The notes under the pieces were generated by a model. It had not been told where the DNA came from and ran no database searches. It worked only from the letters and a program-made list of their open reading frames with translations. Shown in pieces: positions 1 to 64,000 of a DNA stretch of 64,000 bases; positions within the stretch are counted from its first letter, which is position 1, and each line of letters begins with the position of its first letter. Source of the DNA: Nitrospirota bacterium (GTDB lineage: Bacteria; Nitrospirota; UBA9217); the NCBI GenBank assembly GCA_963796285.1, contig CAWCKW010000006.1, forward strand, positions 128,001 to 192,000, read 5' to 3'. Position numbers and translations under genes: made by a program.

Positions 1-51
1 CTCTAACAGGGTGTACCCGATATATAATTTCACGAACTCTAAAGGCGCTCA

Positions 52-372
52 ATGTCAAAAAACATGATCGGAAATCTCATGAAGCAGGCCCAGCAGATGC
101 AGGAGCGGGTAAAGAAGCTCCAGGAAGAGGCTGCAGGCAAGACCGTGGAAGCTTCCTCGGGCGGCGGTATGGTCACGGTGGTCGCGAACGGACGCCAGGA
201 GGTCCTCTCGATAAAAATCGATCCTTCCGTCGTTGACCCGAAAGACATTGATATGCTCCAGGATCTTGTCACCGCAGCGGTGAACGAAGCGATTCGAAAG
301 TCGCAGGACCTGATGAAAGATGAGATGGCAAAGCTTACCGCCGGCATGGGACTCCCGCCGGGGCTGATATAG
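52..372 (+). CDS. ybaB: YbaB/EbfC nucleoid-associated protein
   Basis: MKQAQQMQ...GGGMVTV..NG...D.DMLQDLVTAAVN motif; adjacent to recR. Confidence 0.95.
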   Translation: MSKNMIGNLMKQAQQMQERVKKLQEEAAGKTVEASSGGGMVTVVANGRQEVLSIKIDPSVVDPKDIDMLQDLVTAAVNEAIRKSQDLMKDEMAKLTAGMGLPPGLI

Positions 373-374
373 AA

Positions 375-443
375 ATTGCGGTTTTGGATCGTCGATTTCG
401 CATTATATTCCTTCCGCAATCCGAATTTCGCAGTCCGAAATCG
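375..443. repeat. Inverted pair of degenerate heptamer tandem repeats
   Basis: ATTGCGG-TTTTGGA-TCGTCGA-TTTCGCA ... TCCGCAA-TCCGAAT-TTCGCAG-TCCGAAA. Confidence 0.65.
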
Positions 444-445
444 AT

Positions 446-1144
446 ATGATACAAGGTGAACAAGACAGGACGGTGGTCGAGAAGGAACAGGCATCCCGGG
501 CCGTCTCGCCCGCGAAGCGACAGGGGAAAGCCGGCGCGCAGGTGGCCGAGGTTTCCGGCAAGACACTCGGCAGGATGGTCGAGTCGTTCATGAAGCTCCC
601 CGGCATTGGTAGAAAGAGCGCAGAGCGCCTCGCGTTCGCTGTGCTCAGCATGCCGCGGGAAGAGGCGGCCGGGATCGCGCAGGCTATCCTGGACCTCAAG
701 AACAACAGTCGCTATTGCACGGTCTGTCATAATATCACCGAGGATGAGATTTGCGCCGTGTGCCGTGACGAGAGACGGGACAGCTCCCGCATCTGCGTGG
801 TGGAGGAGCCGAGCAACATCCTGGTCCTTGAAAAGAGCGGTATCTTCCGGGGCCGTTACCATGCACTGATGGGCGCTCTCTCGCCGCTCGACGGGATTGG
901 TCCGGAAGAGCTCACGATCGACGGTCTGATGGTGCGGCTGAAGAACGACGTGGTCAAGGAAGTCATTATAGCGACGAACCCTACGGTTAAGGGCGAGACC
1001 ACCGCCCTCTACCTGTCTAAGCTGATAAAGCCCCTCGGTATCTGCGTAAGCCGCATCGCCTACGGCCTGCCGGTTGGCGGGGACATAGAGTATGCGGACG
1101 ATAATACGGTCCTGCGGGCACTTGAAGGCCGGCGGGAAATGTAG
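446..1144 (+). CDS. recR: Recombination mediator RecR (true start may be GTG at 542)
   Basis: LPGIGRKSAERLA HhH, CxxC...CxxC zinc finger, Toprim VVEE...ATNPT..GE, RIAYGLPVGGDIEYAD. Confidence 0.97.
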   Translation: MIQGEQDRTVVEKEQASRAVSPAKRQGKAGAQVAEVSGKTLGRMVESFMKLPGIGRKSAERLAFAVLSMPREEAAGIAQAILDLKNNSRYCTVCHNITEDEICAVCRDERRDSSRICVVEEPSNILVLEKSGIFRGRYHALMGALSPLDGIGPEELTIDGLMVRLKNDVVKEVIIATNPTVKGETTALYLSKLIKPLGICVSRIAYGLPVGGDIEYADDNTVLRALEGRREM

Positions 1145-1277
1145 GGGGAACAGCTAATAACAAATACGTTCCAATCACCAATATTAAAAAAGAACGGACA
1201 TTGAACTTGTAAAATTTAAATCCTCATGCAGGTTTTGGTAGCTGGAGCTCAGGATTAAATTTTCGGAGGGCAAGATT

Positions 1278-1853
1278 ATGGCAGAGATGATAGAAATAAG
1301 ATGGCACGGCCGGGGCGGTCAGGGGACCGTGACGGCGGCCAAGGTGCTCGCCGATGCCTGTTTGAGCGGTGGTCGCAACGTGCAGGCGTTCCCGGAATAT
1401 GGACCTGAGCGCGCGGGAGCGCCGCTGCGCGCCTATAATCGGATCAGCGAGAAGATTCTCAGGATGCACTGCCCGGTGTTGAACCCGGGTGTCGTGGCGG
1501 TCGTCGATGCTACGCTCCTGGACGCGATCAACGTGGCCGAGGGCGCGAAGGACGATGCCGTTTTCATCATCAACACGGGCAAGGACCCGAAAGAGGTGCG
1601 GGCGAAGTTAAAGGCAAAGCCTTCCCAGAAGGTCTTCACCGTTGATGCATCCAAGATCGCAAACGAGACCATCGGCAGGAATATGCCGAACTCCTGCATG
1701 CTCGGTGCAGTGAATCGCGCCACGTCGATCGTGACCATGGAAGTGCTGCTCGATGATGTGAAGGGCAGCTTCGGAAAAAAGTTCGCGCAGAAGATCATTG
1801 ACGGGAACCTTGCCGCGGTGAAACGCGGGTACGAGGAGGTACATGAAGGATGA
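1278..1853 (+). CDS. porC: Pyruvate/2-oxoacid:ferredoxin oxidoreductase gamma subunit
   Basis: EIRWHGRGGQG, FPEYGPERAGAP. Confidence 0.93.
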   Translation: MAEMIEIRWHGRGGQGTVTAAKVLADACLSGGRNVQAFPEYGPERAGAPLRAYNRISEKILRMHCPVLNPGVVAVVDATLLDAINVAEGAKDDAVFIINTGKDPKEVRAKLKAKPSQKVFTVDASKIANETIGRNMPNSCMLGAVNRATSIVTMEVLLDDVKGSFGKKFAQKIIDGNLAAVKRGYEEVHEG

Positions 1854-2143
1854 AACAGATGAACTGGAAACAGCTGCCCCATGCCGGCACGGTATTGAAG
1901 GCGGGGAATGCGAATGAATATAAGACCGGCTCATGGCGGTCGCTCAAACCACGCTGGATCGAGGAGAACTGCATCCAGTGTCTCTTCTGCTGGATCTACT
2001 GCCCGGATTCCGCGGTCCTGGTGAAGGATGAAAAGATGATCGGATACGATTACGACCACTGCAAGGGCTGCGGTGTTTGCGCTATGGAGTGCCCGGGCAA
2101 AAAGGGCAACAAGGCCATTGTCATGGAAGAGGAGGGCAAGTAA
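1850..2143 (+). CDS. porD: Pyruvate/2-oxoacid:ferredoxin oxidoreductase delta subunit (2x[4Fe-4S])
   Basis: KTGSWRS, CIQCLFCWIYCP, CKGCGVCAMECP; ATGA overlap with porC. Confidence 0.93.
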   Translation: MKQMNWKQLPHAGTVLKAGNANEYKTGSWRSLKPRWIEENCIQCLFCWIYCPDSAVLVKDEKMIGYDYDHCKGCGVCAMECPGKKGNKAIVMEEEGK

Positions 2144-2144
2144 C

Positions 2145-3335
2145 ATGGCTGTGACAACGACAAAGACCGTGGCGGTCACCGGCAACCAGGCTGTTGCAGA
2201 GGCGCTCCGCCAGTTAAACCCCGATGTGATGCCTGCGTATCCTATCACGCCGTCCACCGGCATCATGGAGTCTTTCACCTCATTCGTTTCGAACGGGAAG
2301 GTTGACACCGAGACCATCCTTGTCGAGAGCGAGCACAGCGCTATGAGCGCTTGCATCGGCGCTTCTGCAGCGGGCGGCAGAGTGGCAACGGCCACGAGCG
2401 CTCAAGGCTTGGCCCTCATGTGGGAGATGCTGCACATTGCCTCGGGCTACCGCTTGCCGATCCTGATGGCGCTCGTGAACCGGGCGCTCTCCGCGCCGCT
2501 CAATATTCACGGCGACCATTCCGACGGTATGGGCATGCGCGACTGCGGCTGGATCCAGATCTTTTCCGAGAATGCCCAGGAGGCGTACGACAATACGATC
2601 ATGGCGTATCGCATTGCCGAGCACAAGGATGTGCGCCTGCCGATCGCGGTCAACATGGACGGGTTCATCATCAGCCATTCGATCGAGAGCATGCAGTTCC
2701 TCCCTGATGATGAGGTGAAAAAGTTCGTGGGCGACTATATCGCGATTGATCCGCTCCTGGACCTTGATAATCCCAAGAGCATCGGCGCGCTGGTGCTGCC
2801 GGACTACTACATGGAACACAAGCGCGCCCAGCACGAGGCGATGGTGAACGCGAAAAAAGTCATCCAGGAGGTATCCGCAGAATTCGCCAAGCTCTTCGGC
2901 CGCGAATATGATCTGTTCGAATCTTACCGCCTTGAAGACGCCGAGGTCGTTCTCGTCGCGCTCAACTCCGCCGCGGGAACGATCAAAGACGAGGTCGATC
3001 GCTACCGTGAAAAGGGCGTGAAGGCCGGACTGCTTAAGCCCCGCGTGTTCAGGCCTTTCCCGTATGTGGAAATCGGAGCTGCGCTCAAGAATGCCAAGGC
3101 GGTCTGCGTCATGGACCGGGCGGATTCCTACGGCGGCTACGGCCCGCTCTTTATGGAGATCGCGCCGGCCGTATACCCCTATCGCCAGGGACCGCTCCTG
3201 TTCAACAAGATCTACGGTCTCGGCGGCAGGGATCTGATGCCCCTCGATGTTGACAAGGTGATCGACGAGACCATCGAGGTCGCGAAGACCGGCACGGTCA
3301 AAATGGTGAAGGACTACATGACGGTTCGGAACTGA
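2145..3335 (+). CDS. porA: Pyruvate/2-oxoacid:ferredoxin oxidoreductase alpha subunit
   Basis: GNQAVA, AYPITPST, ESEHSA, NRALSAPLNIHGDH; ATG 2145 after GGAGG. Confidence 0.94.
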   Translation: MAVTTTKTVAVTGNQAVAEALRQLNPDVMPAYPITPSTGIMESFTSFVSNGKVDTETILVESEHSAMSACIGASAAGGRVATATSAQGLALMWEMLHIASGYRLPILMALVNRALSAPLNIHGDHSDGMGMRDCGWIQIFSENAQEAYDNTIMAYRIAEHKDVRLPIAVNMDGFIISHSIESMQFLPDDEVKKFVGDYIAIDPLLDLDNPKSIGALVLPDYYMEHKRAQHEAMVNAKKVIQEVSAEFAKLFGREYDLFESYRLEDAEVVLVALNSAAGTIKDEVDRYREKGVKAGLLKPRVFRPFPYVEIGAALKNAKAVCVMDRADSYGGYGPLFMEIAPAVYPYRQGPLLFNKIYGLGGRDLMPLDVDKVIDETIEVAKTGTVKMVKDYMTVRN

Positions 3336-3385
3336 GATCAATTTCCCATTCGGCCTTCACGGAAGGTTGCGTAGAGGAGAACACA

Positions 3386-4342
3386 ATGAGCACACCGACA
3401 CAGGAAAAACCCTTAACCCTGAAATCCCTGACGCACAAGCCGGAACAATTGACCGGTGGGCACCGGATGTGCTCCGGCTGCGGCGCGCCGACCATCGTAC
3501 GTCAGGTTCTCATGGCCATCGACGAACCGGTCGTGATCGCGAACGCCACCGGCTGCCTGGAGGTATCGACCTGCCTGTTCCCGTACACGGCCTGGAAGGT
3601 GCCGTGGATGCACAGCGCGTTCGAGAACGCAGCAGCCACGGCCTCTGGGATAGAGACCATGTACCGATCGCTGCGGAAACAGGGAAAGCTTAAAAAAGAA
3701 ATGAAATTTATCGCCTTTGGCGGCGACGGCGGTACCTATGATATCGGGTTCCAGGCCCTCTCGGGCGCCATGGAGCGCGGGCACCAGCTGCTCTACATAT
3801 GCTACGACAACGGCGCGTACATGAATACCGGCATCCAGCGCTCGAGCGCTACTCCGTTCGGCGCGGACACGACCACCCAGCCGGTGGGTTCCCTGGTCAA
3901 GGGTAAAACGCAGCGCCGTAAGGACCTGACCCGCATCATGGCAGCGCACAACGTGGCGTATGCGGCCCAGGCCTCGCCCCACAACTGGAAGGATCTCATC
4001 ACCAAGACCAGAAAGGCCCTCGCCACGAACGGCCCGGCGTACATGGGAGTTGTTTCACCCTGTAACCGCGGGTGGCGATCCCAGACAAACGACTCAATCC
4101 TGTTGTCGCGGCTTGCGGTCGAGACCTGCTACTGGCCGCTGTATGAGGTACAGGATGGGAAATGGACCATCAACTACGATCCCAAGGACAGGAAAAAGCC
4201 GGTCGCCGAGTGGCTGAAACCCCAAGGCAGGTTCAAGCATCTCTTCGCCCCGGGCAACGAAGCTTTGCTCGAGAAGTTCCAAAAACTGGTGGACGATGAC
4301 TGGGCGAGCCTCAAAAAGCTCCAGGAAATGTCCAGAAGCTAA
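3386..4342 (+). CDS. porB: Pyruvate/2-oxoacid:ferredoxin oxidoreductase beta subunit (TPP-binding)
   Basis: GHRMCSGCG, TGCLEV, GGDGGTYDIG...YDNGAYMNTGIQRS. Confidence 0.94.
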   Translation: MSTPTQEKPLTLKSLTHKPEQLTGGHRMCSGCGAPTIVRQVLMAIDEPVVIANATGCLEVSTCLFPYTAWKVPWMHSAFENAAATASGIETMYRSLRKQGKLKKEMKFIAFGGDGGTYDIGFQALSGAMERGHQLLYICYDNGAYMNTGIQRSSATPFGADTTTQPVGSLVKGKTQRRKDLTRIMAAHNVAYAAQASPHNWKDLITKTRKALATNGPAYMGVVSPCNRGWRSQTNDSILLSRLAVETCYWPLYEVQDGKWTINYDPKDRKKPVAEWLKPQGRFKHLFAPGNEALLEKFQKLVDDDWASLKKLQEMSRS

Positions 4343-4367
4343 CATCCACATAAAAAACAGAAAGATC

Positions 4368-4398
4368 ATAGCCGGGGAGACGCATACCCGGCTATTTT
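4368..4398 (+). terminator. Intrinsic terminator after porB
   Basis: ATAGCCGGG...CCCGGCTAT followed by T run. Confidence 0.6.
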
Positions 4399-4508
4399 AC
4401 TTATGTTACTATGTAAAAAAACGCTTGAAATCTAGACATTAGTATGGTTTAATGATTTAGTTGTGTTGGCTGCAGTCCGGGCAGCGTAATAAGTGAGGAG
4501 ACGCAGAC

Positions 4509-5003
4509 ATGCTGGGTTCCGATTTGGTGATGTATGATGAAGAATTTAAGCAGATAGACGCCGAACTTCAGCGCCTCCTTGCCCAGGCGAATGCAAAGGT
4601 GGTATTCCTTGTTGATAAGAACGGCCAGCTGATCGCAGCCACCGGCGAGACCGAAAACCTGGACACCACGTCGCTCGCCTCTCTTACCGCCGGAAATATT
4701 GCGGCCACCGGCGGTATGGCAAAGCTTCTCGGTGAGAAGGAGTTCTCTATTCTTTTCCACGAAGGCGCGCGGGACAATATTCATATCTCCATCATCGGCC
4801 AGCGGGTCATCCTGGTGGTGATCTTCGACCAGCGTTCATCGCTTGGTCTTGTACGGCTCCGGGTCAAGAAGAGCGCAGAGATACTGGGCAGCATATTCGG
4901 CCAACTCCTTGTGAAAGTAGAAACAGAAAAGGGTTCTGGCAAAGCAGCAGATTCCCCCTTTGCAGAGATTACCGACGAAGATATTGATAAACTCTTCGGA
5001 TAA
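4509..5003 (+). CDS. mglB: MglB roadblock/LC7 GTPase-activating protein
   Basis: [48 protein letters not shown]. Confidence 0.95.
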
Positions 5004-5053
5004 CCCAACCTCAAATATTCCCTGCGCTCAGTAAGGAGAGGAATTACCGTCCC

Positions 5054-5650
5054 ATGTCTTTTATTAATTATTCATCGAGAGAGATCAACTGCAAAATCGT
5101 TTACTACGGCCCGGGCTTGTGCGGGAAGACCACCAACCTGCAGTGGATCTATAAAAAGACCAATCCCGACAGCAAGGGTAAGATGATCTCCCTGGCTACC
5201 GAGACCGAGCGGACACTATTCTTCGATTTTCTCCCGCTCGCCCTTGGTGAGATCCGCGGTTTCAAAACCCGGTTCCATCTTTACACCGTACCCGGCCAGG
5301 TATTCTACGACGCGAGCCGGAAACTGATCCTCAAAGGTGTGGATGGCGTGGTGTTCGTAGCCGATTCGCAGATCGAGCGTATGGAGGCAAATATCGAGAG
5401 TGTCGAGAACTTGCGCATAAACCTGGCGGAGCAGGGCTATGATCTTGATAAACTCTCCTATGTCATCCAATACAACAAACGGGACTTGCCGAATGTCGTG
5501 CCACTTGAAGAAATGAAAAAAGCGCTCAACCCTAGAGGCCTTCCGGACTTCGAAGCCTGTGCAGTGGACGGGACCGGCGTATTCGACACGCTCAAGGCAA
5601 TTGCAAAGCTGGTTATCATGGAGCTGAAAAAAGGCCAGGAAGTAGGATAG
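5054..5650 (+). CDS. mglA: MglA small Ras-like GTPase
   Basis: [35 protein letters not shown]. Confidence 0.97.
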
Positions 5651-5744
5651 GGTTCGTTGCGGAATGCGGATTGTGCAAAGCGGAACGAAGAACAAGCACT
5701 ATCGCTGGCCTCATAGAGACGATGGTTTCCTCGTAAATAACCCA

Positions 5745-5773
5745 TTGACAGAACAGGTTTAATGTGGTATTTT
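5745..5773 (+). promoter_or_regulatory. Sigma70-type promoter of tRNA-Asn
   Basis: TTGACA-17 bp-TATTTT with extended TG. Confidence 0.65.
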
Positions 5774-5804
5774 TCCAGCCTGATTTCCTTCCCAAAACCG
5801 ATAT

Positions 5805-5880
5805 TCCCGGATAGCTCAGCTGGTAGAGCGGGTGGCTGTTAACCACCATGCCGCAGGTTCGAGTCCTGCTCCGGGAGCCA
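5805..5880 (+). tRNA. tRNA-Asn (GTT)
   Basis: 76 nt cloverleaf: acceptor TCCCGGA/TCCGGGA, anticodon arm GGTGG-CTGTTAA-CCACC, GGTTCGAGTCC T arm, encoded CCA. Confidence 0.97.
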
Positions 5881-7476
5881 ATCAAGTCCAAAACTGGGCA
5901 CTCTCCCTCTCATTGGGGATCGGGTGCCCAGTTTTTTTCCTGCAATAGCCGCAGCCAGCGCCACATGACTTCCACGGACACAGACCCTGTTGCCCTCGAC
6001 CTTGATTTCATCCACAAGCAGCCTTAAATACTCTTTGCCGAACGAAGGGGAGGACTTATCCAACAGCTTGCGTTTCAACGACGAGCAGAAGGCATTGACA
6101 TGGCCCGGTTTGATATGATCCAAAGGCAACTCTTGTTCACGCCGCAGACCCGCGATTTCTGTTAATATTTCTTGCCGTCTGGCTTGATGCTTGTGGACTC
6201 GCTCCTGTAAGGTAACATCCAGCGGCAGCAAACCTTTCTCAACAGCCTCATACAGACGATCAGACTGGGTTTTGAGGTTATCCAGTTCTTTTGTTAATGC
6301 TTTCAACTGGTCATTGTGCGAGGAGCCGGATTTCTTCTGAGCATGTAACAATTCTGTCAACATGGTTTTGACTCGCTCAGGTTTAAAGACGCGATCCGCG
6401 ACAGCCTGTAATACAAGACCGTCCAGTTTTTCCATAGGGATATTATTGCTCTGGCAGGTCTTGCTTCCTATCTGGTTGATCCGCGTTGAACACTTGTAAT
6501 AGTGATACTTCCCGCTCTTGCCGGTTGCAAGGGTCATCCTTGCCCCACACTCCCCGCACCGAAGAAGGCCGGTCAGAAGGGTAGGAGAATTCACGATCCG
6601 AGGCGGCACCTTTGCCGGAGAACGGTCAACGCGGCGCTGAGCTGCGAGGTTGAAGGTCTCAATGTCAATTATCGGCTCTACAGCAATCTGCACCCATTCA
6701 GATTGAGGCTTGCGCTTTCTGGTTTTCTTTTCAGTTTTATTAAAAAAGTATTCGCCAACATAGGTTCGATTGGCAATGAGGTCATAAACAAGAGTCTTGT
6801 TCCACTTTCTGCCTCGCATAGTAATGCCCCGGTCATTAAGAAGGGAAGCAACGCCCTTTACTCCGAGCACCCGGCCTTGATGACCGTACAGATACAGCTT
6901 GAAAATATCCTTCACTATGGTTGCTTCTAACGGGTCTATTACAAGTTGTTTCTTATTACCTCTTCTACCTTGCAGCGGAAATTCTTTCGTTCCATAGCCG
7001 TAAGTAGGTTTTGAACCGTTAAAATAACCTTGCCGTGCGTTCTCTTTCATTGCGCGAAGTGTGTGTTTCGAGTTTTCCTTGCTCTGATACTCATCGAACA
7101 AACCGAAAATGCCCCTTGCCATCTCGCCGGCGGAATCATCGCCTGTTTGTTGAGTGATAGAGATTAAGTTGACTCCGTGTTTCTTTAGACGTCGATCATA
7201 AATGGCAAGCTGGACATGATCCCGAAAGAATCTCGAAAGACTATGCACGATTAACGCACTATATGGAGCAGGCTCGGCGCAGGCATCGGAAATCATTTGC
7301 TGAAATACCGTCCTTTTGTCATCCATGGCCGAGGCTCCCGGCTCGATATATTCCAACGCCACACTGTGGCCATGCGCCTTGCACCACTCACGCATTTGAC
7401 GCAGCTGATCAGGAATAGATAAATCTTTCTCAGCCTGTCTACTAGTTGATACTCGTGCATAGAGAGCTACTAACAT
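5839..7476 (-). CDS. Large serine recombinase (integrase)
   Basis: YARVST catalytic Ser, SRFFR, recombinase domain, zinc ribbon (CGECG...YYKC...C), coiled coil; GAGGAG RBS before ATG 7476; C-terminus read from antisense tRNA. Confidence 0.93.
   Translation of the reverse strand: MLVALYARVSTSRQAEKDLSIPDQLRQMREWCKAHGHSVALEYIEPGASAMDDKRTVFQQMISDACAEPAPYSALIVHSLSRFFRDHVQLAIYDRRLKKHGVNLISITQQTGDDSAGEMARGIFGLFDEYQSKENSKHTLRAMKENARQGYFNGSKPTYGYGTKEFPLQGRRGNKKQLVIDPLEATIVKDIFKLYLYGHQGRVLGVKGVASLLNDRGITMRGRKWNKTLVYDLIANRTYVGEYFFNKTEKKTRKRKPQSEWVQIAVEPIIDIETFNLAAQRRVDRSPAKVPPRIVNSPTLLTGLLRCGECGARMTLATGKSGKYHYYKCSTRINQIGSKTCQSNNIPMEKLDGLVLQAVADRVFKPERVKTMLTELLHAQKKSGSSHNDQLKALTKELDNLKTQSDRLYEAVEKGLLPLDVTLQERVHKHQARRQEILTEIAGLRREQELPLDHIKPGHVNAFCSSLKRKLLDKSSPSFGKEYLRLLVDEIKVEGNRVCVRGSHVALAAAIAGKKLGTRSPMRGRVPSFGLDWLPEQDSNLRHGG
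5873..5882 (+). repeat. attL core (3' end of tRNA-Asn)
   Basis: GGGAGCCAAT identical to 11192-11201. Confidence 0.85.
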
Positions 7477-7637
7477 AGTGTTTACTCCTCTTCTTGAGAG
7501 CATTGTATAAGAACATCTTTTATTATATCCGATAAATGTGATTGCAAAAGCCTGACCTCATTTTCAGTTATACGATCATTAGATAACTGGATATCGACTT
7601 CAATTATTATCGGCTCAGGTTTCCTCTTTTCGCTCAA

Positions 7638-7865
7638 TCATGGCGCACCGCCTTCTTTGCTCAATGTCCTGCCCGATCCGTCCCATTCCTGACCACATGT
7701 TACCCGTGTTAACTCTTTTACAAGCCCATCTCTGCCAAATTCGCTTAATACAAGCAAACGAAATGTAGAATATTGACTCGGTGTTAATGGCAATAATTCG
7801 GCATAACGTAGAATATTCTTTAGTCGTGCGCTGACGAGGTGTTCTATTTGCTCTTTAGTTACCAT
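7638..7865 (-). CDS. 75-aa hypothetical protein coupled to rep (candidate directionality factor)
   Basis: ATG overlaps rep stop (ATGGTAA); lies between rep and integrase. Confidence 0.6.
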   Translation of the reverse strand: MVTKEQIEHLVSARLKNILRYAELLPLTPSQYSTFRLLVLSEFGRDGLVKELTRVTCGQEWDGSGRTLSKEGGAP

Positions 7866-8950
7866 TTTCCCAGTTGCATTTCCTTGACACGCCGCTTCAC
7901 TTCCACATCCCAATCAAGGTATTCATGAACCCTACGCAGCTTCAGCCCGAAATGATCCAATGCCGCTTTATATCCAATGACCGGCAGACCGGATTGAATA
8001 CAATAAACCGCACCGACTCGTTTTAAATAGCCGTACATCGCGATGACCATGCGCATCATGCGTTCTTCTAAAATAGCTTCATCGTCGTAAGCATTGCACA
8101 CGCCGAGATGATTCAACATTCCGATTTCTTTCTGTAAGTCTTGCCATAAAGGATGAAGCGGCCAGCGGGATCGGTGGGAATCTCCGTTTGATTGCCTCAG
8201 AGTATCATGTTCATGAGAAAGATAACGCAGCAGGTCGCCATGCTGTCCTTGCAGGTCGTCGAAAGACACTATGCCGAAGCGCTTTAATATTGCCTTCCTA
8301 ATCTGCCATTCAATGCGCCAGACATTTTCCTTTTGTCCCCATAAGTTAAAGAACCAGACCTTGCCGCTCTCTTGCTCGATTTCAGCGACCTTATCATAGA
8401 CGCGAAGCACAATATCACCTTTGCCGAGAGTGAAAGTCTGCACCTTGCCGTTTTCACGGTGCTGGCTGTCCTTCCTAGAACGACTGACAAAACTATCCAA
8501 ATTAAAATCAACAAGAGGCAGATTATAATCAAAGGTGAAATCCACGCGGGAGAGCTTTTCCGATATAATTGGCTCAAAGCCGATAGACCTGGCCCACGAT
8601 AAAAACTTATCGTGCAGGATAAAGGCCGATTGACGCCAAAGCGCTGCGCTCCTAAACGTAACGTAAAAATTAGGCGACATGAATTCGCTGATCTCTATCT
8701 TGAAATCATTGTTTACAATAACGAAGGTATAGCCGGAGGATGTTCCGTAAGGTTGTAACAGAAATTCAGAATCGCCGAGCTTCACAGGCAGAGGATGTTT
8801 CCTTTTCGATTGACGAATTGTCTCTTTTTGCTCAGCAAGCCTTTGGAAATCGAGGCCCGACTGCCCTGCACTCTGAAGGTAATAAGCGCATTGAACGGTA
8901 TCAAGACCATGAAGAATTAATTTGATTTTATCTACAGTCATTTTAATCAC
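7859..8950 (-). CDS. Rep_trans-family replication initiator/relaxase
   Basis: GLDTV, LSRVDFTFD, TFTLG, LRVYDK (catalytic Tyr), WRIEWQIR. Confidence 0.88.
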   Translation of the reverse strand: MIKMTVDKIKLILHGLDTVQCAYYLQSAGQSGLDFQRLAEQKETIRQSKRKHPLPVKLGDSEFLLQPYGTSSGYTFVIVNNDFKIEISEFMSPNFYVTFRSAALWRQSAFILHDKFLSWARSIGFEPIISEKLSRVDFTFDYNLPLVDFNLDSFVSRSRKDSQHRENGKVQTFTLGKGDIVLRVYDKVAEIEQESGKVWFFNLWGQKENVWRIEWQIRKAILKRFGIVSFDDLQGQHGDLLRYLSHEHDTLRQSNGDSHRSRWPLHPLWQDLQKEIGMLNHLGVCNAYDDEAILEERMMRMVIAMYGYLKRVGAVYCIQSGLPVIGYKAALDHFGLKLRRVHEYLDWDVEVKRRVKEMQLGKW

Positions 8951-8985
8951 TAAAGTGAATGCTCATTAACTTCGCAAGCATTTTC

Positions 8986-9291
8986 TTATTTATTCTTCTT
9001 AGTTCGCTTCTTAATCTCCGGTTCGTTTTTCTCTTGACCAAATAAGTCCAGGACTTTATTTGCAGCTTCTTCATTCAAACCAAAAGCCTTCATGATTTTC
9101 GGTCTCATATATCTATGGACTTCTAAAAGGTCCGGGTTATTCTTAAGAATTCGTTTTAACTCCCGGTTATCGCTTGTTGATGCGCATATCATCACCCAAC
9201 GAGCAACCGCAGACATACTAATCTTTCGTGGTAATTCACGAGCCGCAGCATAGCTAGAATCGTCTAAGTATATGTTAGTTCTTACTGCCAT
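8986..9291 (-). CDS. Ribbon-helix-helix (CopG-like) regulator
   Basis: N-terminal RTNIYLD strand then helices (ISMSAVARW); GGAGGG RBS before ATG 9291; first gene of rep operon. Confidence 0.65.
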   Translation of the reverse strand: MAVRTNIYLDDSSYAAARELPRKISMSAVARWVMICASTSDNRELKRILKNNPDLLEVHRYMRPKIMKAFGLNEEAANKVLDLFGQEKNEPEIKKRTKKNK

Positions 9292-9331
9292 TGATTCACC
9301 CTCCCTTGGTTTATCTATACCACACGTAGCA

Positions 9332-9360
9332 ACATTAACACACATGACACACCTTGTCAA
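9332..9360 (-). promoter_or_regulatory. Promoter of RHH-rep operon
   Basis: Minus strand TTGACA-17 bp-TAATGT; spacer contains repeated GTGTGT (possible operator). Confidence 0.65.
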
Positions 9361-9416
9361 GCAAGAAATAATTAGTAAGTTCAGATATGGCTATAATAGA
9401 TAAACCCAGGCACACT

Positions 9417-9449
9417 GGCCTTCCCCTCGCTTCGCTCCGGGGAGTGGCC
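9417..9449 (-). other. GC-rich hairpin, candidate single-strand origin
   Basis: GGCC-TCCCC...GGGGA-GGCC arms with GAGCGAAGCGA on minus strand. Confidence 0.45.
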
Positions 9450-9547
9450 TCTTCCGACGTAATTCTAAACAATTATTGACATATATCAACAAACGTGATT
9501 ATATATCCTTGTTTTATAACACTGACCAGAAGGAAGATGGATTTATC

Positions 9548-9572
9548 ACCCCCCGTGTTACTGATCCGGGGG
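9548..9572 (-). other. Candidate double-strand origin/oriT nick site for Rep_trans
   Basis: Minus strand CCCCCGGATCAGTAACACGGGGGGT: poly-C/poly-G stem around TAACA, as in Tn916/ICEBs1-type nick sites. Confidence 0.7.
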
Positions 9573-9653
9573 CCGAAGGCGCAGGATGTTAGGCATTCTT
9601 CTTGCTAAACTGGTAAAGAACGAAAATTCGTGCTTTACTAGCCATGTGCGGCT

Positions 9654-9672
9654 AGATAATCACTGGTTAGTC
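9654..9672 (+). other. attI-like cassette insertion site
   Basis: AGATAAT (L-like) + 5 bp CACTG + G/TTAGTC core. Confidence 0.65.
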
Positions 9673-10607
9673 CGGAGTAAAAAATGAGATATTCAATAAT
9701 AATTGCTATCTTGCTTTATAGCACGACATCGTTTGCTGAAGACCCGCAATTGTCGGCAGACAAAAAATTGGCTGATCTATTATTCCCATCAGAAAGCAGC
9801 GTCCAACTGGAACAATTTCCCGTGCTAACGGAAGCAGAATTCAATCCAATTAAGGATAAGGTTTTTAAACAATTAGATTCAGATGCCTGTCACATTATTT
9901 CCACTAGCGACACACCGCACGAGTTCTTCCGTAAATATGATTTGTCTGGTGCTGGTGTTGATGATGTGATTCTAAGTTCCTATTGTGCGGCAATGGAATA
10001 TAGAAACTTTATCTGGTTTCGCAAGGGGAATTCATTAAAATATGCCGGCTTCATGTTGGGCACGCCGTTAAAATATTACCGCCCCAGTAAGTCGGAACCT
10101 TATTCAATTGTAGTAAGTGAAGGTTGGTGCTGTGCAGGTTTTGTCGGCAAAATCAGCCTCTACAAACTGAAAGAAAATCGTGGGCTTTATAAATATAAAC
10201 TTGAAAAAAGAGTAATGGAATGGGGCGGAATCACAATTCCTGACAAACGAATAGCCCCCGTTAAGTTTAAAATTAAGTCTGAAAAATACGCCCTAAGAGA
10301 TTCGCCGGAAATTCGTAACGAACCAATTGACGACATTCCTGGCGGGAAAAAACAAATCGGAAATATTATCGCGGAATTTCCACGTGGTAGCCAGGGAGAG
10401 GCAATAGCAGCGGATAAAGACAAGACAGGCCAGATCTGGTGGTTTGTTCTGATGGATAAAGATTCAAAAACCATCACTACTCTTTTTTATGCCGATAACG
10501 GAGCTTATAAAGCTGGATGGATGAGACAACAAGATCTTGAAATAGCCAAATGAAGACCAACCAGTCGTTCGAGTCCCGCGCTCTACGGCGCGGGGCTCAA
10601 CTCGTCG
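9667..10607 (+). mobile_element. Integron gene cassette 1
   Basis: Starts TTAGTC, single ORF with RBS, ends in attC whose GACCAAC is near-complementary to GTTAGTC. Confidence 0.85.
9684..10553 (+). CDS. Secreted hypothetical protein, C-terminal SH3b-like region
   Basis: Signal peptide MRYSIIIAILLYSTTSFA; C-terminal LRDSP...IAEFPRG...WWFV...GWM pattern. Confidence 0.8.
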   Translation: MRYSIIIAILLYSTTSFAEDPQLSADKKLADLLFPSESSVQLEQFPVLTEAEFNPIKDKVFKQLDSDACHIISTSDTPHEFFRKYDLSGAGVDDVILSSYCAAMEYRNFIWFRKGNSLKYAGFMLGTPLKYYRPSKSEPYSIVVSEGWCCAGFVGKISLYKLKENRGLYKYKLEKRVMEWGGITIPDKRIAPVKFKIKSEKYALRDSPEIRNEPIDDIPGGKKQIGNIIAEFPRGSQGEAIAADKDKTGQIWWFVLMDKDSKTITTLFYADNGAYKAGWMRQQDLEIAK

Positions 10608-10613
10608 TTATCT
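10555..10613 (+). repeat. attC site (59 bp)
   Basis: GACCAAC-5-GTTCGAG-TCCCGCGC..GCGCGGGG-CTCAAC-5-GTTATCT; extrahelical C in L''. Confidence 0.92.
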
Positions 10614-11145
10614 CCCCAAGTTGAAGGAAGGGGTCACACCATTAATACTGAAACAGCTCAACAGAATAGAGAACTTCGAGGAAATCCATACGACAAGTGG
10701 CTTGTCTGGGGTCCAGTCCTCGCAGGCGCTCTGTTGCCATACACGATATATACTCTATTCAATCCAAAGTTCCTGCTAGATATAGCCAAAACACCAGATG
10801 AGCTTGTGATTATGAGCATCGGCGCGATCATTTCTGATATTCCTTTCTTCGTTGTAGCCTTTTTCGCAAACGGTGACAAGAGTCGTAATTATAATCTGAG
10901 AAGGCGAGTTAGCAATACTGCCATACGATTCCTACCTGTATTCGGAATATATGCCTTTCTGCTTTATGATGTAGCAAGGGCAGCTGCTCTTAGACTGCCA
11001 GGTGCGTCAACGGCACCGATCGCTTTATTAATATTCCTGCCAATTGCCGTGTTGCTCGTATTTGTATTACAGCTGATCACCAAAGCTATTGAAAGATAAC
11101 CTGGCGCTCGACTGCGACGCGCAAAGTCGGCGCGTCAGCGCCGCG
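10608..11145 (+). mobile_element. Integron gene cassette 2
   Basis: Starts TTATCT; inverse core AGATAAC is the exact complement of GTTATCT and contains the ORF stop codon. Confidence 0.88.
10641..11099 (+). CDS. Hypothetical integral membrane protein (~4 TM), probable ATT start
   Basis: Frame is open upstream of TTG 10734 to ATT 10641, which follows AAGGAAGGGG; hydrophobic segments. Confidence 0.7.
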   Translation: MNTETAQQNRELRGNPYDKWLVWGPVLAGALLPYTIYTLFNPKFLLDIAKTPDELVIMSIGAIISDIPFFVVAFFANGDKSRNYNLRRRVSNTAIRFLPVFGIYAFLLYDVARAAALRLPGASTAPIALLIFLPIAVLLVFVLQLITKAIER

Positions 11146-11151
11146 TTAAAG
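11094..11151 (+). repeat. attC site (58 bp)
   Basis: AGATAAC-5-GCTCGAC...GTCAGC-5-GTTAAAG; extrahelical C. Confidence 0.9.
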
Positions 11152-11191
11152 TGTGATTATTTCATTCCATTGCCCTGTTTCATCATGTCCG

Positions 11192-11201
11192 GGGAGCCAA
11201 T
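11192..11201 (+). repeat. attR core
   Basis: GGGAGCCAAT repeat of tRNA 3' end. Confidence 0.85.
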
Positions 11202-11206
11202 TTTAC

Positions 11207-11237
11207 AAAAAAACCAGAATTCAATTCTGGTTTTTTT
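11207..11237 (+). terminator. Bidirectional terminator, probably the displaced tRNA-Asn terminator
   Basis: AAAAAAACCAGAAT-TCA-ATTCTGGTTTTTTT immediately after attR. Confidence 0.75.
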
Positions 11238-11535
11238 CATTTAACGATGAGCCACCGGATATACCTTCTTCAGAGCGAAACCAGAGACCGACATTATTGC
11301 GGTTTTGCAAAGGGTGCTCATCGTTGATTACAAACACCTCAACGACCCGAAGCATCAAGGAATTATGACCACAAAGAGATTTTAGGAATAGTGGTGCACG
11401 CGTTGGTTTGAAAAATGCAAAAGAAATGCGTTAGCAGTATGCGAAAGCAAGTCAAAGTGTAACTAAGAACGCTCGACCATCACGTGACTATGTCCTGTCC
11501 CAGCATGGGCCGGAATACGGACAGCACTAGACAGG

Positions 11536-12240
11536 TCATATGCCAAGACCGGCATGCGATTTGGGTGCATTTGTATCTATATACGCTTCCAAGGTCTTTG
11601 CTGCTTCAGGAGGAAGGTTTAAGAAGTGCACGCCATACCAATTGGCATCAACTCCCGGCACCGGTTGGATGATCCTGATGATCTCTCCTGTTAGCTGGAT
11701 CTGTGTCGTGTTGGGCAGGAAGAACGAGCAGGAGAGCCTGTCGCCTTGGTTGAAGGTCTGGATAGTTTCAATGAGCATTCCGGCAAGGCTGATATCCAGG
11801 GAGTTACAGACAAAGTGGTTGGTGCTAACAGTCCCTTCAACGGCAACGTTGAGAAGCACTCGGTATGTTTCTCTCCAGGAGAGATTAAGGAGTGTTTTTG
11901 CCTGTGCCAGAAGTTGGGCGGGTTTAAAAGGTCGAGTAATAACGGCTTCTGCTTTGCAGTGCGAGCTCTGTTTGAGTGCGCTCTTGGTGTTTGCACAGAC
12001 TAGGATTATGGATACTGGACTGTGTTCTGCATACTCCCTGAGAAGAGAGCAGAGCTGCTCAATGCCCATCCCCGGCATGTCAAAATTTATAATAATGAGG
12101 TCAGCGCGCACCGTGCGATGGATCTGCAGCACTTCATCAGTTGAGGCCGACGTGAATATCCGCATATCCGCCCGGTCTAAGAAGGTGTTTTTTTTCCTGA
12201 GTATCGTGTTTATGTCCTGATCAAGGATTATTTTTTTCAT
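11536..12240 (-). CDS. Pseudo-receiver + PilZ domain protein
   Basis: REC-like N-terminus (DLIIINFDMPGM, TRPF); PilZ RETYR and DISLAG motifs, YGVHF. Confidence 0.85.
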   Translation of the reverse strand: MKKIILDQDINTILRKKNTFLDRADMRIFTSASTDEVLQIHRTVRADLIIINFDMPGMGIEQLCSLLREYAEHSPVSIILVCANTKSALKQSSHCKAEAVITRPFKPAQLLAQAKTLLNLSWRETYRVLLNVAVEGTVSTNHFVCNSLDISLAGMLIETIQTFNQGDRLSCSFFLPNTTQIQLTGEIIRIIQPVPGVDANWYGVHFLNLPPEAAKTLEAYIDTNAPKSHAGLGI

Positions 12241-13109
12241 GGCTCAATTTCCAGGGTTCAGTCAACATTTGGTTGCGGCCAATCATGATTGACAAGCATA
12301 CATGACCGATTTCCCCTAACCCTTGCACAATTATTATAGCAGTAACATAATTATATTGTCAAGCATAGAAAATGAAACAGGGGAAACAGTTATGTTTTAG
12401 GTTATATTAAAGCAAGCAGGGCTACGGCATTCTTATGCAGCATGATAACTTGTATCTGCCTTGATTTCTTCAGCTTCACAACGCTGCCGTGTAGTGACAA
12501 CATAGTAGCACAATTAAGATCAGGCTATTTCCTTTGACTGCTGCTATTCGGCACTATTTGCAAATCAGAGAAATCGTTGAAGACTTCTTTTAACTCTTCA
12601 AGAAACAAGTAGGCCCGCTTATTCTGCTCAGTCACACATCTGTACTCGTGCTCTGTGTTAACATGCATCTCACGCTTTGATTTCGAGACTTATTCATGTT
12701 TGTATAGTTGATCCTACAAAAGTTTTCATCGGATCCAGACGCCCGCATAGCGAACCACACCTCGTTGCCTTGCGCGAGCATCTTAGTTCACTCGGGGAGA
12801 TAATAAGGCTTGCGATCCAGCCGGTTATGGCGAGAGCAACTTCTGTTTTGCGCAAGAGCGGTCATTTTTTAATGAAAATGGACTATTGCACACCGTCACA
12901 GATAGTATTGAAGGGAAGGAGCGCAATAAAATCATCAGCGCTGCTTTATGCTCTTCGGATGATAGTGCAATTCGTGTTGAGTTGCAGCGTCCGTTTTTCG
13001 TCGGCCTGCGGTTCGGATTTATCGGAGGAGGCAGATTGTATTCGTCAGAACACTCCCGGCTAGGTTCAAAGAATATAATGAGATGGATATCATCAGAACC
13101 GGAAAACAC

Positions 13110-15268
<2,159 letters not shown>

Positions 15269-15411
15269 GGTTCTTGAATCCCCCTTCGTGTAATTCCTCT
15301 AGAAACGCGCACCGTTAAGGCCGAGATCAAGATGTATTGTCTCGAAGTTCGCCCTAGCCCAATGTTCAGTACGAGTATGCATCGGTGGCCGAAAAGGCCC
15401 GATGCCGTTTT

Positions 15412-16209
15412 TTATGCTTCTTCAGCGGTTGCATCCACATCTTCAGTTAATGGTTCCGCTACTGCCACGGCCTGCGACTCGCCGGCGGCCTTCGCCGCCT
15501 CCATGGCCTCACCAGCCTCCTTAGCAATGGCCTGTCTGCCCTCGATGACGGCATCTGCGACCTTCGAGGCCATCAAGCGGATGGCGCGAATTGCATCATC
15601 ATTGCCTGGAATAACATAGTCGATATTGTCGGGATCACAGTTCGTGTCGACTACGGCGACCACCATTATGCCGAGCTTGTTTGCTTCCTGGACCGCGATC
15701 GCTTCCTTGCGCGGGTCGATGATGAACATCATGGATGGTGGTTGGGACATCGTCTTGATGCCGCAGAGGATCTTTTCAAGCTTGGTGCGTTCTTTCTCGA
15801 GTCCCGCCACTTCCTTCTTCGTGAGCTTATCGTACGTGCCGTCTTCCTTCATCTTTTCGATCTTTTTGAGCCGGTCGATGCTTTTCTTAATGGTGGCGAA
15901 ATTCGTGAGCATGCCGCCGAGCCAGCGGCTTGAGACATAGTACATTCCGCACCGCTTTGCCTCTTCGGTGATGGCGTCCTGGGCCTGCTTTTTGGTTCCG
16001 ACGAACATGATGTCCTTGCCCTGGGACGATGCGGTGCGGACAAATTCGTAAGCTTCCTTGAACAGTTTGAGCGTTTTCTGGAGATCGATGATGTAGATCC
16101 CGTTACGCTCTCCAAAAATGTACTTCTTCATTTTGGGGTTCCATCGTTTTGCCTGGTGGCCGAAGTGTACCCCTGCTTCCAACAACTCTTTCATCGTGAT
16201 CGTGGACAT
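15412..16209 (-). CDS. rpsB: 30S ribosomal protein S2
   Basis: [29 protein letters not shown]. Confidence 0.98.
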
Positions 16210-16221
16210 AATGTCCCTCCT

Positions 16222-16308
16222 TCAGGTTTTTACCTCCGCGCCGATCATTCCCCGGCAGATCCTGTATTAAAACAGGATACCCTGCCGTAGGTCCTGGCGC
16301 GTGTGTGA
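16222..16308 (-). ncRNA. rpsB (t44/S2) leader RNA
   Basis: Minus strand CACACACGCGCC...long hairpin...GGCGCGGAGGTAAAAACC upstream of rpsB RBS. Confidence 0.7.
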
Positions 16309-16464
16309 TGAGATATGCCTTTTTAAAAAGGCGACCAATAAAATACCATATATGTACGCACGTTTCAAGGAAAATTTCCTTTATATGTCTTTTTTTCGCA
16401 ATCTTATAATGAACGCATACGTTTTCTCAATTATGCAAAACACTCGAGACATGAATATTCATAA

Positions 16465-16498
16465 AATCAATCAGTTGGGTTTTGGCACGGTTGATGCA
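16465..16498 (+). promoter_or_regulatory. Sigma54 promoter with IHF site
   Basis: TTGGCACGGTTGATGCA (-24/-12) at 16482-16498; AATCAATCAGTTG (WATCAANNNNTTR) at 16465-16477. Confidence 0.8.
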
Positions 16499-16537
16499 AT
16501 TTATCTAAGCAAGACGAACGAAAAGGAGGAAACGACA

Positions 16538-16858
16538 ATGAAGACCACAATAGCAAGAAAGACAGCATACATCGGGGCAGGCGCAGGACTGGTGCTCTTC
16601 GCGCTCTTTGGGCTTCTGCCGGGCAGCCTGCTGGGCGGCGCGATGGGCATCAATATCGCGGGATGGTTCTTTGGGCTTCCCCTCCAGCCGGGACTGGTAT
16701 CGAGGGTCATCGTACTCGCATCCATGCTCCTCGGAGTTCTGGTAGCCGGCATCGTGATGGTAACGGCCACATCAACGGTCGGCTGGCTTGTCGGCAAGGC
16801 CCTTGAATCGGGCACGCATGCCAAAGAGCCGGAAGAAGCAAAAGCGGGCCAGAGATAA
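16538..16858 (+). CDS. Small glycine-rich membrane protein
   Basis: AAGGAGG RBS; GxxxG-rich hydrophobic helices (FGLLPGSLLGG). Confidence 0.85.
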   Translation: MKTTIARKTAYIGAGAGLVLFALFGLLPGSLLGGAMGINIAGWFFGLPLQPGLVSRVIVLASMLLGVLVAGIVMVTATSTVGWLVGKALESGTHAKEPEEAKAGQR

Positions 16859-16918
16859 ACAGAGGGGCAAGATACTATTCAACAAAATATAACAGCTGCG
16901 GCTGAAAGGAGATTCGCC

Positions 16919-17230
16919 ATGAAGAACGAGACAGTCAAAACAGGAATGAAGATCGGAGCATCAATAGGGGGGGTGGTGTTTCTGGTATTCGGGATCATGC
17001 CGGGGTTCTACTTCGGCAGCTTCGGGACGCTGATCCTGCTCCAGAAGCTGATGGGCGGGACAGTTGAGCCGACCCTCATAGCGCGGGCAATAATCGTGAT
17101 GGGGATCGTGGTCGGGATCGCCTGCGCAGCAGCGGTCTGCCTCGTGGTCGGCGGGCTGATCGGCACGGCGATGGGCTACCTCGTATCCGCGCCGAGTGCG
17201 ATGAGAGAGAAGGCAGCAGAGAAGGCGTAG
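16919..17230 (+). CDS. Small glycine-rich membrane protein, paralog of upstream gene
   Basis: AAGGAG RBS; FGIMPGFYFGS aligns with FGLLPGSLLGG. Confidence 0.85.
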   Translation: MKNETVKTGMKIGASIGGVVFLVFGIMPGFYFGSFGTLILLQKLMGGTVEPTLIARAIIVMGIVVGIACAAAVCLVVGGLIGTAMGYLVSAPSAMREKAAEKA

Positions 17231-17266
17231 TCGAATTTCTGCAAGCTGATCATAAAATTATTTTGG

Positions 17267-17293
17267 AGGGGCAGCCCTGAGCGGCTGCCCCTC
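17267..17293 (+). terminator. Hairpin after membrane-protein pair
   Basis: GAGGGGCAGCC...GGCTGCCCCTC. Confidence 0.55.
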
Positions 17294-17482
17294 GTTGATG
17301 ACCAGGATGATGACACAGGCGGTGAGAAATCACCGCCTGTGTTGTTTTGCGTGCCATAATAATACTGCGTTAAAGAGCAAAAATAGACATCACAACAGAT
17401 TGATATCTAACGATTTGTACGTTGATAACCTTCCTTGGAATCCGGAAACGACCTCGCCGGTTGCTTTTCACTACAAAAACGC

Positions 17483-17511
17483 TTGACAAATCTTATGAAA
17501 TTGTTTATATT
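17483..17511 (+). promoter_or_regulatory. rplM promoter
   Basis: TTGACA-17 bp-TATATT. Confidence 0.7.
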
Positions 17512-17555
17512 CGCTATTCTTAAAAAAAATATTAAGATACAACAAGGCGGGGATT

Positions 17556-17987
17556 ATGGCTACGTATTCAGCAAAAGCAGAAGATATTAACAGAAAGTGG
17601 TTCGTCGTTGATGCCAACGGAAAGACTCTGGGCCGGCTGGCAACGGTTATCGCCGCAGTGCTGAAAGGCAAGACCAAACCTATCTACACGACGCATGTAG
17701 ACACTGGCGATTTTGTGATCGTGGTGAACGCGGACAAGGTCCACCTGACCGGCAAGAAGCTCGACCAGAAGATGTATTACAGTCACTCCGGGTTTCCCGG
17801 CGGCCTCAAGACCGTTAGCGCCGGTACGCTCATGCGGACCAAGCCAGAGGACGTGGTGATGATGGCGGTCGAGGGCATGCTTCCCAAGACACGGCTTGGC
17901 AAGCAGATGCTCACCAAGCTTAAGGTCTATGCCGGTGAAAAACATCCGCACGAGGCGCAGCAGCCGGTGGAAATGAGCATTAAATAG
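17556..17987 (+). CDS. rplM: 50S ribosomal protein L13
   Basis: [28 protein letters not shown]. Confidence 0.98.
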
Positions 17988-18024
17988 TTATAAGAGAAAA
18001 CAGGGACAACCTGAGGAGGTTTGA

Positions 18025-18429
18025 ATGTCAGCGGCAAGTGTATCAACACGATATTATGCAACAGGTAGGAGAAAAAATTCCATCGCCAAGGTGTGGATGA
18101 TGCCCGGCAGCGGCAAGGTCACCATCAACGACAAGACCATGGATCAATATTTCGGCAGGGATGTGCTGAAGATGATCATTCGGCAGCCTTTTGAGGTCAC
18201 CGGAACGGTCGACAAGTTCGATGTGCTCGTGAGCGTGCTGGGCGGCGGAAACTCCGGCCAGGCCGGCGCAATCAGGCACGGGATCTCCAAGGCGCTTCTT
18301 GAAGTGGACGCCGAGTCGCGCGGCAAGCTTCGCAAGGAAGGGCTTCTGACCCGCGACCCCAGGGCAAAAGAGCGCAAGAAGTACGGCCAGAAAGGCGCGC
18401 GCGCGCGGTTCCAGTTCTCGAAGAGATAA
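18025..18429 (+). CDS. rpsI: 30S ribosomal protein S9
   Basis: [26 protein letters not shown]. Confidence 0.98.
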
Positions 18430-18474
18430 GGGATCATATACCTGTCGTTTGTTGAGTTTCATATCCTGTTACGA

Positions 18475-18509
18475 AAAAGGGAAGGTAGAGATGCCTTCCC
18501 TTTTATTTT
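18475..18509 (+). terminator. Terminator after rpsI
   Basis: AAAAGGGAAGGTA...TGCCTTCCCTTTT + T tract. Confidence 0.7.
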
Positions 18510-18551
18510 GCTCAATGCGTGTGTGGCAATGAATGAGCGGAGTGCATCAGT

Positions 18552-19604
18552 ATGAGCAACGAAAAAATGAACATAGCTATCGTGGGATCGAGCGGGTACA
18601 CCGGCGGGGAACTCATGCGGATTCTCCTCAATCATCCGCACGTAACCGTGACCGCGATCACGTCGGAAAAATCCGCGGGCAAGCCCATCACGTCGGTCTT
18701 CCCGCACCTCGCGGGATTGACCTCGCTCGTGTGTGAACACCTCGACCCGGATACCATCTCGAAGAAATCAGACTTTGTGTTCCTCGCGCTTCCCCATGTG
18801 ACCGCGCAGGAGACCGCATTCCGATTTCACAAGCTTGGCAAAAAGGTTGTGGATCTGTCCGCCGACTACCGTCTTTCGGACCCCGCAGTGTATGCAACGT
18901 GGTATGAGCACGCGCACCAATACCCTGAGCTCCTGAAAGATGCGGTTTACGGCCTGCCAGAGCTGCACCGGGACAAGATAGTAAATGCCTCGCTGATCGC
19001 AAATCCGGGGTGTTATCCCACGGGCGCGATACTGGGGCTTGCGCCCCTTCTGCAAAAGAACAAGGTGGAGCTGGGGAGCATCATCGTAGACTCCAAGTCC
19101 GGTGTATCCGGGGCGGGACGAAGCCCTTCGCTTGCACACCACTTCCCGGAAGTGAACGAGGGGTTCATGGCCTATAAGGTCGGTACGCACCGTCACACAC
19201 CGGAGATCGAACAGGAGCTGTCCGCTCTGGCGGGAAAACAGATTACCCTTTCGTTCACGCCGCACCTGGTACCCATGAACCGGGGTATCCTGACCACGAT
19301 CTATGCAAAGCAGTTATCTGCTTCTGATACAGCACAGCTCCATTCCTTGTATGAGGAGTTTTATACAGAGGCACCGTTTGTGAGGATGCTACCGGTTGGT
19401 CAGCTACCAAACGTGCGGAACGTGCGGGGTTCGAACTTCTGCGATATTGGCGTTTATGCGGATCAGCGGACCGGTCGCGCGGTCGTGGTCACCGCCATCG
19501 ACAACCTCGTCAAGGGCGCATCGGGCCAGGCGATCCAGAACATGAACCTGATGATGGGATTTGATGAAGCGGAAGGCCTCAGGTTCGCGGGGGTGTTCCC
19601 CTAA
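18552..19604 (+). CDS. argC: N-acetyl-gamma-glutamyl-phosphate reductase
   Basis: [45 protein letters not shown]. Confidence 0.97.
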
Positions 19605-19641
19605 TCCGATATTTTAATCACGCCGAAACAGGGGTGGAAGA

Positions 19642-20847
19642 ATGAGAACTCTGGATACAAAGAATTTTTCCGTGCCAGGATATAAGGCCTGGGGGATCCA
19701 TTGCGGGGTCAAGAAGACGGATAAAAAAGATCTCGCGATCATCTATTCCGAACGCGAGGCAGCGGTTGCAGGGGTCTTCACGAAGAACCGGGTGAAAGCT
19801 GCATCAATTGTGCTGGACATGGCGAGGGTGAAGTCGGGGAAAGGGCAGGCCATCATTGCGAACAGCGGATGCGCCAATGCCTGCACCGGCAAGCGCGGTC
19901 TCGCTGATGCGCGTGCCACGGCAGAGATTGCGGCCCGGGAGCTCGGTATCATTCCCGAGGCGGTATATGTGGCATCTACCGGTGTGATCGGCGAATTTCT
20001 GCCCATTCCGAAGATGGAAACGGGCATCAGCACCGCGGTCGGTCTTCTGTCAGCCTCGGGCTGGGAGCAGGCAGCCGAAGCCATTATGACCACGGACCTC
20101 TTTCCCAAGCTTTCGATAGTGCAGGAAGAGATCGGCGGCAAGACAATCACGATCGCGGGCATCGCCAAGGGATCGGGTATGATCCACCCGAATATGGCGA
20201 CCATGCTCTGCTTTATTGTGACAGACGCGAATATTTCGGCGCCTATGCTCAAGAAGTCCCTGCTCGCGTCCGCGGAGATCTCTTTTAATAACATCACGGT
20301 GGACGGCGATACGAGCACGAATGACCTGATCCTCTGCATGGCGAACGGCGCGGCGGGCAACAAGCGGCCGGGTGTGGGCAGCAGGGACAGCAGGAAGTTT
20401 CAGGCATGCCTCGACATAGTGGCGCGCTCTCTTGCAAAGCAGGTGGTGAAGGACGGCGAAGGTGCGACGAAGTTCGTGGAGATCGAGGTCAGGAACGCCA
20501 GGAGCCCCATTGAAGCAAAACGCTCCGCCATGGCCGTGGCGAAGTCGAGCCTTGTCAAGACCGCTTTATTCGGTGAAGATGCGAACTGGGGCAGGATCAT
20601 GGCGGCACTGGGATATTCCGGCGTTGAGATGGACGAGGCCAGGACGGATATTTATATTGGCAAAAGCAAGCTCGTCGAAAAAGGTTTGGGGCAGGGCAAG
20701 CTTGCTGAACGCGAGGCAGCGCTTGCACTGAAGCAGCGGGAAGTCCGAATCATCATTGATTTGCACAAAGGCAAAGCAGTCGCAATGGTCTGGACATGCG
20801 ACCTGTCGTACGACTATGTGAAAATAAACGCAGCTTATCGGAGTTGA
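19642..20847 (+). CDS. argJ: Bifunctional ornithine acetyltransferase
   Basis: KGSGMIHPNMATML, DGDTSTND, DGEGATK, YVKINAAYRS. Confidence 0.97.
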   Translation: MRTLDTKNFSVPGYKAWGIHCGVKKTDKKDLAIIYSEREAAVAGVFTKNRVKAASIVLDMARVKSGKGQAIIANSGCANACTGKRGLADARATAEIAARELGIIPEAVYVASTGVIGEFLPIPKMETGISTAVGLLSASGWEQAAEAIMTTDLFPKLSIVQEEIGGKTITIAGIAKGSGMIHPNMATMLCFIVTDANISAPMLKKSLLASAEISFNNITVDGDTSTNDLILCMANGAAGNKRPGVGSRDSRKFQACLDIVARSLAKQVVKDGEGATKFVEIEVRNARSPIEAKRSAMAVAKSSLVKTALFGEDANWGRIMAALGYSGVEMDEARTDIYIGKSKLVEKGLGQGKLAEREAALALKQREVRIIIDLHKGKAVAMVWTCDLSYDYVKINAAYRS

Positions 20848-20916
20848 CGGACGGGGGTCGGTATATTTGCGCGGGCAGGTAGTTGAAATGTACTGAAAAT
20901 TTAGTAAAAATATGTC

Positions 20917-20945
20917 TTGACATTCATTAATGGAGTGGTTAATTT
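20917..20945 (+). promoter_or_regulatory. rpsU operon promoter
   Basis: TTGACA-17 bp-TAATTT. Confidence 0.6.
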
Positions 20946-21083
20946 TAGTGATTATGCCGCTTTTCTGATAACAGAAGAGCGGTTTAACTGTTTCATGCTT
21001 TATACAGCTCGGCGCTTTTCAGTGAATACCATTAAAAACTATAAATAATAATAAGATATAAGCAGGAGGGGGGTGTAGAGAGG

Positions 21084-21284
21084 GTGCCTAGTATCAAGTT
21101 GCGAGAGAATGAACCTTTTGAGGTTGCGCTCCGGAGGTTCAAGAAAAGCATTGAAAAGGAAGGTGTACTTTCAGAGGTCAAGAAGCGGGAGCATTACGAA
21201 AAACCGAGCGTAAAGAAAAAGAAAAAAGCTATTGCCGCGCGTAAAAAAGCGGCGAAGACGGCAAAAATTTTCCGGCATGGTTAA
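21084..21284 (+). CDS. rpsU: 30S ribosomal protein S21 (copy 1)
   Basis: [17 protein letters not shown]. Confidence 0.95.
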
Positions 21285-21380
21285 AGCGGACGAGCGCGGC
21301 TCTCGGGAAGCGGCAGCGACAACAATAAAAAGCCAGAGTGAAAAGGGCGCAGGAATGACAGATTACTAAAGAGGGGCAAA

Positions 21381-21824
21381 ATGGGATTACGAGAGACGAT
21401 TGACGCTGATACTAAGGATGCCCTCAAGTCCGGCGCTAAAGATAAGGTTTCCACCCTCAGGATGCTGAGTGCAGCCCTCAAGAATAAGCAGATCGACTTG
21501 CGGCGGCCGCTCACTGAAGATGAGGTGGTTGAGTCCGTACGCTCTCTCATTAAGCAACGGAGAGATTCGATCGAGCAGTTCGGCAAGGGTGGCCGGCAGG
21601 ATCTTGTTGATAAAGAGACTGCCGAGGTTGCGGTACTTGAAGTATATCTGCCCCAGCAACTATCTCGCGAAGAAATAGAGCTCATCGTCCGGGAGGCGGT
21701 CATCCAGGCCGGCGCGCAGGGAGCCAAGGACATGGGTAAGGTCATGAAGGTGATCATTCCACGGGTGGGCGGGCGAGCTGATGGAAAGCTGGTGAGCGAA
21801 CTTGTCAAACATGCGTTGGGTTAA
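21381..21824 (+). CDS. yqeY: GatB/YqeY domain protein
   Basis: KQRRDSIEQF..GGR.DL, YLPQQLS, KDMGKVM, GRADGK. Confidence 0.93.
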   Translation: MGLRETIDADTKDALKSGAKDKVSTLRMLSAALKNKQIDLRRPLTEDEVVESVRSLIKQRRDSIEQFGKGGRQDLVDKETAEVAVLEVYLPQQLSREEIELIVREAVIQAGAQGAKDMGKVMKVIIPRVGGRADGKLVSELVKHALG

Positions 21825-22088
21825 AGAAATGGTTTCAGACGCAGTGGTACGCGATGTATCACTCCAGGGCTGAACAGGGGGCCATGTAGACCGGGGCCCT
21901 CTATTTTTTTTCATAACGTACAGATTCACCTCTTATCAATTCTTAAACAACATCATCTTGAGCTGCACAACGGGATTGACTAACGCGAATACGAGAACCC
22001 CGGGAACTTCCGTTCGTGCTTTTTATGTTATTCGTGCAATTCGGTCGCCTCATGTGGTGCTCCTTCTTTCTCGTCAGGAGTCTGTGTA

Positions 22089-23042
22089 TTGAAACTTCAG
22101 GAGTTCTTTAGACTGGCAATCCAATCCGGCATCGATGCCGATCCGCGCGGCAGAGCCGCCGTGGAACAGGAACTGCTCGAAACGCGCAAGGCTTACGAAG
22201 AGCTCAAGCCTGAGGACAGGGCAACGTTCGATCAGGAAAAGCTTGAGAACCCCTATACCGACAGCAGGATACTGTACGGCAGTCCGGGTCGGCAGGTGAA
22301 GAACATCCTCGCCGGGATCGATATCGAAACTCCGGAGCTTCTGCTTGCCGATCGCTTGATCCAGAAGGGTATGGAAATAGATCTCGTTCTGGCCCACCAC
22401 CCCGAAGGCCGCGCCTACGCGAACTTCTATGAAGTGATGAAGATGCAGGCCGATATTCTCAACCGATTCGGTGTGCCGATCAATGTGGCGGAAGGCCAGC
22501 TGAGCGGCCGGATAAAGGAAGTTGAGCGCAGCCTCATGCCAATGAACCATACGAGGCCGGTGGAAGCCGCGCGTCTCCTCAACCTCCCCTACTTGTGTCT
22601 GCATACACCAGCCGACAACATGGTCGTGAGCTATCTTCAGTCCTTGTTTGACAAGGAGTTGCCTGTCCGTCTGAAGGATGTGGTCAAGCTCCTCAAGCAA
22701 ATTCCGGAATATCAGGAGGCGGCCAGGAACAACGCGGGACCCAGGATACTGATCGGCTCCGATGACCAGCGGACCGGCAAGGTGTTTGTGGACATGACCG
22801 GCGGGACCTCAGGTTCCAAGGACACGCTCGAGAAACTTTCCCAGTCAGGTGTCGGGACGATCGTGGGCATGCATATGTCCGAAGACCACCGGAAAGAGGC
22901 GGAGAAACACCACATCCATGTCGTGATCGCCGGACACATATCGAGCGATACGCTCGGGCTCAACCTCCTTTTCGATGCCATGGAAAAACGCGGACCACTG
23001 AACGTCGTGGACTGTTCAGGCTTCAAACGGATCAGAAGGTAG
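22089..23042 (+). CDS. NIF3-like dinuclear metal protein
   Basis: AGIDI, AHHPEG, HTPADN, AGHISSD. Confidence 0.85.
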   Translation: MKLQEFFRLAIQSGIDADPRGRAAVEQELLETRKAYEELKPEDRATFDQEKLENPYTDSRILYGSPGRQVKNILAGIDIETPELLLADRLIQKGMEIDLVLAHHPEGRAYANFYEVMKMQADILNRFGVPINVAEGQLSGRIKEVERSLMPMNHTRPVEAARLLNLPYLCLHTPADNMVVSYLQSLFDKELPVRLKDVVKLLKQIPEYQEAARNNAGPRILIGSDDQRTGKVFVDMTGGTSGSKDTLEKLSQSGVGTIVGMHMSEDHRKEAEKHHIHVVIAGHISSDTLGLNLLFDAMEKRGPLNVVDCSGFKRIRR

Positions 23043-23058
23043 AGCCGATGTTCCCGGT

Positions 23059-25443
23059 ATGAATGACCATTCCCTGAGAGTGCTGGAATATGACAAAGTA
23101 GCCAGTGTCGTATCCGGATTCGCGGCATCGGAGGCAGGGAGGGACGCTGTTCTCGCCCTTCTTCCCTCACCTGATGCCGGGATTGTCGAGACCCGGCTTC
23201 AGGAGACGAGGGAGTTCATGCATCTTCTCCGGAGCAACGAAGTCCCTCCGCTTGACGGTATCCTGAATGTACGAGGGGCGGTCCACAAACTCGGCCCAAC
23301 AGGCAGCATGCTTTCCCCTGTCGAACTCTTGAACCTGGCGACGACCCTTGGTACCGGCAGACGGGCCAAGCAGTTTTTCCAGCGCTTTGAAGGAAAGGGG
23401 GCCGAGGGAAGGCTTCGGACCCCGCTCCTGTGTGCCCGGGCAGGAAAGATACGGCCGCTACAGCATCTTGAGGAAGCGGTCTTTTCCGCGATCGATGATA
23501 AGGCCGAGGTCAAGGATTCGGCCAGCCCGACGCTCCGGAAGGTGCGCAAGCAGATCGTTCGGACTCGCGAGGATATCCTGGGCCGCATGTCCGGCATCCT
23601 GCAGGACAGCGGATTTCAAAAGGTGATCCAGGAGCCGGTGATCACGGTCCGTGATGACCGGTATGTGCTGCCGCTCAAGCCCAATTTCAGGCAGAGCATG
23701 AAAGGCGTTGTGCACGGGCAATCCGGGTCCCGGTCCACGCTCTTTGTCGAGCCCCTCGAGATCCTGGAACAGAACAATCGTCTTGCCGAGCTCCGCATGG
23801 AAGAGCGTGAAGAGGTTGAGCGCATCCTGCGGGAGTTGACCTCTCTCATGACGCAGGAGGCGGAAGCGATCGAGGACACGATCGAGGCCCTAGCCGGGAT
23901 CGACGCGGTGCACGCCAGGGCCCGGTTCGGGATCGAGTATGAGGGGACCGTACCTGCACTCTCTGCAGATCGGACCATCCGGCTCCGGGCATCGCGCCAC
24001 CCGCTCTTGGCGGTCAAGTTCAAGAACGCTGTCGGCAACAAGGTCGTTACGACGAATGACATCGAGCTCAGCTCGACCGAACGGGCGCTGATCCTGAGCG
24101 GTCCGAACGCCGGCGGCAAAACAGTGATCCTGAAGACCGTTGGACTCCTCTCCCTCATGGCGCAGTCCGGCATACCGGTGACAGCGGATGAAGGAAGCGA
24201 GCTTCCGTGCTTCAGTTCGTTATTCGCCGATATCGGCGACGAGCAGAGCCTGGAACAGGACCTGAGCACCTTTTCGTCCCATGTACGCCAGATCGCGGAG
24301 ATCCTTCATCAGGCGGATCGGGATTCCCTCGTGCTGCTGGACGAACTCGGGTCCGGCACGGACCCGAACGAGGGTGCGGGACTCGGCGCGGCAGTGCTCG
24401 AGAGCCTGATTGAGCGCGGCTGCATCGCTCTTGTGACCACGCATCACAACGCGCTGAAGCTTTTTGGTTCGCAGACGAGCGGTGCCGTGAACGCGGCCAT
24501 GGAGTTCGATCCCCAGACGCTCAAGCCCACGTACCAGCTCATACCAGGCAGGCCTGGCAGGAGCTATGGCTTGGATATGGCAACGAGGCTTGGTGTGCCA
24601 GATGAGGTGATCGGTCGCGCACGGGCACGGATCAGCCAGGATGATGCCAGGCTTGAGACGCTGCTCAAACAGGTGGAGGATGATTCCCGTCTGCTCGCGT
24701 CCGAAAGGGAATTTCTCGAAAAAGAGTGTGCAGCAGCAAAACAGGAACGGGTCGAGGCAGCATCCCTGCTCCGGGCAGCGAAGGAAGAGGCCCGTGCGGT
24801 AAAAACAAGGACAAAAGAGGAGGCGCGGGAGGTCCTGTCCGCCCTGCGTCAGAAGCTCCGAGAACTTTCACGTACTGCGGAGCTGGAACAGGCAGATATC
24901 AGGAAAACGGTCTCGGAGGTCGAGGCCCTAGCGAAGGCATTGCAGCCCGGTGAATTGGAACCGCAGGTTGCTTCTGTGCCGCTGACCGACCTGCACCGGG
25001 GTGACCGGATAAAGCTGGTGAGGGTGAACAAAACCGGCATTGTGCTCGGTTCGCACCGGGGCATGCTCGAGATCGAGGTTGACGGCAAGAAGATCAAGCT
25101 CTCCTCGCGCGAGGTTGTGCTGCTCGATCCTGTTCCGCATGGGCAAAAAGCGCACAGTGTACCTGGCTGGGGTACCGAACTCCACGAAGAAGAAGGACCA
25201 TTGGACCGGCTCAACCTCCTCGGTTTTCGCGTGAATGAGGCATTGACAGAAGTGGAACGGTTCATCGACCGCGTCGGGATGAGCGGCCTGACCGTTGTGA
25301 CCATTATCCACGGCTTGGGGACCGGCGCCCTCAAGACAGCAGTAACAGAATATCTCACGAACCATCCGCTTATCGCAGTCATCCGGCCGGGAGAACCGGC
25401 CGAAGGCGGCGCAGGCGTTACCGTGGCGGAGTTGAAAAAATAA
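23059..25443 (+). CDS. mutS2: Endonuclease MutS2
   Basis: GPNAGGKT, DIGDEQS, DELGSGTDP, TTH, C-terminal Smr IHGLGTGAL. Confidence 0.96.
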   Translation: MNDHSLRVLEYDKVASVVSGFAASEAGRDAVLALLPSPDAGIVETRLQETREFMHLLRSNEVPPLDGILNVRGAVHKLGPTGSMLSPVELLNLATTLGTGRRAKQFFQRFEGKGAEGRLRTPLLCARAGKIRPLQHLEEAVFSAIDDKAEVKDSASPTLRKVRKQIVRTREDILGRMSGILQDSGFQKVIQEPVITVRDDRYVLPLKPNFRQSMKGVVHGQSGSRSTLFVEPLEILEQNNRLAELRMEEREEVERILRELTSLMTQEAEAIEDTIEALAGIDAVHARARFGIEYEGTVPALSADRTIRLRASRHPLLAVKFKNAVGNKVVTTNDIELSSTERALILSGPNAGGKTVILKTVGLLSLMAQSGIPVTADEGSELPCFSSLFADIGDEQSLEQDLSTFSSHVRQIAEILHQADRDSLVLLDELGSGTDPNEGAGLGAAVLESLIERGCIALVTTHHNALKLFGSQTSGAVNAAMEFDPQTLKPTYQLIPGRPGRSYGLDMATRLGVPDEVIGRARARISQDDARLETLLKQVEDDSRLLASEREFLEKECAAAKQERVEAASLLRAAKEEARAVKTRTKEEAREVLSALRQKLRELSRTAELEQADIRKTVSEVEALAKALQPGELEPQVASVPLTDLHRGDRIKLVRVNKTGIVLGSHRGMLEIEVDGKKIKLSSREVVLLDPVPHGQKAHSVPGWGTELHEEEGPLDRLNLLGFRVNEALTEVERFIDRVGMSGLTVVTIIHGLGTGALKTAVTEYLTNHPLIAVIRPGEPAEGGAGVTVAELKK

Positions 25444-25444
25444 C

Positions 25445-27229
25445 GTGTTCTCCGAAGATATCATAAGCCGGGTCAGGGACAGCATCGACATCGTTGATCT
25501 AATATCCGGATATGTGTCCCTCAAGAAAACGGGCAAGAACCACCTCGGCCTCTGCCCCTTTCATTCTGAGAAGACGCCGTCGTTCAACGTGAACCCGGAA
25601 AAACAGATCTTCCATTGTTTCGGGTGTGGTGTGGGCGGGGACGTGTTCAAGTTTCTCGAGTTGCAGGAGGGGCTGAACTTTCCCGAAGCAGTGAAGCAGT
25701 TGGCGGCCAGGGGGGGGATACCGCTTCCCGCTGACAGTGTGTCGCGCAAAGAGGACAAGAGGACGGAAGATGAGCGCAAAGCCCTCCTCACGATCATCGC
25801 TGATGCAGCGGGCTACTTCCGGCAAGAGCTCGAAGGACCCGCTGGCAGTGCGGCCCGGGCCTATTTGAATAAAAGAGGCGTGACCGACCAGGTTGTACAG
25901 GATTTTGCGCTCGGTTTTGCCAGGCCCGAGTGGGACGGATTGCTCAGGCATCTCAAGCAGAAGGGATACGCTTTCAGCCAGATGGAGAAGGCCGGGCTCA
26001 TCGTTAAGCGCAGCGAGGCCGAGGGTTACTACGACCGGTTCCGGGGCAGGATCATCTTCCCGATCCGCGATATCTCCGGGAACGTGATCGCCTTCGGCGG
26101 CCGGGTGATGGATGACTCACTTCCCAAGTATCTGAACTCTCCGGAGACGCCGCTGTACAGCAAGAGCAACGTTCTCTATTGCCTGGACAAGGCAAAAGAG
26201 CCGGCTCGGAAGCAGAAATATTTTATCATCGTCGAGGGATATCTCGATGCGATCGCGTGCCATCAATACGGGGCGCAGAACACGGTGGCCACGCTCGGCA
26301 CGGCGCTCACCGAGGGGCATCTTCGGCTTATGCGGCGTTTCGCTCAGAACCTCGTGCTTATCTTCGACCCTGATCCGGCGGGGGTGAAGGCAGCCATGCG
26401 GGGCCTCGACCTGTTCGTGTCGAGCGGATTGAAAGTGAATGTCGTCTCGCTTCCCGACAACGACGACCCTGACACGTTCCTGAAGAAGAACGGCTACGAG
26501 GCGTTCGCCGCCTGTCTCAGGAAGTCCGAGAAGTTCATGGACTTTGTGCTCGGCCAGGTGGTGAAGGGAGGTCAGGCGACCTCGATCGACGAGAAGGTGG
26601 AAAAGGCTGGCGAGATGCTCGGATACATCGCCAGGCTTCCGAGCGGCATCGAGCGCGATTACTATCTAAAACGGACTGCGGAGGCGCTGGACCTGGACGA
26701 GGGTGTACTGAGGCAGGAGATGCCAAGGCCGCCAAAGGGCCCTTCCCATCACCCGGCGGAAAATAAAGTCCCTGCAACACACCGGGGGCACAAGCCCAAG
26801 GCCGAAGAGACGCTGATCCATTTGATGCTCAAGGATGCGGCAATCGCTCTCGGCTTGAGGGACCAGGTGAAGCCCGAGGATTTTACCGACCCCCTGTTCC
26901 AGCGCGCGGCGAAGCTCATTTTTGATTCACTCGATGATCAGGGCAGGCTTGATGCCGGTGCATTGCTCCGGGATGGAGACGAGGAGATAAAAAATCTGAT
27001 TTCCCATTATTCCGTGCTCGAAATGGTGTATGATGATCAGGCAAAATCATGCAGCGATTGCATTGATTTGATAAAACAGAAGGACCCGGAAAAAAAGATG
27101 AAGTTGTTGCCGAAGGCGATCGAGGAAGCAGCGGCCAATGAAGACTGGGCGGAACATCGCCGGTTGCTTGAGGAGCAGAACCTGTTAAGCCGAAGAACAG
27201 GCAGAAAGATCCCCGGATTGGGCAGTTAA
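25445..27229 (+). CDS. dnaG: DNA primase
   Basis: CPFH...CFGC, DRFRGRIIFPI, KYLNSPET, VEGYLD, DPD. Confidence 0.97.
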   Translation: MFSEDIISRVRDSIDIVDLISGYVSLKKTGKNHLGLCPFHSEKTPSFNVNPEKQIFHCFGCGVGGDVFKFLELQEGLNFPEAVKQLAARGGIPLPADSVSRKEDKRTEDERKALLTIIADAAGYFRQELEGPAGSAARAYLNKRGVTDQVVQDFALGFARPEWDGLLRHLKQKGYAFSQMEKAGLIVKRSEAEGYYDRFRGRIIFPIRDISGNVIAFGGRVMDDSLPKYLNSPETPLYSKSNVLYCLDKAKEPARKQKYFIIVEGYLDAIACHQYGAQNTVATLGTALTEGHLRLMRRFAQNLVLIFDPDPAGVKAAMRGLDLFVSSGLKVNVVSLPDNDDPDTFLKKNGYEAFAACLRKSEKFMDFVLGQVVKGGQATSIDEKVEKAGEMLGYIARLPSGIERDYYLKRTAEALDLDEGVLRQEMPRPPKGPSHHPAENKVPATHRGHKPKAEETLIHLMLKDAAIALGLRDQVKPEDFTDPLFQRAAKLIFDSLDDQGRLDAGALLRDGDEEIKNLISHYSVLEMVYDDQAKSCSDCIDLIKQKDPEKKMKLLPKAIEEAAANEDWAEHRRLLEEQNLLSRRTGRKIPGLGS

Positions 27230-27305
27230 TCAATAGCGCGTTGCGCACGGCATTGAATTCATGAGCGCGGACTGGTGAACATTTAACACAAAGGAGCATC
27301 ACAGT

Positions 27306-29108
<1,803 letters not shown>

Positions 29109-29273
29109 ACAAACCCGGACGCGCCATCCTTGACATTTGTCACGGGTTGTGTCAATATACGCATTCGTCGCGCGGAAGATATCCAATATCAAACAGTAGA
29201 TCTCGAACAAATTGTAATTACCAATGAGTATCGTTGGTGTTTGGGGTTTGAATTTTAAATTTGCAGTAGAGCA

Positions 29274-29349
29274 GGGCCCATAGCTCAGCTGGTAGAGCTA
29301 CCGGCTCATAACCGGTTGGTCCCAGGTTCGAGCCCTGGTGGGCCCACCA
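29274..29349 (+). tRNA. tRNA with CAT anticodon, most likely tRNA-Ile2 (lysidine)
   Basis: GGGCCCA/TGGGCCC acceptor, ACCGG-CTCATAA-CCGGT arm, CCA end; lacks initiator features; position after rpoD. Confidence 0.9.
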
Positions 29350-29492
29350 ACCTATCCGTCTGTCCGAATTGAGAGGAATGCCTCAGATGACTGGTATTGT
29401 AAGGCTTCGTATCAAGACGCCGTTGACAACACGCAGAACGTACGGAAAAATCATTAATATGCGCCCATAGGCGCATTTTTTATTTTGGAGGA

Positions 29493-30221
29493 GTGATGGA
29501 CCAACAGCTTAACTTGCTTATTCAGCTTCAGGAAATTGACGGAAAACTTCGCGCTCTCGTCGAAGAGAAAAAAAGGCTGCCCGAGATCCTCGCGGAGTTC
29601 GAGCGAAGGCGTGCGGCAAACAAAGCGAACCTGGAACAGGTCAAGGAAACCCTTCAACTCGCGCAGAAAAACAAGCGGGACCGTGACCAGGACCTTGAGG
29701 TTGAGGTCCAGAAAGTCGGGAAGCTCAAGGCGCACACGTCAGAGATCAAGAACAATAAGGAATACCAGGCGCTGCTCAAGGAGATCGAGGCCGCGGAGCA
29801 GGCAAACAAGGCCATCGAAGACGACATCCTCAGTCTCATGGAGAAGATCGATGCCGCCTCCGCCGGCATCGTTGCAGCGGAAAAACATGCACAGCAAGAA
29901 GAAGAGGCGCTCCAGAACGAGCAGAATAAGATCGAAGCTGAATTTGCGAAAACGGAGACGGATTTGAAGGCCATTGAACAGGCGCGTCAGGACTTCGTCG
30001 TGCGCATCCAGCCGGTTGTGTATGCCAGGTATCAAAAATTGATCGGCACCAAGGCGGGCGTTGCCATTGCCGAGGCGCGCGGTGAATCCTGCTCCGGCTG
30101 CTACATGAGCATCCCGCCCCAGGTGTTCGTGAACGTCAAGAAGAACGAGAACATCATCACCTGTCCGAACTGCGGCCGCATCTTATATTTTAAAGAAACG
30201 ATCGTGCAAAAAGACACCTAA
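29493..30221 (+). CDS. Coiled-coil C4-type zinc ribbon protein (DUF164 family)
   Basis: LQEID, KEYQALLKEI, CSGC...CPNCGRIL. Confidence 0.92.
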   Translation: MMDQQLNLLIQLQEIDGKLRALVEEKKRLPEILAEFERRRAANKANLEQVKETLQLAQKNKRDRDQDLEVEVQKVGKLKAHTSEIKNNKEYQALLKEIEAAEQANKAIEDDILSLMEKIDAASAGIVAAEKHAQQEEEALQNEQNKIEAEFAKTETDLKAIEQARQDFVVRIQPVVYARYQKLIGTKAGVAIAEARGESCSGCYMSIPPQVFVNVKKNENIITCPNCGRILYFKETIVQKDT

Positions 30222-30331
30222 CCATGTTTACAATCCATAACATATGCCGATCAACCGCTCTTATCCGTTTTAAAAGATATTGTCCCGGCTGTTCTTAAGC
30301 TCTAGCTCGCCCGGTTTAATAAGGATCATTC

Positions 30332-30757
30332 GTGCATAAAACAGGTGTAGGAGAACTCACTGTCTTCAGCGACGGCGCATCGCGCAACAATCCCGGCGAG
30401 GCCGGGGCGGGCGTGTTCATCATGCGGAACGGCAAGCCTCTGGAAAGGATCGCGCGGTATCTGGGGATGACGACTAACAACATCGCCGAATATACCGCCG
30501 CGATCATCGGGCTTGGAGCGGGCCGTCCAGCTCGGCGCGTCGAGCGTCAAGCTGTTCGCGAACTCTGAGCTGCTCGTCAAGCAGATCAACGGCCTCTACA
30601 AAGTGAAGAATGAAGGACTGAAACCGCTCGCATGCCAGGGCCAAGGAACTGATTGCAAAGATCGGCAGCGTTGAGGTACAATACCGTCCCTAGGGCAATG
30701 AACAAGGAAGCGGACGCCCTGGCGAATAAGGCGATAGATGAGAAAATTGGAAATTGA
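30332..30757 (+). pseudogene. rnhA: Ribonuclease HI family gene, frameshifted
   Basis: DGASRNNPG, TNNIAEY, SELLVKQING.YKVK, NKEADALAN split over frames by ~3 single-base insertions; usual DSEL reads NSEL. Confidence 0.85.
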
Positions 30758-30839
30758 AGTCGGAAATTAAAAATGCAAATTGGTTTGAAGGAGAACTTTA
30801 AATTCGAAATTTCCAATCTTCAATCACCAATTTTCAATT
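30743..30839. repeat. Inverted heptamer tandem repeats before rnpB
   Basis: AAATTGG-AAATTGA ... AAATTCG-AAATTTC-CAATCTT-CAATCAC-CAATTTT. Confidence 0.6.
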
Positions 30840-30847
30840 GATCTTTG

Positions 30848-31228
30848 AATCAGAGCGGGTGAGGTGATCGCTCTCCGGCAACGGGGGGAGGAAAGTCCGA
30901 GCTCCGCAGGGCAAGGCGGTCCCGAAACGGGACAGGGGGCGACCCCATGGACAGTGCCACAGAAAAGAAGACCGCCCCGTACAGGGGTAAGGGTGAAACG
31001 GTGGGGTAAGAGCCCACCAGGCCCGGCAGCAATGCCGGGTGCTTGGAAAACCCCGCCTGGAGCAAGACCACATAGGGAAGCGTCTCCCGAGCAATCGGGA
31101 GTAAGGACGGCCCGTCCGAGACTTCCGGGTAGGTCGCTCGTGCCTTCGAGCAATCGAGGGCCCAGATAAATGACCACCACTCCCGGGCAACCGGGAGGAC
31201 AGAACTCGGCTTACGACCCGCTCTGATT
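30848..31228 (+). ncRNA. rnpB: RNase P RNA (type A)
   Basis: GAGGAAAGTCC, AGTGCCACAGAAA, GGGTGAAACGG, ACAGAACTCGGCTTA; P1 AATCAGAGCGGGT/ACCCGCTCTGATT. Confidence 0.97.
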
Positions 31229-31235
31229 TTTTTAC

Positions 31236-31269
31236 CAGCCCATGCTGATGATTCGGCATGGGCTTTTTT
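31236..31269 (+). terminator. rnpB terminator
   Basis: AGCCCATGCTGA...TCGGCATGGGCT + TTTTT. Confidence 0.8.
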
Positions 31270-31466
31270 GTTCGCCTGAACCTCTTTGAATATTCCTTCC
31301 GTATTATAGTTCGCCAGTTCCAAGAAATCCCGCCTTCGTATGCTCATCAAAGACACGCGTTGTTTAAACGAGTCGGTGACAAATTGTAAACGGCTGCACC
31401 GGAAGCCGCCGCCGTGTCGGCGCCTACGCACAAAATTGCCCGCTCACAACAGTGCACAAAAACAGC

Positions 31467-31495
31467 TTGACACGTGTAACCGTAAGGGTTACACT
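31467..31495 (+). promoter_or_regulatory. higBA promoter with palindromic operator
   Basis: TTGACA-17-TACACT overlapped by GTGTAACC-GTAAG-GGTTACAC. Confidence 0.8.
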
Positions 31496-31503
31496 ATGGA
31501 TAG

Positions 31504-31797
31504 ATGATCAAGACCTTCGCCCATAAGGGACTTGAAGACTTCTTTTTCGACGGCACGAAGAAGGGAATTCAGGCGGTTCACGCGCAGAAGCTTTCGGACA
31601 TTCTGGACAGACTGGATGCCTTGCACATCGTGGAGGACATGAGATACCTCGGCTCAGACCTGCATCAGTTGAAAGGCGCGCTGAAGGGCTTCTGGGCGGC
31701 AAAGGTTTCCGGAAACTGGCGCGTTGTTTTCACCTTCAAAGAAGGCAACGCCTACCAGGTGAACTATCTCGATTATCATAGAGAGGTGAGAACATGA
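31504..31797 (+). CDS. higB: HigB toxin (RelE/ParE superfamily)
   Basis: MIKTFAHKGL, LHQLKG, VSGNWRVVF, YLDYH. Confidence 0.92.
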   Translation: MIKTFAHKGLEDFFFDGTKKGIQAVHAQKLSDILDRLDALHIVEDMRYLGSDLHQLKGALKGFWAAKVSGNWRVVFTFKEGNAYQVNYLDYHREVRT

Positions 31798-32087
31798 GAA
31801 CTGGAAAAAGAACACCCACCCATCCGGGCGGCATTTTGAAAAGGCAGTACATGGAACCTTTGTCTCTGACGGTTTCCGAGCTCGCCGGGACCCTCGGCGT
31901 GTCCCGAAAGACCTTGTCGAAAATCGTGAACGAACGCGGCGATGTGACCCCTGACATGGCGCTGCGTCTCTCCAAGGCGTTTAACACGACCCCGGAACTG
32001 TGGCTCAATCTCCAGCGTAATTACGATCTCTGGGAAGCCGCGCACAAGTCGAACGACTGGAAGCTGGTCGAGGCGATAGCGGTATAA
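31794..32087 (+). CDS. higA: HigA antitoxin (HTH)
   Basis: PTHPGGIL, TPDMALRL, PELWLNLQ..YDL. Confidence 0.93.
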   Translation: MRTGKRTPTHPGGILKRQYMEPLSLTVSELAGTLGVSRKTLSKIVNERGDVTPDMALRLSKAFNTTPELWLNLQRNYDLWEAAHKSNDWKLVEAIAV

Positions 32088-32303
32088 ACGGCAGTTGCAA
32101 GAGATAAGGATGAGTGCGCGACCGATACCATAATAAAGGACCTGATACCCTAGCGACTCCGGCGCTCGCTGCAACGGCAATGGACCAGAAGTCAAGTATT
32201 ATGACCGGGGATTCGGAGTTCAGGGAGGTGGAGCAACTGGTGAACGTAGTGTGGATAGGATAGGCCCAAAATATTTTTAATTTCTTAATTGGAGGGTACA
32301 CTC

Positions 32304-32690
32304 ATGAAATGGCTCGCTAAGTACACGGACGAAGCTTACGCCCTGATGCGAATCGTGGCGGGATTCATGTTCTCGTTCCACGGCGCTCAGAAGATCCTGG
32401 GAATGCTTTCCGATTTCCAGCCGCCAATGGGATCCCAGCTCTGGTTCGGCGGGCTTATCGAACTTATCGGCGGGCTGGCGGTGATGCTGGGGTATCAAAC
32501 GCGCATAGCAGCATTCCTCTGCAGCGGCGAGATGGCTGTGGCCTATTTCCAATTTCACTGGAAATTCCAGATGGGACGTAATTTCTTCCCGACAATAAAC
32601 AAAGGCGAGTTGGCTGCTCTCTACAGTTTTGTTTTCCTCTATATTGCCACGCGGGGCGGGGTGAAATGGAAGCTGGACAAAACAAACTAA
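32304..32690 (+). CDS. DoxX family membrane protein
   Basis: RIVAG..F.FHGAQK, GLIELIGG, GEMAVAYF, NKGELA. Confidence 0.9.
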   Translation: MKWLAKYTDEAYALMRIVAGFMFSFHGAQKILGMLSDFQPPMGSQLWFGGLIELIGGLAVMLGYQTRIAAFLCSGEMAVAYFQFHWKFQMGRNFFPTINKGELAALYSFVFLYIATRGGVKWKLDKTN

Positions 32691-32733
32691 AGATTGCTCA
32701 AATGAACAGCAGATGTTAAGAATGGAGATAACC

Positions 32734-32965
32734 ATGGACGAAACTGCACAGCTCAGGTATTTGAAGATCGCACTGGTATTTACCAGGGCATTCTGCGCGG
32801 TGTGAGTCTTTATCAGCTAACCATTTCTGGCCGTCGGGCTGGGCCTGGCACGCGCACGCGGAGGGCCAGTCGCTCTATTTGCAGATGATCATCGGGATCT
32901 TTGCGACACTCGGCGCTTTCCTGATAATCGCGGCCCGAAATCCCCTCGAGCATCTCAATCTCATC
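32734..32965 (+). pseudogene. Truncated, frameshifted membrane protein (DUF6632-like)
   Basis: Fragments WPSGWAWH and YLQMIIGIFATLGAFLIIAARNP after GGAG-ATG; internal stops, no C-terminus. Confidence 0.6.
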
Positions 32966-33170
32966 GGCGGCGGTAGGGCCTGGTCTTTCTTCTTGAAAGG
33001 CTTCTTTTGCGAACATTTGGGGTCAGACTTGAGTTATTGAGATTCAAGCAACCCATAACGGGTCTGGCTCTGGAAATTAAGGATTGCTGATCGTCCTACA
33101 GGCTTCAACCATATTCCAGATGGCGTCGTACTGCATTAAAGATCCCCTTCCACGCACATAGTGATCGCCT

Positions 33171-33874
33171 ATGAAAACCACTCGATATTTCATGATCATA
33201 TTCCTGGGCCTTGCGGTGGCATCCTTAGCCACAGGCAGTATTCGGCGCAGAGGATATCTCCAGCCTTCTGGAAAAGAAGGGACCAACGGCAAAGGGAATA
33301 ATTACAGAACCATCCATCGTCCGCGAGTCGAAGCTTCCGAACCTGCCGATCAATCCGAAGCAGATCGAGTATCTGATAGACAACCCCCACGTAATGCTGG
33401 CGTTTGCACACCTGTACGCCCCGTTCCTGGACAACTATAGTGTAGAGTCGATCCGATCATGTGGTCCATATTGACGAACCGGGTACCTTGGCGGGTGACG
33501 CGGAACTTATCGATATCCGTCCGGCAGGAGGGTCTACCTTATTGCCGGATATTACGACGTTTTCAATATGCGGTTCAATGGGGATGTGGTCCTGGTGACA
33601 ATGTATTCCGAACAAAGTGAGAACGCGGCAGTTTCAGTAGATGCAACCACGATCGCCTATTTCAAGATCAAGTAGCGGCTTTGCAGGCGCGTTCGCGCGG
33701 CTGGCGGATTATCTGTTCCCTAAAAAAGTGGACGAACGGATCGAGCGCTTTGTCCGTGCGGCGGAAATTATCGCCGTCGCGGTCCATAAGGACCCCGCGG
33801 AAGCATACAGGAAGCTCAAGGCCTCGGGAGAGGTCAGCGCCGAGGAACTCGAGGAGTTTGGCCGGACGTTTTAA
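33171..33874 (+). pseudogene. Secreted hypothetical protein gene broken by ~4 frameshifts
   Basis: Signal peptide then continuous coding-like sequence switching frames to stop at 33874. Confidence 0.6.
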
Positions 33875-34010
33875 GAATGCTTGTGAGGCCGCGTGGGATC
33901 AGACATACATCTGTGGTTATGATGCAGCGAGAGTCTTCGATCATCATTCGGAACAAGGAGGCTACGAGTATCTCCCTTTGCATCCTTGATCATCACATAA
34001 GAAGCTCCTG

Positions 34011-34072
34011 TAGACAGGGCTTTCAATAAGTGCTATAATGAGACCTGTTAATAGTACTATTAAGGAGGTCTT
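34011..34072 (+). promoter_or_regulatory. TA promoter and operator
   Basis: TAGACA-17-TATAAT; perfect palindrome TTAATAGTACTATTAA (34048-34063) flanked by AGACCT/AGGTCT. Confidence 0.8.
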
Positions 34073-34074
34073 CA

Positions 34075-34344
34075 ATGGGCACAAAATTTTCCGAAGATAT
34101 TGTTCCGCTCAGTGACCTGAAGGTAAATCCCGGCAAAGTGGTTTCGCACGTACAAGAGACACACCGGCCTATTTTGCTCACGAGCAGGGGCCGTGGAGTG
34201 GCCGTGGTCCGATCACTCAAGGATTATGAGGAAGAAACTGAAGAGCGCGCCTTTATGCAGGGCGTGGTGAAGGGGCTGATGGACCTGGAAGAAGGCCATG
34301 AAATTTCGCTCTCCGAGGCGAAAAAACGCCTTGGTCTGAAGTAA
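34075..34344 (+). CDS. Phd/YefM family antitoxin
   Basis: DIVPLSDLK, RPILLT.RGR..AVV. Confidence 0.9.
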   Translation: MGTKFSEDIVPLSDLKVNPGKVVSHVQETHRPILLTSRGRGVAVVRSLKDYEEETEERAFMQGVVKGLMDLEEGHEISLSEAKKRLGLK

Positions 34345-34348
34345 TTCC

Positions 34349-34648
34349 ATGGCTGAACAGGCACGAATAACGTTTGCTGCTTCAGCGATCAAGGACCTTG
34401 AGGACCTGCAGGCCTTTTATGCGGGTGAAGGTGTGCCTGATGTAGGGAAAAGGCTCGTCGCTGAGATCATTACCAGGGTTGAGCGACTGGGCGCGCATCC
34501 GCTGAACGGCCGCGTTGTGCCGGAGTTTGATGTTGAACATCTGCGAGAGATAATTTATCCGCCATTTCGTATCGTTTATCGGCATGATAAAAACAAGGTG
34601 CGTATTGTTCGAATATGGCGAAGTGAAAGACTTCTGAGAATGCCGTGA
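34349..34648 (+). CDS. RelE/ParE family toxin
   Basis: A.KDLE, HP.NGRVVPE, REII.PPFRIVY. Confidence 0.9.
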   Translation: MAEQARITFAASAIKDLEDLQAFYAGEGVPDVGKRLVAEIITRVERLGAHPLNGRVVPEFDVEHLREIIYPPFRIVYRHDKNKVRIVRIWRSERLLRMP

Positions 34649-34911
34649 CTACGTCAGCTATTGTCAAAAATTCTTGAACACCGTAACATCCTCCGCGACG
34701 ATGGGATGAGTAACGGCGATTAAGTAAAGCAACTCACGTACACCTGCTGTTCCCCAAAAAGCCCGAACATTTTAGGGATAGGTCTTTAACGTTTGACTAT
34801 ACCCTTTTTCTCTGATAATCTCACTGCATGATTTTCTTCTCGCGCTAATGTAGCTCGCGGCATTAACGAGCGAGTTTTTATCAGCAATGCCGGGGTACGG
34901 GGGGAGGGGCG

Positions 34912-35826
34912 ATGGAACAAACAGGCAGCATAGGCAGCGAAACACTTCTTGACTGCATCGTCATCGGGGCGGGCCCGGGAGGCCTGCAGGCCTGCATTCA
35001 CCTTGGCCGCTACAACTTCCGCGTCATGCTGTTCCATATCCTTGGGGGGCGGACGCTCCTCGCGAAACATATCGAGAACTACCTCGGCATTCCCGTTGTC
35101 TCCGGCCCGAACCTCCTGGAGACCGGCCTTGCCCAGGCAAAAAGCTTCGGCGTCGCTGTGGAGAACGCCAAGGTGGACCGTGTCACACCCCGGGAGGGGC
35201 ACTTCGAGGTGCTGGCCGGGGGGAAGACCTATCGCTCACGCTTTGTCATCGCCGCCTCAGGGGCCAAGGAGACCCTTGCCCCGTTCAAGAATCTTTATCG
35301 CTTCTTCGGCATCTCCTATTACACCTGCATGATCTGCGACGGCTACCGCACCACGGGCAAGAAACTGCTCGTCATTGACCGCACCATCAACGGGGTGCGC
35401 CTCAGCGTCGGCATGAAGCAGATGTACACCAAGGACGTGACCTTCCTCGCCCACGGCTTTACCCTGGCGCCGGTGTATCGGTCACTGCTCGATGACGAGG
35501 GGATCGGCCTGGTCGAGGGGCGGCCGGAAGAACTGCTCGGCGAGAAGGCCCTCGAGGGGGTGCGGCTTTCCGACGGCCGCGTTATCCCCTGCGAGGTCAT
35601 CCTGGGGTGGGGCGGGATATCCCTGAACGACGAGTACCTCGAGGGCATCGACCTGGAGCGCGACGCCGAGGGGTTCAAAATAGCGACGAAGGGCTCGGGC
35701 GAGTCGAGCATCCCCGGCTTCTTCGTCCTGGGCGCTCTCCGCCACGGCCACTCCCAAGCGATCATTTCCGCCGGCCAGGGTGCCGAGGCAGCGATCGAGA
35801 TCAGCACGAGGATCGTCGAACTCTAA
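34912..35826 (+). CDS. Thioredoxin-reductase-like NAD(P)/FAD oxidoreductase
   Basis: IGAGPGGL, IENYLG, ASGA, CMICDG; NAD(P)H GxGxxA motif degenerate. Confidence 0.85.
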   Translation: MEQTGSIGSETLLDCIVIGAGPGGLQACIHLGRYNFRVMLFHILGGRTLLAKHIENYLGIPVVSGPNLLETGLAQAKSFGVAVENAKVDRVTPREGHFEVLAGGKTYRSRFVIAASGAKETLAPFKNLYRFFGISYYTCMICDGYRTTGKKLLVIDRTINGVRLSVGMKQMYTKDVTFLAHGFTLAPVYRSLLDDEGIGLVEGRPEELLGEKALEGVRLSDGRVIPCEVILGWGGISLNDEYLEGIDLERDAEGFKIATKGSGESSIPGFFVLGALRHGHSQAIISAGQGAEAAIEISTRIVEL

Positions 35827-35849
35827 AAGAAGATATTGTTAGTACAGGC

Positions 35850-36098
35850 TTAGCTGTGCGATGAAGCGGTTGACTGCGACGGTCTTGCCGGCCTCGGCCC
35901 CGAACCGGATGGCCGCGCGCGCTTGAGGAGCTTCCGCCTTCGCTTCTCCGCCTCGATCTGCTTGTTCTTTTTCTTCACCGAGGGCTTTTCGTAATGACGT
36001 CGCTTCTTCAGTTCGCCCATGAGGCCGTCCTGCTGGAGCTTCTTCTTCAGGTCCCGCAGGGCCTTTTCGATGTTCTGGGACTGGACCCTTATCTCCAC
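35850..36098 (-). CDS. rpsU: 30S ribosomal protein S21 paralog (copy 2)
   Basis: [24 protein letters not shown]; C-terminal extension. Confidence 0.88.
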   Translation of the reverse strand: MEIRVQSQNIEKALRDLKKKLQQDGLMGELKKRRHYEKPSVKKKNKQIEAEKRRRKLLKRARPSGSGPRPARPSQSTASSHS

Positions 36099-36415
36099 GA
36101 TTTTCCCCCTCCTCCGCCGTATCCGCCGCGATCACCCCTGCCGCCGCCACCGGAACCCGAGCGGTCAGTCTTGGGTTTTGCCTCGTTCACCGTGATAGTC
36201 CGGTCCATGAATGTGGTGCCGTTCATGGCAGTGATCGCTTTGGCCGCGTCCTCGTCCGACGCCATCTCCACGAAACCGAACCCTTTGGACCTGCCGCTCG
36301 CCTGATCGACGATCAGCGTGGCGGATACGACCTCGCCAAGCTTCGAGAATGCCTCGCGTAAATCCTCCTCGTGGGTGTTATACGATAAATTTCCAACATA
36401 CAGTTTCTTCGCCAT
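36089..36415 (-). CDS. RRM RNA-binding protein with Gly-rich tail
   Basis: LYVGNL (RNP2), KGFGFVEM (RNP1), VNEAKP. Confidence 0.95.
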   Translation of the reverse strand: MAKKLYVGNLSYNTHEEDLREAFSKLGEVVSATLIVDQASGRSKGFGFVEMASDEDAAKAITAMNGTTFMDRTITVNEAKPKTDRSGSGGGGRGDRGGYGGGGGKSWR

Positions 36416-36784
36416 GTTGCCTCCTATGTTATTTCAAGTTCACGCTGACGGTCAATGCCGCGCAGCGCGTTACGTCTTCACCTCGGTCATGTGGTCCTAA
36501 AAAAGCGTGCGCGGACTCGCGTGAGTATTCACAAAACCGCGTCTCTCGCCAACCAGGTATGCTATCGCTTTTAAGTAAGAAAAGGTGAGAGCAGGAAGAG
36601 TCAGTTATCGAAGATGCGGCGCGGACGATATTTCGTTCCAATACGCGAGGGCCTTGCCCCATTTATAATAGTGTATGTGTCTATTATACCGTTTTCGCTG
36701 GCAAATGCAAGGATTACTCGAAAAAGATCGTGACACTGTGGGAACGTTAAACAAAAAGCGAGAAAGATCGTTTGGACCGGGCTA

Positions 36785-36878
36785 TGCTATATATTCGGCA
36801 TGACCATCCCTGCTCGTGTTCCCGGAAGAACCAATCAGCTCGCCACAGGGCTGGGCCTAGGAAGTGAACGCATTCTGA
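36785..36878 (+). repeat. Degenerate duplicate of aldo/keto reductase promoter and 5' end
   Basis: Aligns with 37351-37444 (TGCTATA...TTCGGCATG..CATCCCT.CTCGT.TTC.CGGAAGAACC...CAGCTCG). Confidence 0.85.
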
Positions 36879-36945
36879 GCAAAATCAATAGATTCCCTCT
36901 ACGTTATGTATACTTAGATCAAGGAAGAACGCTGAAGGTGGCACA

Positions 36946-37064
36946 ATGTTGATCGAGATGCTGCAAGACAAAGATGCTGAGAAATCAGGCAGAGTCATGA
37001 AGGCAATGCTTCAAATGAATAAAATTGTATAAAAACGTTAAAGCAAGCCTATGAGCAAAAATGA
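36946..37064 (+). pseudogene. 3' fragment of VOC/PhnB-like gene
   Basis: EMLQDKDAEKSGRVMKAMLQMNKI...LKQAYEQ. Confidence 0.65.
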
Positions 37065-37365
37065 TATGCCACTAATAAATGACAAAGTCGTAAAAAGTCT
37101 TGTCTCACACAAAACCACTAAGCTACGGAGAGGGACCACCTCCATAATTAATAGCTTTTCTTTGTGCCCTTTGTCCTTAGTGTGAAAAATTGACTCTTAC
37201 GAGATTATCATTAAATGAAAAGGACAAATAAGATATGGCAAAAAGCAAAATTGAGATAGCCAATACAAACGGTCCCGTCCCGCATTGATTCGTATGATCG
37301 TATCTTTGTCGTATGAACGAAAGCGATGAAACCTCGCATATCCGCGGTTGTGCTATACTTTCGGC

Positions 37366-38199
37366 ATGTCCATCCCTACTCGTATTCTCGGAAGAACCGG
37401 ACAGCTCGTCACAAGGCTCGGCCTCGGCGGCGAAGGGGTTCTCAGGACCTTTGGGCAGGACCAGGCCGCGTATGCACTGGTCAACCGGGCGCTGGATCTG
37501 GGCATTACCTATTGCGAATCCGCGCGGGCTTACTCGGGAAGCGAGGTCTATTACGGGAAGGCGCTCGGGGAGCGGCGGAAGGAGATCTTTCTCGCCAGCA
37601 AATCCCACAACCGCAACAAAAAGGGCGCGCTGGCCCATCTGCATGAGACGCTGACGAATATGAAGACCGACCATCTGGATCTCTGGCAGGTACATGACGT
37701 GCGGGAGGCAGAGGATATCGCAGCTATCTTCGGGCCGGGCGGCGCTATCGAGGCCTTTGTCGAGGCAAAGCAGCAAGGGAAAACACGGTTCATCGGCATC
37801 ACCGGCCATCACGATCCTTCCATCATAAGGAAGTGCATCGAGCAATTCGATTTCGATACCGTTTTGATGCCGGTCAATCCTGCAGAGCAGAAGTTTAAGA
37901 GCTTTATCGAGAACGTCCTGCCCCTGGCTCGGGAGAAGAACATGGGGATCATCGGCATGAAGGTCTATTTACGCGGATACGCCTCTGGTTTACCGTGGTA
38001 CGCCAGCATGGAACCTTTCCTGCGTTTCGCCCTCTCCCAGCCAATAACCAACGTCGTCATCGGCTGCGACGACATCGCACAGCTCGAACAGAATGTTGAA
38101 TTCATCGGTTCATTCGAGCCCATGACGCAGGAGCAGCAGCAGGATCTCATCCGAGACGTGTCTCCCTTTGCGCGGCAGCTCATGTATTACAAACCATAA
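37366..38199 (+). CDS. Aldo/keto reductase
   Basis: LGRTG, ARAYSGSE, FLASK, DLWQVH, IGITGH, IIGMK. Confidence 0.92.
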   Translation: MSIPTRILGRTGQLVTRLGLGGEGVLRTFGQDQAAYALVNRALDLGITYCESARAYSGSEVYYGKALGERRKEIFLASKSHNRNKKGALAHLHETLTNMKTDHLDLWQVHDVREAEDIAAIFGPGGAIEAFVEAKQQGKTRFIGITGHHDPSIIRKCIEQFDFDTVLMPVNPAEQKFKSFIENVLPLAREKNMGIIGMKVYLRGYASGLPWYASMEPFLRFALSQPITNVVIGCDDIAQLEQNVEFIGSFEPMTQEQQQDLIRDVSPFARQLMYYKP

Positions 38200-38852
38200 T
38201 CCCTGCGACGTTCGAATAAAATTTGGTGATATCATCCTGGGAGAAGGATCCAATCTCGAAGGAGGTCTTGTCTATGAGGCACTCATTAATGCGGGGTGAG
38301 GTGAGTATTATTGGGAACCGGTGAAAGTTATGTTCAACCAGTAATAATAGGGACTCTAGAATCAAAAATGATCTGATCTCAAAAGATCTCAAGGATATCC
38401 TGAGCAGACTATCCTTTTCTAGGAACAGGGGGAAATAACAACAGGATGTTTTACTTTATTAAAGGGCTGGAATTGTACGTCACATAACAGGAGTGTCTAA
38501 CAGAAGAGAAAAAAAATTGTGCCTTGAGTTTTGAGTGTTTGCGAGGCTGGTTCCAAAGTATTTGCCTTAGCAGATGCTTTAGGCTACCCTCTCTGTTCCT
38601 GTGAGGGCTTGCACACCGCATGATGCATAGAGGCGTTCTGATTACTACGGTACCTCTCAACTCAAAACCCAAGGCGAACTGGTAAACTTGCAGACGATTA
38701 AAGCGTTAGTGATAGTATAGCACAGATTTTCAATTTAGCAAGTTCTTGCCGACTATCCCCACTGGGCATATCCTTACCCTGGATTCCCACCACTTAACAA
38801 GCAGTTATCAAAACCCTGTAGCCTCCCGAAGATGAGTGGAGTATAATTCGGC

Positions 38853-39506
38853 ATGAGTAATAAAAAGGCACAATTCTCGGTACGTCCTTTTGACAAGCTC
38901 CGTAAAACAATGGAGCAACGCGAGGCATTAACTATGCCCGCGACTCCTCGCCAAAAGAAGAAAGAAGACTATACCGACGAAGAGCTGTTCAGCCGCGAGA
39001 TGGACGACGTCCTGGTGATCGAGGAATTCCGTTCACTTACCTGCGCTCCTTGCCCACAAAACAAGAGAACGGCACTAGTGCCGCGCGACCCTGATAAGGA
39101 AGCGCTTGCGGAACTCTGCGATATCACGGAAGGGCTGCTGCCGATCCATCTGCCCGATACCCAGGAATATGTGGAATGGGTCCATCCCGCGTTTCGCGAT
39201 GATATCATCCGGAGCCTGCATGAGGGGCGGTTTTCGGTCCAGGCATATCTCGATCTTCACGGGTTCATTGTTCCCGAAGCAGAGAACGAATTGGACGAGT
39301 TCATTTTGGACGCGCTGAAAAAGGGCCTGAGCTGCATCAAGATCATCCATGGCCGCGGCCTTCGATCGGTCAAAGGCGCCCGGCTGAAGCACGCGGTGGT
39401 GAAAAGACTGTCCGGCCATTTCCGCAGAGACATCATCGCCTATGTGACTGCACGCCAGTGCGACGGCGGCCTGGGTGCGCTGTATGTACTCTTGAGAAAA
39501 AAATAG
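38853..39506 (+). CDS. Smr domain protein
   Basis: LDLHG, IIHGRG, DGGLGALYVLL. Confidence 0.92.
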   Translation: MSNKKAQFSVRPFDKLRKTMEQREALTMPATPRQKKKEDYTDEELFSREMDDVLVIEEFRSLTCAPCPQNKRTALVPRDPDKEALAELCDITEGLLPIHLPDTQEYVEWVHPAFRDDIIRSLHEGRFSVQAYLDLHGFIVPEAENELDEFILDALKKGLSCIKIIHGRGLRSVKGARLKHAVVKRLSGHFRRDIIAYVTARQCDGGLGALYVLLRKK

Positions 39507-39535
39507 GACCCTCCACGTTCACTCCGAAAAATATT

Positions 39536-40393
39536 ATGAATAAGAAGACAACAATGACCCGTCGACCGAAGAATAACAAGGCACTCACCTTGGCCCAGGC
39601 CCGTGCGTTCCAAAAAAAAATTTACGGTCACTACAACACCCAGGGCCGAGACCTCCCGTGGCGAAAAAAGCTGAATCCCTACCGCGTGCTGGTCTCGGAG
39701 ATCATGCTCCAGCAGACGCAAGTGGAGCGGGTCATCGAAAAGTTCCAGGGGTTCCTCAAAGCGTTTCCCGATTTCAATGCCCTTGCACATGCACCGCTCC
39801 CGAGACTGCTCAAGATCTGGCAGGGCATGGGATATAACCGCAGGGCCCTGGCACTCAAGGCGCTTGCGCAAAAGGTCGTTGCTGAACATCGGGGCAAGCT
39901 TCCCCAAGAGCCCGAAAAGCTGATTTCACTCCCGGGTATCGGACCGTATACTGCAGGTGCGATTTCAGCCTTTGCCTTCAACCGGCCCGTCGTGTTCATG
40001 GACACGAACATCCGTCGGGTCTATATACATGAGTTTTTTCATGATCGCGATGATATCCATGATGATGAAATAATCCCTTTCCTCGAACGGACGATGGATG
40101 CCGAACATCCGGGGAAATGGTACAATGCTCTCATGGATTACGGGACCATGCTGAAGAAGGAGCATGTGAATCCGAACCGGAGGAGTGCGCACTATTCGCG
40201 CCAGAGCCCCTTCGAGAATTCGAACCGGCAGGTGCGCGGCAGGATCCTCAACGTGCTGGTGAAGGAAGCACCGCTCACCCAGGCGCAGATCGTGCTGAGG
40301 TCCGGGATGGACCGGGATCGGGTGAAGCAGAATCTCGTGCAGCTTATGGAAGAAGGGTTCATTAAGAAGAAGGGCATATTGTTCGCCCTCTAG
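39536..40393 (+). CDS. mutY: A/G-specific adenine glycosylase, short clusterless form
   Basis: RDLPWR, VSEIMLQQTQV, WQGMGY.RR, LPGIGPYTA, DTNIRRV, ALMDYG. Confidence 0.85.
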   Translation: MNKKTTMTRRPKNNKALTLAQARAFQKKIYGHYNTQGRDLPWRKKLNPYRVLVSEIMLQQTQVERVIEKFQGFLKAFPDFNALAHAPLPRLLKIWQGMGYNRRALALKALAQKVVAEHRGKLPQEPEKLISLPGIGPYTAGAISAFAFNRPVVFMDTNIRRVYIHEFFHDRDDIHDDEIIPFLERTMDAEHPGKWYNALMDYGTMLKKEHVNPNRRSAHYSRQSPFENSNRQVRGRILNVLVKEAPLTQAQIVLRSGMDRDRVKQNLVQLMEEGFIKKKGILFAL

Positions 40394-40453
40394 TAATGCC
40401 CGTTAGATCCCCTGTCCAGCCGAGCGGGAGAGGGAGCAAGAGGTCGTCATACC

Positions 40454-41368
40454 ATGAGATCAGCCCCCGACTATATTCAGTTCTACCCCACGCTCCGATG
40501 CAACCAATCATGCGAGTTTTGTTTTAACCGATCAATGCCGCCCATGCCGGATATGTCAGCTGATGACTTCAGCGTTATGCTCGAAAAGATCATCGCGCTC
40601 CCGGTGAGGACCCTGGATATTATCGGCGGCGAGCCTTCCCTGCATCCGCATATCGTCGGGTTTGTCCGAAAGGCAGTGCAGCACGGACTGAACGTAAATG
40701 TCAGTTCCAATGGAACAAATATTGTTGTGCTCGAAGACCTGCTGGATGCAGGCAACAAGGTTGCCATCGGAATATCGATCAACGACCGGGAATCCCTGGA
40801 TCGTTTAGCCGGGTTTATTCAAAAGAATAAGGTGGTCGTGAAATCGATCTTTCATCCGGCAATTGATGAAGCGTTCATTCGCGACATCCTCGCCCTCAGG
40901 CCAAAGACGTTTTATCTGATCTATCGCGATACCCTGGATTCTAAAGACCTTCACGCGAGCGTGCCTTTTCATCAATTCATATCGGTTGCAACAGAACGGT
41001 TCTATCCGCCGCAGGCCGATACGGTCTTCTGTTCGGGCTTCATACCCGATAGCGTGAATTATCCCGAGCTTGCGCAGGTGCGATGTCCCGCCGGCACCAC
41101 GAAGCTCGGCATCATGCCAGACGGCTCCGTCTATCCCTGCAATCTGTTCTTCGGAAAAAAGGAATTTCTGCTCGGCAATATCCTGACCGATCCGTTCGAG
41201 TCCATCTGGCATCACCGGGCCCTTGACTTTTTTCGGGCCGCTGTTCACAACAGCTGTCCTGAAACAACCTGTGAACTTCATACCCGATGCCACGGCGGAT
41301 GCCCTGCGCACAGTTTCGCACATACCGGCAGGTTGAATGCTCCTGATCCGCGTTGCGTCGGAGGTTGA
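40454..41368 (+). CDS. Radical SAM/SPASM domain protein
   Basis: CNQSCEFC, GGEP; SPASM CPAG...VYPC...C..C...CHGGCPA...DPRC. Confidence 0.9.
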   Translation: MRSAPDYIQFYPTLRCNQSCEFCFNRSMPPMPDMSADDFSVMLEKIIALPVRTLDIIGGEPSLHPHIVGFVRKAVQHGLNVNVSSNGTNIVVLEDLLDAGNKVAIGISINDRESLDRLAGFIQKNKVVVKSIFHPAIDEAFIRDILALRPKTFYLIYRDTLDSKDLHASVPFHQFISVATERFYPPQADTVFCSGFIPDSVNYPELAQVRCPAGTTKLGIMPDGSVYPCNLFFGKKEFLLGNILTDPFESIWHHRALDFFRAAVHNSCPETTCELHTRCHGGCPAHSFAHTGRLNAPDPRCVGG

Positions 41369-41434
41369 CAGGCTTCATGAGGGAGAGTAAAATTGAACGC
41401 AGGTTTAATGAACACATACCCGAGGAGGTCGATC

Positions 41435-41710
41435 ATGGTTACTGCGCTGGTCCTGTTGAATGTTGAGAGGAGCAAGGTGAACACGGTAGCGGAGATGCTT
41501 GCGGAGATGAACGGCGTTTCCGAGGTCTATTCGATCGCCGGCAGATACGATCTTGCCGTTGTCATTCGGGCCCGGGACAACGACCAGATGGCCGAGTTGG
41601 TGACCGACCATATGCTCAAGGTCGACGGTATCATCAAATCAGAGACGCTTATCGCCTTCCGCGTGCACTCCCGCCACGATCTGGACAGCATGTTCTCCAT
41701 AGGAATGTAG
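41435..41710 (+). CDS. Stand-alone Lrp/AsnC ligand-binding domain protein
   Basis: GVSEVYSIAGRYDL, SETLIAF; GAGGAGG RBS; no HTH. Confidence 0.88.
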   Translation: MVTALVLLNVERSKVNTVAEMLAEMNGVSEVYSIAGRYDLAVVIRARDNDQMAELVTDHMLKVDGIIKSETLIAFRVHSRHDLDSMFSIGM

Positions 41711-41838
41711 CGTAGTATGTGCTAGTCATTCCCACCGGTGATCTGAAGAAAATATCATTGAGAATGTCCCCAAAATAGTATACTATTACCCCACGTTGCC
41801 GCATTTATAACAGGACACTAATTGATTGAGGAGGATGT

Positions 41839-43191
41839 ATGAGACAGACCAAGATTCTTCTTTCCGACAAGGAGATCCCAACCAAGTGGTACAACATCAT
41901 GGCGGACATGCCGAGCAAACCCAAGCCGCCCCTCCACCCGGGCACGCATCAGCCGATCGGACCGCAGGATCTTACCCCGATCTTTCCCATGGCGCTCATC
42001 GAGCAGGAAGTGAGCCAGGAGCGCTGGATCGACATCCCTGAAGAGGTCCTCGACATCTACTCACTCTGGAGACCTTCACCTCTGTACCGGGCGCACCGGC
42101 TCGAGAAGGCCCTTGGCACTCCGGCAAAGATCTATTATAAATACGAGGGCGTAAGCCCGGCAGGCAGCCACAAGCCGAACACCGCCATTCCCCAGGCTTA
42201 TTATAATAAGAAGGCGGGGATCAAGCGCATCGCTACAGAGACGGGTGCCGGGCAGTGGGGGGCATCCATGGCGCTCGCGGGCAAGCTTTTCGGACTTGAC
42301 GTCACGGTGTACATGGTGAAGGTGAGCTATGGCCAGAAACCCTATCGAAGAATTCAGATGGAGACATGGGGCGCCACGGTGCATGCAAGCCCGTCGAAGG
42401 TCACGAACTCGGGAAGGAAGGCCCTCGAGCTCGATCCGAACAACCAGGGCAGCCTCGGCCTCGCCATCTCCGAGGCTGTGGAGGACGCGGCCACTCACGA
42501 TGATACGAACTATGCACTCGGTTCAGTGCTGAACCACGTATGTCTGCACCAGACCGTGATCGGGCTCGAGGCCAAGAAACAGATGGAGATCGCGGGCGAT
42601 TATCCCGACGTCGTGATCGGCTGCTGCGGCGGCGGGAGCAACCTCGCGGGTATCAGCTTTCCGTTCGTGCACGACAAGATCGAGGGCAAGAAGGTCCGCA
42701 TCATGGCGGTCGAGCCGGCGTCCTGCCCCACGCTCACCAAGGGCGAGTTCAAGTACGACTTCGGCGATGTTGCCGGACTTACTCCCCTGATGACCATGTA
42801 TACGCTCGGCCATGACTTCATGCCGCCGGGCATCCATGCCGGCGGGCTTCGCTACCACGGCGATTCACCGCTCATCTCCCAGCTTTATCATGACAAGCTC
42901 ATCGAGGCCAGGGCGTACAACCAGATTCCGGTATTCGAGGCGGCGCTGCAATTCGCCAATACGGAGGCGATCATCCCGGCCCCTGAGAGCGCGCATGCGA
43001 TCCGGGCGGCCATCGATGAGGCGCTGCTCTGCAAGCAGGAAGGCAAACCGAAGACGATTTTATTCAACCTGAGCGGCCATGGGTACCTCGATCTCCAGGC
43101 CTATGCCGATTATCATGATGGCAAGCTCCAGGATTACGAGTATCCAGCAGCGAAGATCAAAGAGGCGCTCGCAAAGCTTCCGAAGATCTAG
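41839..43191 (+). CDS. trpB2: TrpB-like PLP enzyme (TrpB2)
   Basis: [37 protein letters not shown]. Confidence 0.93.
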
Positions 43192-43207
43192 ATCTTATTT
43201 TTCTCGT

Positions 43208-43237
43208 GCTCCCCGTCTTTGGACGGGGAGCTTTTTT
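43208..43237 (+). terminator. Terminator after trpB2
   Basis: GCTCCCCGTC-TTTG-GACGGGGAGC-TTTTTT. Confidence 0.85.
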
Positions 43238-43341
43238 GTTTTATAGAGATGGTAACAGGTGGAGGAGTAGAGGGAAAAGTGAGGCTACGTTTCGTCGTCG
43301 ACAGGTTCCTTGCAATGACAGGTATTACGTTGTGTTAAAAA

Positions 43342-44950
43342 TTACGTTGTATTTGTATTCTGCATCTCCCGCTTGAACTCCGAGGTGAAGTGGAACTTGA
43401 TCTCGGGGTAGGCCTCGATCATATTCCGCAACACCCAATCCGATTCAGCAAGAAACACGATATTGCCGTCCTTGTCCGTGGCAATGCGGTCCGACTTGAA
43501 TCTGCAGAATTTGTCCATTTCCTTTTCGTCGCTCGCGGTGATCCAGCACGCCTTGTAAATTTTCATCGGTTCGAACCTGCAGGCCGCGTTGTACTCGTGC
43601 TCCAGCCGGTACTGGAGCACGTCGAACTGGAGCTGGCCCACCGTGCCGACGATCCTGCGGTTGCCCTGCTGCTGGGTGAAGAGCTGGGCCACGCCCTCGT
43701 CGGTAAGCTGCTCGATGCCTTTTGCAAGCTGCTTGGATTTCGACGGGTCGAGGTTCACGAGCTCCTTGAACACCTCGGGCGAAAAGGTAGGGATGCCCTG
43801 GAACATGAGCTTCTCGCCTTCCGTGAGCGTGTCGCCGATCTTGAAATTGCCCGTATCATACAGGCCGATCACATCGCCGGGAAAGGCCTCGTCCACAATG
43901 CTCTTGCGCGCCCCCAAAAAACTCGCCGGGCTGGTGAAGCGGATCTGTTTTCCCAAACGGACGTGAAGGAACATCTTGTTCCGCTCGAACTTGCCTGAGC
44001 AGACCCGGATGAAGGCAATGCGGTCGCGGTGCCGGGGGTCCAGGTTTGCGTGGATCTTGAATACGAAGCCGGTGAAAGCCGCTTCGTCAGCGTTCACGAT
44101 GCGCTGGTCCGTGGGTCTGCTGCCGGGCGTGGGAGCGATCTCGGTAAAGGTGTCCAACAGTTCCTTTACGCCGAAGTTGTTGATGGCGCTTCCGAAGAAC
44201 ACCGGCGCAAGGTCGGCGCGCGAGATAGGCATTGACGTCGAAGGGGTTGTGCGTACCTTCGATCAACTCCACGTCCTCCCGGAGCTTTACTGCATAGTCG
44301 CCAAGCTGCTGGTCAAGGACCGGGTCGCCGATGCCCTGGATCTCGAGCACGTCGTTCGCGACTCTGACGCCGCCGGGCCGGAAGAGGTAGAGGCTGTTGT
44401 TATAGAGATTGTAAACACCCTTGAACGAGGTTCCCATGCTGATGGGCCAGGAGAGCGGCTGGACCTTGATATTCAACTTCGTTTCGAGCTCATCCAGAAG
44501 CTCGAAGGGATGCTTGCCCTCGCGGTCAAGCTTGTTCACGAAGATGATGACCGGCGTTTTGCGCATGCGGCAGACTTCCATAAGCCGCAGGGTCTGTTCC
44601 TCAACGCCTTTGACACAGTCGATGATGAGGATGACGCTGTCCACGGCGGTGAGCGTACGGTACGTGTCCTCGGCAAAATCCTTATGGCCGGGCGTGTCGA
44701 GCAAATTGATCTTGAGCCCGTTGTAGTCGAAGCCCATGACCGACGTTGCCACCGAGATGCCGCGCTGGCGCTCGATATCCATGAAATCCGAGGAGGTGCT
44801 CTTCCTGATCTTGTTCGACTTGACCGCGCCTGCCACCTGGATCGCTCCGCCGAAGAGCAGAAACTTTTCCGTCAGGGTGGTCTTTCCCGCATCCGGGTGA
44901 CTGATGATGGCGAAGGTCCGCCGCTTATTTATTTCGTCTGTATAGCCCAT
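43342..44950 (-). CDS. prfC: Peptide chain release factor 3, one frameshift near 44220
   Basis: [19 protein letters not shown] in 5' ORF; [22 protein letters not shown] in 3' ORF. Confidence 0.92.
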
Positions 44951-45160
44951 GAATTTATGTGTGTTGATCGTATTGCCGTGGTTATGGCCGCTTCAGTTCT
45001 GCCCAACGGTAACGCCTGCGGATACCGGAGATGCTATGAACACCTTGGAACAACTTGCGATGAGGGAGCCCCGGAGCCATGCAACATAACAACTGGACGG
45101 GAGAAAGTCAAGGATTTCTTGCGCTTTGAAGGAGAGATGGGGCGTTCACTCCGTCCGAAC

Positions 45161-45928
45161 TCAGCCATGATACTCTGTGCTGATGGCCCTGTGCGTTTCC
45201 GCGGCCAGCTCTTTTCGCGACCCTCCGGGACGTACCTTGATCCTTTTGAGGGGGACGACCTCCACGTCGATAGATCTGAGCGACAGGAACCGGAGGAAGT
45301 GTTTCGCAAAGGTCACTCCGCCATAGTAGAAGACGAGGTCGCGGTTCTCCGGCGTGACGTGCTCGTTGTTCACTCGGTTGTAGCAAAGGCAGATCGGGAC
45401 GATATTGGCCCTCGTCAGAACGGCAGCGTCAAACAAGGAATTCTTAAAGGGCTGTACGCGGTCGCCATTCGACGTGGTGCCTTCGGGAAAGAGCACAACG
45501 GGAAGGCCCTGGCCGAGTGCCAAGGCAATGTCCTCGATCTCGTGTTTCAGTCCCGACGGCCTTCTGCGCTCTACAAAAATACTTCCACTCAGCCGGGCCA
45601 ATGTGCCGAGCAGCGCGGTGTTCTTCAGTTCAACCGAGGTGATGAACACCGAGGGTACGAGGGAGGAAATGACAAGGACGTCGATATAGGAAAGATGATT
45701 AGACACGATGAGGCGTACGCCACCGGTCTCGTGGACGTGTTCGCGATGTTTCACGTGCACGCGTATGTTGAACAGAAAGAGCGCTATTCGCGCAAAGCCC
45801 GAGGTGGTCCGTATCGCAGCTGCCCGTTTGGTTTTCTGACGAACGGGGAGCAGGCGGATGACACCTGATAGTAAAAGATATGAGAGGAGAAGGGGGATGA
45901 GCCCCGCGCCCTTGAGCAGTGCTCGCAT
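45161..45928 (-). CDS. Lysophospholipid acyltransferase (PlsC family)
   Basis: NHLSYID, FVER, FPEGTTSNG. Confidence 0.9.
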   Translation of the reverse strand: MRALLKGAGLIPLLLSYLLLSGVIRLLPVRQKTKRAAAIRTTSGFARIALFLFNIRVHVKHREHVHETGGVRLIVSNHLSYIDVLVISSLVPSVFITSVELKNTALLGTLARLSGSIFVERRRPSGLKHEIEDIALALGQGLPVVLFPEGTTSNGDRVQPFKNSLFDAAVLTRANIVPICLCYNRVNNEHVTPENRDLVFYYGGVTFAKHFLRFLSLRSIDVEVVPLKRIKVRPGGSRKELAAETHRAISTEYHG

Positions 45929-46235
45929 TGTATGTCGTTGCTCCTGATTCGTGAACTATTCCAACGTGTTTCCGCTGCCAAGATGGCTGGTTGAGATTAT
46001 TGCATATGGCCCTGCACTTTTCAATTGAAAAACGGCTTGTTGCCTGCCTTTTCCCATTGAGAGAATGCATTCGGCTGTTGTAGACAGGCGATCATCTCTA
46101 AAATGCACATTGTTATATAAAATCACACGTCTTCTCGAACGGGGTTTACATCAGCGGGAACCGCGGCTATACTTGAATTAGAAGCGATTGTTGTGCATGA
46201 TCGCAATTATTCTCTTTTTCAGGGGGTCTCATCAG

Positions 46236-46547
46236 ATGAGCGTTATGGCGGAATTCAGCGTTGTACCGGTCGGGAAGGGTGCCAGCCTCAGCCCCGTGAT
46301 CGCTCGAGTTCTCCTGATCGTTGTGAAAAGCGGTGTTCGCTACAAGGCAAATCCGATGGGTACCGTTCTCGAAGGCTCATGGGAGGAGGTCATGGGCGTC
46401 ATCAAGAAATGCCATGATGAGGTCATGAAGGATGCGGAGCGTGCCGTTACCAGCATCAAGATAGACGATCGCAAGGGAACGGATGCACGGATCGAGAAAA
46501 AGCTTGGATCGGTGGAACAAAAGCTCGGGTTGAAACTGAATATCTAG
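46236..46547 (+). CDS. MTH1187/thiamine-binding family protein
   Basis: FSVVPVG, PMGTVLEG, CH, IKIDDR. Confidence 0.88.
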   Translation: MSVMAEFSVVPVGKGASLSPVIARVLLIVVKSGVRYKANPMGTVLEGSWEEVMGVIKKCHDEVMKDAERAVTSIKIDDRKGTDARIEKKLGSVEQKLGLKLNI

Positions 46548-46564
46548 CGGGAGCGAGGTGGATT

Positions 46565-46783
46565 ATGGACGGCAAGAAGAGTGAAAACGGCATGATGGAA
46601 CGGCTCAAGATCCAGGAGAAGGCACTGTCGAACCTCGCGGACTCCTTGAAGAAGCACGAGGTGAAAGCGGTGGAGGAGATCAGAGACATGCAGGCGGAGC
46701 TCAAGGCGCTCAAGCTGTTCCTCGCTCGAAATATCCCCGAGTTCAAAAAGCAATTTCCCGAGATCCAGGGAAAGGTGAAATGA
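46565..46783 (+). CDS. Small coiled-coil hypothetical protein
   Basis: GAGG RBS, host-like codon usage, operonic position. Confidence 0.7.
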   Translation: MDGKKSENGMMERLKIQEKALSNLADSLKKHEVKAVEEIRDMQAELKALKLFLARNIPEFKKQFPEIQGKVK

Positions 46784-46829
46784 GGATGTCCCGGATAAGG
46801 TCCTGTTCATAGAAAGGGAGGCGAGTTAT

Positions 46830-47354
46830 ATGAAGATCGTCGGAAAAGTAGAGAGATCATACAAGCAGACATACAAAAAGAAATCATCAACCGCGGATCC
46901 CTATCTTCCAAAAGGCGCGAGCAAGAGGATAACGGTTTGCGACGGGTGCCATACCGTCTACAAGAAGAAGCGGTGGTATGCCGATCCGCATCTCTACAAC
47001 GAGGCGGTCAAGATTCATGATACGGCTGTCGCGGTCTGCCCCGCCTGCCTGAAGATACGCGATAATTTCCCCGGCGGCATTGTGACACTGAAGGGTGATT
47101 ACGTGCTTCCCCACAAGCAGGAGCTTTTGAACCTTATCAAGAACGAGGAAGCGCGGGCGCGGGGGTTTAACCCGCTCGAGCGCGTAATGTCGGTGAAGGA
47201 AACGGGGTATGGCAGCTTAGTAATCTCCACGACGAATGAAAAGTTGGCGCAGAAGATCGGCCGGGCCATCAAGAAGGCCTTCCGAGGAAAAGTAACATAC
47301 CAGTGGTCCCACGACAACAAGCTGGCGCGGGTGGACTGGGCGAGGGCTGCGTGA
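46830..47354 (+). CDS. BCAM0308-like zinc-binding protein
   Basis: DPY, CxxC....KRW, CPAC.KI.D.FPGG, NPLER, TT.EKLA. Confidence 0.8.
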   Translation: MKIVGKVERSYKQTYKKKSSTADPYLPKGASKRITVCDGCHTVYKKKRWYADPHLYNEAVKIHDTAVAVCPACLKIRDNFPGGIVTLKGDYVLPHKQELLNLIKNEEARARGFNPLERVMSVKETGYGSLVISTTNEKLAQKIGRAIKKAFRGKVTYQWSHDNKLARVDWARAA

Positions 47355-47417
47355 TGGTAGCGCCACAAAGGATGGATTGAATAAACCGGTTGGCGTGTGA
47401 ACAATTTAGTGGGGCCA

Positions 47418-48098
47418 TCAGAAAGAATACATCATGTCAAGAGTTGCTCCGGCAAAGGTGTCCTTGACTTTGGTATCTTCGCCTTTGGTCGTTTCGTACT
47501 GGTAGCCGAGAGCACCGGTGATCTCCCTGGTGAAGACGTAATTGACCCCGGCCCTGGAAAACCATCCCAAGGCCGTTTCTTTTTCGTTAGTCGCGGCAAA
47601 GGTCGCTTTCGTACTCCAGGGGAGACAGGTCAGTTCGCCGAAAAGCGAGAGAGCATTGTTCAGGGGCACTGATCCCCTGACACCGATGAGCGGTCCGTGC
47701 ACGGTCTCTTTATTTTTGGTCATCTTTTCCCAGAATTGCGAACTCCGATATCCGGTGAAAACCCCCACGTTGCGATTGAACTGATAGCCTGCCACGACGT
47801 CAACATCATTGCGCTCCACATCGGTAGTAACATCGGAGTGCTCGAATGAGTAATCTGATACAGAGACCAGGTACGAAGCCTCTACAAAAACACCATTAGA
47901 GAATTCCGCTTCGGCCGCCCAGCCGATCAGCGCGCCGATTCCAGATGTCCCGCTCTGTGAGCCCGGACCTTCACTCTTCCACCTGTTCATCCATATTTTG
48001 AGGCCCGCTGCGGTCCTGGTGCCTTCTTCGGCGCTCGCTGTTCCGGCCATGGACAAAAGAATTAGTATTGCGACAAACCTACGAGCGATATGGTTCAT
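47418..48098 (-). CDS. Outer membrane beta-barrel protein
   Basis: Signal peptide, alternating strands, C-terminal YSF. Confidence 0.82.
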   Translation of the reverse strand: MNHIARRFVAILILLSMAGTASAEEGTRTAAGLKIWMNRWKSEGPGSQSGTSGIGALIGWAAEAEFSNGVFVEASYLVSVSDYSFEHSDVTTDVERNDVDVVAGYQFNRNVGVFTGYRSSQFWEKMTKNKETVHGPLIGVRGSVPLNNALSLFGELTCLPWSTKATFAATNEKETALGWFSRAGVNYVFTREITGALGYQYETTKGEDTKVKDTFAGATLDMMYSF

Positions 48099-48337
48099 AC
48101 CTACACTTCCCCTTCTTCCGGGTCCAGGTGCTCTTTTAGGTTATCCACTGAGGATAGAACCGCGATCCATGATCGGCTAAATAATGATAGTATGACAGGC
48201 GCTCTGAACGTTGTCAACAGGCGGCGATCTGATCGCGGATAGCGGTGGCTTGATGAAAAAGTTTTTTAAAGCCGCGGTCCGAGCGCACATTTGCCGCTCA
48301 TATCAGGCTGTTCCGGGTTTCTTCGATGGATTTCCCC

Positions 48338-48366
48338 TTGACATCAAGGAGAAAGACCTATAGGTT
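48338..48366 (+). promoter_or_regulatory. Promoter upstream of radical SAM gene
   Basis: TTGACA-17-TAGGTT. Confidence 0.55.
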
Positions 48367-48534
48367 TAATCCAGCACTGTCGTTTTTATACCTCCGCGAT
48401 ATCATGGGCGCAAAGCCCGAAGAGGGAGAGCATGAGATGGCGATGACGCAATAATCGAGATGGTTAGTTGGTCTTTGCCGGCGAGACTTTTCTTTTTTTG
48501 TCGTACCCGAGTAATTATCGTTGAAGGAACATAT

Positions 48535-50736
48535 ATGCTGAAAAAATTACTGCTCATCACACCACCGTTTACCCAGCTCAATACTCCTTATCCGGCGACC
48601 GCTTATTTAAAAGGCTTTTTGAAATTGCACGGGTATGATGTTGTTCAGGCTGATCTCGGTATTGAATTGATAAATAAAATATTTTCGCAGGAAGGTTTTG
48701 AAAAACTCTTCCACGTTGTTAAAAAGCAGAACAATCAGCTGTCCCAAAACGCGCTTCAGATCATACACAATGAAAATTATTATTTGCAAACTGTGGGTCC
48801 GGTAATGAATTTTTTGCAGTACCGGGACAATACGCTGGCACAGCTCATCTGTAGTGATATGTTTTTACCAAGGGCCTCCAGATTCGATCAATTGCCTGAT
48901 CTGGAGTGGTCATTCGGGAACATCGGGGTGAACGACAAGGCCCGGTTTTTAGCAACACTGTATATTGAAGATGTCGGCGACCTTATAAAGGAGGCGGTAA
49001 CACCCTATTTTGGTTTCAGCCGTTATGCCGAAAAGCTTGGAAGGTCGGCGCGCTCCTTTGCGCCGCTCGATGCAGCTCTACACCAGCCTGTAAATATCAT
49101 TGAGGCATGGATGCTTGAATTGCTGAAACACCATGTCGAACATGCAGCCCCCGACGTCATCGGGATAAGCATTCCTTTTCCCGGAAATCTGTACTCGGCG
49201 TTAAAATGCGGCCAATTCATCAAGAACAATTTTCAACAGATGAAAGTTGTTGCAGGCGGTGGATTTGTTAATACGGAGCTTCGTGAACTTTCAGAACCTG
49301 CTGTCTTTAATCATGTGGATTTTTTAACCGTCGACGATGGCGAACTTCCCTTGTTAGCTGTTCTTAAATATCTTCAAGGTGCAATAACGGAGAAGGATCT
49401 CCAGAGAACGTTCATCAGAACAGATGATGAAGTGCACTATATTCATGGTGCCGCGGAAAAAGAACATTCCCACGCCGAGATCGGCTGCCCGGATTATTCG
49501 GATCTCCCGCTGGATAACTATCTTTCCCTGATAGAAATTGCAAATCCCATGCATCGCCTGTGGTCCGACGGACGATGGAACAAGCTTACCGTCGCCCATG
49601 GGTGCTACTGGCATCAATGTTCATTCTGCGATACCGCCCTCGATTACATCAATCGATACGATACTGCACCGGTCAAGGTGCTGGTTGACAGCATTGAGCA
49701 GGTGATCGCCCAAACCGGCCAGACCGGCTTTCATTTTGTTGATGAGGCCGCGCCGCCCGCGGTACTGAAAGAATTGGCGCTGGAATTGCTGAGACGAAAG
49801 ATCAGCATTTCCTGGTGGGTAAATATCCGCTTTGAACAGGCGTTCACCGAAGACCTTTGCAGACTGCTGGCTGCTGCCGGCTGCATTGCCGTGACCGGCG
49901 GCCTGGAGGCGGCCTCGGACAGGCTTTTGAAATTAATGAATAAAGGCGTGACTGTCCGCCAGGCCGCATACGCATGCCGAAATTTCAGCAATGCAGGCAT
50001 CATGGTGCATGCCTATCTGATGTATGGTTTCCCGACACAGACTGAACAGGAAACCATCGATGCCCTGGAGATCGTGCGGCAGTTCTTTCACGAGGGCCTT
50101 ATACAATCCGCGTTCTGGCATGTATTCACTGCGACGGTTCACAGCGATGTAGGAAGACATCCGGAAAAATATCAATGCAGGATCATCGATCGTCCTGTTG
50201 GGAGGTTTGCCGCCAATGATCTCGTACACGAAGATAGTATCGGCTGCGATCCTCACGTGTATGCGCACGGCCTGAACAAGGCGGTGTACAATTTTATGCA
50301 TGGTATCGGTACGGACCTTTCGATCAAAGACTGGTTCGATTTTCAAGTCCCTGCGGTTTCCATAAAAAGAAATTACGTGGAGCAGGCGATCAATGAGGCC
50401 CCTGTTTTTGACAATGAAAAGTGGAAATCCAGGGTCGTCTGGATAGAAAACCAACCTCACCTTGGGCAAAACGGTTCGACGAGGCGGGGAAAACAGGGGG
50501 GAAAAAGCAAACTTGTTTTTTACAACAAAAGAGAACGATTCACGCTCATCACAACTGCTGAAAGAGGAGGGTGGTTGAATGAAAACTTTGAGAAATTTTT
50601 ACTCCGGAATTCAAAATTACTGTTGCTTGAAGAATTGAAGCAAGATTATGAGAAACATATACCTTCTTCTTTTGAATCTTTTCTGCAATCCAAAGAATGG
50701 AAAACCCTGAGGGGAAGAGGGCTACTATTGATATGA
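48535..50736 (+). CDS. B12-binding-domain radical SAM protein
   Basis: PPFTQLNTPYP, PFPGN, GGG, GCYWHQCSFCD, FVDEA, HAYLMYGFP. Confidence 0.88.
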   Translation: MLKKLLLITPPFTQLNTPYPATAYLKGFLKLHGYDVVQADLGIELINKIFSQEGFEKLFHVVKKQNNQLSQNALQIIHNENYYLQTVGPVMNFLQYRDNTLAQLICSDMFLPRASRFDQLPDLEWSFGNIGVNDKARFLATLYIEDVGDLIKEAVTPYFGFSRYAEKLGRSARSFAPLDAALHQPVNIIEAWMLELLKHHVEHAAPDVIGISIPFPGNLYSALKCGQFIKNNFQQMKVVAGGGFVNTELRELSEPAVFNHVDFLTVDDGELPLLAVLKYLQGAITEKDLQRTFIRTDDEVHYIHGAAEKEHSHAEIGCPDYSDLPLDNYLSLIEIANPMHRLWSDGRWNKLTVAHGCYWHQCSFCDTALDYINRYDTAPVKVLVDSIEQVIAQTGQTGFHFVDEAAPPAVLKELALELLRRKISISWWVNIRFEQAFTEDLCRLLAAAGCIAVTGGLEAASDRLLKLMNKGVTVRQAAYACRNFSNAGIMVHAYLMYGFPTQTEQETIDALEIVRQFFHEGLIQSAFWHVFTATVHSDVGRHPEKYQCRIIDRPVGRFAANDLVHEDSIGCDPHVYAHGLNKAVYNFMHGIGTDLSIKDWFDFQVPAVSIKRNYVEQAINEAPVFDNEKWKSRVVWIENQPHLGQNGSTRRGKQGGKSKLVFYNKRERFTLITTAERGGWLNENFEKFLLRNSKLLLLEELKQDYEKHIPSSFESFLQSKEWKTLRGRGLLLI

Positions 50737-50870
50737 GGTGACACTGCAGCGAGATAATGATAGATCCTCCTCTACGGTTCTTTTCGGGATGCTCTGCGGA
50801 GGGAGCGTGTCTTGAAGCAAAAAGAGCAGGGAGAGACGGGATCGTCAAGCACAGAACTGACAGCCTGGTG

Positions 50871-53357
50871 CTAAAAGGTTCCGTCGCTGTGCTCAAGAAC
50901 CGGTCCCCTGATGTCATCTGCTTCAGGACGCGTTCTCTTCTCTTCTCCTGTTTTCCGGTAACTGTCCAGAAACTTCATCATCTCGTCCCCGGGAATCGGA
51001 TGGCTGATGAGGTTGCCCTGCATCACACAACATCCTTCGCCGCAGAGTATTTTCAACTGCCGTTCCGTTTCCACTCCTTCAGCCACTACATTCAGCTTCA
51101 GACTGTGTGCCATGGCAATGATTGCCTTGGGGATCGCGGCATCATCAGGGCCGACATGAATGTCCCTGACAAACATGCGGTCAATCTTTATTTCATGGAT
51201 AGGGAAGCTCTTCAAGTAACTTAATGACGAGTAGCCCGTGCCAAAATCATCCATCGAGAACAGCACCCCTCTCCGCGTCAATTCGTTAAAAATGGCCATA
51301 ATCTCCGCCGAATGCAGCATGACAATGCTTTCGGTAATTTCCAGCATGAGGTAGCGGGGTTCCAGACCGCATGCTTCAAGCGCCTGTGTTACGGTTTCGA
51401 TAAAGTTCTGCTGCTTTAACTGCTGCCCGGATATATTCACGGATACGGAGAGCGATGCATAACCGTGTTTCTGCCACTCCTTGTTTTGCGCACACGCAGT
51501 GCGCAGCACCCATTCCCCGAGAGGCACGATCAATCCCACCTCTTCGGCCAAGGGAATGAACGTATCCGGCAGGATGATTCCCCGGTCGGGATGCTGCCAG
51601 CGTATCAGCGCCTCCACTCCAACGATAGTTCCGGTGCGGACGTCTATCTGGGGCTGATAGTACAGTACAAACTCGTCCCTATCCAGCGCCTTTCGCAGAC
51701 TTTCCTCCATGTTCAGCCGCTCGATTGCGATAATGTTCATGGACTGCTGGAAATACTGGTAATTATTTTTCCCCCGCCTCTTGGCCTCGTACATGGCGAT
51801 ATCCGCATTCTTGAGCAGATTGTCAAGGTTCTCCCCATCGACCGGATACAGGGCAATACCGATACTGGCGGTGATGAACAGTTCATGCCCCTCGATCCTG
51901 AACGGTCTCGCCAGGGTTGCGAGGAAGCGCTGCGCCACTGCCGCCGCGTACGGCGCATGACTGATCTCAGTGAGCAGAATGGTGAACTCATCGCCGCCCT
52001 GACGGGCGACGGTAACTCCGAAATCATTCGGTTTCTCGTGGGCGACAGTATCGGTAGATCGAATACTATCGGTCAGGCGCAGGGCAACCTTCTGCAACAG
52101 TACATCTCCCCCCTGGTGGCCCAGCGTATCGTTGATCCATTTGAAATTGTCCAGGTCGACAAAGAGCAGCGCAAGGAGTTGTTGATGACGCTGGGCATGA
52201 GAAATGGCAAGCTGCAGCCGATCACGGAACAGGAGCCGATTCGGAAGGTTTGTTAAACTATCATAATAAGCCATTTTAGTTATCTGCGCCTGTGCCTGCT
52301 TCAGGTTGCTGATATCTATGAAGCTTTCAATAAGATGGTTGCGTCCCTTGTAGCGGATCTGCACAACGGACTTCAATATCGGTATCTTGCTGCCATCTGC
52401 CGTCAGGAGCTTGCGTTCGGAATTGTCGATCAAACAGTGGTGGTCTGTAATGGGACAATTCCCGGTCTCCTCGGGGCAGATGAAATTATGACATAAGCGG
52501 CCGACAACCTTTTCCTTCGGCGCTCCGATCATCTTAAGCGCGGAATCATTCACATTAACGATCTCGTGCGTCTCGGAATCGATGACGACCACTCCCGCAT
52601 GGATCGAATCAAGGATTTTCTTCAGTTGTGTCTCGCTTGTCCGGAGAGCGTCCTCAGCCTGTTCTCGCTCCTTCAGTACCGCATTGACCTGATCAAGCAT
52701 TCGGTTGAAAAACCGGGAGAGATAGCCGAATTCGTCCTCACTGCGAGCGTCAAGCCGAAGCGCAAGGTCTCCCCCGGAAACGGCCTTCGTCGCACTGATG
52801 AGCGTTTTAAACGGCTGTGTAATAAATTTGCGGATCACCCAGGTAAGAAAAAAGCCGAACAAAAGGGCCACGACCGCCATTACGAGGAAAAACCCGTTGC
52901 GACGGGCCTTCGCACTCTCATGGAGTGGCGGAAAAAAGAGCTCCAGCGTGGCTGCCTGTTGCGTTGTCTGGAGCGCCGGCCCGTTCACCTGCACCATCCG
53001 GATGAAGGAAGCGGTCTTCTCGGGCAGGTTTCCGACCAGAATTCGCTGTTGATTTACGGTCAGGGCGACACCTGAAAAATGAAAGGATGCGAAATGCCTT
53101 CGCACAATAGATTCGATGGTGGAAATGGACGCGTGAGGACGGCTTTCGAGGTCAGCCGTGATCTGGTAGGCGAATTGGTCCGCCTCGGCGGAGAACTCGC
53201 TGCTCAGTTTTTCTTCCACATTGTGGAGAGCGAAAATAGTGACTGCCAGGCCGACAAAGACAACTCCGTACAACACCGCGGCCGTGATCTTTATCGCGAT
53301 ACTGGCCCGCCAGTTTTTTACCCAGTCATCGGATATGGGGAGCGGCTCATCCTTCAT
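50871..53357 (-). CDS. Membrane HAMP-PAS-GGDEF-EAL protein
   Basis: 2 TM, DEFG HAMP, PAS, GGDEF, EAL, DDFGTGYSS, EGVE. Confidence 0.93.
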   Translation of the reverse strand: MKDEPLPISDDWVKNWRASIAIKITAAVLYGVVFVGLAVTIFALHNVEEKLSSEFSAEADQFAYQITADLESRPHASISTIESIVRRHFASFHFSGVALTVNQQRILVGNLPEKTASFIRMVQVNGPALQTTQQAATLELFFPPLHESAKARRNGFFLVMAVVALLFGFFLTWVIRKFITQPFKTLISATKAVSGGDLALRLDARSEDEFGYLSRFFNRMLDQVNAVLKEREQAEDALRTSETQLKKILDSIHAGVVVIDSETHEIVNVNDSALKMIGAPKEKVVGRLCHNFICPEETGNCPITDHHCLIDNSERKLLTADGSKIPILKSVVQIRYKGRNHLIESFIDISNLKQAQAQITKMAYYDSLTNLPNRLLFRDRLQLAISHAQRHQQLLALLFVDLDNFKWINDTLGHQGGDVLLQKVALRLTDSIRSTDTVAHEKPNDFGVTVARQGGDEFTILLTEISHAPYAAAVAQRFLATLARPFRIEGHELFITASIGIALYPVDGENLDNLLKNADIAMYEAKRRGKNNYQYFQQSMNIIAIERLNMEESLRKALDRDEFVLYYQPQIDVRTGTIVGVEALIRWQHPDRGIILPDTFIPLAEEVGLIVPLGEWVLRTACAQNKEWQKHGYASLSVSVNISGQQLKQQNFIETVTQALEACGLEPRYLMLEITESIVMLHSAEIMAIFNELTRRGVLFSMDDFGTGYSSLSYLKSFPIHEIKIDRMFVRDIHVGPDDAAIPKAIIAMAHSLKLNVVAEGVETERQLKILCGEGCCVMQGNLISHPIPGDEMMKFLDSYRKTGEEKRTRPEADDIRGPVLEHSDGTF

Positions 53358-53740
53358 CTAAAACCCAATTTTTTACAGGTAATCGATATGGGGCAGATGC
53401 CGGTAATGCCCGCCATGGAGAGACCAAACCCCACGGCCCAGGGGAAAAACCAGAGGGTCTTGGGAAAGACAAAGCATGAAACAATGAGGAATGCGGCAAT
53501 AACCAGTCGGAAAACACGCTCAGCCTCAAAATTGTATTTGTATGTTCGTGGAGCGTTCGCAGCTGGCTCGCGATATGAATCAGGATATCTCAGCTTTGAA
53601 ATCAGAAGGGGAATACGCCAGTTCGTAAGACCTTCCACGGTGATCATGACGATATAAACATACAGGAGGGGCGTCCATTCAAAGAATAGAATGATAAGCA
53701 ATGATACACCAAGAAATAGTCTGAAAACGCGTTCGGTCAT
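53354..53740 (-). CDS. Membrane protein with two DUF2892/YgaP-like halves
   Basis: ERVFRL repeated twice; AGITGICP; overlaps start of the GGDEF-EAL gene. Confidence 0.75.
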   Translation of the reverse strand: MTERVFRLFLGVSLLIILFFEWTPLLYVYIVMITVEGLTNWRIPLLISKLRYPDSYREPAANAPRTYKYNFEAERVFRLVIAAFLIVSCFVFPKTLWFFPWAVGFGLSMAGITGICPISITCKKLGFR

Positions 53741-54579
53741 ATCGTTCCCCTTTTGTCCGACCGGCTTCCGTGTAGCGATGTACACCGGCGTGTTGAACCA
53801 TCTTCGTCATCGCTTCCACGGTCTCGGCCCGCGCAAGGGTCTGTGCACCGAGGGCCGCGACTGAGACCCTCTGGACGGAGATACGCCTACCGTGAAGATG
53901 GTTTCTTTGTCCCGTGTCATGGCCCTTCCGCGTACGAACCAGAACAACCCCGCACTATTTTTTGTATGATACCGGAAATCTTGGGGAAAGACAATAGAAA
54001 AGCGGTCGTTCGCTTCCGCATCACGGGTGGTGAAACGAGGGTCTTTCGGACCACCGATGATTCCCAGTTACTACAGGGCGTTCAGTGAGCCTTGGGGTTA
54101 AAAAGTGATAGAGATCGGAGTGTCGAGCGCGGCAAAGGATTTAAAGGGTGAAGTAGCAGGTGATTGGGGTCGTTCAATCAGGGTCCAGAAGGTCGCTCTT
54201 GCCGCTTTTACATCATCATTCTGAAGTTGTGGTTTTCTTCTCTCGTATTGTTGGGGGAGCGGTTAATCAACGTATTTAATACATTTTCGATTCAGAATGC
54301 AGATTTCTTGTCATTTGAAGAACAAAAACAAAACTGTGAAAAGCAATTTTCTTATCCTATTACCTCTTTCTGAGCCCCAGGGTCTTGAAAACCCTGAGGG
54401 AAAAAGGACTGTTATTGATCTGATGTACATGTGCCGCGAGATTAATTTCAGATGTCATACACAACATGCCGGGACAGGTTCTTTTCCCCTTGGGTTCCCC
54501 TTGACAGTCAATTCCCCTGCAGTTGCTTTTTCGCCGGTTTGCAGATACAATTATTCTAACCGCATTCCGGAGGTGCTCT

Positions 54580-57544
54580 ATGCGCTTCACCCTGTCGCGA
54601 AAGGCCAGGATCGCCGGCATCATCGTATGCCTTTTTTTCGTCCTTTACACCATCGCAGGTTTTTTCATCCTGCCGCCCTACCTGAAAAAGACAGCCGTGG
54701 AGAAGCTGAGCGAGCAGCTTGGCCGCAAGGTAACCATCGATTCGGTCAGCCTGAATCCTTACGCCCTTTCGGCCGTCATCAAGGGGTTCGAGATCAAAGA
54801 GAACGACGGCAGCACCACGTTCATCTCCTTCGGGAGGCTGTATGTCGACCTCAAGATGATCACCATCGTCAAAGGCCTGCCCGTGATACGAGAGGTCAAA
54901 CTCGAACAGCCCCGCATCCATCTTGTCCGCAAAGAAGCCAATGTCTATAATTTTTCCGATATCATGGATACGAATGCAAGCGAAGCGTGAGGCCAGTGTC
55001 CCCGAACAGCCCGGGAAAACGGTTTCCTTTTCCGTAAGCAATATCCAGATCATAGATGGGGGCATCGAGTTCGAAGACCGGCCGGTCAAGACGAAACACG
55101 AGATCACCCAGATCAATATTGCGATACCCTTCATCTCCAACCTCCCCACCTATGTGGAATCCTTTGTGCAGCCCTCGTTCAGCGCCTCGGTCAATGGTTC
55201 GGCAATGACCGTCCAAGGCACGACAAAGGTTTTTTCCGACTCCTTCGAAACATCCGTCGACATTGCGCTGAAGGACATCGATATCCCGTATTATCTTGCC
55301 TATGCGCCCGCAAAACTGAATGTGAAGGTGACGTCAGGCAGGCTCGACGTGGCAATGAAACTTGCCTACCGCCAGTATACGAACCGTTCCCCCATGCTGG
55401 TCCTTGCCGGCGAAACACGGGTGAAGGACCTTACGGCAGTGATCAAGAATGTCGACGGCGATTTTCTTAAGATACCGCTTTTGACCATAAAGGATATCTC
55501 GTTCGATCTCGGCGCGGCGAAGATGGAAATCGGCTCTATTGCTACCGAAAAGGGGTCCGTCGCGCTTGTGCGCTCCGGAGAAGGACAGCTGAACGTGGCC
55601 TCGATCATGACCGCGTCGCCGGAGCAGGCTCTCCCGAAAAACGTGAAGCCGCCATCCACGGACGTTCCCTGGACCGTGTTGCTTAAATCCCTCGTCATCG
55701 ATGGTTATTCCGTGAAGCTGGCCGACCAAAGCCTTGCCGAACCCTTTGGCATTACCCTGGACGAAATCAACTGCAAAGCCCGGGACATCTCAACGGCAAA
55801 GGATGCAAAGGGAACGATCGCCCTCTCGATGCGGGTGGACCACAGAGGGAATGCCTCGGTTGGCGGTGACCTGATCGTCGATCCCCCTGCAGTAGACCTT
55901 GCCGTGAGTCTCAAGAAGCTCCCGCTCAAACCGATGCAGCCGTTCCTGACCGAACGGACACAGGTCCTTCTTGCGACCGGGTCGATGACCATGAGCGGCA
56001 GGCTCAAGGCGCGCCAGGACGCAACGACTGGGCTCAGCGCCGCATTCAAAGGGAAGCTCCGGATCGACAAGGTGTCGCTTCTCGACAAGACGACTGCCGA
56101 GGAGCTGCTGACGTGGAACACGCTGTACCTGGGCGGGATGGATGTCAGGTTCGCACCACTGTTCGTGCACATCCCGGAAATTGCGCTTTCAAAGTTCTCC
56201 TCCCGCATCATCATCAACGCAGACAGGACGATCAACCTGCAGGAGGTCTTAAAAACGCCGGCACCGGCGGAAGAAGCAGTAGCTCCGTCCATACCGGGTC
56301 CGCAAACGGCAGGTGCTGCCAAGGACGATCAACCGGCACCTTCAAAGCGACGCACTATCCGGATCGACAAGATCACGCTTCAGGGAGGCACGATCAACTT
56401 CACCGACGAAAGCATAAAGCCGCGCTTCAGCTCCAATCTGCTCGATATCAATGGACGCGTTTCAGGGCTCTCGTCCGATGAAAACACGGCAGGAGAGGTC
56501 GAACTCAGAGGCAGGTATGACAGCTACGCACCGCTCGAGATCACCGGAAAGATCAACCCGCTCAGGGACGATCTGTACGTGGAGCTCAAGGCGAACTTCA
56601 AGGACATGGACCTTACCACGGTCAGCCCCTATGCAGGCCACTATGCAGGCTACACGGTCCAGAAGGGAAAGCTTTCATTTCAGCTTGAATATCTGATCGT
56701 GAAGAACAAGCTTGACGCCAAGAACAGCGTTTTCCTCGACCAGTTCACGTTCGGCGATCCAGTTGAAAGCCCCGATGCCACGAAGCTTCCCGTGAAGCTC
56801 GCCGTGGCGCTCCTGAAAGACCGGAAGGGCGAGATCTCTCTCGATATACCCGTCAGCGGCGAACTGAACGATCCGAAGTTCAGCGTGGGCGGCGTGGTGC
56901 TCAAGGTCATCGTGAACCTGCTTGTAAAGGCGGCGACTTCCCCCTTTGCCCTTCTGGGCGCTGTCTTCGGCGGCGGTGAGGAACTCGGCTATGCTGAATT
57001 CGATGATGGCTCCGCCGCACTTACGGATGCCACGAAAAAGAAACTCGAAATCATCGGGAAGGCCCTGCAGGACCGGCCTGCGCTCAAGATGGATATCATC
57101 GGGCATGCAGATCCTGAAAAAGACCGGGAGGGGCTGAAACAAAACGGCCTGCTGCGAAAAATAAAATCCCGGAAGATCAGGGCAATGGTTAAAACCAGCG
57201 GAGATACCCCCTCCCTTGATGCGGTGACCGTTACGCAGGAGGAATATCCTGTGTATCTGAAGCAAGCCTATAAAGAAGAAAAGTTCCCGAAACCGCGGAA
57301 CTTTATCGGCATTGCGAAGGATCTAACCGTGCCCGAAATGGAGAAGCTCATACTCACCAACCTGACGGTTACGGATGACGACCTGAAGGCGCTCGCCGGA
57401 GAGCGGGCGCGGTTGGTGAGGGATTACTTATTGCAGTCAATGCAGATCGAACCGGAGCGGATCTTCGTTGTTGAGACCAAAACCCTCGAGGTGGAGAAAA
57501 AAGAAGGGGCCAAAGACAGCCGCGTCGACTTTAGTCTGAAATGA
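54580..57544 (+). CDS. DUF748 (AsmA-like) protein with OmpA-like C-terminus, frameshift near 54980
   Basis: N-terminal anchor YTIAGFFILP, LNPY, NFSD; LLKDRKG.I.LDIPVSG.L.DP.FS; two consecutive ORFs. Confidence 0.85.
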
Positions 57545-57579
57545 GCATCATGTATTCATCAATTCACAGGAGGCTGCAT

Positions 57580-58146
57580 ATGAATAATAACCTCTATAAA
57601 ATACTTGGCAGTGCCGCTGCAGCATTGATCTTCATCACCGCGCTGCTGGCCGGATGCAATTACACCGCGATGCCGAACAATGTTCCTCGCATAACGGGAG
57701 CTGATGAGCTCTTGCTCAAGAACATATCGGTCATCATCATAAATGCCGAGAAGAACGGGTCGATTGAAGAGATCCTGACGGATCAAGGAGAGACCTCGGG
57801 CTTTCAGGCGAACCGTCAACTCTGGTCGAAAAAGCTGGTCGAGTCCCTTGCTGCCGAGCTTGCACGGCGCGGGGCGATGGTGCGCAGCAACGCCCCGATA
57901 AAGCTCAGCATCTCATTGCCGGAAATAACTGCGCTCCAGACCACAAACCTCTACCAGTTCAGGGTAAAGGTCCTGGTTGTGTCGTCAACGGGATGGTCGA
58001 AAACATATGAGGGGGTCGCGGGTGGCGACATAAAGGTCGTTTGGTCCGTCACCTCAGCAGCAGCCCAATGGTCCGGTCAGGCGCTGGCCGAGGTCATAAA
58101 GGCCATGTTGTCTGACCGTGAATTCGTGGCCGCTCTTGGAAAGTAG
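57580..58146 (+). CDS. Hypothetical lipoprotein
   Basis: Lipobox LAGC; AGGAGG RBS. Confidence 0.8.
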   Translation: MNNNLYKILGSAAAALIFITALLAGCNYTAMPNNVPRITGADELLLKNISVIIINAEKNGSIEEILTDQGETSGFQANRQLWSKKLVESLAAELARRGAMVRSNAPIKLSISLPEITALQTTNLYQFRVKVLVVSSTGWSKTYEGVAGGDIKVVWSVTSAAAQWSGQALAEVIKAMLSDREFVAALGK

Positions 58147-58324
58147 GCGGCTGTCTCATCGTCGTGAAACTCCCGCATCATGGCGACAGCACAGGAGAGG
58201 CTGATCCAAGCTGAACTCGTTCGATACCCGCCCTGGGAAATACCATCACCCTGGTTTGCCGATGCCCATCATGGCTTCAAATCCCGCAACGCAACGTGTG
58301 CAACTACATCCCGCTGGCGCCTAG

Positions 58325-59568
58325 CTACGTGAAGATCCCGATGACGGCGCCGGTCATGCAGGTCGCAAGGGTTCCTGCAACGAGCGCCTTCATACCGAGC
58401 CCAACGATCTCATCGCGCCTTTCAGGCGCCAGGCTCCCGAGGCCGCTAAGGAGGATGCCAAGGCTGCCGAAATTGGCGAAGCTGCTGAGCGCATAGGTCA
58501 TGATCAGCCGGCTGCGCGGGTCAAGGGCGTCCGCCGGGAGTTTGGACAGCTCGATAAAAGCGAGCAGCTCGTTTAAAATTGTCTTGGTGCCCATGAGATA
58601 TCCGGCCGTCTGCGCCTCGGCCCAGGGTATGCCGAAGAGCCAGACAACAGGGGCCATGACGAACCCGAGGACCCTCTGTAGGGTGAGCGGCCGGCCGTTG
58701 ACGTCAGGAAGCAGGCTGATGAGCTGGTTCGCGAGATACACCAGAGCAACCATGACCACGAGTACGGCAATGATATTCAACAGGAGATGGAGACCATCCA
58801 GCGTCCCCTTTACCACCGCATCCATGGAGCTGCTCGCCGTCCGCTGGGGCACGAAGGCCCCTGATGTCCCTTCCCCGGTCTCGGGGACCATGATCCGGGC
58901 GATCGTGATCGCGGCAGCCACGTGGATGAAAGACGCGACAAGGATATGGCCGAGCGGGTCAGGGACCACGCCTTTCAAGATCGTTGCGTAGAGGACCATG
59001 ACCGTACCCGCAATGCACGCCATGCCCACCGTCATGAGAGAGAAGATCTCGCTCCGCGTCATGGTCCGGAGATAGGGCTTGATGACCAGGGGCGCCTCCA
59101 CCATGCCGAGGAAGATCGTTGTTGAGGCGCCGAGACCGAGCGCACCGCCGATGTTCAGCGTTTTCTGAAGCAGCAGGGAGAACGCGTTCACAATGAACAG
59201 GCATGATCCTCCAGTAAAAAAGCAGGGCAGAAAGTGCGCCGATCACGAGCACTAACGGCAAAGCCTGGAAGGCGAGGATGAAGTTCGCTCGCGGGTTCCT
59301 GGAGAACAAAGGGCGGCGCGCCGCCGCCGATGTAACCGAAGACAAAGGAGGTGCCCGTATGTTGTTGCGGCTTCAAGGGTAAGCACGACGTTATTCAGGA
59401 GCAGAAAGGACTTTTTGAAGAATGGAATATAGAGAAGGATGCCGGCAATGGCGAACTGGACCAGCACGCCGGTGAGGATGATCGTAGGTTGACGCTTTTC
59501 CTCTTCTCGCTGATGGTCCAGGCGATGCCGAGGAAGACGACGATGCCGAGCAGACCTTGTATACGCAT
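58325..59568 (-). pseudogene. NupC/CNT nucleoside transporter, several frameshifts in 5' third
   Basis: WTISE, SFVFGY.GG, LAFQALP, IFLGMVEAP, K..LNE, YAL.SFANFGS in different frames. Confidence 0.85.
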
Positions 59569-59742
59569 GGAGCGCTCCTTAATGACAGATGCTTGACGTA
59601 CGTTTTCGCGATTATGCCATGCCAGGGGACAATTTTCAATTTAAAAGGTAGGCTGTCGAACAAGGGAGGGCGGCAGAATCCGGCTTTTCATCCATTCTGA
59701 ATTATGCTACACTTATTCTGTCGGCAGAAAGACAAAGTGAAT

Positions 59743-60192
59743 ATGCTCCTGTTCCTGAACATACTCCAGACCATCCTGCTGCTGTTGATCGCGTCAGGCG
59801 TTGCCTACCTGGTTTACCGGTCATCCCGTGGCGCAAGGAGCACCAGGAAGTCCCTGCATTCGAGACGCAAGGATATCTATGGCGATCTCGTGCGGGTTCT
59901 GGCCACGCTCAGCAAGACAGGCGAGATCCGGAAAGAGGAGCTCCTGGACTTCCGGTCACGTACGCTGGATGCTGCTCTTATCTTCGACACGGAGATCGCC
60001 GCATACATCGACGAGATTTATACCCGGGGAGTGAAGCTCATGAGCACCAGCGAACTCCTGAAGGGAGCGGATTTGCCGATCGGCGAGAAACGCGACGATA
60101 TCACTGTTGAGAACGCGAGGCAAACGATCTGGCTTGCCGATCAGCTCGCGATGGTGGAGAAAAAATTCGGACATTACCCGGATGTGAAGTAG
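59743..60192 (+). CDS. Membrane-anchored hypothetical protein
   Basis: N-terminal TM, helical body; start uncertain (59704 possible). Confidence 0.7.
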   Translation: MLLFLNILQTILLLLIASGVAYLVYRSSRGARSTRKSLHSRRKDIYGDLVRVLATLSKTGEIRKEELLDFRSRTLDAALIFDTEIAAYIDEIYTRGVKLMSTSELLKGADLPIGEKRDDITVENARQTIWLADQLAMVEKKFGHYPDVK

Positions 60193-60690
60193 CAAGAAGA
60201 GATACACGAAGCGTCATGCATCGTTGTCATCCTCCCGCGCGTATAATTCTGTTTCTCATCGTGTCATAAGGTCCGCCATAGCGAGGTATTTTCCCTGGTA
60301 GCATACCTGCTCCTCTAAGGCCTCTGCACGCTTTTTGCGCGTATGAAGTAAGACATTGAAACTAGGTTTTCTCCGGATGTCCTATTCCTTTCCAAACCTT
60401 CCCCGCTAATGATAATCAACGGATCGCTGAAAGTACATTGGCGTTGACTGTCACTAGTTAGAAACAAGCAGAAGGCATCCTCGCATTCAATAAGCATCCC
60501 CCCGCATCTTGACTTCTCATCTTCGTATGATATAGTTTTCTCAGAAGCCTGACATCAAGCCTCGAGTATAAGCGCGCCTCAATTAAATAATACTATGGTA
60601 ATACTATCGTCCTGAAGTCGTTGCCTCAATAGTGAGAAAGTATCATTGTTGTGCAGTTTGAACTTCTTAAATTACGAAAGGAGGCATTGA

Positions 60691-61128
60691 ATGTTAAAAG
60701 AGTTCAAGGAATTCATCATGCGGGGAAACGTAGTGGACCTCGCAGTCGGTATTATCATCGGCGGGGCATTTGGAAAAATCATCACTTCGCTGGTGGGTGA
60801 TATCCTGATGCCGCCGCTCGGGAAGATCATGGGCAATGTGGATTTCAGCGGGTTGTTCATCAACCTCTCCGGCACTCCGTATCCATCACTGGCTGCAGCC
60901 AAGGCAGCAGGTGCGGCCACGATCAACTACGGGTTGTTCATCAACACGGTGATCGATTTCATCATTGTGGCGGCGGCAATATTCATCCTGATCAAGCAGG
61001 TCAATCGTCTGAAAAAACCGGTGGAGGTTGCAGCTCCAGCCACCAAGGCATGCCCCTATTGCCTGTCCGCGGTGCCGCTCAAGGCAACCCGTTGTCCGGC
61101 ATGCACATCAGAATTAAAGGCCGCCTGA
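60691..61128 (+). CDS. mscL: Large-conductance mechanosensitive channel with C-terminal zinc ribbon
   Basis: [23 protein letters not shown]; CPYC...CPAC. Confidence 0.95.
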
Positions 61129-61194
61129 AAAGACGAAGAGCAACGGTCTGGCAATGCCGGTAAACACGATCTCAACGAAAGGGGGAACAAGAAC

Positions 61195-62484
61195 ATGAAA
61201 AGACTGATGCTGATAGTATTTTCCATTATCGTAACTGGAGTGCTGGCATTACCCAGCTTTGCGGCAATAACACCGGGGAAATGGTCGGTGTCGCCGTTTG
61301 TAGGATGGTATTCATTCGATCATGCCATGGACCTGACGGACAAGCCCGTATACGGACTCAGGCTCGGCTATGATCTCACCGAGCGATGGGGTTTGGAGGG
61401 TGCGCTAGACTACGTAAAGACGAAGCTCGAACACAGCAATGGAGATGCCGTAAGGGTTTATGGTTATCGATTGGATGCGTTGTTTCATTTTATGCCGCAG
61501 GAAAAGCTTGTCCCCTATGTTGCCGCAGGAGTGGGCGGGACAAATGCCGAATATCCGGTAAACCAACCTAATGATAATGACTTCCTGTTCAATTACGGTG
61601 CTGGAGTGAAATATTTTCTGTCCGACAACTGGGCCCTCAGGGCCGATATCCGTCATCTGCTCGTGTTCGATGGAGGACGCCAGGACTGGGAATCTACAAT
61701 AGGGCTTACCTTCCTTTTTGGCGGTATGAAGCCCGCACCGGTCGCGGCCATGGATTCGGACAACGATGGAGTTCCGGATTCCATGGATAAGTGTCCCAAT
61801 ACGCCGAAAGGCGTGAGTGTGGACGCCGCCGGCTGTCCGCTTGACAGCGACGGCGACGGTGTGCCGGATTACCTTGACAAGTGTCCTAATACTCCGAAAG
61901 GGGAGAAGGTAGGCGCAGACGGCTGTCCGCTTGTCAGCGATAGCGACGCCGACGGTGTGGTGGATTCCATGGATAAGTGTCCGGATACGCCGAAAGGCGT
62001 AAGTGTGGACGCCGCTGGCTGTCCGCTTGACAGCGACGGCGACGGTGTGCCGGATTATCTTGACAAGTGTCCTAATACTCCGAAAGGAGCGAAGGTTGAC
62101 AAGGACGGCTGTCTTGAGAAGTTGGCTGAAAAGGTCAGCATTGCGCTCCAGATCGAATTCGATTCCGGCAAGGCAGACATAAAATCAAAGTATGAAGAGC
62201 AGATCAAGAAGGTGGCTGATTTCATGACCACCTATCCAGAGACAACTGCAGTGATCGAGGGCCATACGGACAATGTGGGCAAAGAAGCATCCAACGTCCG
62301 TCTCTCGACGAGGCGCTCGGAAAGCGTCAGAACGTATTTGATAGAAAAATTCGGTATTGCTCCCGGGCGTCTGATCACCAAGGGGTTTGGTTCTTCACAC
62401 CCGGTGGCTGACAATGCCACACCGGAAGGAAGACAGAAGAACCGCCGGATCACCGCGGTCATCGAGGCAATGACAGTGCGATAG
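61195..62484 (+). CDS. OmpA family protein (beta-barrel + TSP3 repeats + OmpA-C)
   Basis: Signal peptide, DxDxDGVPD..DKCP x4, EGHTD, NRR. Confidence 0.93.
   Translation: MKRLMLIVFSIIVTGVLALPSFAAITPGKWSVSPFVGWYSFDHAMDLTDKPVYGLRLGYDLTERWGLEGALDYVKTKLEHSNGDAVRVYGYRLDALFHFMPQEKLVPYVAAGVGGTNAEYPVNQPNDNDFLFNYGAGVKYFLSDNWALRADIRHLLVFDGGRQDWESTIGLTFLFGGMKPAPVAAMDSDNDGVPDSMDKCPNTPKGVSVDAAGCPLDSDGDGVPDYLDKCPNTPKGEKVGADGCPLVSDSDADGVVDSMDKCPDTPKGVSVDAAGCPLDSDGDGVPDYLDKCPNTPKGAKVDKDGCLEKLAEKVSIALQIEFDSGKADIKSKYEEQIKKVADFMTTYPETTAVIEGHTDNVGKEASNVRLSTRRSESVRTYLIEKFGIAPGRLITKGFGSSHPVADNATPEGRQKNRRITAVIEAMTVR
61776..62087 (+). repeat. Intragenic near-identical duplication, 186-bp period
   Basis: 61776-61901 vs 61962-62087. 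Confidence 0.85.
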
Positions 62485-62565
62485 AGCGATAACGAGCCAG
62501 GGGGCAGCAGCCCCCTGGGCTATTCAGTGGCGTGAGATATTGCTGCCGGACAAGGAGAAAAACTT

Positions 62566-63471
62566 GTGAACCCAAAAAAAAGAAATATGATCCAAACCAG
62601 CATTTTCTTTGCGATAGCTATCGCCATGACGCTGGTTCTTAGCCCGTCGGGAGTTCTCGCAAAGGAAAAAAAGGACACGAAAAGCGCGAAGAGTGAAAAA
62701 AAAGAGGCTGTTGACCTGAACAATGCATCGCAGAAGGAACTGGAAGCGTTGCCCGGCATAGGGGCGGCTGCTGCAAAGAAGATCATAGCTGGACGGCCGT
62801 ACCGATCAGTAGACGAACTTTCCCGGGCGGGCCTGTCCGCCAAGAAGATAGAGGCCCTGAAATCTCAGGTCATGATCGGTTCGGCATCTGCGGCGCCCCA
62901 ATCGTCGTCCGAGGGCAAGACGAAGGAAACAAAGAGTACGAAGGAAACGAAGGGCGCGAAAAGCTCGAAGAGCGAAAAGCATGAAGTTGTCGACCTGAAC
63001 AATGCATCACAAAAGGAACTGGAAGCGCTGCCCGGTGTCGGGGCGGCGACTGCCAAGAAGATCATAGCAGGACGGCCGTACCGATCGGTGGATGAGCTCT
63101 CAAAGGCGGGCCTGTCCGCCAAGAAGACTGAGGCATTGAAATCACAGGTCATGGTCGGTTCAGCACCCGCAGCAGTACCCGCGCCATCCGAAGGCAAGGC
63201 GGGCGCAGTTACCGCCCCGTCTCCAAAAAGTTCAGCACAAGAGGAAAAACCCGCTGCGTCATCAAAATCAATGAAGCTCGCGCCGGGCCAGCGGGTGAAT
63301 ATAAATACCGCGAGCAAGGAAGATCTAGAGGCGCTTCCGGGCATCGGACCCGCAAAATCCCAGGCCATCATCGATGGCAGGCCATACGGCTCGATCGAAG
63401 ACATCATGAAGGTAAAGGGGATCAAGCAGGGGATCTTCAACAAGATCAAGGACAATATTACCGTTCGATAG
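62566..63471 (+). CDS. Secreted ComEA-like protein with three HhH modules
   Basis: (V)[15 protein letters not shown]...II.GRPY x3; first two duplicated at DNA level (279-bp period). Confidence 0.88.
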
Positions 63472-63541
63472 AAAACTGGTCCGCGTCGTTTCGCGGGGAG
63501 CAGCGTTGCATTGTGCGGTCAAAAAAGAAAAGGAGGGTCGT

Positions 63542-63838
63542 ATGATAAAACGCAGTCTGGTAGTGATGGCAATAGGTATTTTTCTGCTGGTCGCGTCGTT
63601 CGCATTTGCTGGTGCGCCGAAGACGTACCAAGTGACAGGACCCGTCCTTGAGCTAAAGGACGATATGATCATTGTCCAGAAAGGGAAGGACCGCTGGGAA
63701 ATCGCCCGCGGAGCAGATGCCAAAGTGACGGGTGATCTTAAGGTCGGCTCAAAAGTCACGATCGAGTACCGTATGAATGCTGCCACGATCGAGGTCAAGG
63801 ATGCAGGCAAAAAGGAAGGTAAGAAAAAGGGAAAGTAA
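63542..63838 (+). CDS. Small secreted hypothetical protein
   Basis: Signal peptide; YQVTGPV...LKVG.KVTIEY; AGGAGG RBS. Confidence 0.8.
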   Translation: MIKRSLVVMAIGIFLLVASFAFAGAPKTYQVTGPVLELKDDMIIVQKGKDRWEIARGADAKVTGDLKVGSKVTIEYRMNAATIEVKDAGKKEGKKKGK

Positions 63839-63908
63839 GTCCGTTTGAACATGCAGCAATTAACATCGGATGTGCCGGCTGTCTAAGCCGAAACGAACAT
63901 CCCTCATC

Positions 63909-63948
63909 CCCGTGAGGCCCCACATCACGGTCTCACGGGCGCTTTTTT
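63909..63948 (+). terminator. Terminator-like hairpin
   Basis: CCCGTGAG...CTCACGGG + TTTTTT. Confidence 0.6.
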
Positions 63949-63960
63949 GGAGGAATCGCC

Positions 63961-64000
63961 ATGGGTTTACTCGATCAAATCACAAGCGATCTGAAAAGCG
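63961..64000 (+). CDS. Partial CDS, possibly YidB/DUF937-like
   Basis: GGAGG RBS, MGLLDQI start; truncated by window edge. Confidence 0.45.
   Translation, partial: MGLLDQITSDLKS

What the first reader, a model, noticed from the sequence alone, without database searches (positions are those of the whole stretch)
5873..11201. Integrase-less integron cassette array carried on a minimal serine-recombinase/rolling-circle element
Seen: a 10-bp direct repeat bounding 5.3 kb at the tRNA-Asn 3' end; a backbone of serine recombinase, small ORF, Rep_trans and RHH; and cargo made only of two cassettes with canonical attC sites. No tyrosine recombinase/IntI occurs in the element or window. Known: attC sites recombine as folded single strands by IntI; Rep_trans proteins generate ssDNA; attC clusters without IntI (CALINs) exist. 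Inference: this is a self-excising, replicating or mobilizable cassette shuttle that borrows IntI in trans, with its ssDNA phase favouring attC folding. I do not know this combination as a described class.
Basis: partly seen in the sequence, partly recalled or inferred. Interest (0 to 1): 0.92.

Follow-up and report, generated by a model that had tools for sequence, protein, structure and literature searches.

The report
Integrase-less cassette array on small mobile element
A 5.3-kb mobile element inserted in a tRNA-Asn gene carries two genuine integron gene cassettes but no integron integrase, so a known kind of gene-shuffling cargo here rides on a widespread, apparently undescribed family of tiny integrative elements.

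Summary
Window 5882-11191 is a discrete insertion at the 3' end of tRNA-Asn. It is bounded by a 10-bp repeat and is absent at exactly that point in two congeners and in contigs of four metagenome runs. That hairpin is conserved upstream of Rep in 63 of 80 homologous elements from several phyla and is probably the origin or oriT. An attC covariance model built from intI-adjacent arrays of relatives hits only 10555-10613 and 11094-11151 in the 64 kb. The genome has only intI remnants. An 80-nt motif (9585-9672) precedes the cassettes. Across relatives it sits at the head of cassette arrays (36 of 37 attC hits lie downstream) and tracks one IntI clade, so it is probably an attI-type site. Other family members carry retrons or kinases instead, and attC cargo is confined to this lineage plus one Nitrosospira element. 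Cassette arrays without an integrase on mobile elements are already known. The ssDNA-shuttle mechanism remains inference. RHH is unconfirmed.

The parts
5805..5880 (+). tRNA-Asn (GTT), the integration target; its 3' end is rebuilt by the element's left end
   Evidence: ARAGORN; Rfam tRNA 69.4 bits
5873..5882 (.). Left copy of the 10-bp direct repeat GGGAGCCAAT (attL core)
   Evidence: attB of G004 and G001 printed
5839..7503 (-). Large serine recombinase, 554-aa ORF. Its last ~45 codons run through attL into the tRNA, and family similarity ends near residue 509.
   Evidence: Pfam PF00239, PF07508, PF13408; phrog_95 integrase 2.8e-106; nearest NCBIfam CcrB, below cut-off
7482..7637 (-). Small ORF (51 aa), function unknown
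   Evidence: tblastn match in 6 of 87 related loci
7638..7913 (-). Conserved small ORF (91 aa) between Rep and the recombinase, function unknown
   Evidence: tblastn match in 40 of 87 related loci
7859..8950 (-). Divergent Rep_trans / Phage_CRI-superfamily protein (363 aa): rolling-circle initiator and/or MobT-like relaxase
   Evidence: 1104 homologs; AF2 model pLDDT 84.6; Foldseek 4cij E 4.6e-11; 14 of 24 homologs hit PF02486
8986..9291 (-). Putative small regulator (101 aa from the internal ATG; the ORF extends to 9360); RHH not confirmed
   Evidence: no family hit; weak RHH_1/RHH_3 leads at 0.87
9537..9573 (.). Backbone hairpin A (stem 9550-9555 / 9567-9572, loop containing GTGTTAC): candidate double-strand origin or oriT; marks the boundary between backbone and cargo
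   Evidence: Motif TGTAT..CCCCCGTGTTAC..CGGGG lies 380-1330 nt upstream of Rep in 63 of 80 homologous loci
9585..9672 (+). Motif B: ~80-nt conserved head-of-array element ending in GTTAGTC; probably an attI-type site, alternatively a 5' leader RNA
   Evidence: Matches in 30 of 64 family genomes; hairpin covariation; attC lies downstream in 17 of 18 and 19 of 19 hits; tracks one IntI clade
9684..10553 (+). Cassette 1 ORF (289 aa; N-terminus looks like a signal peptide by eye), function unknown
   Evidence: homologs are attC-flanked cassettes in G008 and G065; no Pfam or PADLOC hit
10555..10613 (+). attC site 1
   Evidence: R1 48.3 bits E 1.2e-12; R2 39.6 bits; 90-98% identical copies in five relatives
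10734..11099 (+). Cassette 2 ORF (121 aa; hydrophobic by eye), function unknown
   Evidence: one weak homolog in the family
11094..11151 (+). attC site 2
   Evidence: R1 57.4 bits E 1.4e-15; R2 60.1 bits; same type as the attC beside the genome's own intI remnant (L001)
11192..11201 (.). Right copy of the direct repeat (attR core)
11207..11237 (+). Original terminator hairpin of the tRNA gene, displaced 5.3 kb by the insertion
   Evidence: Perfect 15-nt inverted repeat; follows the tRNA directly in G004 and G001

Best explanation
Window 5882-11191 is a small integrative element.

- Integration: a large serine recombinase inserted it into the 3' end of tRNA-Asn, with crossover inside GGGAGCCAA(T). 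This rebuilt the tRNA end. The insertion is shown; the enzyme's role is inferred from its family and position.
- Backbone: a Rep_trans-superfamily protein probably nicks the conserved hairpin at 9550-9572, either to replicate the excised circle or to mobilise it as a MobT-like relaxase. This step is inferred.
- Family: the backbone belongs to a widespread family of roughly 4.4-7 kb elements with a variable cargo slot just after the hairpin.
- Cargo: in this lineage the slot holds an integron module without its integrase. The module consists of a head motif (B, probably an attI-type site), then two cassettes with genuine attC sites. The cassettes were drawn from the cassette pool of this bacterial family, in which 28 of 64 genomes have an IntI.
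- Dependence on IntI: the element cannot move cassettes itself. Any turnover needs an IntI supplied by a host integron. The present host has only intI remnants, so here the array is frozen cargo.
For: Insertion and boundaries:
- Empty sites in G004 and G001.
- Empty-site joint in 5 contigs of 4 of 4 runs; run X1 also holds element pieces at >=99% identity.
- A related element (80% identity) sits at the same tRNA in G002.

Family:
- The recombinase lies just downstream of Rep in 73 of 80 homologous loci.
- tRNA-Asn abuts the recombinase in 30, and tRNA-Arg in 7, of 60 loci scanned.
- Hairpin motif in 63 of 80 loci.
- Rep fold and family.

Cassettes:
- R1 and R2 hit only the two predicted sites.
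- The same attC types lie in arrays next to intI.
- ORF289 homologs are attC-flanked cassettes in G008 and G065.

Head motif:
- 36 of 37 attC hits near 49 B copies lie downstream on the same strand.
- B-adjacent IntIs form a 100/100 clade.

Turnover and host:
- The same hairpin-to-B junction is followed by other cassettes in G023 and G006.
- No full IntI in the genome.
Against: - No circle junction was seen (contigs only, so no proof of absence).
- No recombination directionality factor was identified.
- The recombinase ORF runs into the tRNA, so its C-terminus depends on the integrated state.
- PF02486 does not hit this Rep itself.
- The intact Rep occurs in only 3 of 64 genomes of the order.
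- The other hairpin+B+cassette loci (G023, G006, G067, G047, G000:C12) lack Rep and recombinase, so cassette differences could have arisen after immobilisation.
- B lies beside intI in only 4 of 12 informative integrons, and those four were picked because both hits shared a contig.
- B occurs up to 9 times per genome, including in genomes with no IntI hit. Its hairpin covariation would also fit an RNA leader.
- The attC models were built from this bacterial family, so attC sites of distant lineages could be missed.
Confidence: 0.62

Rival explanations
1. The cassettes are inert passengers. One IntI-mediated insertion at a non-att site (attC x attG), or a captured fragment of a decaying integron, landed in the cargo slot of an ordinary integrative element. 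There is no functional link between the Rep/ssDNA biology and the cassettes, and no ongoing exchange.
For: - 83 of 84 foreign Rep loci show no attC at E<0.01; 0 of 80 with R1.
- The host genome is littered with other integrase-less attC sites: 14 R1 hits plus two intI remnants.
- Small two-cassette CALINs are proposed to arise by genome insertion (passages of 10.1101/2022.09.11.507474).
- The other family members examined carry unrelated cargo.
Against: - The array has a head motif that heads arrays elsewhere.
- The same hairpin-to-B junction recurs in five genomes of four genera, with different cassettes where these could be read.
- A second, independent attC cassette sits in the same slot and orientation in a Nitrosospira element.
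Confidence: 0.3
2. Motif B is not a recombination site. It is a cis-regulatory 5' leader RNA (riboswitch- or attenuator-like) placed in front of genes for exported proteins, and the array has no attI.
For: - A covarying hairpin (10 cells changed on both sides; 0 of 500 shuffles reach the score).
- Two overlapping alternative stems.
- By eye, a sigma-70-like promoter lies just upstream in many copies, and several downstream ORFs start with signal-peptide-like sequences.
- B is absent next to intI in 8 of 12 informative integrons.
Against: - If B were merely cassette content, attC sites should lie on both sides. They lie downstream in 36 of 37 cases.
- Homology between copies stops at a terminal GTTRRRY-like core.
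- B tracks one IntI clade even within a genome that has two integrons (G052).
- No Rfam family matches.
Confidence: 0.35
3. The element is a dead remnant. The empty sites in relatives reflect ancestral absence, not current excision, and neither the recombinase nor Rep is active.
For: No circular junction was found. The recombinase reading frame extends into the tRNA. LSR/Rep-less derivatives are commoner than intact elements in this bacterial family.
Against: All five backbone ORFs are intact. An empty-site contig with 2 differences in 314 nt coexists with >=99%-identical element pieces in run X1. The same frame-through-tRNA geometry is seen in homologs, where the recombinase match overlaps the tRNA coordinates, e.g. 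L082.
Confidence: 0.2
4. The element is a satellite of a filamentous (ssDNA) phage, comparable to RS1 of CTXphi. Rep makes ssDNA circles that a helper inovirus packages.
For: The Rep family also matches Phage_CRI (12 of 24 homologs). The size is small, the regulator-Rep gene order fits, and there are no conjugation genes. The RS1 comparison is recalled, not tested.
Against: No coat, Zot-like or ssDNA-binding gene was recognised. No helper phage was looked for.
Confidence: 0.08

Closest known systems
CALIN (cluster of attC sites lacking an integron-integrase), including CALINs on phages and plasmids
   Same: Two attC sites 481 nt apart, cassettes in one orientation, and no intI within the window. 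CALINs on mobile DNA are reported, and so is a prophage CALIN with its own attI (passages of PMC9892861 and PMC9024848).
   Different: The carrier here is a 5.3-kb serine-recombinase/Rep_trans element at a tRNA gene. The array has a head motif shared with many other integrase-less arrays of this bacterial family.
Integrative and mobilizable elements with Rep_trans/MobT proteins (streptococcal IMEs; Tn916/ICEBs1-type MobT)
   Same: An integration module plus a Rep_trans-superfamily protein that may serve replication, mobilisation or both; small size; variable cargo (passages of PMC5704250).
   Different: Those elements are from Firmicutes and match PF02486 directly. This family's loci carry record titles naming Geobacter, Desulfuromonadales, Nitrospira, Nitrosomonas, Mariprofundus and other non-Firmicute groups. 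It targets tRNA-Asn or tRNA-Arg, has its own conserved hairpin, and its Rep is too divergent for Pfam on the window protein.
SGI1 / MGIVchHai6-type IMEs carrying integrons
   Same: A mobilizable island that carries integron cassettes as cargo (passages of PMC5704250).
   Different: Those carry complete class 1-type integrons with intI and use tyrosine integrases. Here there is no intI, and the integrase is a serine recombinase.
SCC elements (CcrAB/CcrC serine recombinases)
   Same: The nearest named recombinase models are CcrB and CcrC (below cut-off). Insertion is at the 3' end of a conserved gene with short direct repeats (the SCC repeat feature is recalled, not tested).
   Different: No ccr pair, a different target, a much smaller element, and a Rep protein.
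attC x attG insertion of cassettes outside integrons; SALIN and small CALIN
   Same: Explains how one or two cassettes can end up in non-integron DNA (passages of 10.1101/2022.09.11.507474).
   Different: The left boundary here is a conserved head motif rather than a bare GTT in unrelated DNA.

Membership tests
attC site | Scores with a covariance model of attC sequence plus structure (R''/R' pairing, L''/L' stem, central stem) | tested here: met
   R1 was built from 14 attC of intI-adjacent arrays, none from the window. It scores 57.4 and 48.3 bits with full-length matches. R2 (36 sites) scores 60.1 and 39.6 bits. IntegronFinder's own model was not available.
attC site | Inverse core RYYYAAC and core GTTRRRY at the two ends (consensus recalled) | tested here: met
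   Read: site 1 GACCAAC ... GTTATCT; site 2 AGATAAC ... GTTAAAG. The AAC/GTT triplets are exact; the outer positions are imperfect.
CALIN | At least two attC sites close together with no integron-integrase nearby (definition in PMC9024848 passages) | tested here: met
   Two sites 481 nt apart. No TIGR02249 match lies in the window's contig C6; all six matches are on C12.
Complete integron | intI gene adjacent to the array | tested here: not met
   no match over the cut-off in the genome. The best is a 203-aa fragment on another contig.
Complete integron | attI site at the head of the array | tested here: inconclusive
   Motif B heads arrays (36 of 37 attC hits downstream) and tracks one IntI clade. 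No recombination assay was possible, and an RNA-leader reading is not excluded.
Large serine recombinase integrative element | Resolvase catalytic domain + Recombinase domain + zinc ribbon | tested here: met
   PF00239 2.5e-26, PF07508 3.6e-17, PF13408 3.9e-17
Large serine recombinase integrative element | Discrete insertion with an empty attB in relatives | tested here: met
   G004 and G001; joint 5872->11192 in 4 of 4 runs
Large serine recombinase integrative element | Excised circular form (attP) | tested here: inconclusive
   No such joint was listed, but only assembled contigs were available.
Rep_trans (PF02486) | Match to the Pfam model | tested here: not met
   The window protein has no PF02486 hit up to E 10. 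14 of 24 homologs hit at E<=0.1, best 2.6e-6. It is therefore filed as superfamily, not as a member by the curated threshold.
Rep_trans (PF02486) | Fold of the solved Rep_trans-type initiator | tested here: met
   Foldseek best hit 4cij chains, E 4.6e-11, probability 1.0, TM 0.53 on the target; TATA-box-binding proteins come next. Profile versus PDB sequences finds only 4cij, at E 0.18.
Rep_trans (PF02486) | Catalytic tyrosine and a nick site in an origin hairpin | not testable with these tools
   Invariant tyrosines exist (Y23, Y185, Y243, Y308), and a conserved hairpin exists. Neither was mapped to catalysis.
Integrative and mobilizable element | Own integration module, own relaxase or oriT, no mating-pore genes | tested here: inconclusive
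   The integration module is present and no conjugation genes occur among the seven ORFs. Relaxase activity of Rep is inferred only.

The most novel reading that the evidence does not exclude
Motif B is a new class of attI site, and this bacterial family keeps many attI-headed cassette arrays without an integrase (up to nine per genome). One such array rides on a Rep/serine-recombinase mini-element. The element's rolling-circle or transfer intermediate exposes the attC bottom strands, which lie on the same strand as the rep gene. The element would then ferry cassettes between hosts and trade them with resident integrons through IntI supplied in trans. The Rep-less loci that keep only the tRNA-end fragment, the hairpin and the array would be non-autonomous derivatives moved by the full element's proteins.
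Probability: 0.15. Interest if true: 0.8.

Novelty: new variant of a known kind. Interest (0 to 1): 0.55.

Why it matters
Three points matter.

- **A vehicle for integron cassettes.** The case shows integron cassettes, together with what looks like their insertion site, sitting on a very small self-integrating element rather than on a plasmid, transposon or phage. That is a concrete, testable route by which cassettes could travel between genomes that differ in whether they have an integrase.
- **An apparently undescribed element family.** The search uncovered a broad family of 4-7 kb elements at tRNA-Asn or tRNA-Arg, with a serine recombinase, a divergent Rep_trans-like protein and a strongly conserved hairpin. 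Of the 10 cargo proteins (9 elements) scanned, three are reverse transcriptases, two of which match retron models, and one is a defence-type kinase. My four searches for such a carrier or combination turned up no description of this family.
- **A candidate new attI class.** The head-of-array motif, if it is an attI, would explain why this bacterial family has so many arrays without an integrase.

None of this changes the known principle that integrase-less cassette arrays occur on mobile DNA.

Tried and rejected
Steps that led nowhere or overturned an earlier idea:

- **Fixed-mismatch scan.** A scan of the genome for copies of the attC cores found only the window's own sites, because the loops differ in length. 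Covariance models replaced it.
- **Hairpin 9537-9593 as an attI or half attC.** I first read it that way. I rejected this when the same hairpin appeared upstream of Rep in 63 of 80 unrelated-cargo elements.
- **Motif B as the universal attI of the family's integrons.** Rejected: B is absent beside intI in 8 of 12 informative loci. A clade-specific attI remains possible.
- **The long B hairpin (H1).** Not supported beyond shuffles.
- **Rfam.** Only the tRNA was found.
- **Promoter and terminator scan.** The counts are not above shuffles. It does not call the + strand TTGACA at 9476-9481 that I see by eye.
- **Metagenome scan for close Rep relatives.** It returned 4 distant loci only.
- **G002's related element.** It ends at a contig edge inside Rep, so its cargo is unknown.
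- **G067 and G047 hairpin+B loci.** They gave no attC hits. The first has only 676 nt downstream, and the second has a truncated B.
- **Direct repeats of the tRNA end in related loci.** At least 10 nt in 14 of 37. These are short and only tentatively delimit those elements.
- **Read laying.** No circle joint was listed, and parts of the element had no cover in X2-X4. Being contigs, this says nothing about absence. One X3 contig joins 9573 to 11142 and skips B and both cassettes. It may be a cargo-less relative, but the letters between the joined ends are unknown, and likeness was set to 88.
- **PADLOC, Pfam, PHROGs and NCBIfam.** They gave nothing for the two cassette proteins.
- **Literature.** Searches for this combination found no paper describing a serine-recombinase/Rep_trans element carrying a CALIN. 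The library omits most subscription journals, and supplementary tables were closed. Those tables include the CALIN context lists of PMC4889954 and PMC9024848 and the recombinase att-site lists of PMC10083194, and they may hold such cases.

Full report
**What is there**

tRNA-Asn lies at 5805-5880. Its last bases, GGGAGCCAAT (5873-5882), recur at 11192-11201. The second copy is followed by a perfect 15-nt inverted repeat with a T-run, which is the tRNA's own terminator.

Between the repeats, five ORFs lie on the minus strand and two on the plus strand. G+C drops from about 0.55 to 0.41-0.49 across the region.

**It is a discrete insertion**

I compared window 4400-13700 with 40 relatives and checked the result by BLAST.
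- In two congeners, G004 (96% identical left flank) and G001, the tRNA runs directly into window 11192 onwards. The empty sites read ...CTCCGGGAGCCAAATTA....
- A third congener, G002, has an 80%-identical element at the same tRNA. Its contig ends inside Rep.

I then laid assembled contigs of four public metagenome runs on the region. A joint 5872->11192 with 10 shared letters appeared in all four runs (5 contigs). Run X1 also holds element pieces at >=99% identity, alongside an empty-site contig with 2 differences in 314 nt. No circular junction was listed, but contigs cannot show absence.

**Backbone**

- **Recombinase.** The 554-aa ORF is a large serine recombinase. Its nearest named models are CcrB and CcrC, below cut-off. 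Its reading frame runs through attL into the tRNA.
- **Rep.** The 363-aa protein has no Pfam hit at 0.01 and only Phage_CRI at E 0.022. It has 1104 homologs, with no functional name among the 120 listed.
  - A profile of 24 of them finds only 4cij among solved structures, at E 0.18.
  - The AlphaFold model (pLDDT 84.6) matches 4cij, deposited as a rolling-circle replication initiator of Geobacillus stearothermophilus, at E 4.6e-11. TATA-binding proteins follow.
  - Scanned one by one, 14 of the 24 hit PF02486 Rep_trans (best 2.6e-6) and 12 hit Phage_CRI.
- **RHH.** The RHH call for the 101-124-aa ORF is not confirmed. There is no family hit, only atlas leads at 0.87.

**A widespread element family**

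Eighty loci encoding Rep homologs (43-66% identity) were fetched from genomes. Their record titles name Geobacter, Desulfuromonadales, Nitrospira, Nitrosomonas, Dechloromonas, Methylophilus, Mariprofundus and others.
- In 73 of 80, a homologous serine recombinase follows Rep by a few hundred bases. The 91-aa ORF recurs in 40 of 87 loci examined.
- Of 60 loci scanned for tRNAs, 30 have tRNA-Asn and 7 have tRNA-Arg abutting the recombinase gene.
- Short repeats of the tRNA end (>=10 nt in 14 of 37) suggest element sizes of about 4.4-7 kb (tentative).

The sequence I first called part A turned out to be a backbone feature. In the window it is a hairpin with stem 9550-9555 / 9567-9572. The motif TGTAT-N-CCCCCGTGTTAC-N-CGGGG lies 380-1330 nt upstream of Rep, on the opposite strand, in 63 of 80 loci. 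Sequence diverges immediately after it, and the cargo genes read away from it.

This is what a double-strand origin or oriT for the Rep protein would look like. That is an inference; no nicking data exist.

Cargo in other members includes the following:
- a retron-type RT with a nucleoside deoxyribosyltransferase;
- an RT-protease;
- another RT;
- a PD-T4-6-like kinase.

Six of the ten cargo proteins scanned had no Pfam hit.

**The cassettes are real**

The genome's only integron-integrase match is a 203-aa C-terminal fragment on another contig. It is followed by a toxin-antitoxin-like cassette and a site nearly identical in type to window 11094-11151.

Integron integrases over the curated cut-off occur in 28 of 64 genomes of the bacterial family.

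From arrays next to those genes I collected 14 attC sites, none from the window. Three of the 14 were located through similarity to the window's first site. Their alignment shows the expected R''/R' pairing and a covarying L stem.

| Model | Built from | Window hits |
|---|---|---|
| R1 | 14 sites | 11094-11151 (57.4 bits) and 10555-10613 (48.3 bits); nothing else in the 64 kb apart from the reverse strand of one site at E 0.57 (filters off) |
| R2 | 36 sites | the same two sites, 60.1 and 39.6 bits |

R1 finds 14 sites in the whole genome at E<=0.01, several of them in small clusters. The host is therefore full of integrase-less cassettes.

The 289-aa cassette protein has homologs in two relatives:
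- G008, 44% identity, fifth cassette of a complete integron;
- G065, 35% identity, on the contig that also holds an intI match interrupted by a stop.

Both are flanked by attC sites. Neither cassette protein matches a defence or Pfam family.

**The head motif**

Window 9585-9672 (motif B) matches up to nine places per genome, in 30 of 64 family genomes. It has one covarying hairpin and a weaker long one. It has no Rfam match.
- It lies between a promoter-like sequence and the first ORF, next to intI, in four integrons. It is missing in eight other informative ones.
- The three full-length IntIs beside B form a clade with 100/100 support, apart from the eight without B. This includes a second integron of the same genome, G052. 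That is one clade, so in effect one event.
- Around 29 B copies (one per genome), 17 of 18 attC hits lie downstream on the same strand. Around 20 further copies, 19 of 19 do.
- Similarity between copies ends at a terminal GTTAG core.

I read B as an attI-type site of one IntI clade, at roughly even odds. The alternative is a leader RNA.

**Is the cassette cargo a property of the element?**

- **Outside this bacterial family, no.** R1 finds attC in 0 of 80 homologous loci. R2 finds one full hit in 84 (L138, 26.4 bits, E 0.006) and one partial hit. The L138 site follows two small ORFs in the cargo slot of a Nitrosospira element, in the same orientation as here.
- **Inside the family, intact Rep is rare.** It occurs in only 3 of 64 genomes.
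- **The hairpin-to-B junction recurs.** It appears next to tRNA-Asn 3' fragments in G023, G006 (twice), G067, G047 and at a second place in the window's own genome. All of these lack Rep and the recombinase.
- **The cassettes differ where they can be read.** G023 and G006 hold other cassettes: two attC sites in G023, and three plus two in G006. They share no protein with the window's cassettes.

The array has therefore diversified behind a fixed junction. Whether that happened while the element was mobile cannot be told.

**Comparison with what is known**

- CALINs are defined and counted in PMC9024848 (passages read). For PMC4889954 I saw only the search listing and the start of the abstract.
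- CALINs on phages, one with its own attI, are reported in PMC9892861 (passages).
- IntI-mediated insertion of cassettes outside att sites, and the proposal that small CALINs arise that way, are in 10.1101/2022.09.11.507474 (passages).
- IMEs that carry integrons, and IMEs or ICEs with Rep_trans/MobT proteins that both replicate and mobilise, are reviewed in PMC5704250 (passages).
- 10.64898/2026.01.13.699239 reports serine recombinases in under 1% of the genomic islands it delimited (passages).

What I did not find in four searches is this carrier family, or an integrase-less array on such a carrier.

**Verdict**

The element is real and the cassettes are real. The array even looks like a platform with its own insertion site. 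The ssDNA-assisted shuttle, however, is unproven, and most relatives of the element carry other cargo.

I rate it a new variant of known kinds, with moderate interest. The most promising follow-ups are the head motif and the element family itself.

Noticed in passing
L001 1495-2763 (G000:C12:1310516-1311784): The genome's own integron remnant. It holds an N-terminally truncated intI (203 aa, model positions 123-313), then a two-gene addiction-module-like cassette, then an attC of the same type as window attC2.
   Followed up: partly
G000:C12:424968-425848: A second short integrase fragment (TIGR02249 positions 267-313, 52.5 bits) lies next to two attC hits (424968, 425530). A three-site attC cluster lies at C12:1657313-1660439.
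   Followed up: no
window 11262-12861: G004 lacks most of this stretch, which holds a PilZ-domain response-regulator gene (11536-12240). G+C stays low to about 13000. This may be a second, older indel next to the tRNA hot spot.
   Followed up: no
L069 804-2276 and other intI loci: Integron integrases of this bacterial family sit in open frames of about 440-560 aa. The G008 ORF is 490 aa, which suggests an N-terminal extension of some 170 residues before the usual IntI core.
   Followed up: no
L087 4946-7002; L139 5643-7361; L112 1047-2681; L088 4967-6085: Homologous Rep/recombinase elements from other lineages carry a retron-type RT with an NDT effector, an RT-protease, another RT, or a PD-T4-6-like kinase in the cargo slot. 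The family looks like a small vehicle for anti-phage defence genes.
   Followed up: partly
L138 5354-7400: A Nitrosospira element of the family has the hairpin, two small ORFs (63 and 65 aa) and one canonical-looking attC (6743-6801). A 421-aa tyrosine recombinase gene follows directly; it probably belongs to a neighbouring island.
   Followed up: partly
L017 1600-3420; L073 1100-9000; L021 1247-1480; L172; L173: These loci keep only a tRNA-Asn 3' fragment, about 200 poorly conserved bases, the backbone hairpin and motif B (with cassettes where readable). They lack Rep and the recombinase. They may be non-autonomous derivatives.
   Followed up: partly
window 9573 / 11142 (run X3): One metagenome contig joins the base after the hairpin to the last bases of attC2, skipping motif B and both cassettes. 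The same contig also skips 9410-9536. It may be a cargo-less relative. The letters between the joined ends are unknown.
   Followed up: no
L114 and L115 (one Azonexus hydrophilus contig): Two copies of the Rep/recombinase element lie about 18 kb apart on one contig; L114 has a tRNA-Asn abutting its recombinase gene, while the only tRNA-Asn in L115 lies about 5 kb beyond its recombinase gene.
   Followed up: no
window 5885-5945: A terminator-like hairpin with a T-run (AAAACTGGGCAC...GTGCCCAGTTTTTTT) lies just inside the element's left end, within the 3' tail of the recombinase ORF. It is conserved in G023 and G002 and may terminate the tRNA transcript in the integrated state.
   Followed up: no

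Follow-up and report, generated by a model that had tools for sequence, protein, structure and literature searches.

To our knowledge, attI is essentially uncharacterised outside a few clinical and Vibrio integrons. The attI1 site is about 70-80 bp long and has, ahead of its crossover, several short motifs that are repeated, and a double-stranded attI site is not expected to contain an internal hairpin with compensatory changes. The origin of cassette clusters that lack an integrase is debated, these clusters being regarded either as decayed integrons or as products of insertion at secondary sites. In the description of IntegronFinder, clusters of attC sites lacking an integron integrase are termed CALINs, integrase loss, rearrangement and secondary-site insertion are given as their possible origins, and attI is annotated solely by exact match to classes 1-3 (PMC4889954). 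Cassette insertion at genomic GWT sites (attG) is reported for E. coli (10.1101/2022.09.11.507474). The listings and abstracts returned by a literature search describe neither Nitrospirota integrons nor CALINs headed by a conserved attI.

The window, a stretch of 64,000 nucleotides from a Nitrospirota bacterium, contains a cassette array that is by definition a CALIN, with two attC sites, no intI gene in the window and only truncated intI genes in the genome. A recognisable attI-type element and a possible promoter stand at its head, which sets it apart from CALINs as described. This element is similar to attI1 in its length and in its repeated short motifs, and it shares with attI sites the G|TT crossover and an outward promoter that reads through the site. 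Copies of it in other genomes lie at the same place as attI1 and the chromosomal attI of V. cholerae, between a divergent intI gene with its promoter and the first cassette. Its sequence is unrelated to the sites of attI classes 1-3 annotated by IntegronFinder. It differs from known attI sites in that most of its copies have no adjacent integrase, in that up to nine copies occur per genome, and in that it contains a hairpin that is kept by compensatory changes. Based on sequence comparison, we consider it probable that the region 9592-9668 represents the attI site of an integron lineage found in Nitrospirota, present here as an orphan copy, that the cassettes were joined to it at G9666|T9667, and that the palindrome formed when the cassettes are removed is coincidental.

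Two cassettes at the end of a tRNA-Asn island

The region 9667-11145 consists of two canonical integron cassettes, both on the forward strand. Cassette 1 (9667-10607) contains an ORF (9684-10553) for a protein of 289 aa with an N-terminal signal-peptide-like sequence, followed by an attC site (10555-10613), the final 6 bases of which belong to cassette 2. Cassette 2 (10608-11145) contains a frame that is open to 11099, with a hydrophobic product of about 121 aa when read from TTG at 10734, and an attC site at 11094-11151. Neither protein matches a family in Pfam, NCBIfam, PHROGs or PADLOC. Both attC sites, as read and folded, have the layout R''-5 nt-L''...L'-5 nt-R' and all the marks of an attC site, namely AAC/GTT cores, an imperfect palindrome and one extra base in L''. 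They score 61.7 bits (10555-10613) and 63.4 bits (11094-11151) with R1, a covariance model built from nine attC sites that include these two. In the window, R1 matches no other site convincingly (one further match has an E value of 0.52), and in the whole genome it gives 17 attC matches at many loci. The R'' sequence of cassette 2, AGATAAC, is the exact complement of its cassette start, GTTATCT (7/7), and the start of cassette 1, GTTAGTC, agrees with the reverse complement of its R'', GACCAAC, at 6/7 positions. The second attC site is homologous to an attC site beside a truncated intI gene, which is located elsewhere in the same genome (alignment A2). The open frame of this gene is about 200 aa long, and its best match covers model positions 123-313 of TIGR02249. 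An intact intI gene is absent from this genome, and the contig that carries the window (C6) gives no IntI match.

The cassettes lie within DNA that is bounded by the direct repeat GGGAGCCAAT. The left copy (5873-5882, forward strand) is at the 3' end of a tRNA-Asn gene (5805-5880), and the right copy is at 11192-11201 on the same strand. This 10-nt repeat sits in a 19-nt stretch that is 79% alike. In G004 and G001, two genomes of the same genus, the end of the tRNA-Asn gene directly adjoins the counterpart of the window sequence that begins at 11192, the left flank of G004 being 94% identical, and the region 5882-11191 is therefore an island of 5.3 kb. The island contains a gene for a large serine recombinase of 554 aa (5839-7503, reverse strand; Pfam Resolvase, Recombinase and Zn_ribbon_recom, E values of 2.5e-26 to 3.9e-17) and two unnamed ORFs, and its far end is occupied by the element with both cassettes. 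The serine recombinase is the only island protein named by Pfam, NCBIfam, PHROGs or PADLOC. A related island in G002 is 80% identical over 5735-8797 and is ended by the contig end. A terminator-like palindrome follows the right direct repeat at 11207-11237.

A conserved 77-nt element heading cassette arrays

The DNA immediately upstream of cassette 1 is a 77-nt element (9592-9668, forward strand), which ends with CACTGG|TT and has its crossover between G9666 and T9667. The element is matched in 30/64 genomes of the family, representing 11/19 genera. In G023, a copy follows a tRNA-Asn gene and is followed by other cassettes, and in G018, a copy between a uracil-DNA-glycosylase-like gene and mutS is likewise followed by other cassettes. 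When a species collection is scanned with a degenerate pattern, 30 stretches are found, 25 of them in records of Nitrospirota, Nitrospirae, Nitrospiria or Nitrospiraceae; with the 19 fixed bases of the pattern, about four chance matches are expected in this collection, and five matches lie outside Nitrospirota.

In an alignment of 40 copies (A3), the element consists, in this order, of GGCAT-N5-TTGC, CTGGTAAAGAACG, its inverted copy CGTGCTTTACTAG, a hairpin of the form CTAGCC-loop-GGCTAG, and the core GATAATCACTGG|TT. The information content is 0.9-2.0 bits at positions -10 to -3, counted from the junction G, and the stretch AGATAAT-5 bp-GTT, in which the preliminary description had recognised the layout of a simple attI site, is indeed the best conserved part of the element. 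Three core subtypes exist among the variants. The unit common to all copies has a sharp boundary on the left too.

The homology between loci breaks sharply at G|TT. In 45 full-length copies, G, T and T carry 1.5, 1.7 and 1.9 bits respectively, the next position carries 0.8 bits and those after it at most 0.4 bits, and GTT is present in 38 of these copies. The four variable bases after GTT agree with the reverse complement of the R'' sequence in the nearest attC site downstream at a mean of 2.45 of 4 positions, with at least 3 of 4 matching in 17/33 loci, while the mean for shuffles is 1.47 and none of 5000 shuffles reaches 2.45. Because these bases match R'' and conservation breaks before them, the bases after G|TT are those of the first cassette and the crossover is one and the same in all these loci. 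G|TT is thus the boundary with the first cassette, as it is in an attI site, and the insertion point that had been proposed, G9666|T9667, is correct.

Cassettes with attC sites on the same strand (E value of 1e-4 or better) are found downstream of the element in 30 of the 49 fetched loci. Among the first 29 of these, which exclude the window, 15 have such a site within 1.5 kb and two more have weak matches; among the further 20, 15 have one within 2.6 kb. The other 19 copies have no attC site at this threshold in the 1.5-2.6 kb scanned downstream, two of them having weak matches. An attC site lies upstream of the element in one locus, and no independent match on the opposite strand is detected among the fetched loci.

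The element is not itself an attC site. The arms adjacent to its putative R boxes are direct rather than inverted repeats, many copies have GGC in place of the AAC of an attC-like R box, and model R1 gives no match. A cassette-like left boundary at G|TTGACA is also rejected, the homology of close copies extending further upstream. The element is not a known RNA, since Rfam gives no match at the gathering threshold in the window, nor one at E values up to 1 in a search of 9380-9720.

The hairpin (columns 48-53/61-66 of A3) keeps pairing in five of its six pairs through changes on both sides, with 89.6% of cells paired. The covariation score of the whole structure is 0.150, as compared with 0.095 in shuffles, none of 500 of which reaches it, and at most 0.062 with slid partners. 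Pairing is weaker in the first helix, where 79% of cells are paired and three pairs are often unpaired. The compensatory changes could mean that the element is an RNA leader instead of an attI site, although the RNA-leader reading is compatible with attI function.

Several features lie upstream of the core or outside the common unit. A possible outward promoter at 9477-9505 (forward strand) has a perfect -35 sequence, TTGACA, and an AT-rich -10 region after 17-18 nt, and fails a sigma-70 rule; other copies have better promoters at the same side, TTGAC-N17-TATACT and similar. The window promoter candidate also carries the sequence GTGATTAT, at 9495. A further module at 9546-9591 (forward strand), which contains a hairpin CCCCCG...CGGGGG and GATGTTAGGC, is common to G023, G067, G047 and a decayed copy at G000:C12:647945, and is outside the unit common to all copies. 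This module overlaps GTTAGGC at 9588-9594, which in turn overlaps the start of the conserved element. GTTAGGC had been proposed as a possible accessory IntI site, a proposal that the comparison of copies does not support, GTTRRRY being present at that place in only 4/45 copies. GG-N10-GC, within GGCAT-N5-TTGC, is found in 31/45 copies, and the copies adjacent to intI in G052 and G061 have AG. We take GG-N10-GC to be the spacing of a sigma-54 promoter, and the reading of GGCAT-N5-TTGC as a possible promoter of this type is left open.

These features bear on an explanation in which the main role of the element is that of a structured RNA leader, of a regulatory module or of an exapted cassette that lacks an ORF and has its own folded site. 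It would travel with arrays and control their expression, and the integrase would read only the terminal GTT. The pairing that is retained through two-sided changes, the sigma-70-like promoters upstream of many copies, the frequent GG-N10-GC and the sharp left boundary are all as this explanation would have them. Against it, no Rfam family is matched, the window copy has an ordinary fold (z -1.4), there is little support for the first helix, the AAC that an attC-like R box requires has given way to GGC in many copies, and the element almost never occurs within arrays. We therefore consider this explanation unlikely.

Element copies with and without an integrase

At four loci in four genomes (G052:C15, G061:C105, G008:C3 and G065:C38), the element lies between a divergent intI gene and the side of the first cassette, which is the position of an attI site; the window copy has no intI gene nearby. 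The integrases of the first three loci are full-length, with scores of 362, 367 and 353 bits respectively at a cut-off of 265 bits, and that of G065:C38 is a fragment, likewise divergent. The distance from the element to the start of the integrase-model match is 651-773 nt, of which only about 140-280 nt separate the start codon from the element, because these integrases have long N-terminal extensions. The gap holds a GTGAAC-N4-GTTCAC palindrome, similar to a LexA box of the GAAC-N4-GTTC type, and a sigma-70-like promoter that faces the element. Cassettes with attC sites follow the element at three of these four loci; in G061, no attC site is found before the locus ends, 750 nt past the element. 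The preliminary description had suggested a dedicated attI-like capture site, and this suggestion is borne out by a conserved element that heads arrays in many genomes and stands beside intI in four.

Intermediate states also occur. The intI 5' region persists over about 700 nt beside a second copy in G008, and about 215 nt of the platform persist beside two orphan copies; most copies, that of the window included, share the element alone. The full element is absent from four other complete integrons of the family (nhmmer, E values up to 10), and the element is therefore not the sole attI type in the family. Several intI contigs start 178-802 nt ahead of the integrase match, in the region where the element would be located. 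Three array heads of the four integrons have core-like ends, GATAATAACTTGTT and TAGTCAATAACTGGTT, with up to three mismatches, which are found alongside chance matches and are only suggestive of a relationship.

The cassettes behind the element are different from genome to genome at the locus between the uracil-DNA-glycosylase-like gene and mutS. At this locus, the element is accompanied in G018 by four cassettes, the attC cores of which are decaying, in G051 by one cassette and in G052 by about 3.3 kb, and G054 contains neither element nor cassette. This is the cassette turnover expected at an attI site. In G018 and in G051 alike, the element begins 10-12 nt past the stop codon, an indication that it arrived once, in an ancestor, and that the cassettes changed afterwards. 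These contigs give no integrase match near the locus, and an integrase would have acted there in trans.

These comparisons suggest how the array of the window may have arisen. An integron integrase would have bound the element and joined the folded attC sites of two circular cassettes at G9666|T9667. This insertion would have placed the first-cassette bases TTAGTC... behind the conserved core GATAATCACTGG and displaced the sequence that was originally 3' of the site to 11146 onward. The order of these events is inferred. Transcription of the cassettes would start upstream and run through the element. There is no adjacent integrase, and the genome has only truncated intI genes, so any recombination would have been performed in trans or have preceded the separation of the platform from its integrase.

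An attI-type element thus marks the head of many cassette clusters without an integrase, and its copies include intermediates from a complete integron to a bare site. Its sequence can serve to ask whether integrases still use orphan sites in trans, and its natural variants, with their hairpin covariation and three core subtypes, are useful for testing what the integrase reads in attI. A tentative extension, which we regard as possible rather than probable, is that attI here is a self-contained 77-nt module, many orphan copies of which are served in trans, with the hairpin as a part of what is recognised. If so, one genome would run several capture sites at once, islands such as the tRNA-Asn element would spread ready-made capture sites, and a partly folded attI would be intermediate between the double-stranded attI and the folded attC.

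According to another explanation, the cassettes were inserted at an ordinary secondary site, a GTT of the attG type, and the element is unrelated to recombination, being for example a promoter or leader. The window cassettes do resemble attG insertions in lying away from an integron and behind a GTT; experiments in E. coli show insertion at GWT sites, with small CALINs and SALINs arising in this way, as reported in 10.1101/2022.09.11.507474; and, of the 17 attC sites in the genome, only the two of the window stand behind the element. The difference from attG is that, in dozens of loci, the GTT is preceded by a conserved 77-nt element. The cassettes behind it differ between these loci, the break is always at G|TT, and the element holds the attI position beside intI in four genomes. 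Insertion at an ordinary secondary site is therefore very unlikely.

The palindrome at the joined ends

The left flank of the cassettes, AGATAATCACTGG, ends with G9666, and the right flank, TTAAAGTGTGATTAT, begins with T11146, both as read directly. When 9667-11145 is deleted, ATAATCAC (9656-9663, forward strand) and GTGATTAT (11153-11160, forward strand) form a perfect 8-bp inverted repeat, exactly as had been described, with a spacing of 10 nt between the arms. The left arm is within the conserved core of the element, and the right arm is in unconserved island DNA, 7 nt past the last crossover. When positions of the window are joined at random and one arm is sought in the 20 nt to the left and the other in the 20 nt to the right, 65 of 20,000 pairs (0.33%) give a perfect inverted repeat of at least 8 bp; the value is 0.32% when the junctions are restricted to the island. 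When the left arm is held fixed, such a repeat is formed at 105 of 63,980 right positions of the window (0.16%) and at 52 of 5,290 right positions of the island (1.0%). The palindrome is therefore real and nominally unlikely, since only about 0.3% of random junctions produce one. A P value of about 0.003 is not trivially dismissed and counts against coincidence.

The preliminary description took the restored empty site for a functional palindrome, in which double-stranded DNA offers the recombinase two symmetric arms to bind, or a single-stranded hairpin presents GTT in its loop. The exactness of the repeat, its rarity among random junctions, the location of the left arm in the conserved core and the presence of a further GTGATTAT at 9495 are in favour of this proposal. 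The other loci, however, do not bear it out. Around their own G|TT (20 nt on each side), none of the 44 other copies has an inverted repeat of at least 7 bp, the longest among all 45 copies being 6 bases in one copy. Among 47 attC ends behind elements, 8 bp is reached only at the last attC site of the window, and the 45 ends in other loci never exceed 5 bp. The right arm is thus conserved neither at array ends nor at other copies: the array ends of G018 and G051 have a different sequence without a counterpart of it, and conservation ends at GTT. The hairpin that would present GTT in its loop receives no comparative support. The cassette-free relatives in which the joined palindrome was to be sought do not contain it, because both arms lie inside the island and the nearest of these relatives, G004 and G001, lack the island as a whole. 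A functional palindrome is very unlikely. The palindrome is probably a coincidence, in which the conserved core of the putative attI on the left happens to pair with an unconserved flank on the right; the right arm is taken as coincidental because the palindrome is absent from the other copies and array ends.

The right flank is not an inverted partial copy of the element, the match between the two being confined to the 8-mer. The sequence of the right arm recurs nearby: GTGATTAT is present at 9495, 10806 and 11153, three times in 1.7 kb, as compared with 39 times in the whole genome of 3.58 Mb.

The array-head element and its upstream module

The conserved 77-nt array-head element (window 9592-9668), which is read as the orphan attI site of an integron lineage, carries GGCAT-N5-TTGC at its 5' end (window 9592-9605). 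The GG-N10-GC arrangement, which is the spacing of a sigma-54 promoter, is kept in 31 of the 45 element copies, and TGGCA[CT]-N5-TTGC is found in 12 of the 45. GG is replaced by AG in two of the four copies adjacent to an integron integrase gene (intI), those of the family genomes G052 and G061. A module of 45 nt that contains a GC hairpin (window 9546-9591) precedes the element and is also present upstream of it in G023, G067 and G047. Elsewhere in the genome of the window (G000), this module is found a second time in decayed form, together with half an element (C12:647945-647976; locus L124, 1460-1502). Tandem pairs of element copies are observed at two loci (L078, 295-477 and L054, 1420-1589). 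Three copies of the 8-mer GTGATTAT are clustered in 1.7 kb (window 9495, 10806 and 11153) and a fourth is located at 20948, compared with a genome-wide count of 39 in 3.58 Mb. One copy is located inside a possible promoter upstream of the element.

Integrase genes, their platforms and array decay

In four platforms (L065, about 3350-3375; L122, L123 and L046), a conserved palindrome, GTGAAC-N4-GTTCAC, is located between the -35 and -10 regions of the intI-facing promoter. This arrangement is known for LexA-controlled integrases. Several contigs of the family that contain full-length intI start only 178-802 nt ahead of the integrase match, approximately where the multi-copy element is expected, suggesting that the assemblies break at this element. 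The G018 genome contains no full-length intI, and the attC cores of its four-cassette array (L019, 553-2457) are decaying, with GTT changed to ATT or GCT, and AAC to AAA.

G000 contains a truncated intI of 203 aa (C12:1310516-1311784; L007, 10516-11784), which is followed by a two-gene cassette and its attC site. Judged by eye, this cassette looks like a toxin-antitoxin pair. A second match to the integrase model, covering only the last part of the model, adjoins two attC matches (C12:424968-425848). attC matches are detected at 17 places in G000, representing at least 11 loci, as scattered singles and small clusters, and only the two in the window stand behind the element core.

The tRNA-Asn island and the neighbouring gap in G004

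A 5.3-kb island (window 5873-11201) is inserted in the 3' end of tRNA-Asn, with the 10-nt repeat GGGAGCCAAT at its two boundaries. Elements with repeats at the 3' end of a tRNA more usually carry tyrosine integrases. In contrast, no tyrosine integrase is encoded in the island (window 5873-11201), and it encodes instead a large serine recombinase, the reading frame of which extends into the tRNA gene. The island is absent from G004 and G001, and a related one is present in G002. G004, the closest relative, also lacks the region at window 11415-12861, and these 1447 nt are replaced there by 27 nt. The missing region comprises a minus-strand gene (11536-12240) encoding a PilZ-domain response regulator, together with the sequence on either side of it.

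Follow-up and report, generated by a model that had tools for sequence, protein, structure and literature searches.

A tRNA-Asn island of a Nitrospirota bacterium carries two integron cassettes behind an attI-like site, with no integrase gene beside them

Results

An island at the 3' end of tRNA-Asn

We analysed a 64-kb stretch of DNA from one contig of a Nitrospirota genome, hereafter called the window. A tRNA-Asn (GTT) gene lies on its forward strand at 5805-5880 (found by ARAGORN; Rfam 69.4 bits), and comparison with related genomes shows that the ~5.3-kb block that follows (5881-11199) has been inserted at the 3' end of this gene, which is its integration target; the block carries a cassette array headed by an attI-like site. 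The tRNA gene is 100% conserved in G001 and G004, two genomes of the same genus, where it adjoins the homolog of window position 11192 onward. These two genomes and one contig of metagenome run X1 have the empty site, and contigs of X1, X2 and X3 have the occupied form. The left junction falls in the tRNA 3' end at TCCGGGAGCCAAT (5870-5882, forward strand), where homology to the empty sites breaks off; the right junction falls in TCCGGGGAGCCAAT (11188-11201, forward strand), and from 11192 onward the core sequence is homologous to G001, G004 and the X1 contig. These sequences form an imperfect direct repeat of 13-14 nt, which a repeat search with a minimum length of 16 had missed. As expected of an island, close relatives have an empty site, both junctions bear the repeat, and a recombinase with Resolvase, Recombinase and zinc-ribbon domains is encoded at one end. 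The GC content is 0.40-0.49 within the block versus 0.55-0.60 in its flanks. No circular-form joint was found in the contigs examined.

The recombinase is a large serine recombinase of 554 aa encoded on the reverse strand (5839-7503); its gene overlaps the 3' end of the tRNA gene by the final 14 codons. Its Pfam matches are Resolvase (92.9 bits), Recombinase (62.9 bits) and Zn_ribbon_recom (62.8 bits), and its best NCBIfam match, CcrB at 148 bits, is far under the cut-off of 900. Two further reverse-strand ORFs, p91 (7638-7913) and p363 (7859-8950), lie beyond it. The recombinase, p91 and p363 have counterparts in G002 with 83, 71 and 79% amino acid identity, that of p91 in island L037; the island backbone is 80% conserved there, and in G002 the contig breaks off short of the attI position. 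Searches of Pfam, NCBIfam, PHROGs and PADLOC with p91 yielded no family match. As a lead only, p363 is a possible rolling-circle Rep or relaxase: its atlas features lie nearest to Rep_trans clusters (score 0.97; recognition did not reach the mark set by the tool), and apart from a Pfam Phage_CRI match below the cut-off (E = 0.022), the same four collections gave nothing. Its single-sequence structure model was unusable (pLDDT 37).

At the right end of the island, the sequence beyond the array (11146-11198, forward strand) corresponds to the initial ~52 nt of a repeat, 'X', of ~175 nt. The genome has three full copies of X, one likewise abutting an attC site; the window copy stops at the island junction. 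The second attC site, the X piece and a terminator are 75% conserved in G006 (L044, 3227-3020). We considered whether the sequence after this attC, which starts GTGTG, might be a group II intron end, and a full copy of X had no match in Rfam. A related arrangement is found in G023, with the tRNA-Asn gene, 74 nt of the island left end, attI and different cassettes.

Two attC sites define two cassettes

The array comprises two forward-strand cassettes. Cassette 1 (941 nt, 9667-10607), with limits set by the attI-like site and attC1, starts at the G|TT of the former and contains ORF1 (9684-10553); cassette 2 (538 nt, 10608-11145) contains ORF2 (open frame 10617-11099). The two ORFs are co-oriented, and each runs up to a forward-strand hairpin site. 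The ORF1 stop codon TGA (10551-10553) ends 1 nt before the R'' of attC1 (10555-10613, 59 nt), and the ORF2 stop codon TAA (11097-11099) lies within the R'' of attC2 (11094-11151, 58 nt); the gap between the sites is 480 nt.

We assign both hairpin sites as attC sites of an integron cassette array on the grounds of their architecture, two independently built models and their family context. The first-pass annotation of this DNA had described an R'', 5 bp, an L'' with an extra C, a stem, an L', 5 bp and an R' in each site, and on re-reading we found this layout complete in both. From 5' to 3', attC1 has R'' GACCAAC, a 5-nt spacer, L'' GTTCGAG with the extra C, an 8-bp stem, L' CTCAAC, a 5-nt spacer and R' GTTATCT, while attC2 has R'' AGATAAC, a spacer, L'' GCTCGAC with the extra C, the interior, L' GTCAGC, a spacer and R' GTTAAAG. 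Both sites thus show the features of attC: an R'' ending in AAC and an inverted R' starting with GTT, 50-150 nt apart, and 5-nt spacers around paired L'' and L' boxes with one extrahelical base on the L'' side (GTT(C)GAG/CTCAAC and GCT(C)GAC/GTCAGC). Folding of the bottom strands, a check that the annotation had proposed, predicted hairpins of -14.5 (attC1) and -16.2 kcal/mol (attC2), with modest z values of -2.5 and -2.1. The canonical fold with an extrahelical G lies 3.3 (attC1) and 2.4 kcal/mol (attC2) above the minimum; imposing the canonical L-box pairs still gave feasible folds of -11.2 and -13.8 kcal/mol, respectively, and the top strands fold about equally well. In this structural sense the sites appear intact, as had been claimed.

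We built two covariance models in this analysis, R1 from 13 attC sites of this genome other than the two in the window, and R2 from 7 attC1-type sites elsewhere; they derive from the same attC families as the window sites and are family-specific rather than general attC models. Across the 64-kb window, R1 gave 61.4 bits for attC2 (E = 2e-16) and 20.4 bits for attC1 (E = 0.0013), the next match having E = 0.46, and R2 gave 82.6 bits for attC1 (E = 6.5e-29) and 15.7 bits for attC2 (E = 0.0095). Both sites, and no other site in the window, were therefore recovered in the covariance-model scan that had also been suggested. The models were seeded from a pattern scan with a stem-energy filter, used only for this purpose (9 matches versus 2 in the reversed genome); the plain R''/L''/L'/R' pattern was unspecific (535 versus 671 matches). 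Rfam is without an attC family: at gathering score it recognised only RNase P and two tRNAs in the window, and nothing in 9300-11400 was above threshold.

The two sites belong to different subfamilies, attC1-type and attC2-type. The latter is the most frequent in this genome, where R1 had 21 matches (E ≤ 1) at at least 14 places and where C12:86371-86424 is 96% identical to attC2; attC1-type sites are present in arrays of L024, L050 and L053. Some of these properties would also suit REP-like palindromes or transcription terminators resembling attC, since the hairpins are GC-rich imperfect palindromes directly after stop codons, ~20 copies are scattered over the genome, and the two strands fold about equally well. 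We regard this reading as very unlikely. The same two families make up arrays of 11 and 6 sites, one of which begins beside an intact intI (the 11 sites of G008 lie downstream of an intact intI), and no T-run follows either window site. Furthermore, the structure of the attC2-type family covaries, with 86% of cells paired versus 27-49% when slid and 21 double-change cells versus 0 of 500 shuffles; its L-box pairs are among those that covary, and the extrahelical base is retained. The variable 4-nt ends, finally, obey an offset rule expected of cassettes.

This rule concerns the complementarity of each R'' to the start of its own cassette. The R'' of attC2 is complementary to the cassette 2 start GTTATCT (10607-10613) at 7 of 7 positions and the R'' of attC1 to the cassette 1 start GTTAGTC (9666-9672) at 6 of 7, compared with only 4 of 7 and 3 of 7, respectively, for the physically adjacent R'. 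The exact complement AGATAAC/GTTATCT, the near complement GACCAAC/GTTAGTC and the mismatch to the adjacent R' were all noted in the first-pass annotation, and each is borne out; GTTAGTC is also the crossover point of the attI-like site. Taken alone, the 3-of-4 match of cassette 1 at the variable positions is non-significant, being reached by 14.5% of random pairs. Over 27 consecutive attC pairs scored at the four variable positions, however, own-start complementarity averaged 2.67, versus 1.41 for the adjacent R' and 1.48 for random pairing, and this mean was reached by 0 of 20000 permutations. Perfect own-start matches occurred in 9 of the 27 pairs versus 2.2% at random. The own-start offset is a general property of the window's attC family, and the pattern that had been ascribed to circular-cassette insertion at G/TT is real and holds over 27 junctions.

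Cassette contents

ORF1 encodes 289 aa with a signal-peptide-like N-terminus and is predicted to be a secreted protein with an SH3b-like domain. Its AF2 model has a pLDDT of 93.8, and the C-terminal domain of the model is SH3b-like (Z 7.4-7.7); Foldseek against the PDB gave nothing at E ≤ 0.001, and Pfam, NCBIfam, PHROGs and PADLOC contained no match. A search for the same ORFs in other integrons, which had been put forward as a further check, found ORF1 relatives as cassettes at three loci. One, at L046 6120-7010 (41% identity), lies in the complete integron of G008 with an attC at 7008-7066; the others are in metagenome arrays, L024 (40%), flanked by attC1-type sites, and L023 (55%). At the five genome loci with more distant relatives (22-29% identity), of which four come from Gemmatimonadota MAGs, no R1-type attC was found (best 15.3 bits), a result that says little because R1 is family-specific.

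ORF2 is predicted to encode a small membrane protein. Its only canonical start is TTG 10734, which lies inside the conserved N-terminal part, and its homologs, six metagenome proteins of 94-162 aa, cover the N-terminus. Because there is no canonical start ahead of this conserved region, ORF2 may be a pseudogene. A weak relative (32%) is present in just 1 of 63 other family genomes, with no attC nearby by R1; our metagenome scan for ORF2 relatives found none, and searches of the four family collections gave a single faint PHROG match (E = 0.0079).

Because the attC interiors differ, the two cassettes had been thought to be independently acquired, and we find this reasonable: the sites represent two subfamilies, which co-occur in arrays elsewhere (L024), ORF1 relatives adjoin other cassettes in other arrays, and an ORF2 relative is found in only that one genome.

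An attI-like site at the head of the array

Cassette 1 begins at what appears, from homology and a sharp homology break, to be a conserved attI-like landing site (9589-9668, forward strand; crossover G9666/T9667). Window positions 9589-9669 are homologous, with 74% identity over 78 nt, to the sequence that separates the first cassette from an intact intI (353 bits) in the same-genus genome G008. Among seven attI copies, identity is 0.64-0.72 to the left of G|TT and 0.27-0.34 to the right, dropping exactly at G|TT, and attC arrays lie downstream in the same orientation for the window copy and for 6 of 6 relatives' copies examined. By coordinates, copies in G061 and G052 also lie just upstream of and divergent from an intact intI, making three with G008, and in both G006 and G014 the last ~13 nt of attI recur ahead of an intact intI. 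Variant leader copies that share only the 5' part (C12:647905 in the same genome; L044 in G006) were not counted as attI because they lack the GTT core and the homology break. The first-pass annotation had not seen the attI identity of the cassette 1 start.

Such a site bears on whether an integrase put the cassettes into a non-classical (attG or secondary) site, a route suggested for small CALINs and for elements with a single attC. The commonest CALIN size is two cassettes, and attG insertion has been shown experimentally, according to the bioRxiv preprint of Loot et al. (10.1101/2022.09.11.507474); R1 and R2 scans also placed no attC ahead of cassette 1. An attG junction would be expected in ordinary sequence unlike attI or attC, whereas the upstream junction here falls in a conserved 80-nt attI-type sequence. 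Of the 64 family genomes, 23 contain it at full length, with 49 copies in all. Three of these copies are located directly upstream of an intact intI, and in every comparison the homology ends at G|TT. We therefore judge attG insertion highly unlikely.

Upstream of the attI-like site, a promoter-like motif recognised by eye, TTGACA-17 nt-TTATAT (9476-9504, forward strand), reads into the array. A consensus promoter scan did not list it; G023 and G006 have TTGACA-17-TAAACT/TACAAT at the corresponding position.

Absence of an integron integrase gene

Domain and TIGR02249 searches found no intI in the window, contig C6 has no TIGR02249 match, and Pfam found no tyrosine recombinase domain in ORFs neighbouring the array. 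The place that intI takes in an integron is occupied by a reverse-strand ORF of ~100 aa (8986-9288), divergent from the array. This ORF (p124; 124 aa if started from TTG 9360) had no match in Pfam, NCBIfam, PHROGs or PADLOC and, by tblastn, no similarity to the IntI of G008. On contig C12, the highest-scoring TIGR02249 match of the genome (225 bits, under the cut-off) spans no more than the C-terminal 187 aa; another remnant on C12 spans 49 aa, and these truncated remnants are the only intI in the assembled genome. An intact intI could be missing from the assembly, which comprises 13 contigs and is 96% complete. The array has an attI at its head, judged by homology and the break at G|TT, and lacks the adjacent, divergent intI of a complete integron. 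With two clustered attC sites and no integron integrase gene beside them, it is a CALIN (at least two clustered attC, no integrase gene nearby) with its own attI. The absence of an integrase, the attI and the position in a tRNA-Asn island were missed in the earlier annotation.

The array might instead descend from a complete integron whose integrase gene was lost in situ when the island or another rearrangement replaced it, and might never have been a self-moving intI-less module. The two truncated remnants indicate that intI decay does occur in this genome, and intI loss is listed among CALIN origins by Cury et al. (PMC4889954). Furthermore, many intI genes of family genomes lie 200-800 nt from contig ends, so some 'orphan' attI copies may simply be cut off by assembly breaks. 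Against this, no intI fragment was found within the island or window, the ORF that points away from attI bears no relation to IntI, and syntenic tRNA-Asn arrays in G023 and G006 are also without intI, yet have different cassettes. G008 and G018, in ~10 contigs each, have five full-length attI copies without an adjacent intI, and housekeeping genes lie upstream of all three of these copies examined on that side. Loss in place is, in our judgement, unlikely, although it keeps an appreciable chance.

Across the family, attI copies are more numerous than intI genes, with up to 8 full-length copies alongside 2 intI in one genome. We tentatively propose that attI-headed arrays of the family are intI-less satellite platforms served in trans by any IntI present, and that at least one lineage of them, that of the window, is now carried by a small tRNA-Asn island, movable between genomes by the large serine recombinase and perhaps a Rep/relaxase-like protein. 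This proposal is a serious possibility that we do not yet favour outright.

Discussion

We consider it very probable that this locus is an attI-like site followed by two independently acquired cassettes, without an integrase, carried as cargo by a serine-recombinase island at tRNA-Asn. Going by the known integron mechanism, each circular cassette would have been captured by an IntI whose gene lay elsewhere, through folding of the bottom strand of the cassette's attC and its recombination with attI at G|TT; cassette 2 would have been inserted first and cassette 1 second. Such insertion would leave each R'' complementary to the first bases of its own cassette. The promoter-like site at 9476-9504 probably drives both ORF1 and ORF2. 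The large serine recombinase, not IntI, would move the array as a unit. Since the assembled genome has only truncated intI remnants, the cassettes would at present be frozen unless IntI arrives in trans.

This locus bears on the origins of CALINs, providing a clean, delimited example of an array that retains its own attI. The attI and cassettes are present or absent as a block together with the serine-recombinase island, and therefore a second recombination system can apparently carry an integron array into genomes without a working integrase. If the satellite-platform proposal is true, it offers a concrete route for CALIN origin and spread that is independent of intI loss and of attG insertion. 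The attI consensus from this analysis makes attI searchable in the family; IntegronFinder, as described by Cury et al. (PMC4889954), cannot search attI beyond classes 1-3.

Compared with CALINs as presented in that paper (Cury et al. 2016, PMC4889954), the window array is typical in having two attC within 600 nt and no intI nearby. Its cassettes are orphans without database families and the intI of its genome are remnants on another contig; most CALINs in that study were far from any intI pseudogene. Unlike the CALINs described there, the window array has an attI homolog at its head and lies inside a delimited mobile island. Few cassettes away from any integrase are also a feature of attG insertions and SALINs in Loot et al. 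(10.1101/2022.09.11.507474), whereas the landing site here is a conserved attI-type sequence and not a genome site unlike att.

CALINs bearing attI have already been published (Qi et al. 2023, PMC9892861). The array in their Shewanella prophage M16-3 is likewise integrase-less and carried by a mobile element, and is headed by a copy of the attI that also heads a complete integron. It differs in that its vehicle is a prophage, whereas that of the window is a tRNA-Asn island of 5.3 kb encoding a large serine recombinase, and in that the complete integron is in the same element there, while neither the window island nor the assembled genome has one; the window's family also has many attI copies per genome. 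The complete chromosomal integron of G008 (L046) shares the attI type, attC2-type sites and an ORF1 relative (41%) as a cassette, but has an intact divergent intI (353 bits) and 11 attC, in contrast to no intI and 2 attC in the window. As for the vehicle, islands with large serine recombinases (Ccr/SCC) similarly combine Resolvase, Recombinase and zinc-ribbon domains with small cargo at a fixed chromosomal site that has occupied and empty alleles. The window recombinase, unlike theirs, is not a Ccr equivalog; the putative target of its island is tRNA-Asn and the cargo an integron array. The locus is thus a known kind of element, an integrase-less cassette array with attI, in an unusual vehicle.

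Both attC sites have the expected layout and end complementarity

Reading the sequence over 9000-13000, we found both hairpin sites laid out as the first-pass annotation had described. attC1 (10555-10613) reads GACCAAC, 5 nt, GTTCGAG, a short loop on an 8-bp stem, CTCAAC, 5 nt, and GTTATCT, while attC2 (11094-11151) reads AGATAAC, 5 nt, GCTCGAC, an interior unlike that of attC1, GTCAGC, 5 nt, and GTTAAAG. In both, L'' is one C longer than L', corresponding to an extrahelical G on the bottom strand. The stops of two co-oriented ORFs fall at 10551-10553, just before R'' of attC1, and at 11097-11099, inside R'' of attC2. As that annotation had also noted, R'' of attC2 (AGATAAC) is fully complementary to the start of cassette 2 (GTTATCT), R'' of attC1 (GACCAAC) is complementary to GTTAGTC (9666-9672) at all but one base, and neither matches the core next to it (3/7 for attC1 and 4/7 for attC2).

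This offset pattern extends beyond the window. In arrays of these attC families, 27 pairs of successive attC sites gave a mean complementarity at the four variable positions of R'' of 2.67 against the cassette's own start, compared to 1.41 against the adjacent R' and 1.48 for random pairings; the own-start mean was reached in 0 of 20000 permutations. Complementarity to the own start was perfect in 9/27 pairs versus 2.2% of random ones.

Single-strand folding predicted hairpins at both sites (-14.5 kcal/mol, z -2.5, for attC1; -16.2 kcal/mol, z -2.1, for attC2). The canonical bulged-G folds lie above the minimum by 3.3 and 2.4 kcal/mol, respectively.

A plain pattern scan for attC sites was uninformative (535 matches versus 671 in the reversed control). 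With a stem filter added, it pointed to related sites, ~59 nt long, within this genome, for which nhmmer then gave 11 copies at E < 1e-5. Covariance model R1 was built from 13 sites of this family, excluding both window sites. In its alignment, 86.3% of cells were paired canonically versus 27-49% with the partner slid, and 21 cells had changed on both sides versus 0 of 500 shuffles; the L box showed GC/CG swaps. Model R2 came from seven attC1-type sites, of which genomes of relatives supplied four, a metagenome contig two and another part of this genome one. Both window sites were recovered by these models from other sites, the scan that the first-pass annotation had proposed: unfiltered R1 scored attC2 at 61.4 bits (E 2e-16) and attC1 at 20.4 bits (E 0.0013), with no further match in the window below E 0.4, and R2 scored attC1 at 82.6 bits (E 6.5e-29) and attC2 at 15.7 bits. 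Across the genome, R1 matches at E <= 1 numbered 21, spread over at least 14 places.

The attC1 interior is 86-98% identical in many family genomes and 91% identical in a genome of another family of the phylum; the ORFs preceding these sites are unrelated or only 40% identical. On contig C12 of the window's genome, identical partial attC-like sites (1134655-1134700 and 1136187-1136232; 26.6 bits each, model positions 7-54) lie 1.5 kb apart and look like a recent duplication that included a decayed attC.

A putative attI site heads the array

DNA searches of relatives and BLAST against the fetched loci showed that 9589-9669 recurs elsewhere. In same-genus genome G008, the copy separates an intact intI (353 bits; ORF 804-2276, minus strand, locus L046) from the first cassette of an array with 11 attC sites. 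In G061 and G052, coordinates place two more copies directly upstream of an intact intI and diverging from it, and the last ~13 nt also occur upstream of intact intI in G006 and G014. Same-orientation attC sites follow the window's copy and all six relatives' copies examined. An alignment of seven copies from five genomes, anchored at the G of GTT, gave average identities between pairs of 0.64 and 0.72 in two 40-nt blocks left of the crossover, 1.00 at TT, and 0.34 and 0.27 to the right. This break at G|TT is the pattern expected of a common landing site with differing inserted cassettes. Taken together, homology, break and arrays argue that this stretch is an attI site and, therefore, that GTTAGTC marks the attI/cassette junction, coinciding with the cassette 1 start guessed in the first-pass annotation. 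An attG-type insertion is very unlikely because the junction is homologous to attI.

Within this site, 9641-9658 forms a 6-bp hairpin (CTAGCC...GGCTAG) whose pairing is kept in the G014 copy by a double change (CTTGCC...GGCAAG), which is surprising in a site supposed to recombine as a duplex. A conserved leader lies 5' of attI (9537-9609), comprising a promoter-like site, a CCCCG...CGGGG hairpin and then GCAGGATGTTAGGC; an Rfam search with it gave no match. Other leader copies occur at C12:647905-647976 and, in locus L044 of G006, at 2564-2643 and 6798-6884, and the leader is also found fused to another 3' part lacking the GTT core.

The array lacks an integrase

No tyrosine recombinase was found among the genes neighbouring the array. 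These are a large serine recombinase (5839-7503), which overlaps tRNA-Asn (5805-5880), three ORFs without a family and, past the array, a PilZ-domain response regulator. The genome's best integron-integrase match, on another contig, is below cut-off and spans only residues 304-490 of the intact G008 IntI; a second remnant spans 442-490. The integrase genes of this genome are broken. The element is a CALIN (a cluster of attC sites without integron integrase) by the usual definition (PMC4889954), and falls short of a complete integron. Integron integrases of the family have open frames of ~440-560 codons (L046 804-2276 and others), with an N-terminus ~170 residues longer than in the family model, which has 315 positions. 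In the G008 integrase, residues 13-61 match C12:977894-978040 at 41%.

Among the 64 family genomes, 23 hold full-length attI-type copies (49 in all), 23 further partial matches bring the total to 27 genomes, and 28 have intI above cut-off. Copies of attI exceed intI in G052 (8 versus 2), G008 (3 versus 1) and G018 (3 versus a fragment only). Many intI lie within 200-800 nt of contig ends, so the count of apparent orphan attI is inflated by assemblies breaking at the repeated attI. Three orphan copies in G008 and G018, both well assembled, are flanked on their other side by housekeeping genes.

The array is carried by an island at tRNA-Asn

GC content is 0.40-0.49 over about 5900-13000 versus 0.55-0.60 outside. 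In same-genus genomes G004 and G001, tRNA-Asn is joined directly to the sequence after 11199, and on a contig of metagenome run X1 the tRNA 3' end is joined to 11192 onward with one difference in 209 nt. The occupied right end is unchanged on contigs of runs X1, X2 and X3. An imperfect repeat marks the junctions (TCCGGGAGCCAAT at 5870-5882 and TCCGGGGAGCCAAT at 11188-11201). The empty sites and this repeat show that 5881-11199 is a single ~5.3-kb insertion, within which lie the recombinase gene, three further ORFs, attI and the two cassettes. One of these ORFs, p363 (7859-8950, minus strand), may encode a Rep_trans-type protein, judged by its nearest feature clusters and a weak Pfam hint. The backbone recurs in G002 at 80% DNA identity up to that contig's end. 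In G023, which belongs to another genus, the recombinase is absent, but tRNA-Asn, 74 nt of the left end and attI are present, with different cassettes.

The right end (11146-11198) is the first ~52 nt of a repeat that is ~175 nt long, bounded by an 8-nt terminal inverted repeat and present in full at C12:499608-499784, C12:1289563-1289726 and C12:722938-723103. The repeat includes a stretch resembling the tRNA-Asn 3' end, adjoins attC in two places with the identical junction GCGTTAAAGTGTG, and gave no match in an Rfam search. L044 (G006:C47:123000-133000) looks like a case of islands in tandem at tRNA-Asn: some 10 kb from the complete gene there is a second tRNA-Asn 3' end (45 nt), and behind it come leader copies, attC sites and a right end sharing 75% identity with 11097-11303.

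Cassette genes

ORF1 (289 aa) begins with a signal-peptide-like stretch. Just three proteins are closely related to it (56-62% identity), and it belongs to a broader uncharacterised family (335 representatives, E <= 0.001). As the first-pass annotation had suggested looking for, relatives are cassettes elsewhere: in the complete integron of G008 (41% identity, attC directly after), on metagenome contig L024 (40%, an attC1-type site on each side, array of at least five sites) and on metagenome contig L023 (55%, attC before it). Foldseek with the predicted structure (pLDDT 93.8) gave no clear match; a likeness of the C-terminal third to bacterial SH3b wall-binding domains (middling Z, 7.4-7.7) is no more than a lead.

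ORF2 has six relatives (94-162 aa) spanning its N-terminus and a weak match in 1 of 63 other family genomes. The window has no ATG, GTG or TTG ahead of the conserved N-terminal part, and the nearest relative has M where ORF2 has T. ORF1 and ORF2 share a frame, the TGA of ORF1 opening the 181-codon frame of ORF2 (10551-11099), such that readthrough would join them across attC1. An SD-like GAAGGAAGGGG (10623-10633) lies 7 nt ahead of an in-frame ATT (10641).

Both attC types are found together in other arrays, and ORF1 relatives have different neighbours in each case; this fits the independent acquisition of the two cassettes that was initially proposed.

Comparison with known elements

In the literature joining integron, attC, serine recombinase and genomic island, none of the matches listed describes this arrangement. 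There is a published precedent: Shewanella prophage M16-3, a mobile element, likewise carries a CALIN that has its own attI (PMC9892861). The finding is real and well delimited, and what it adds to that precedent is the vehicle, which is new to a modest degree.
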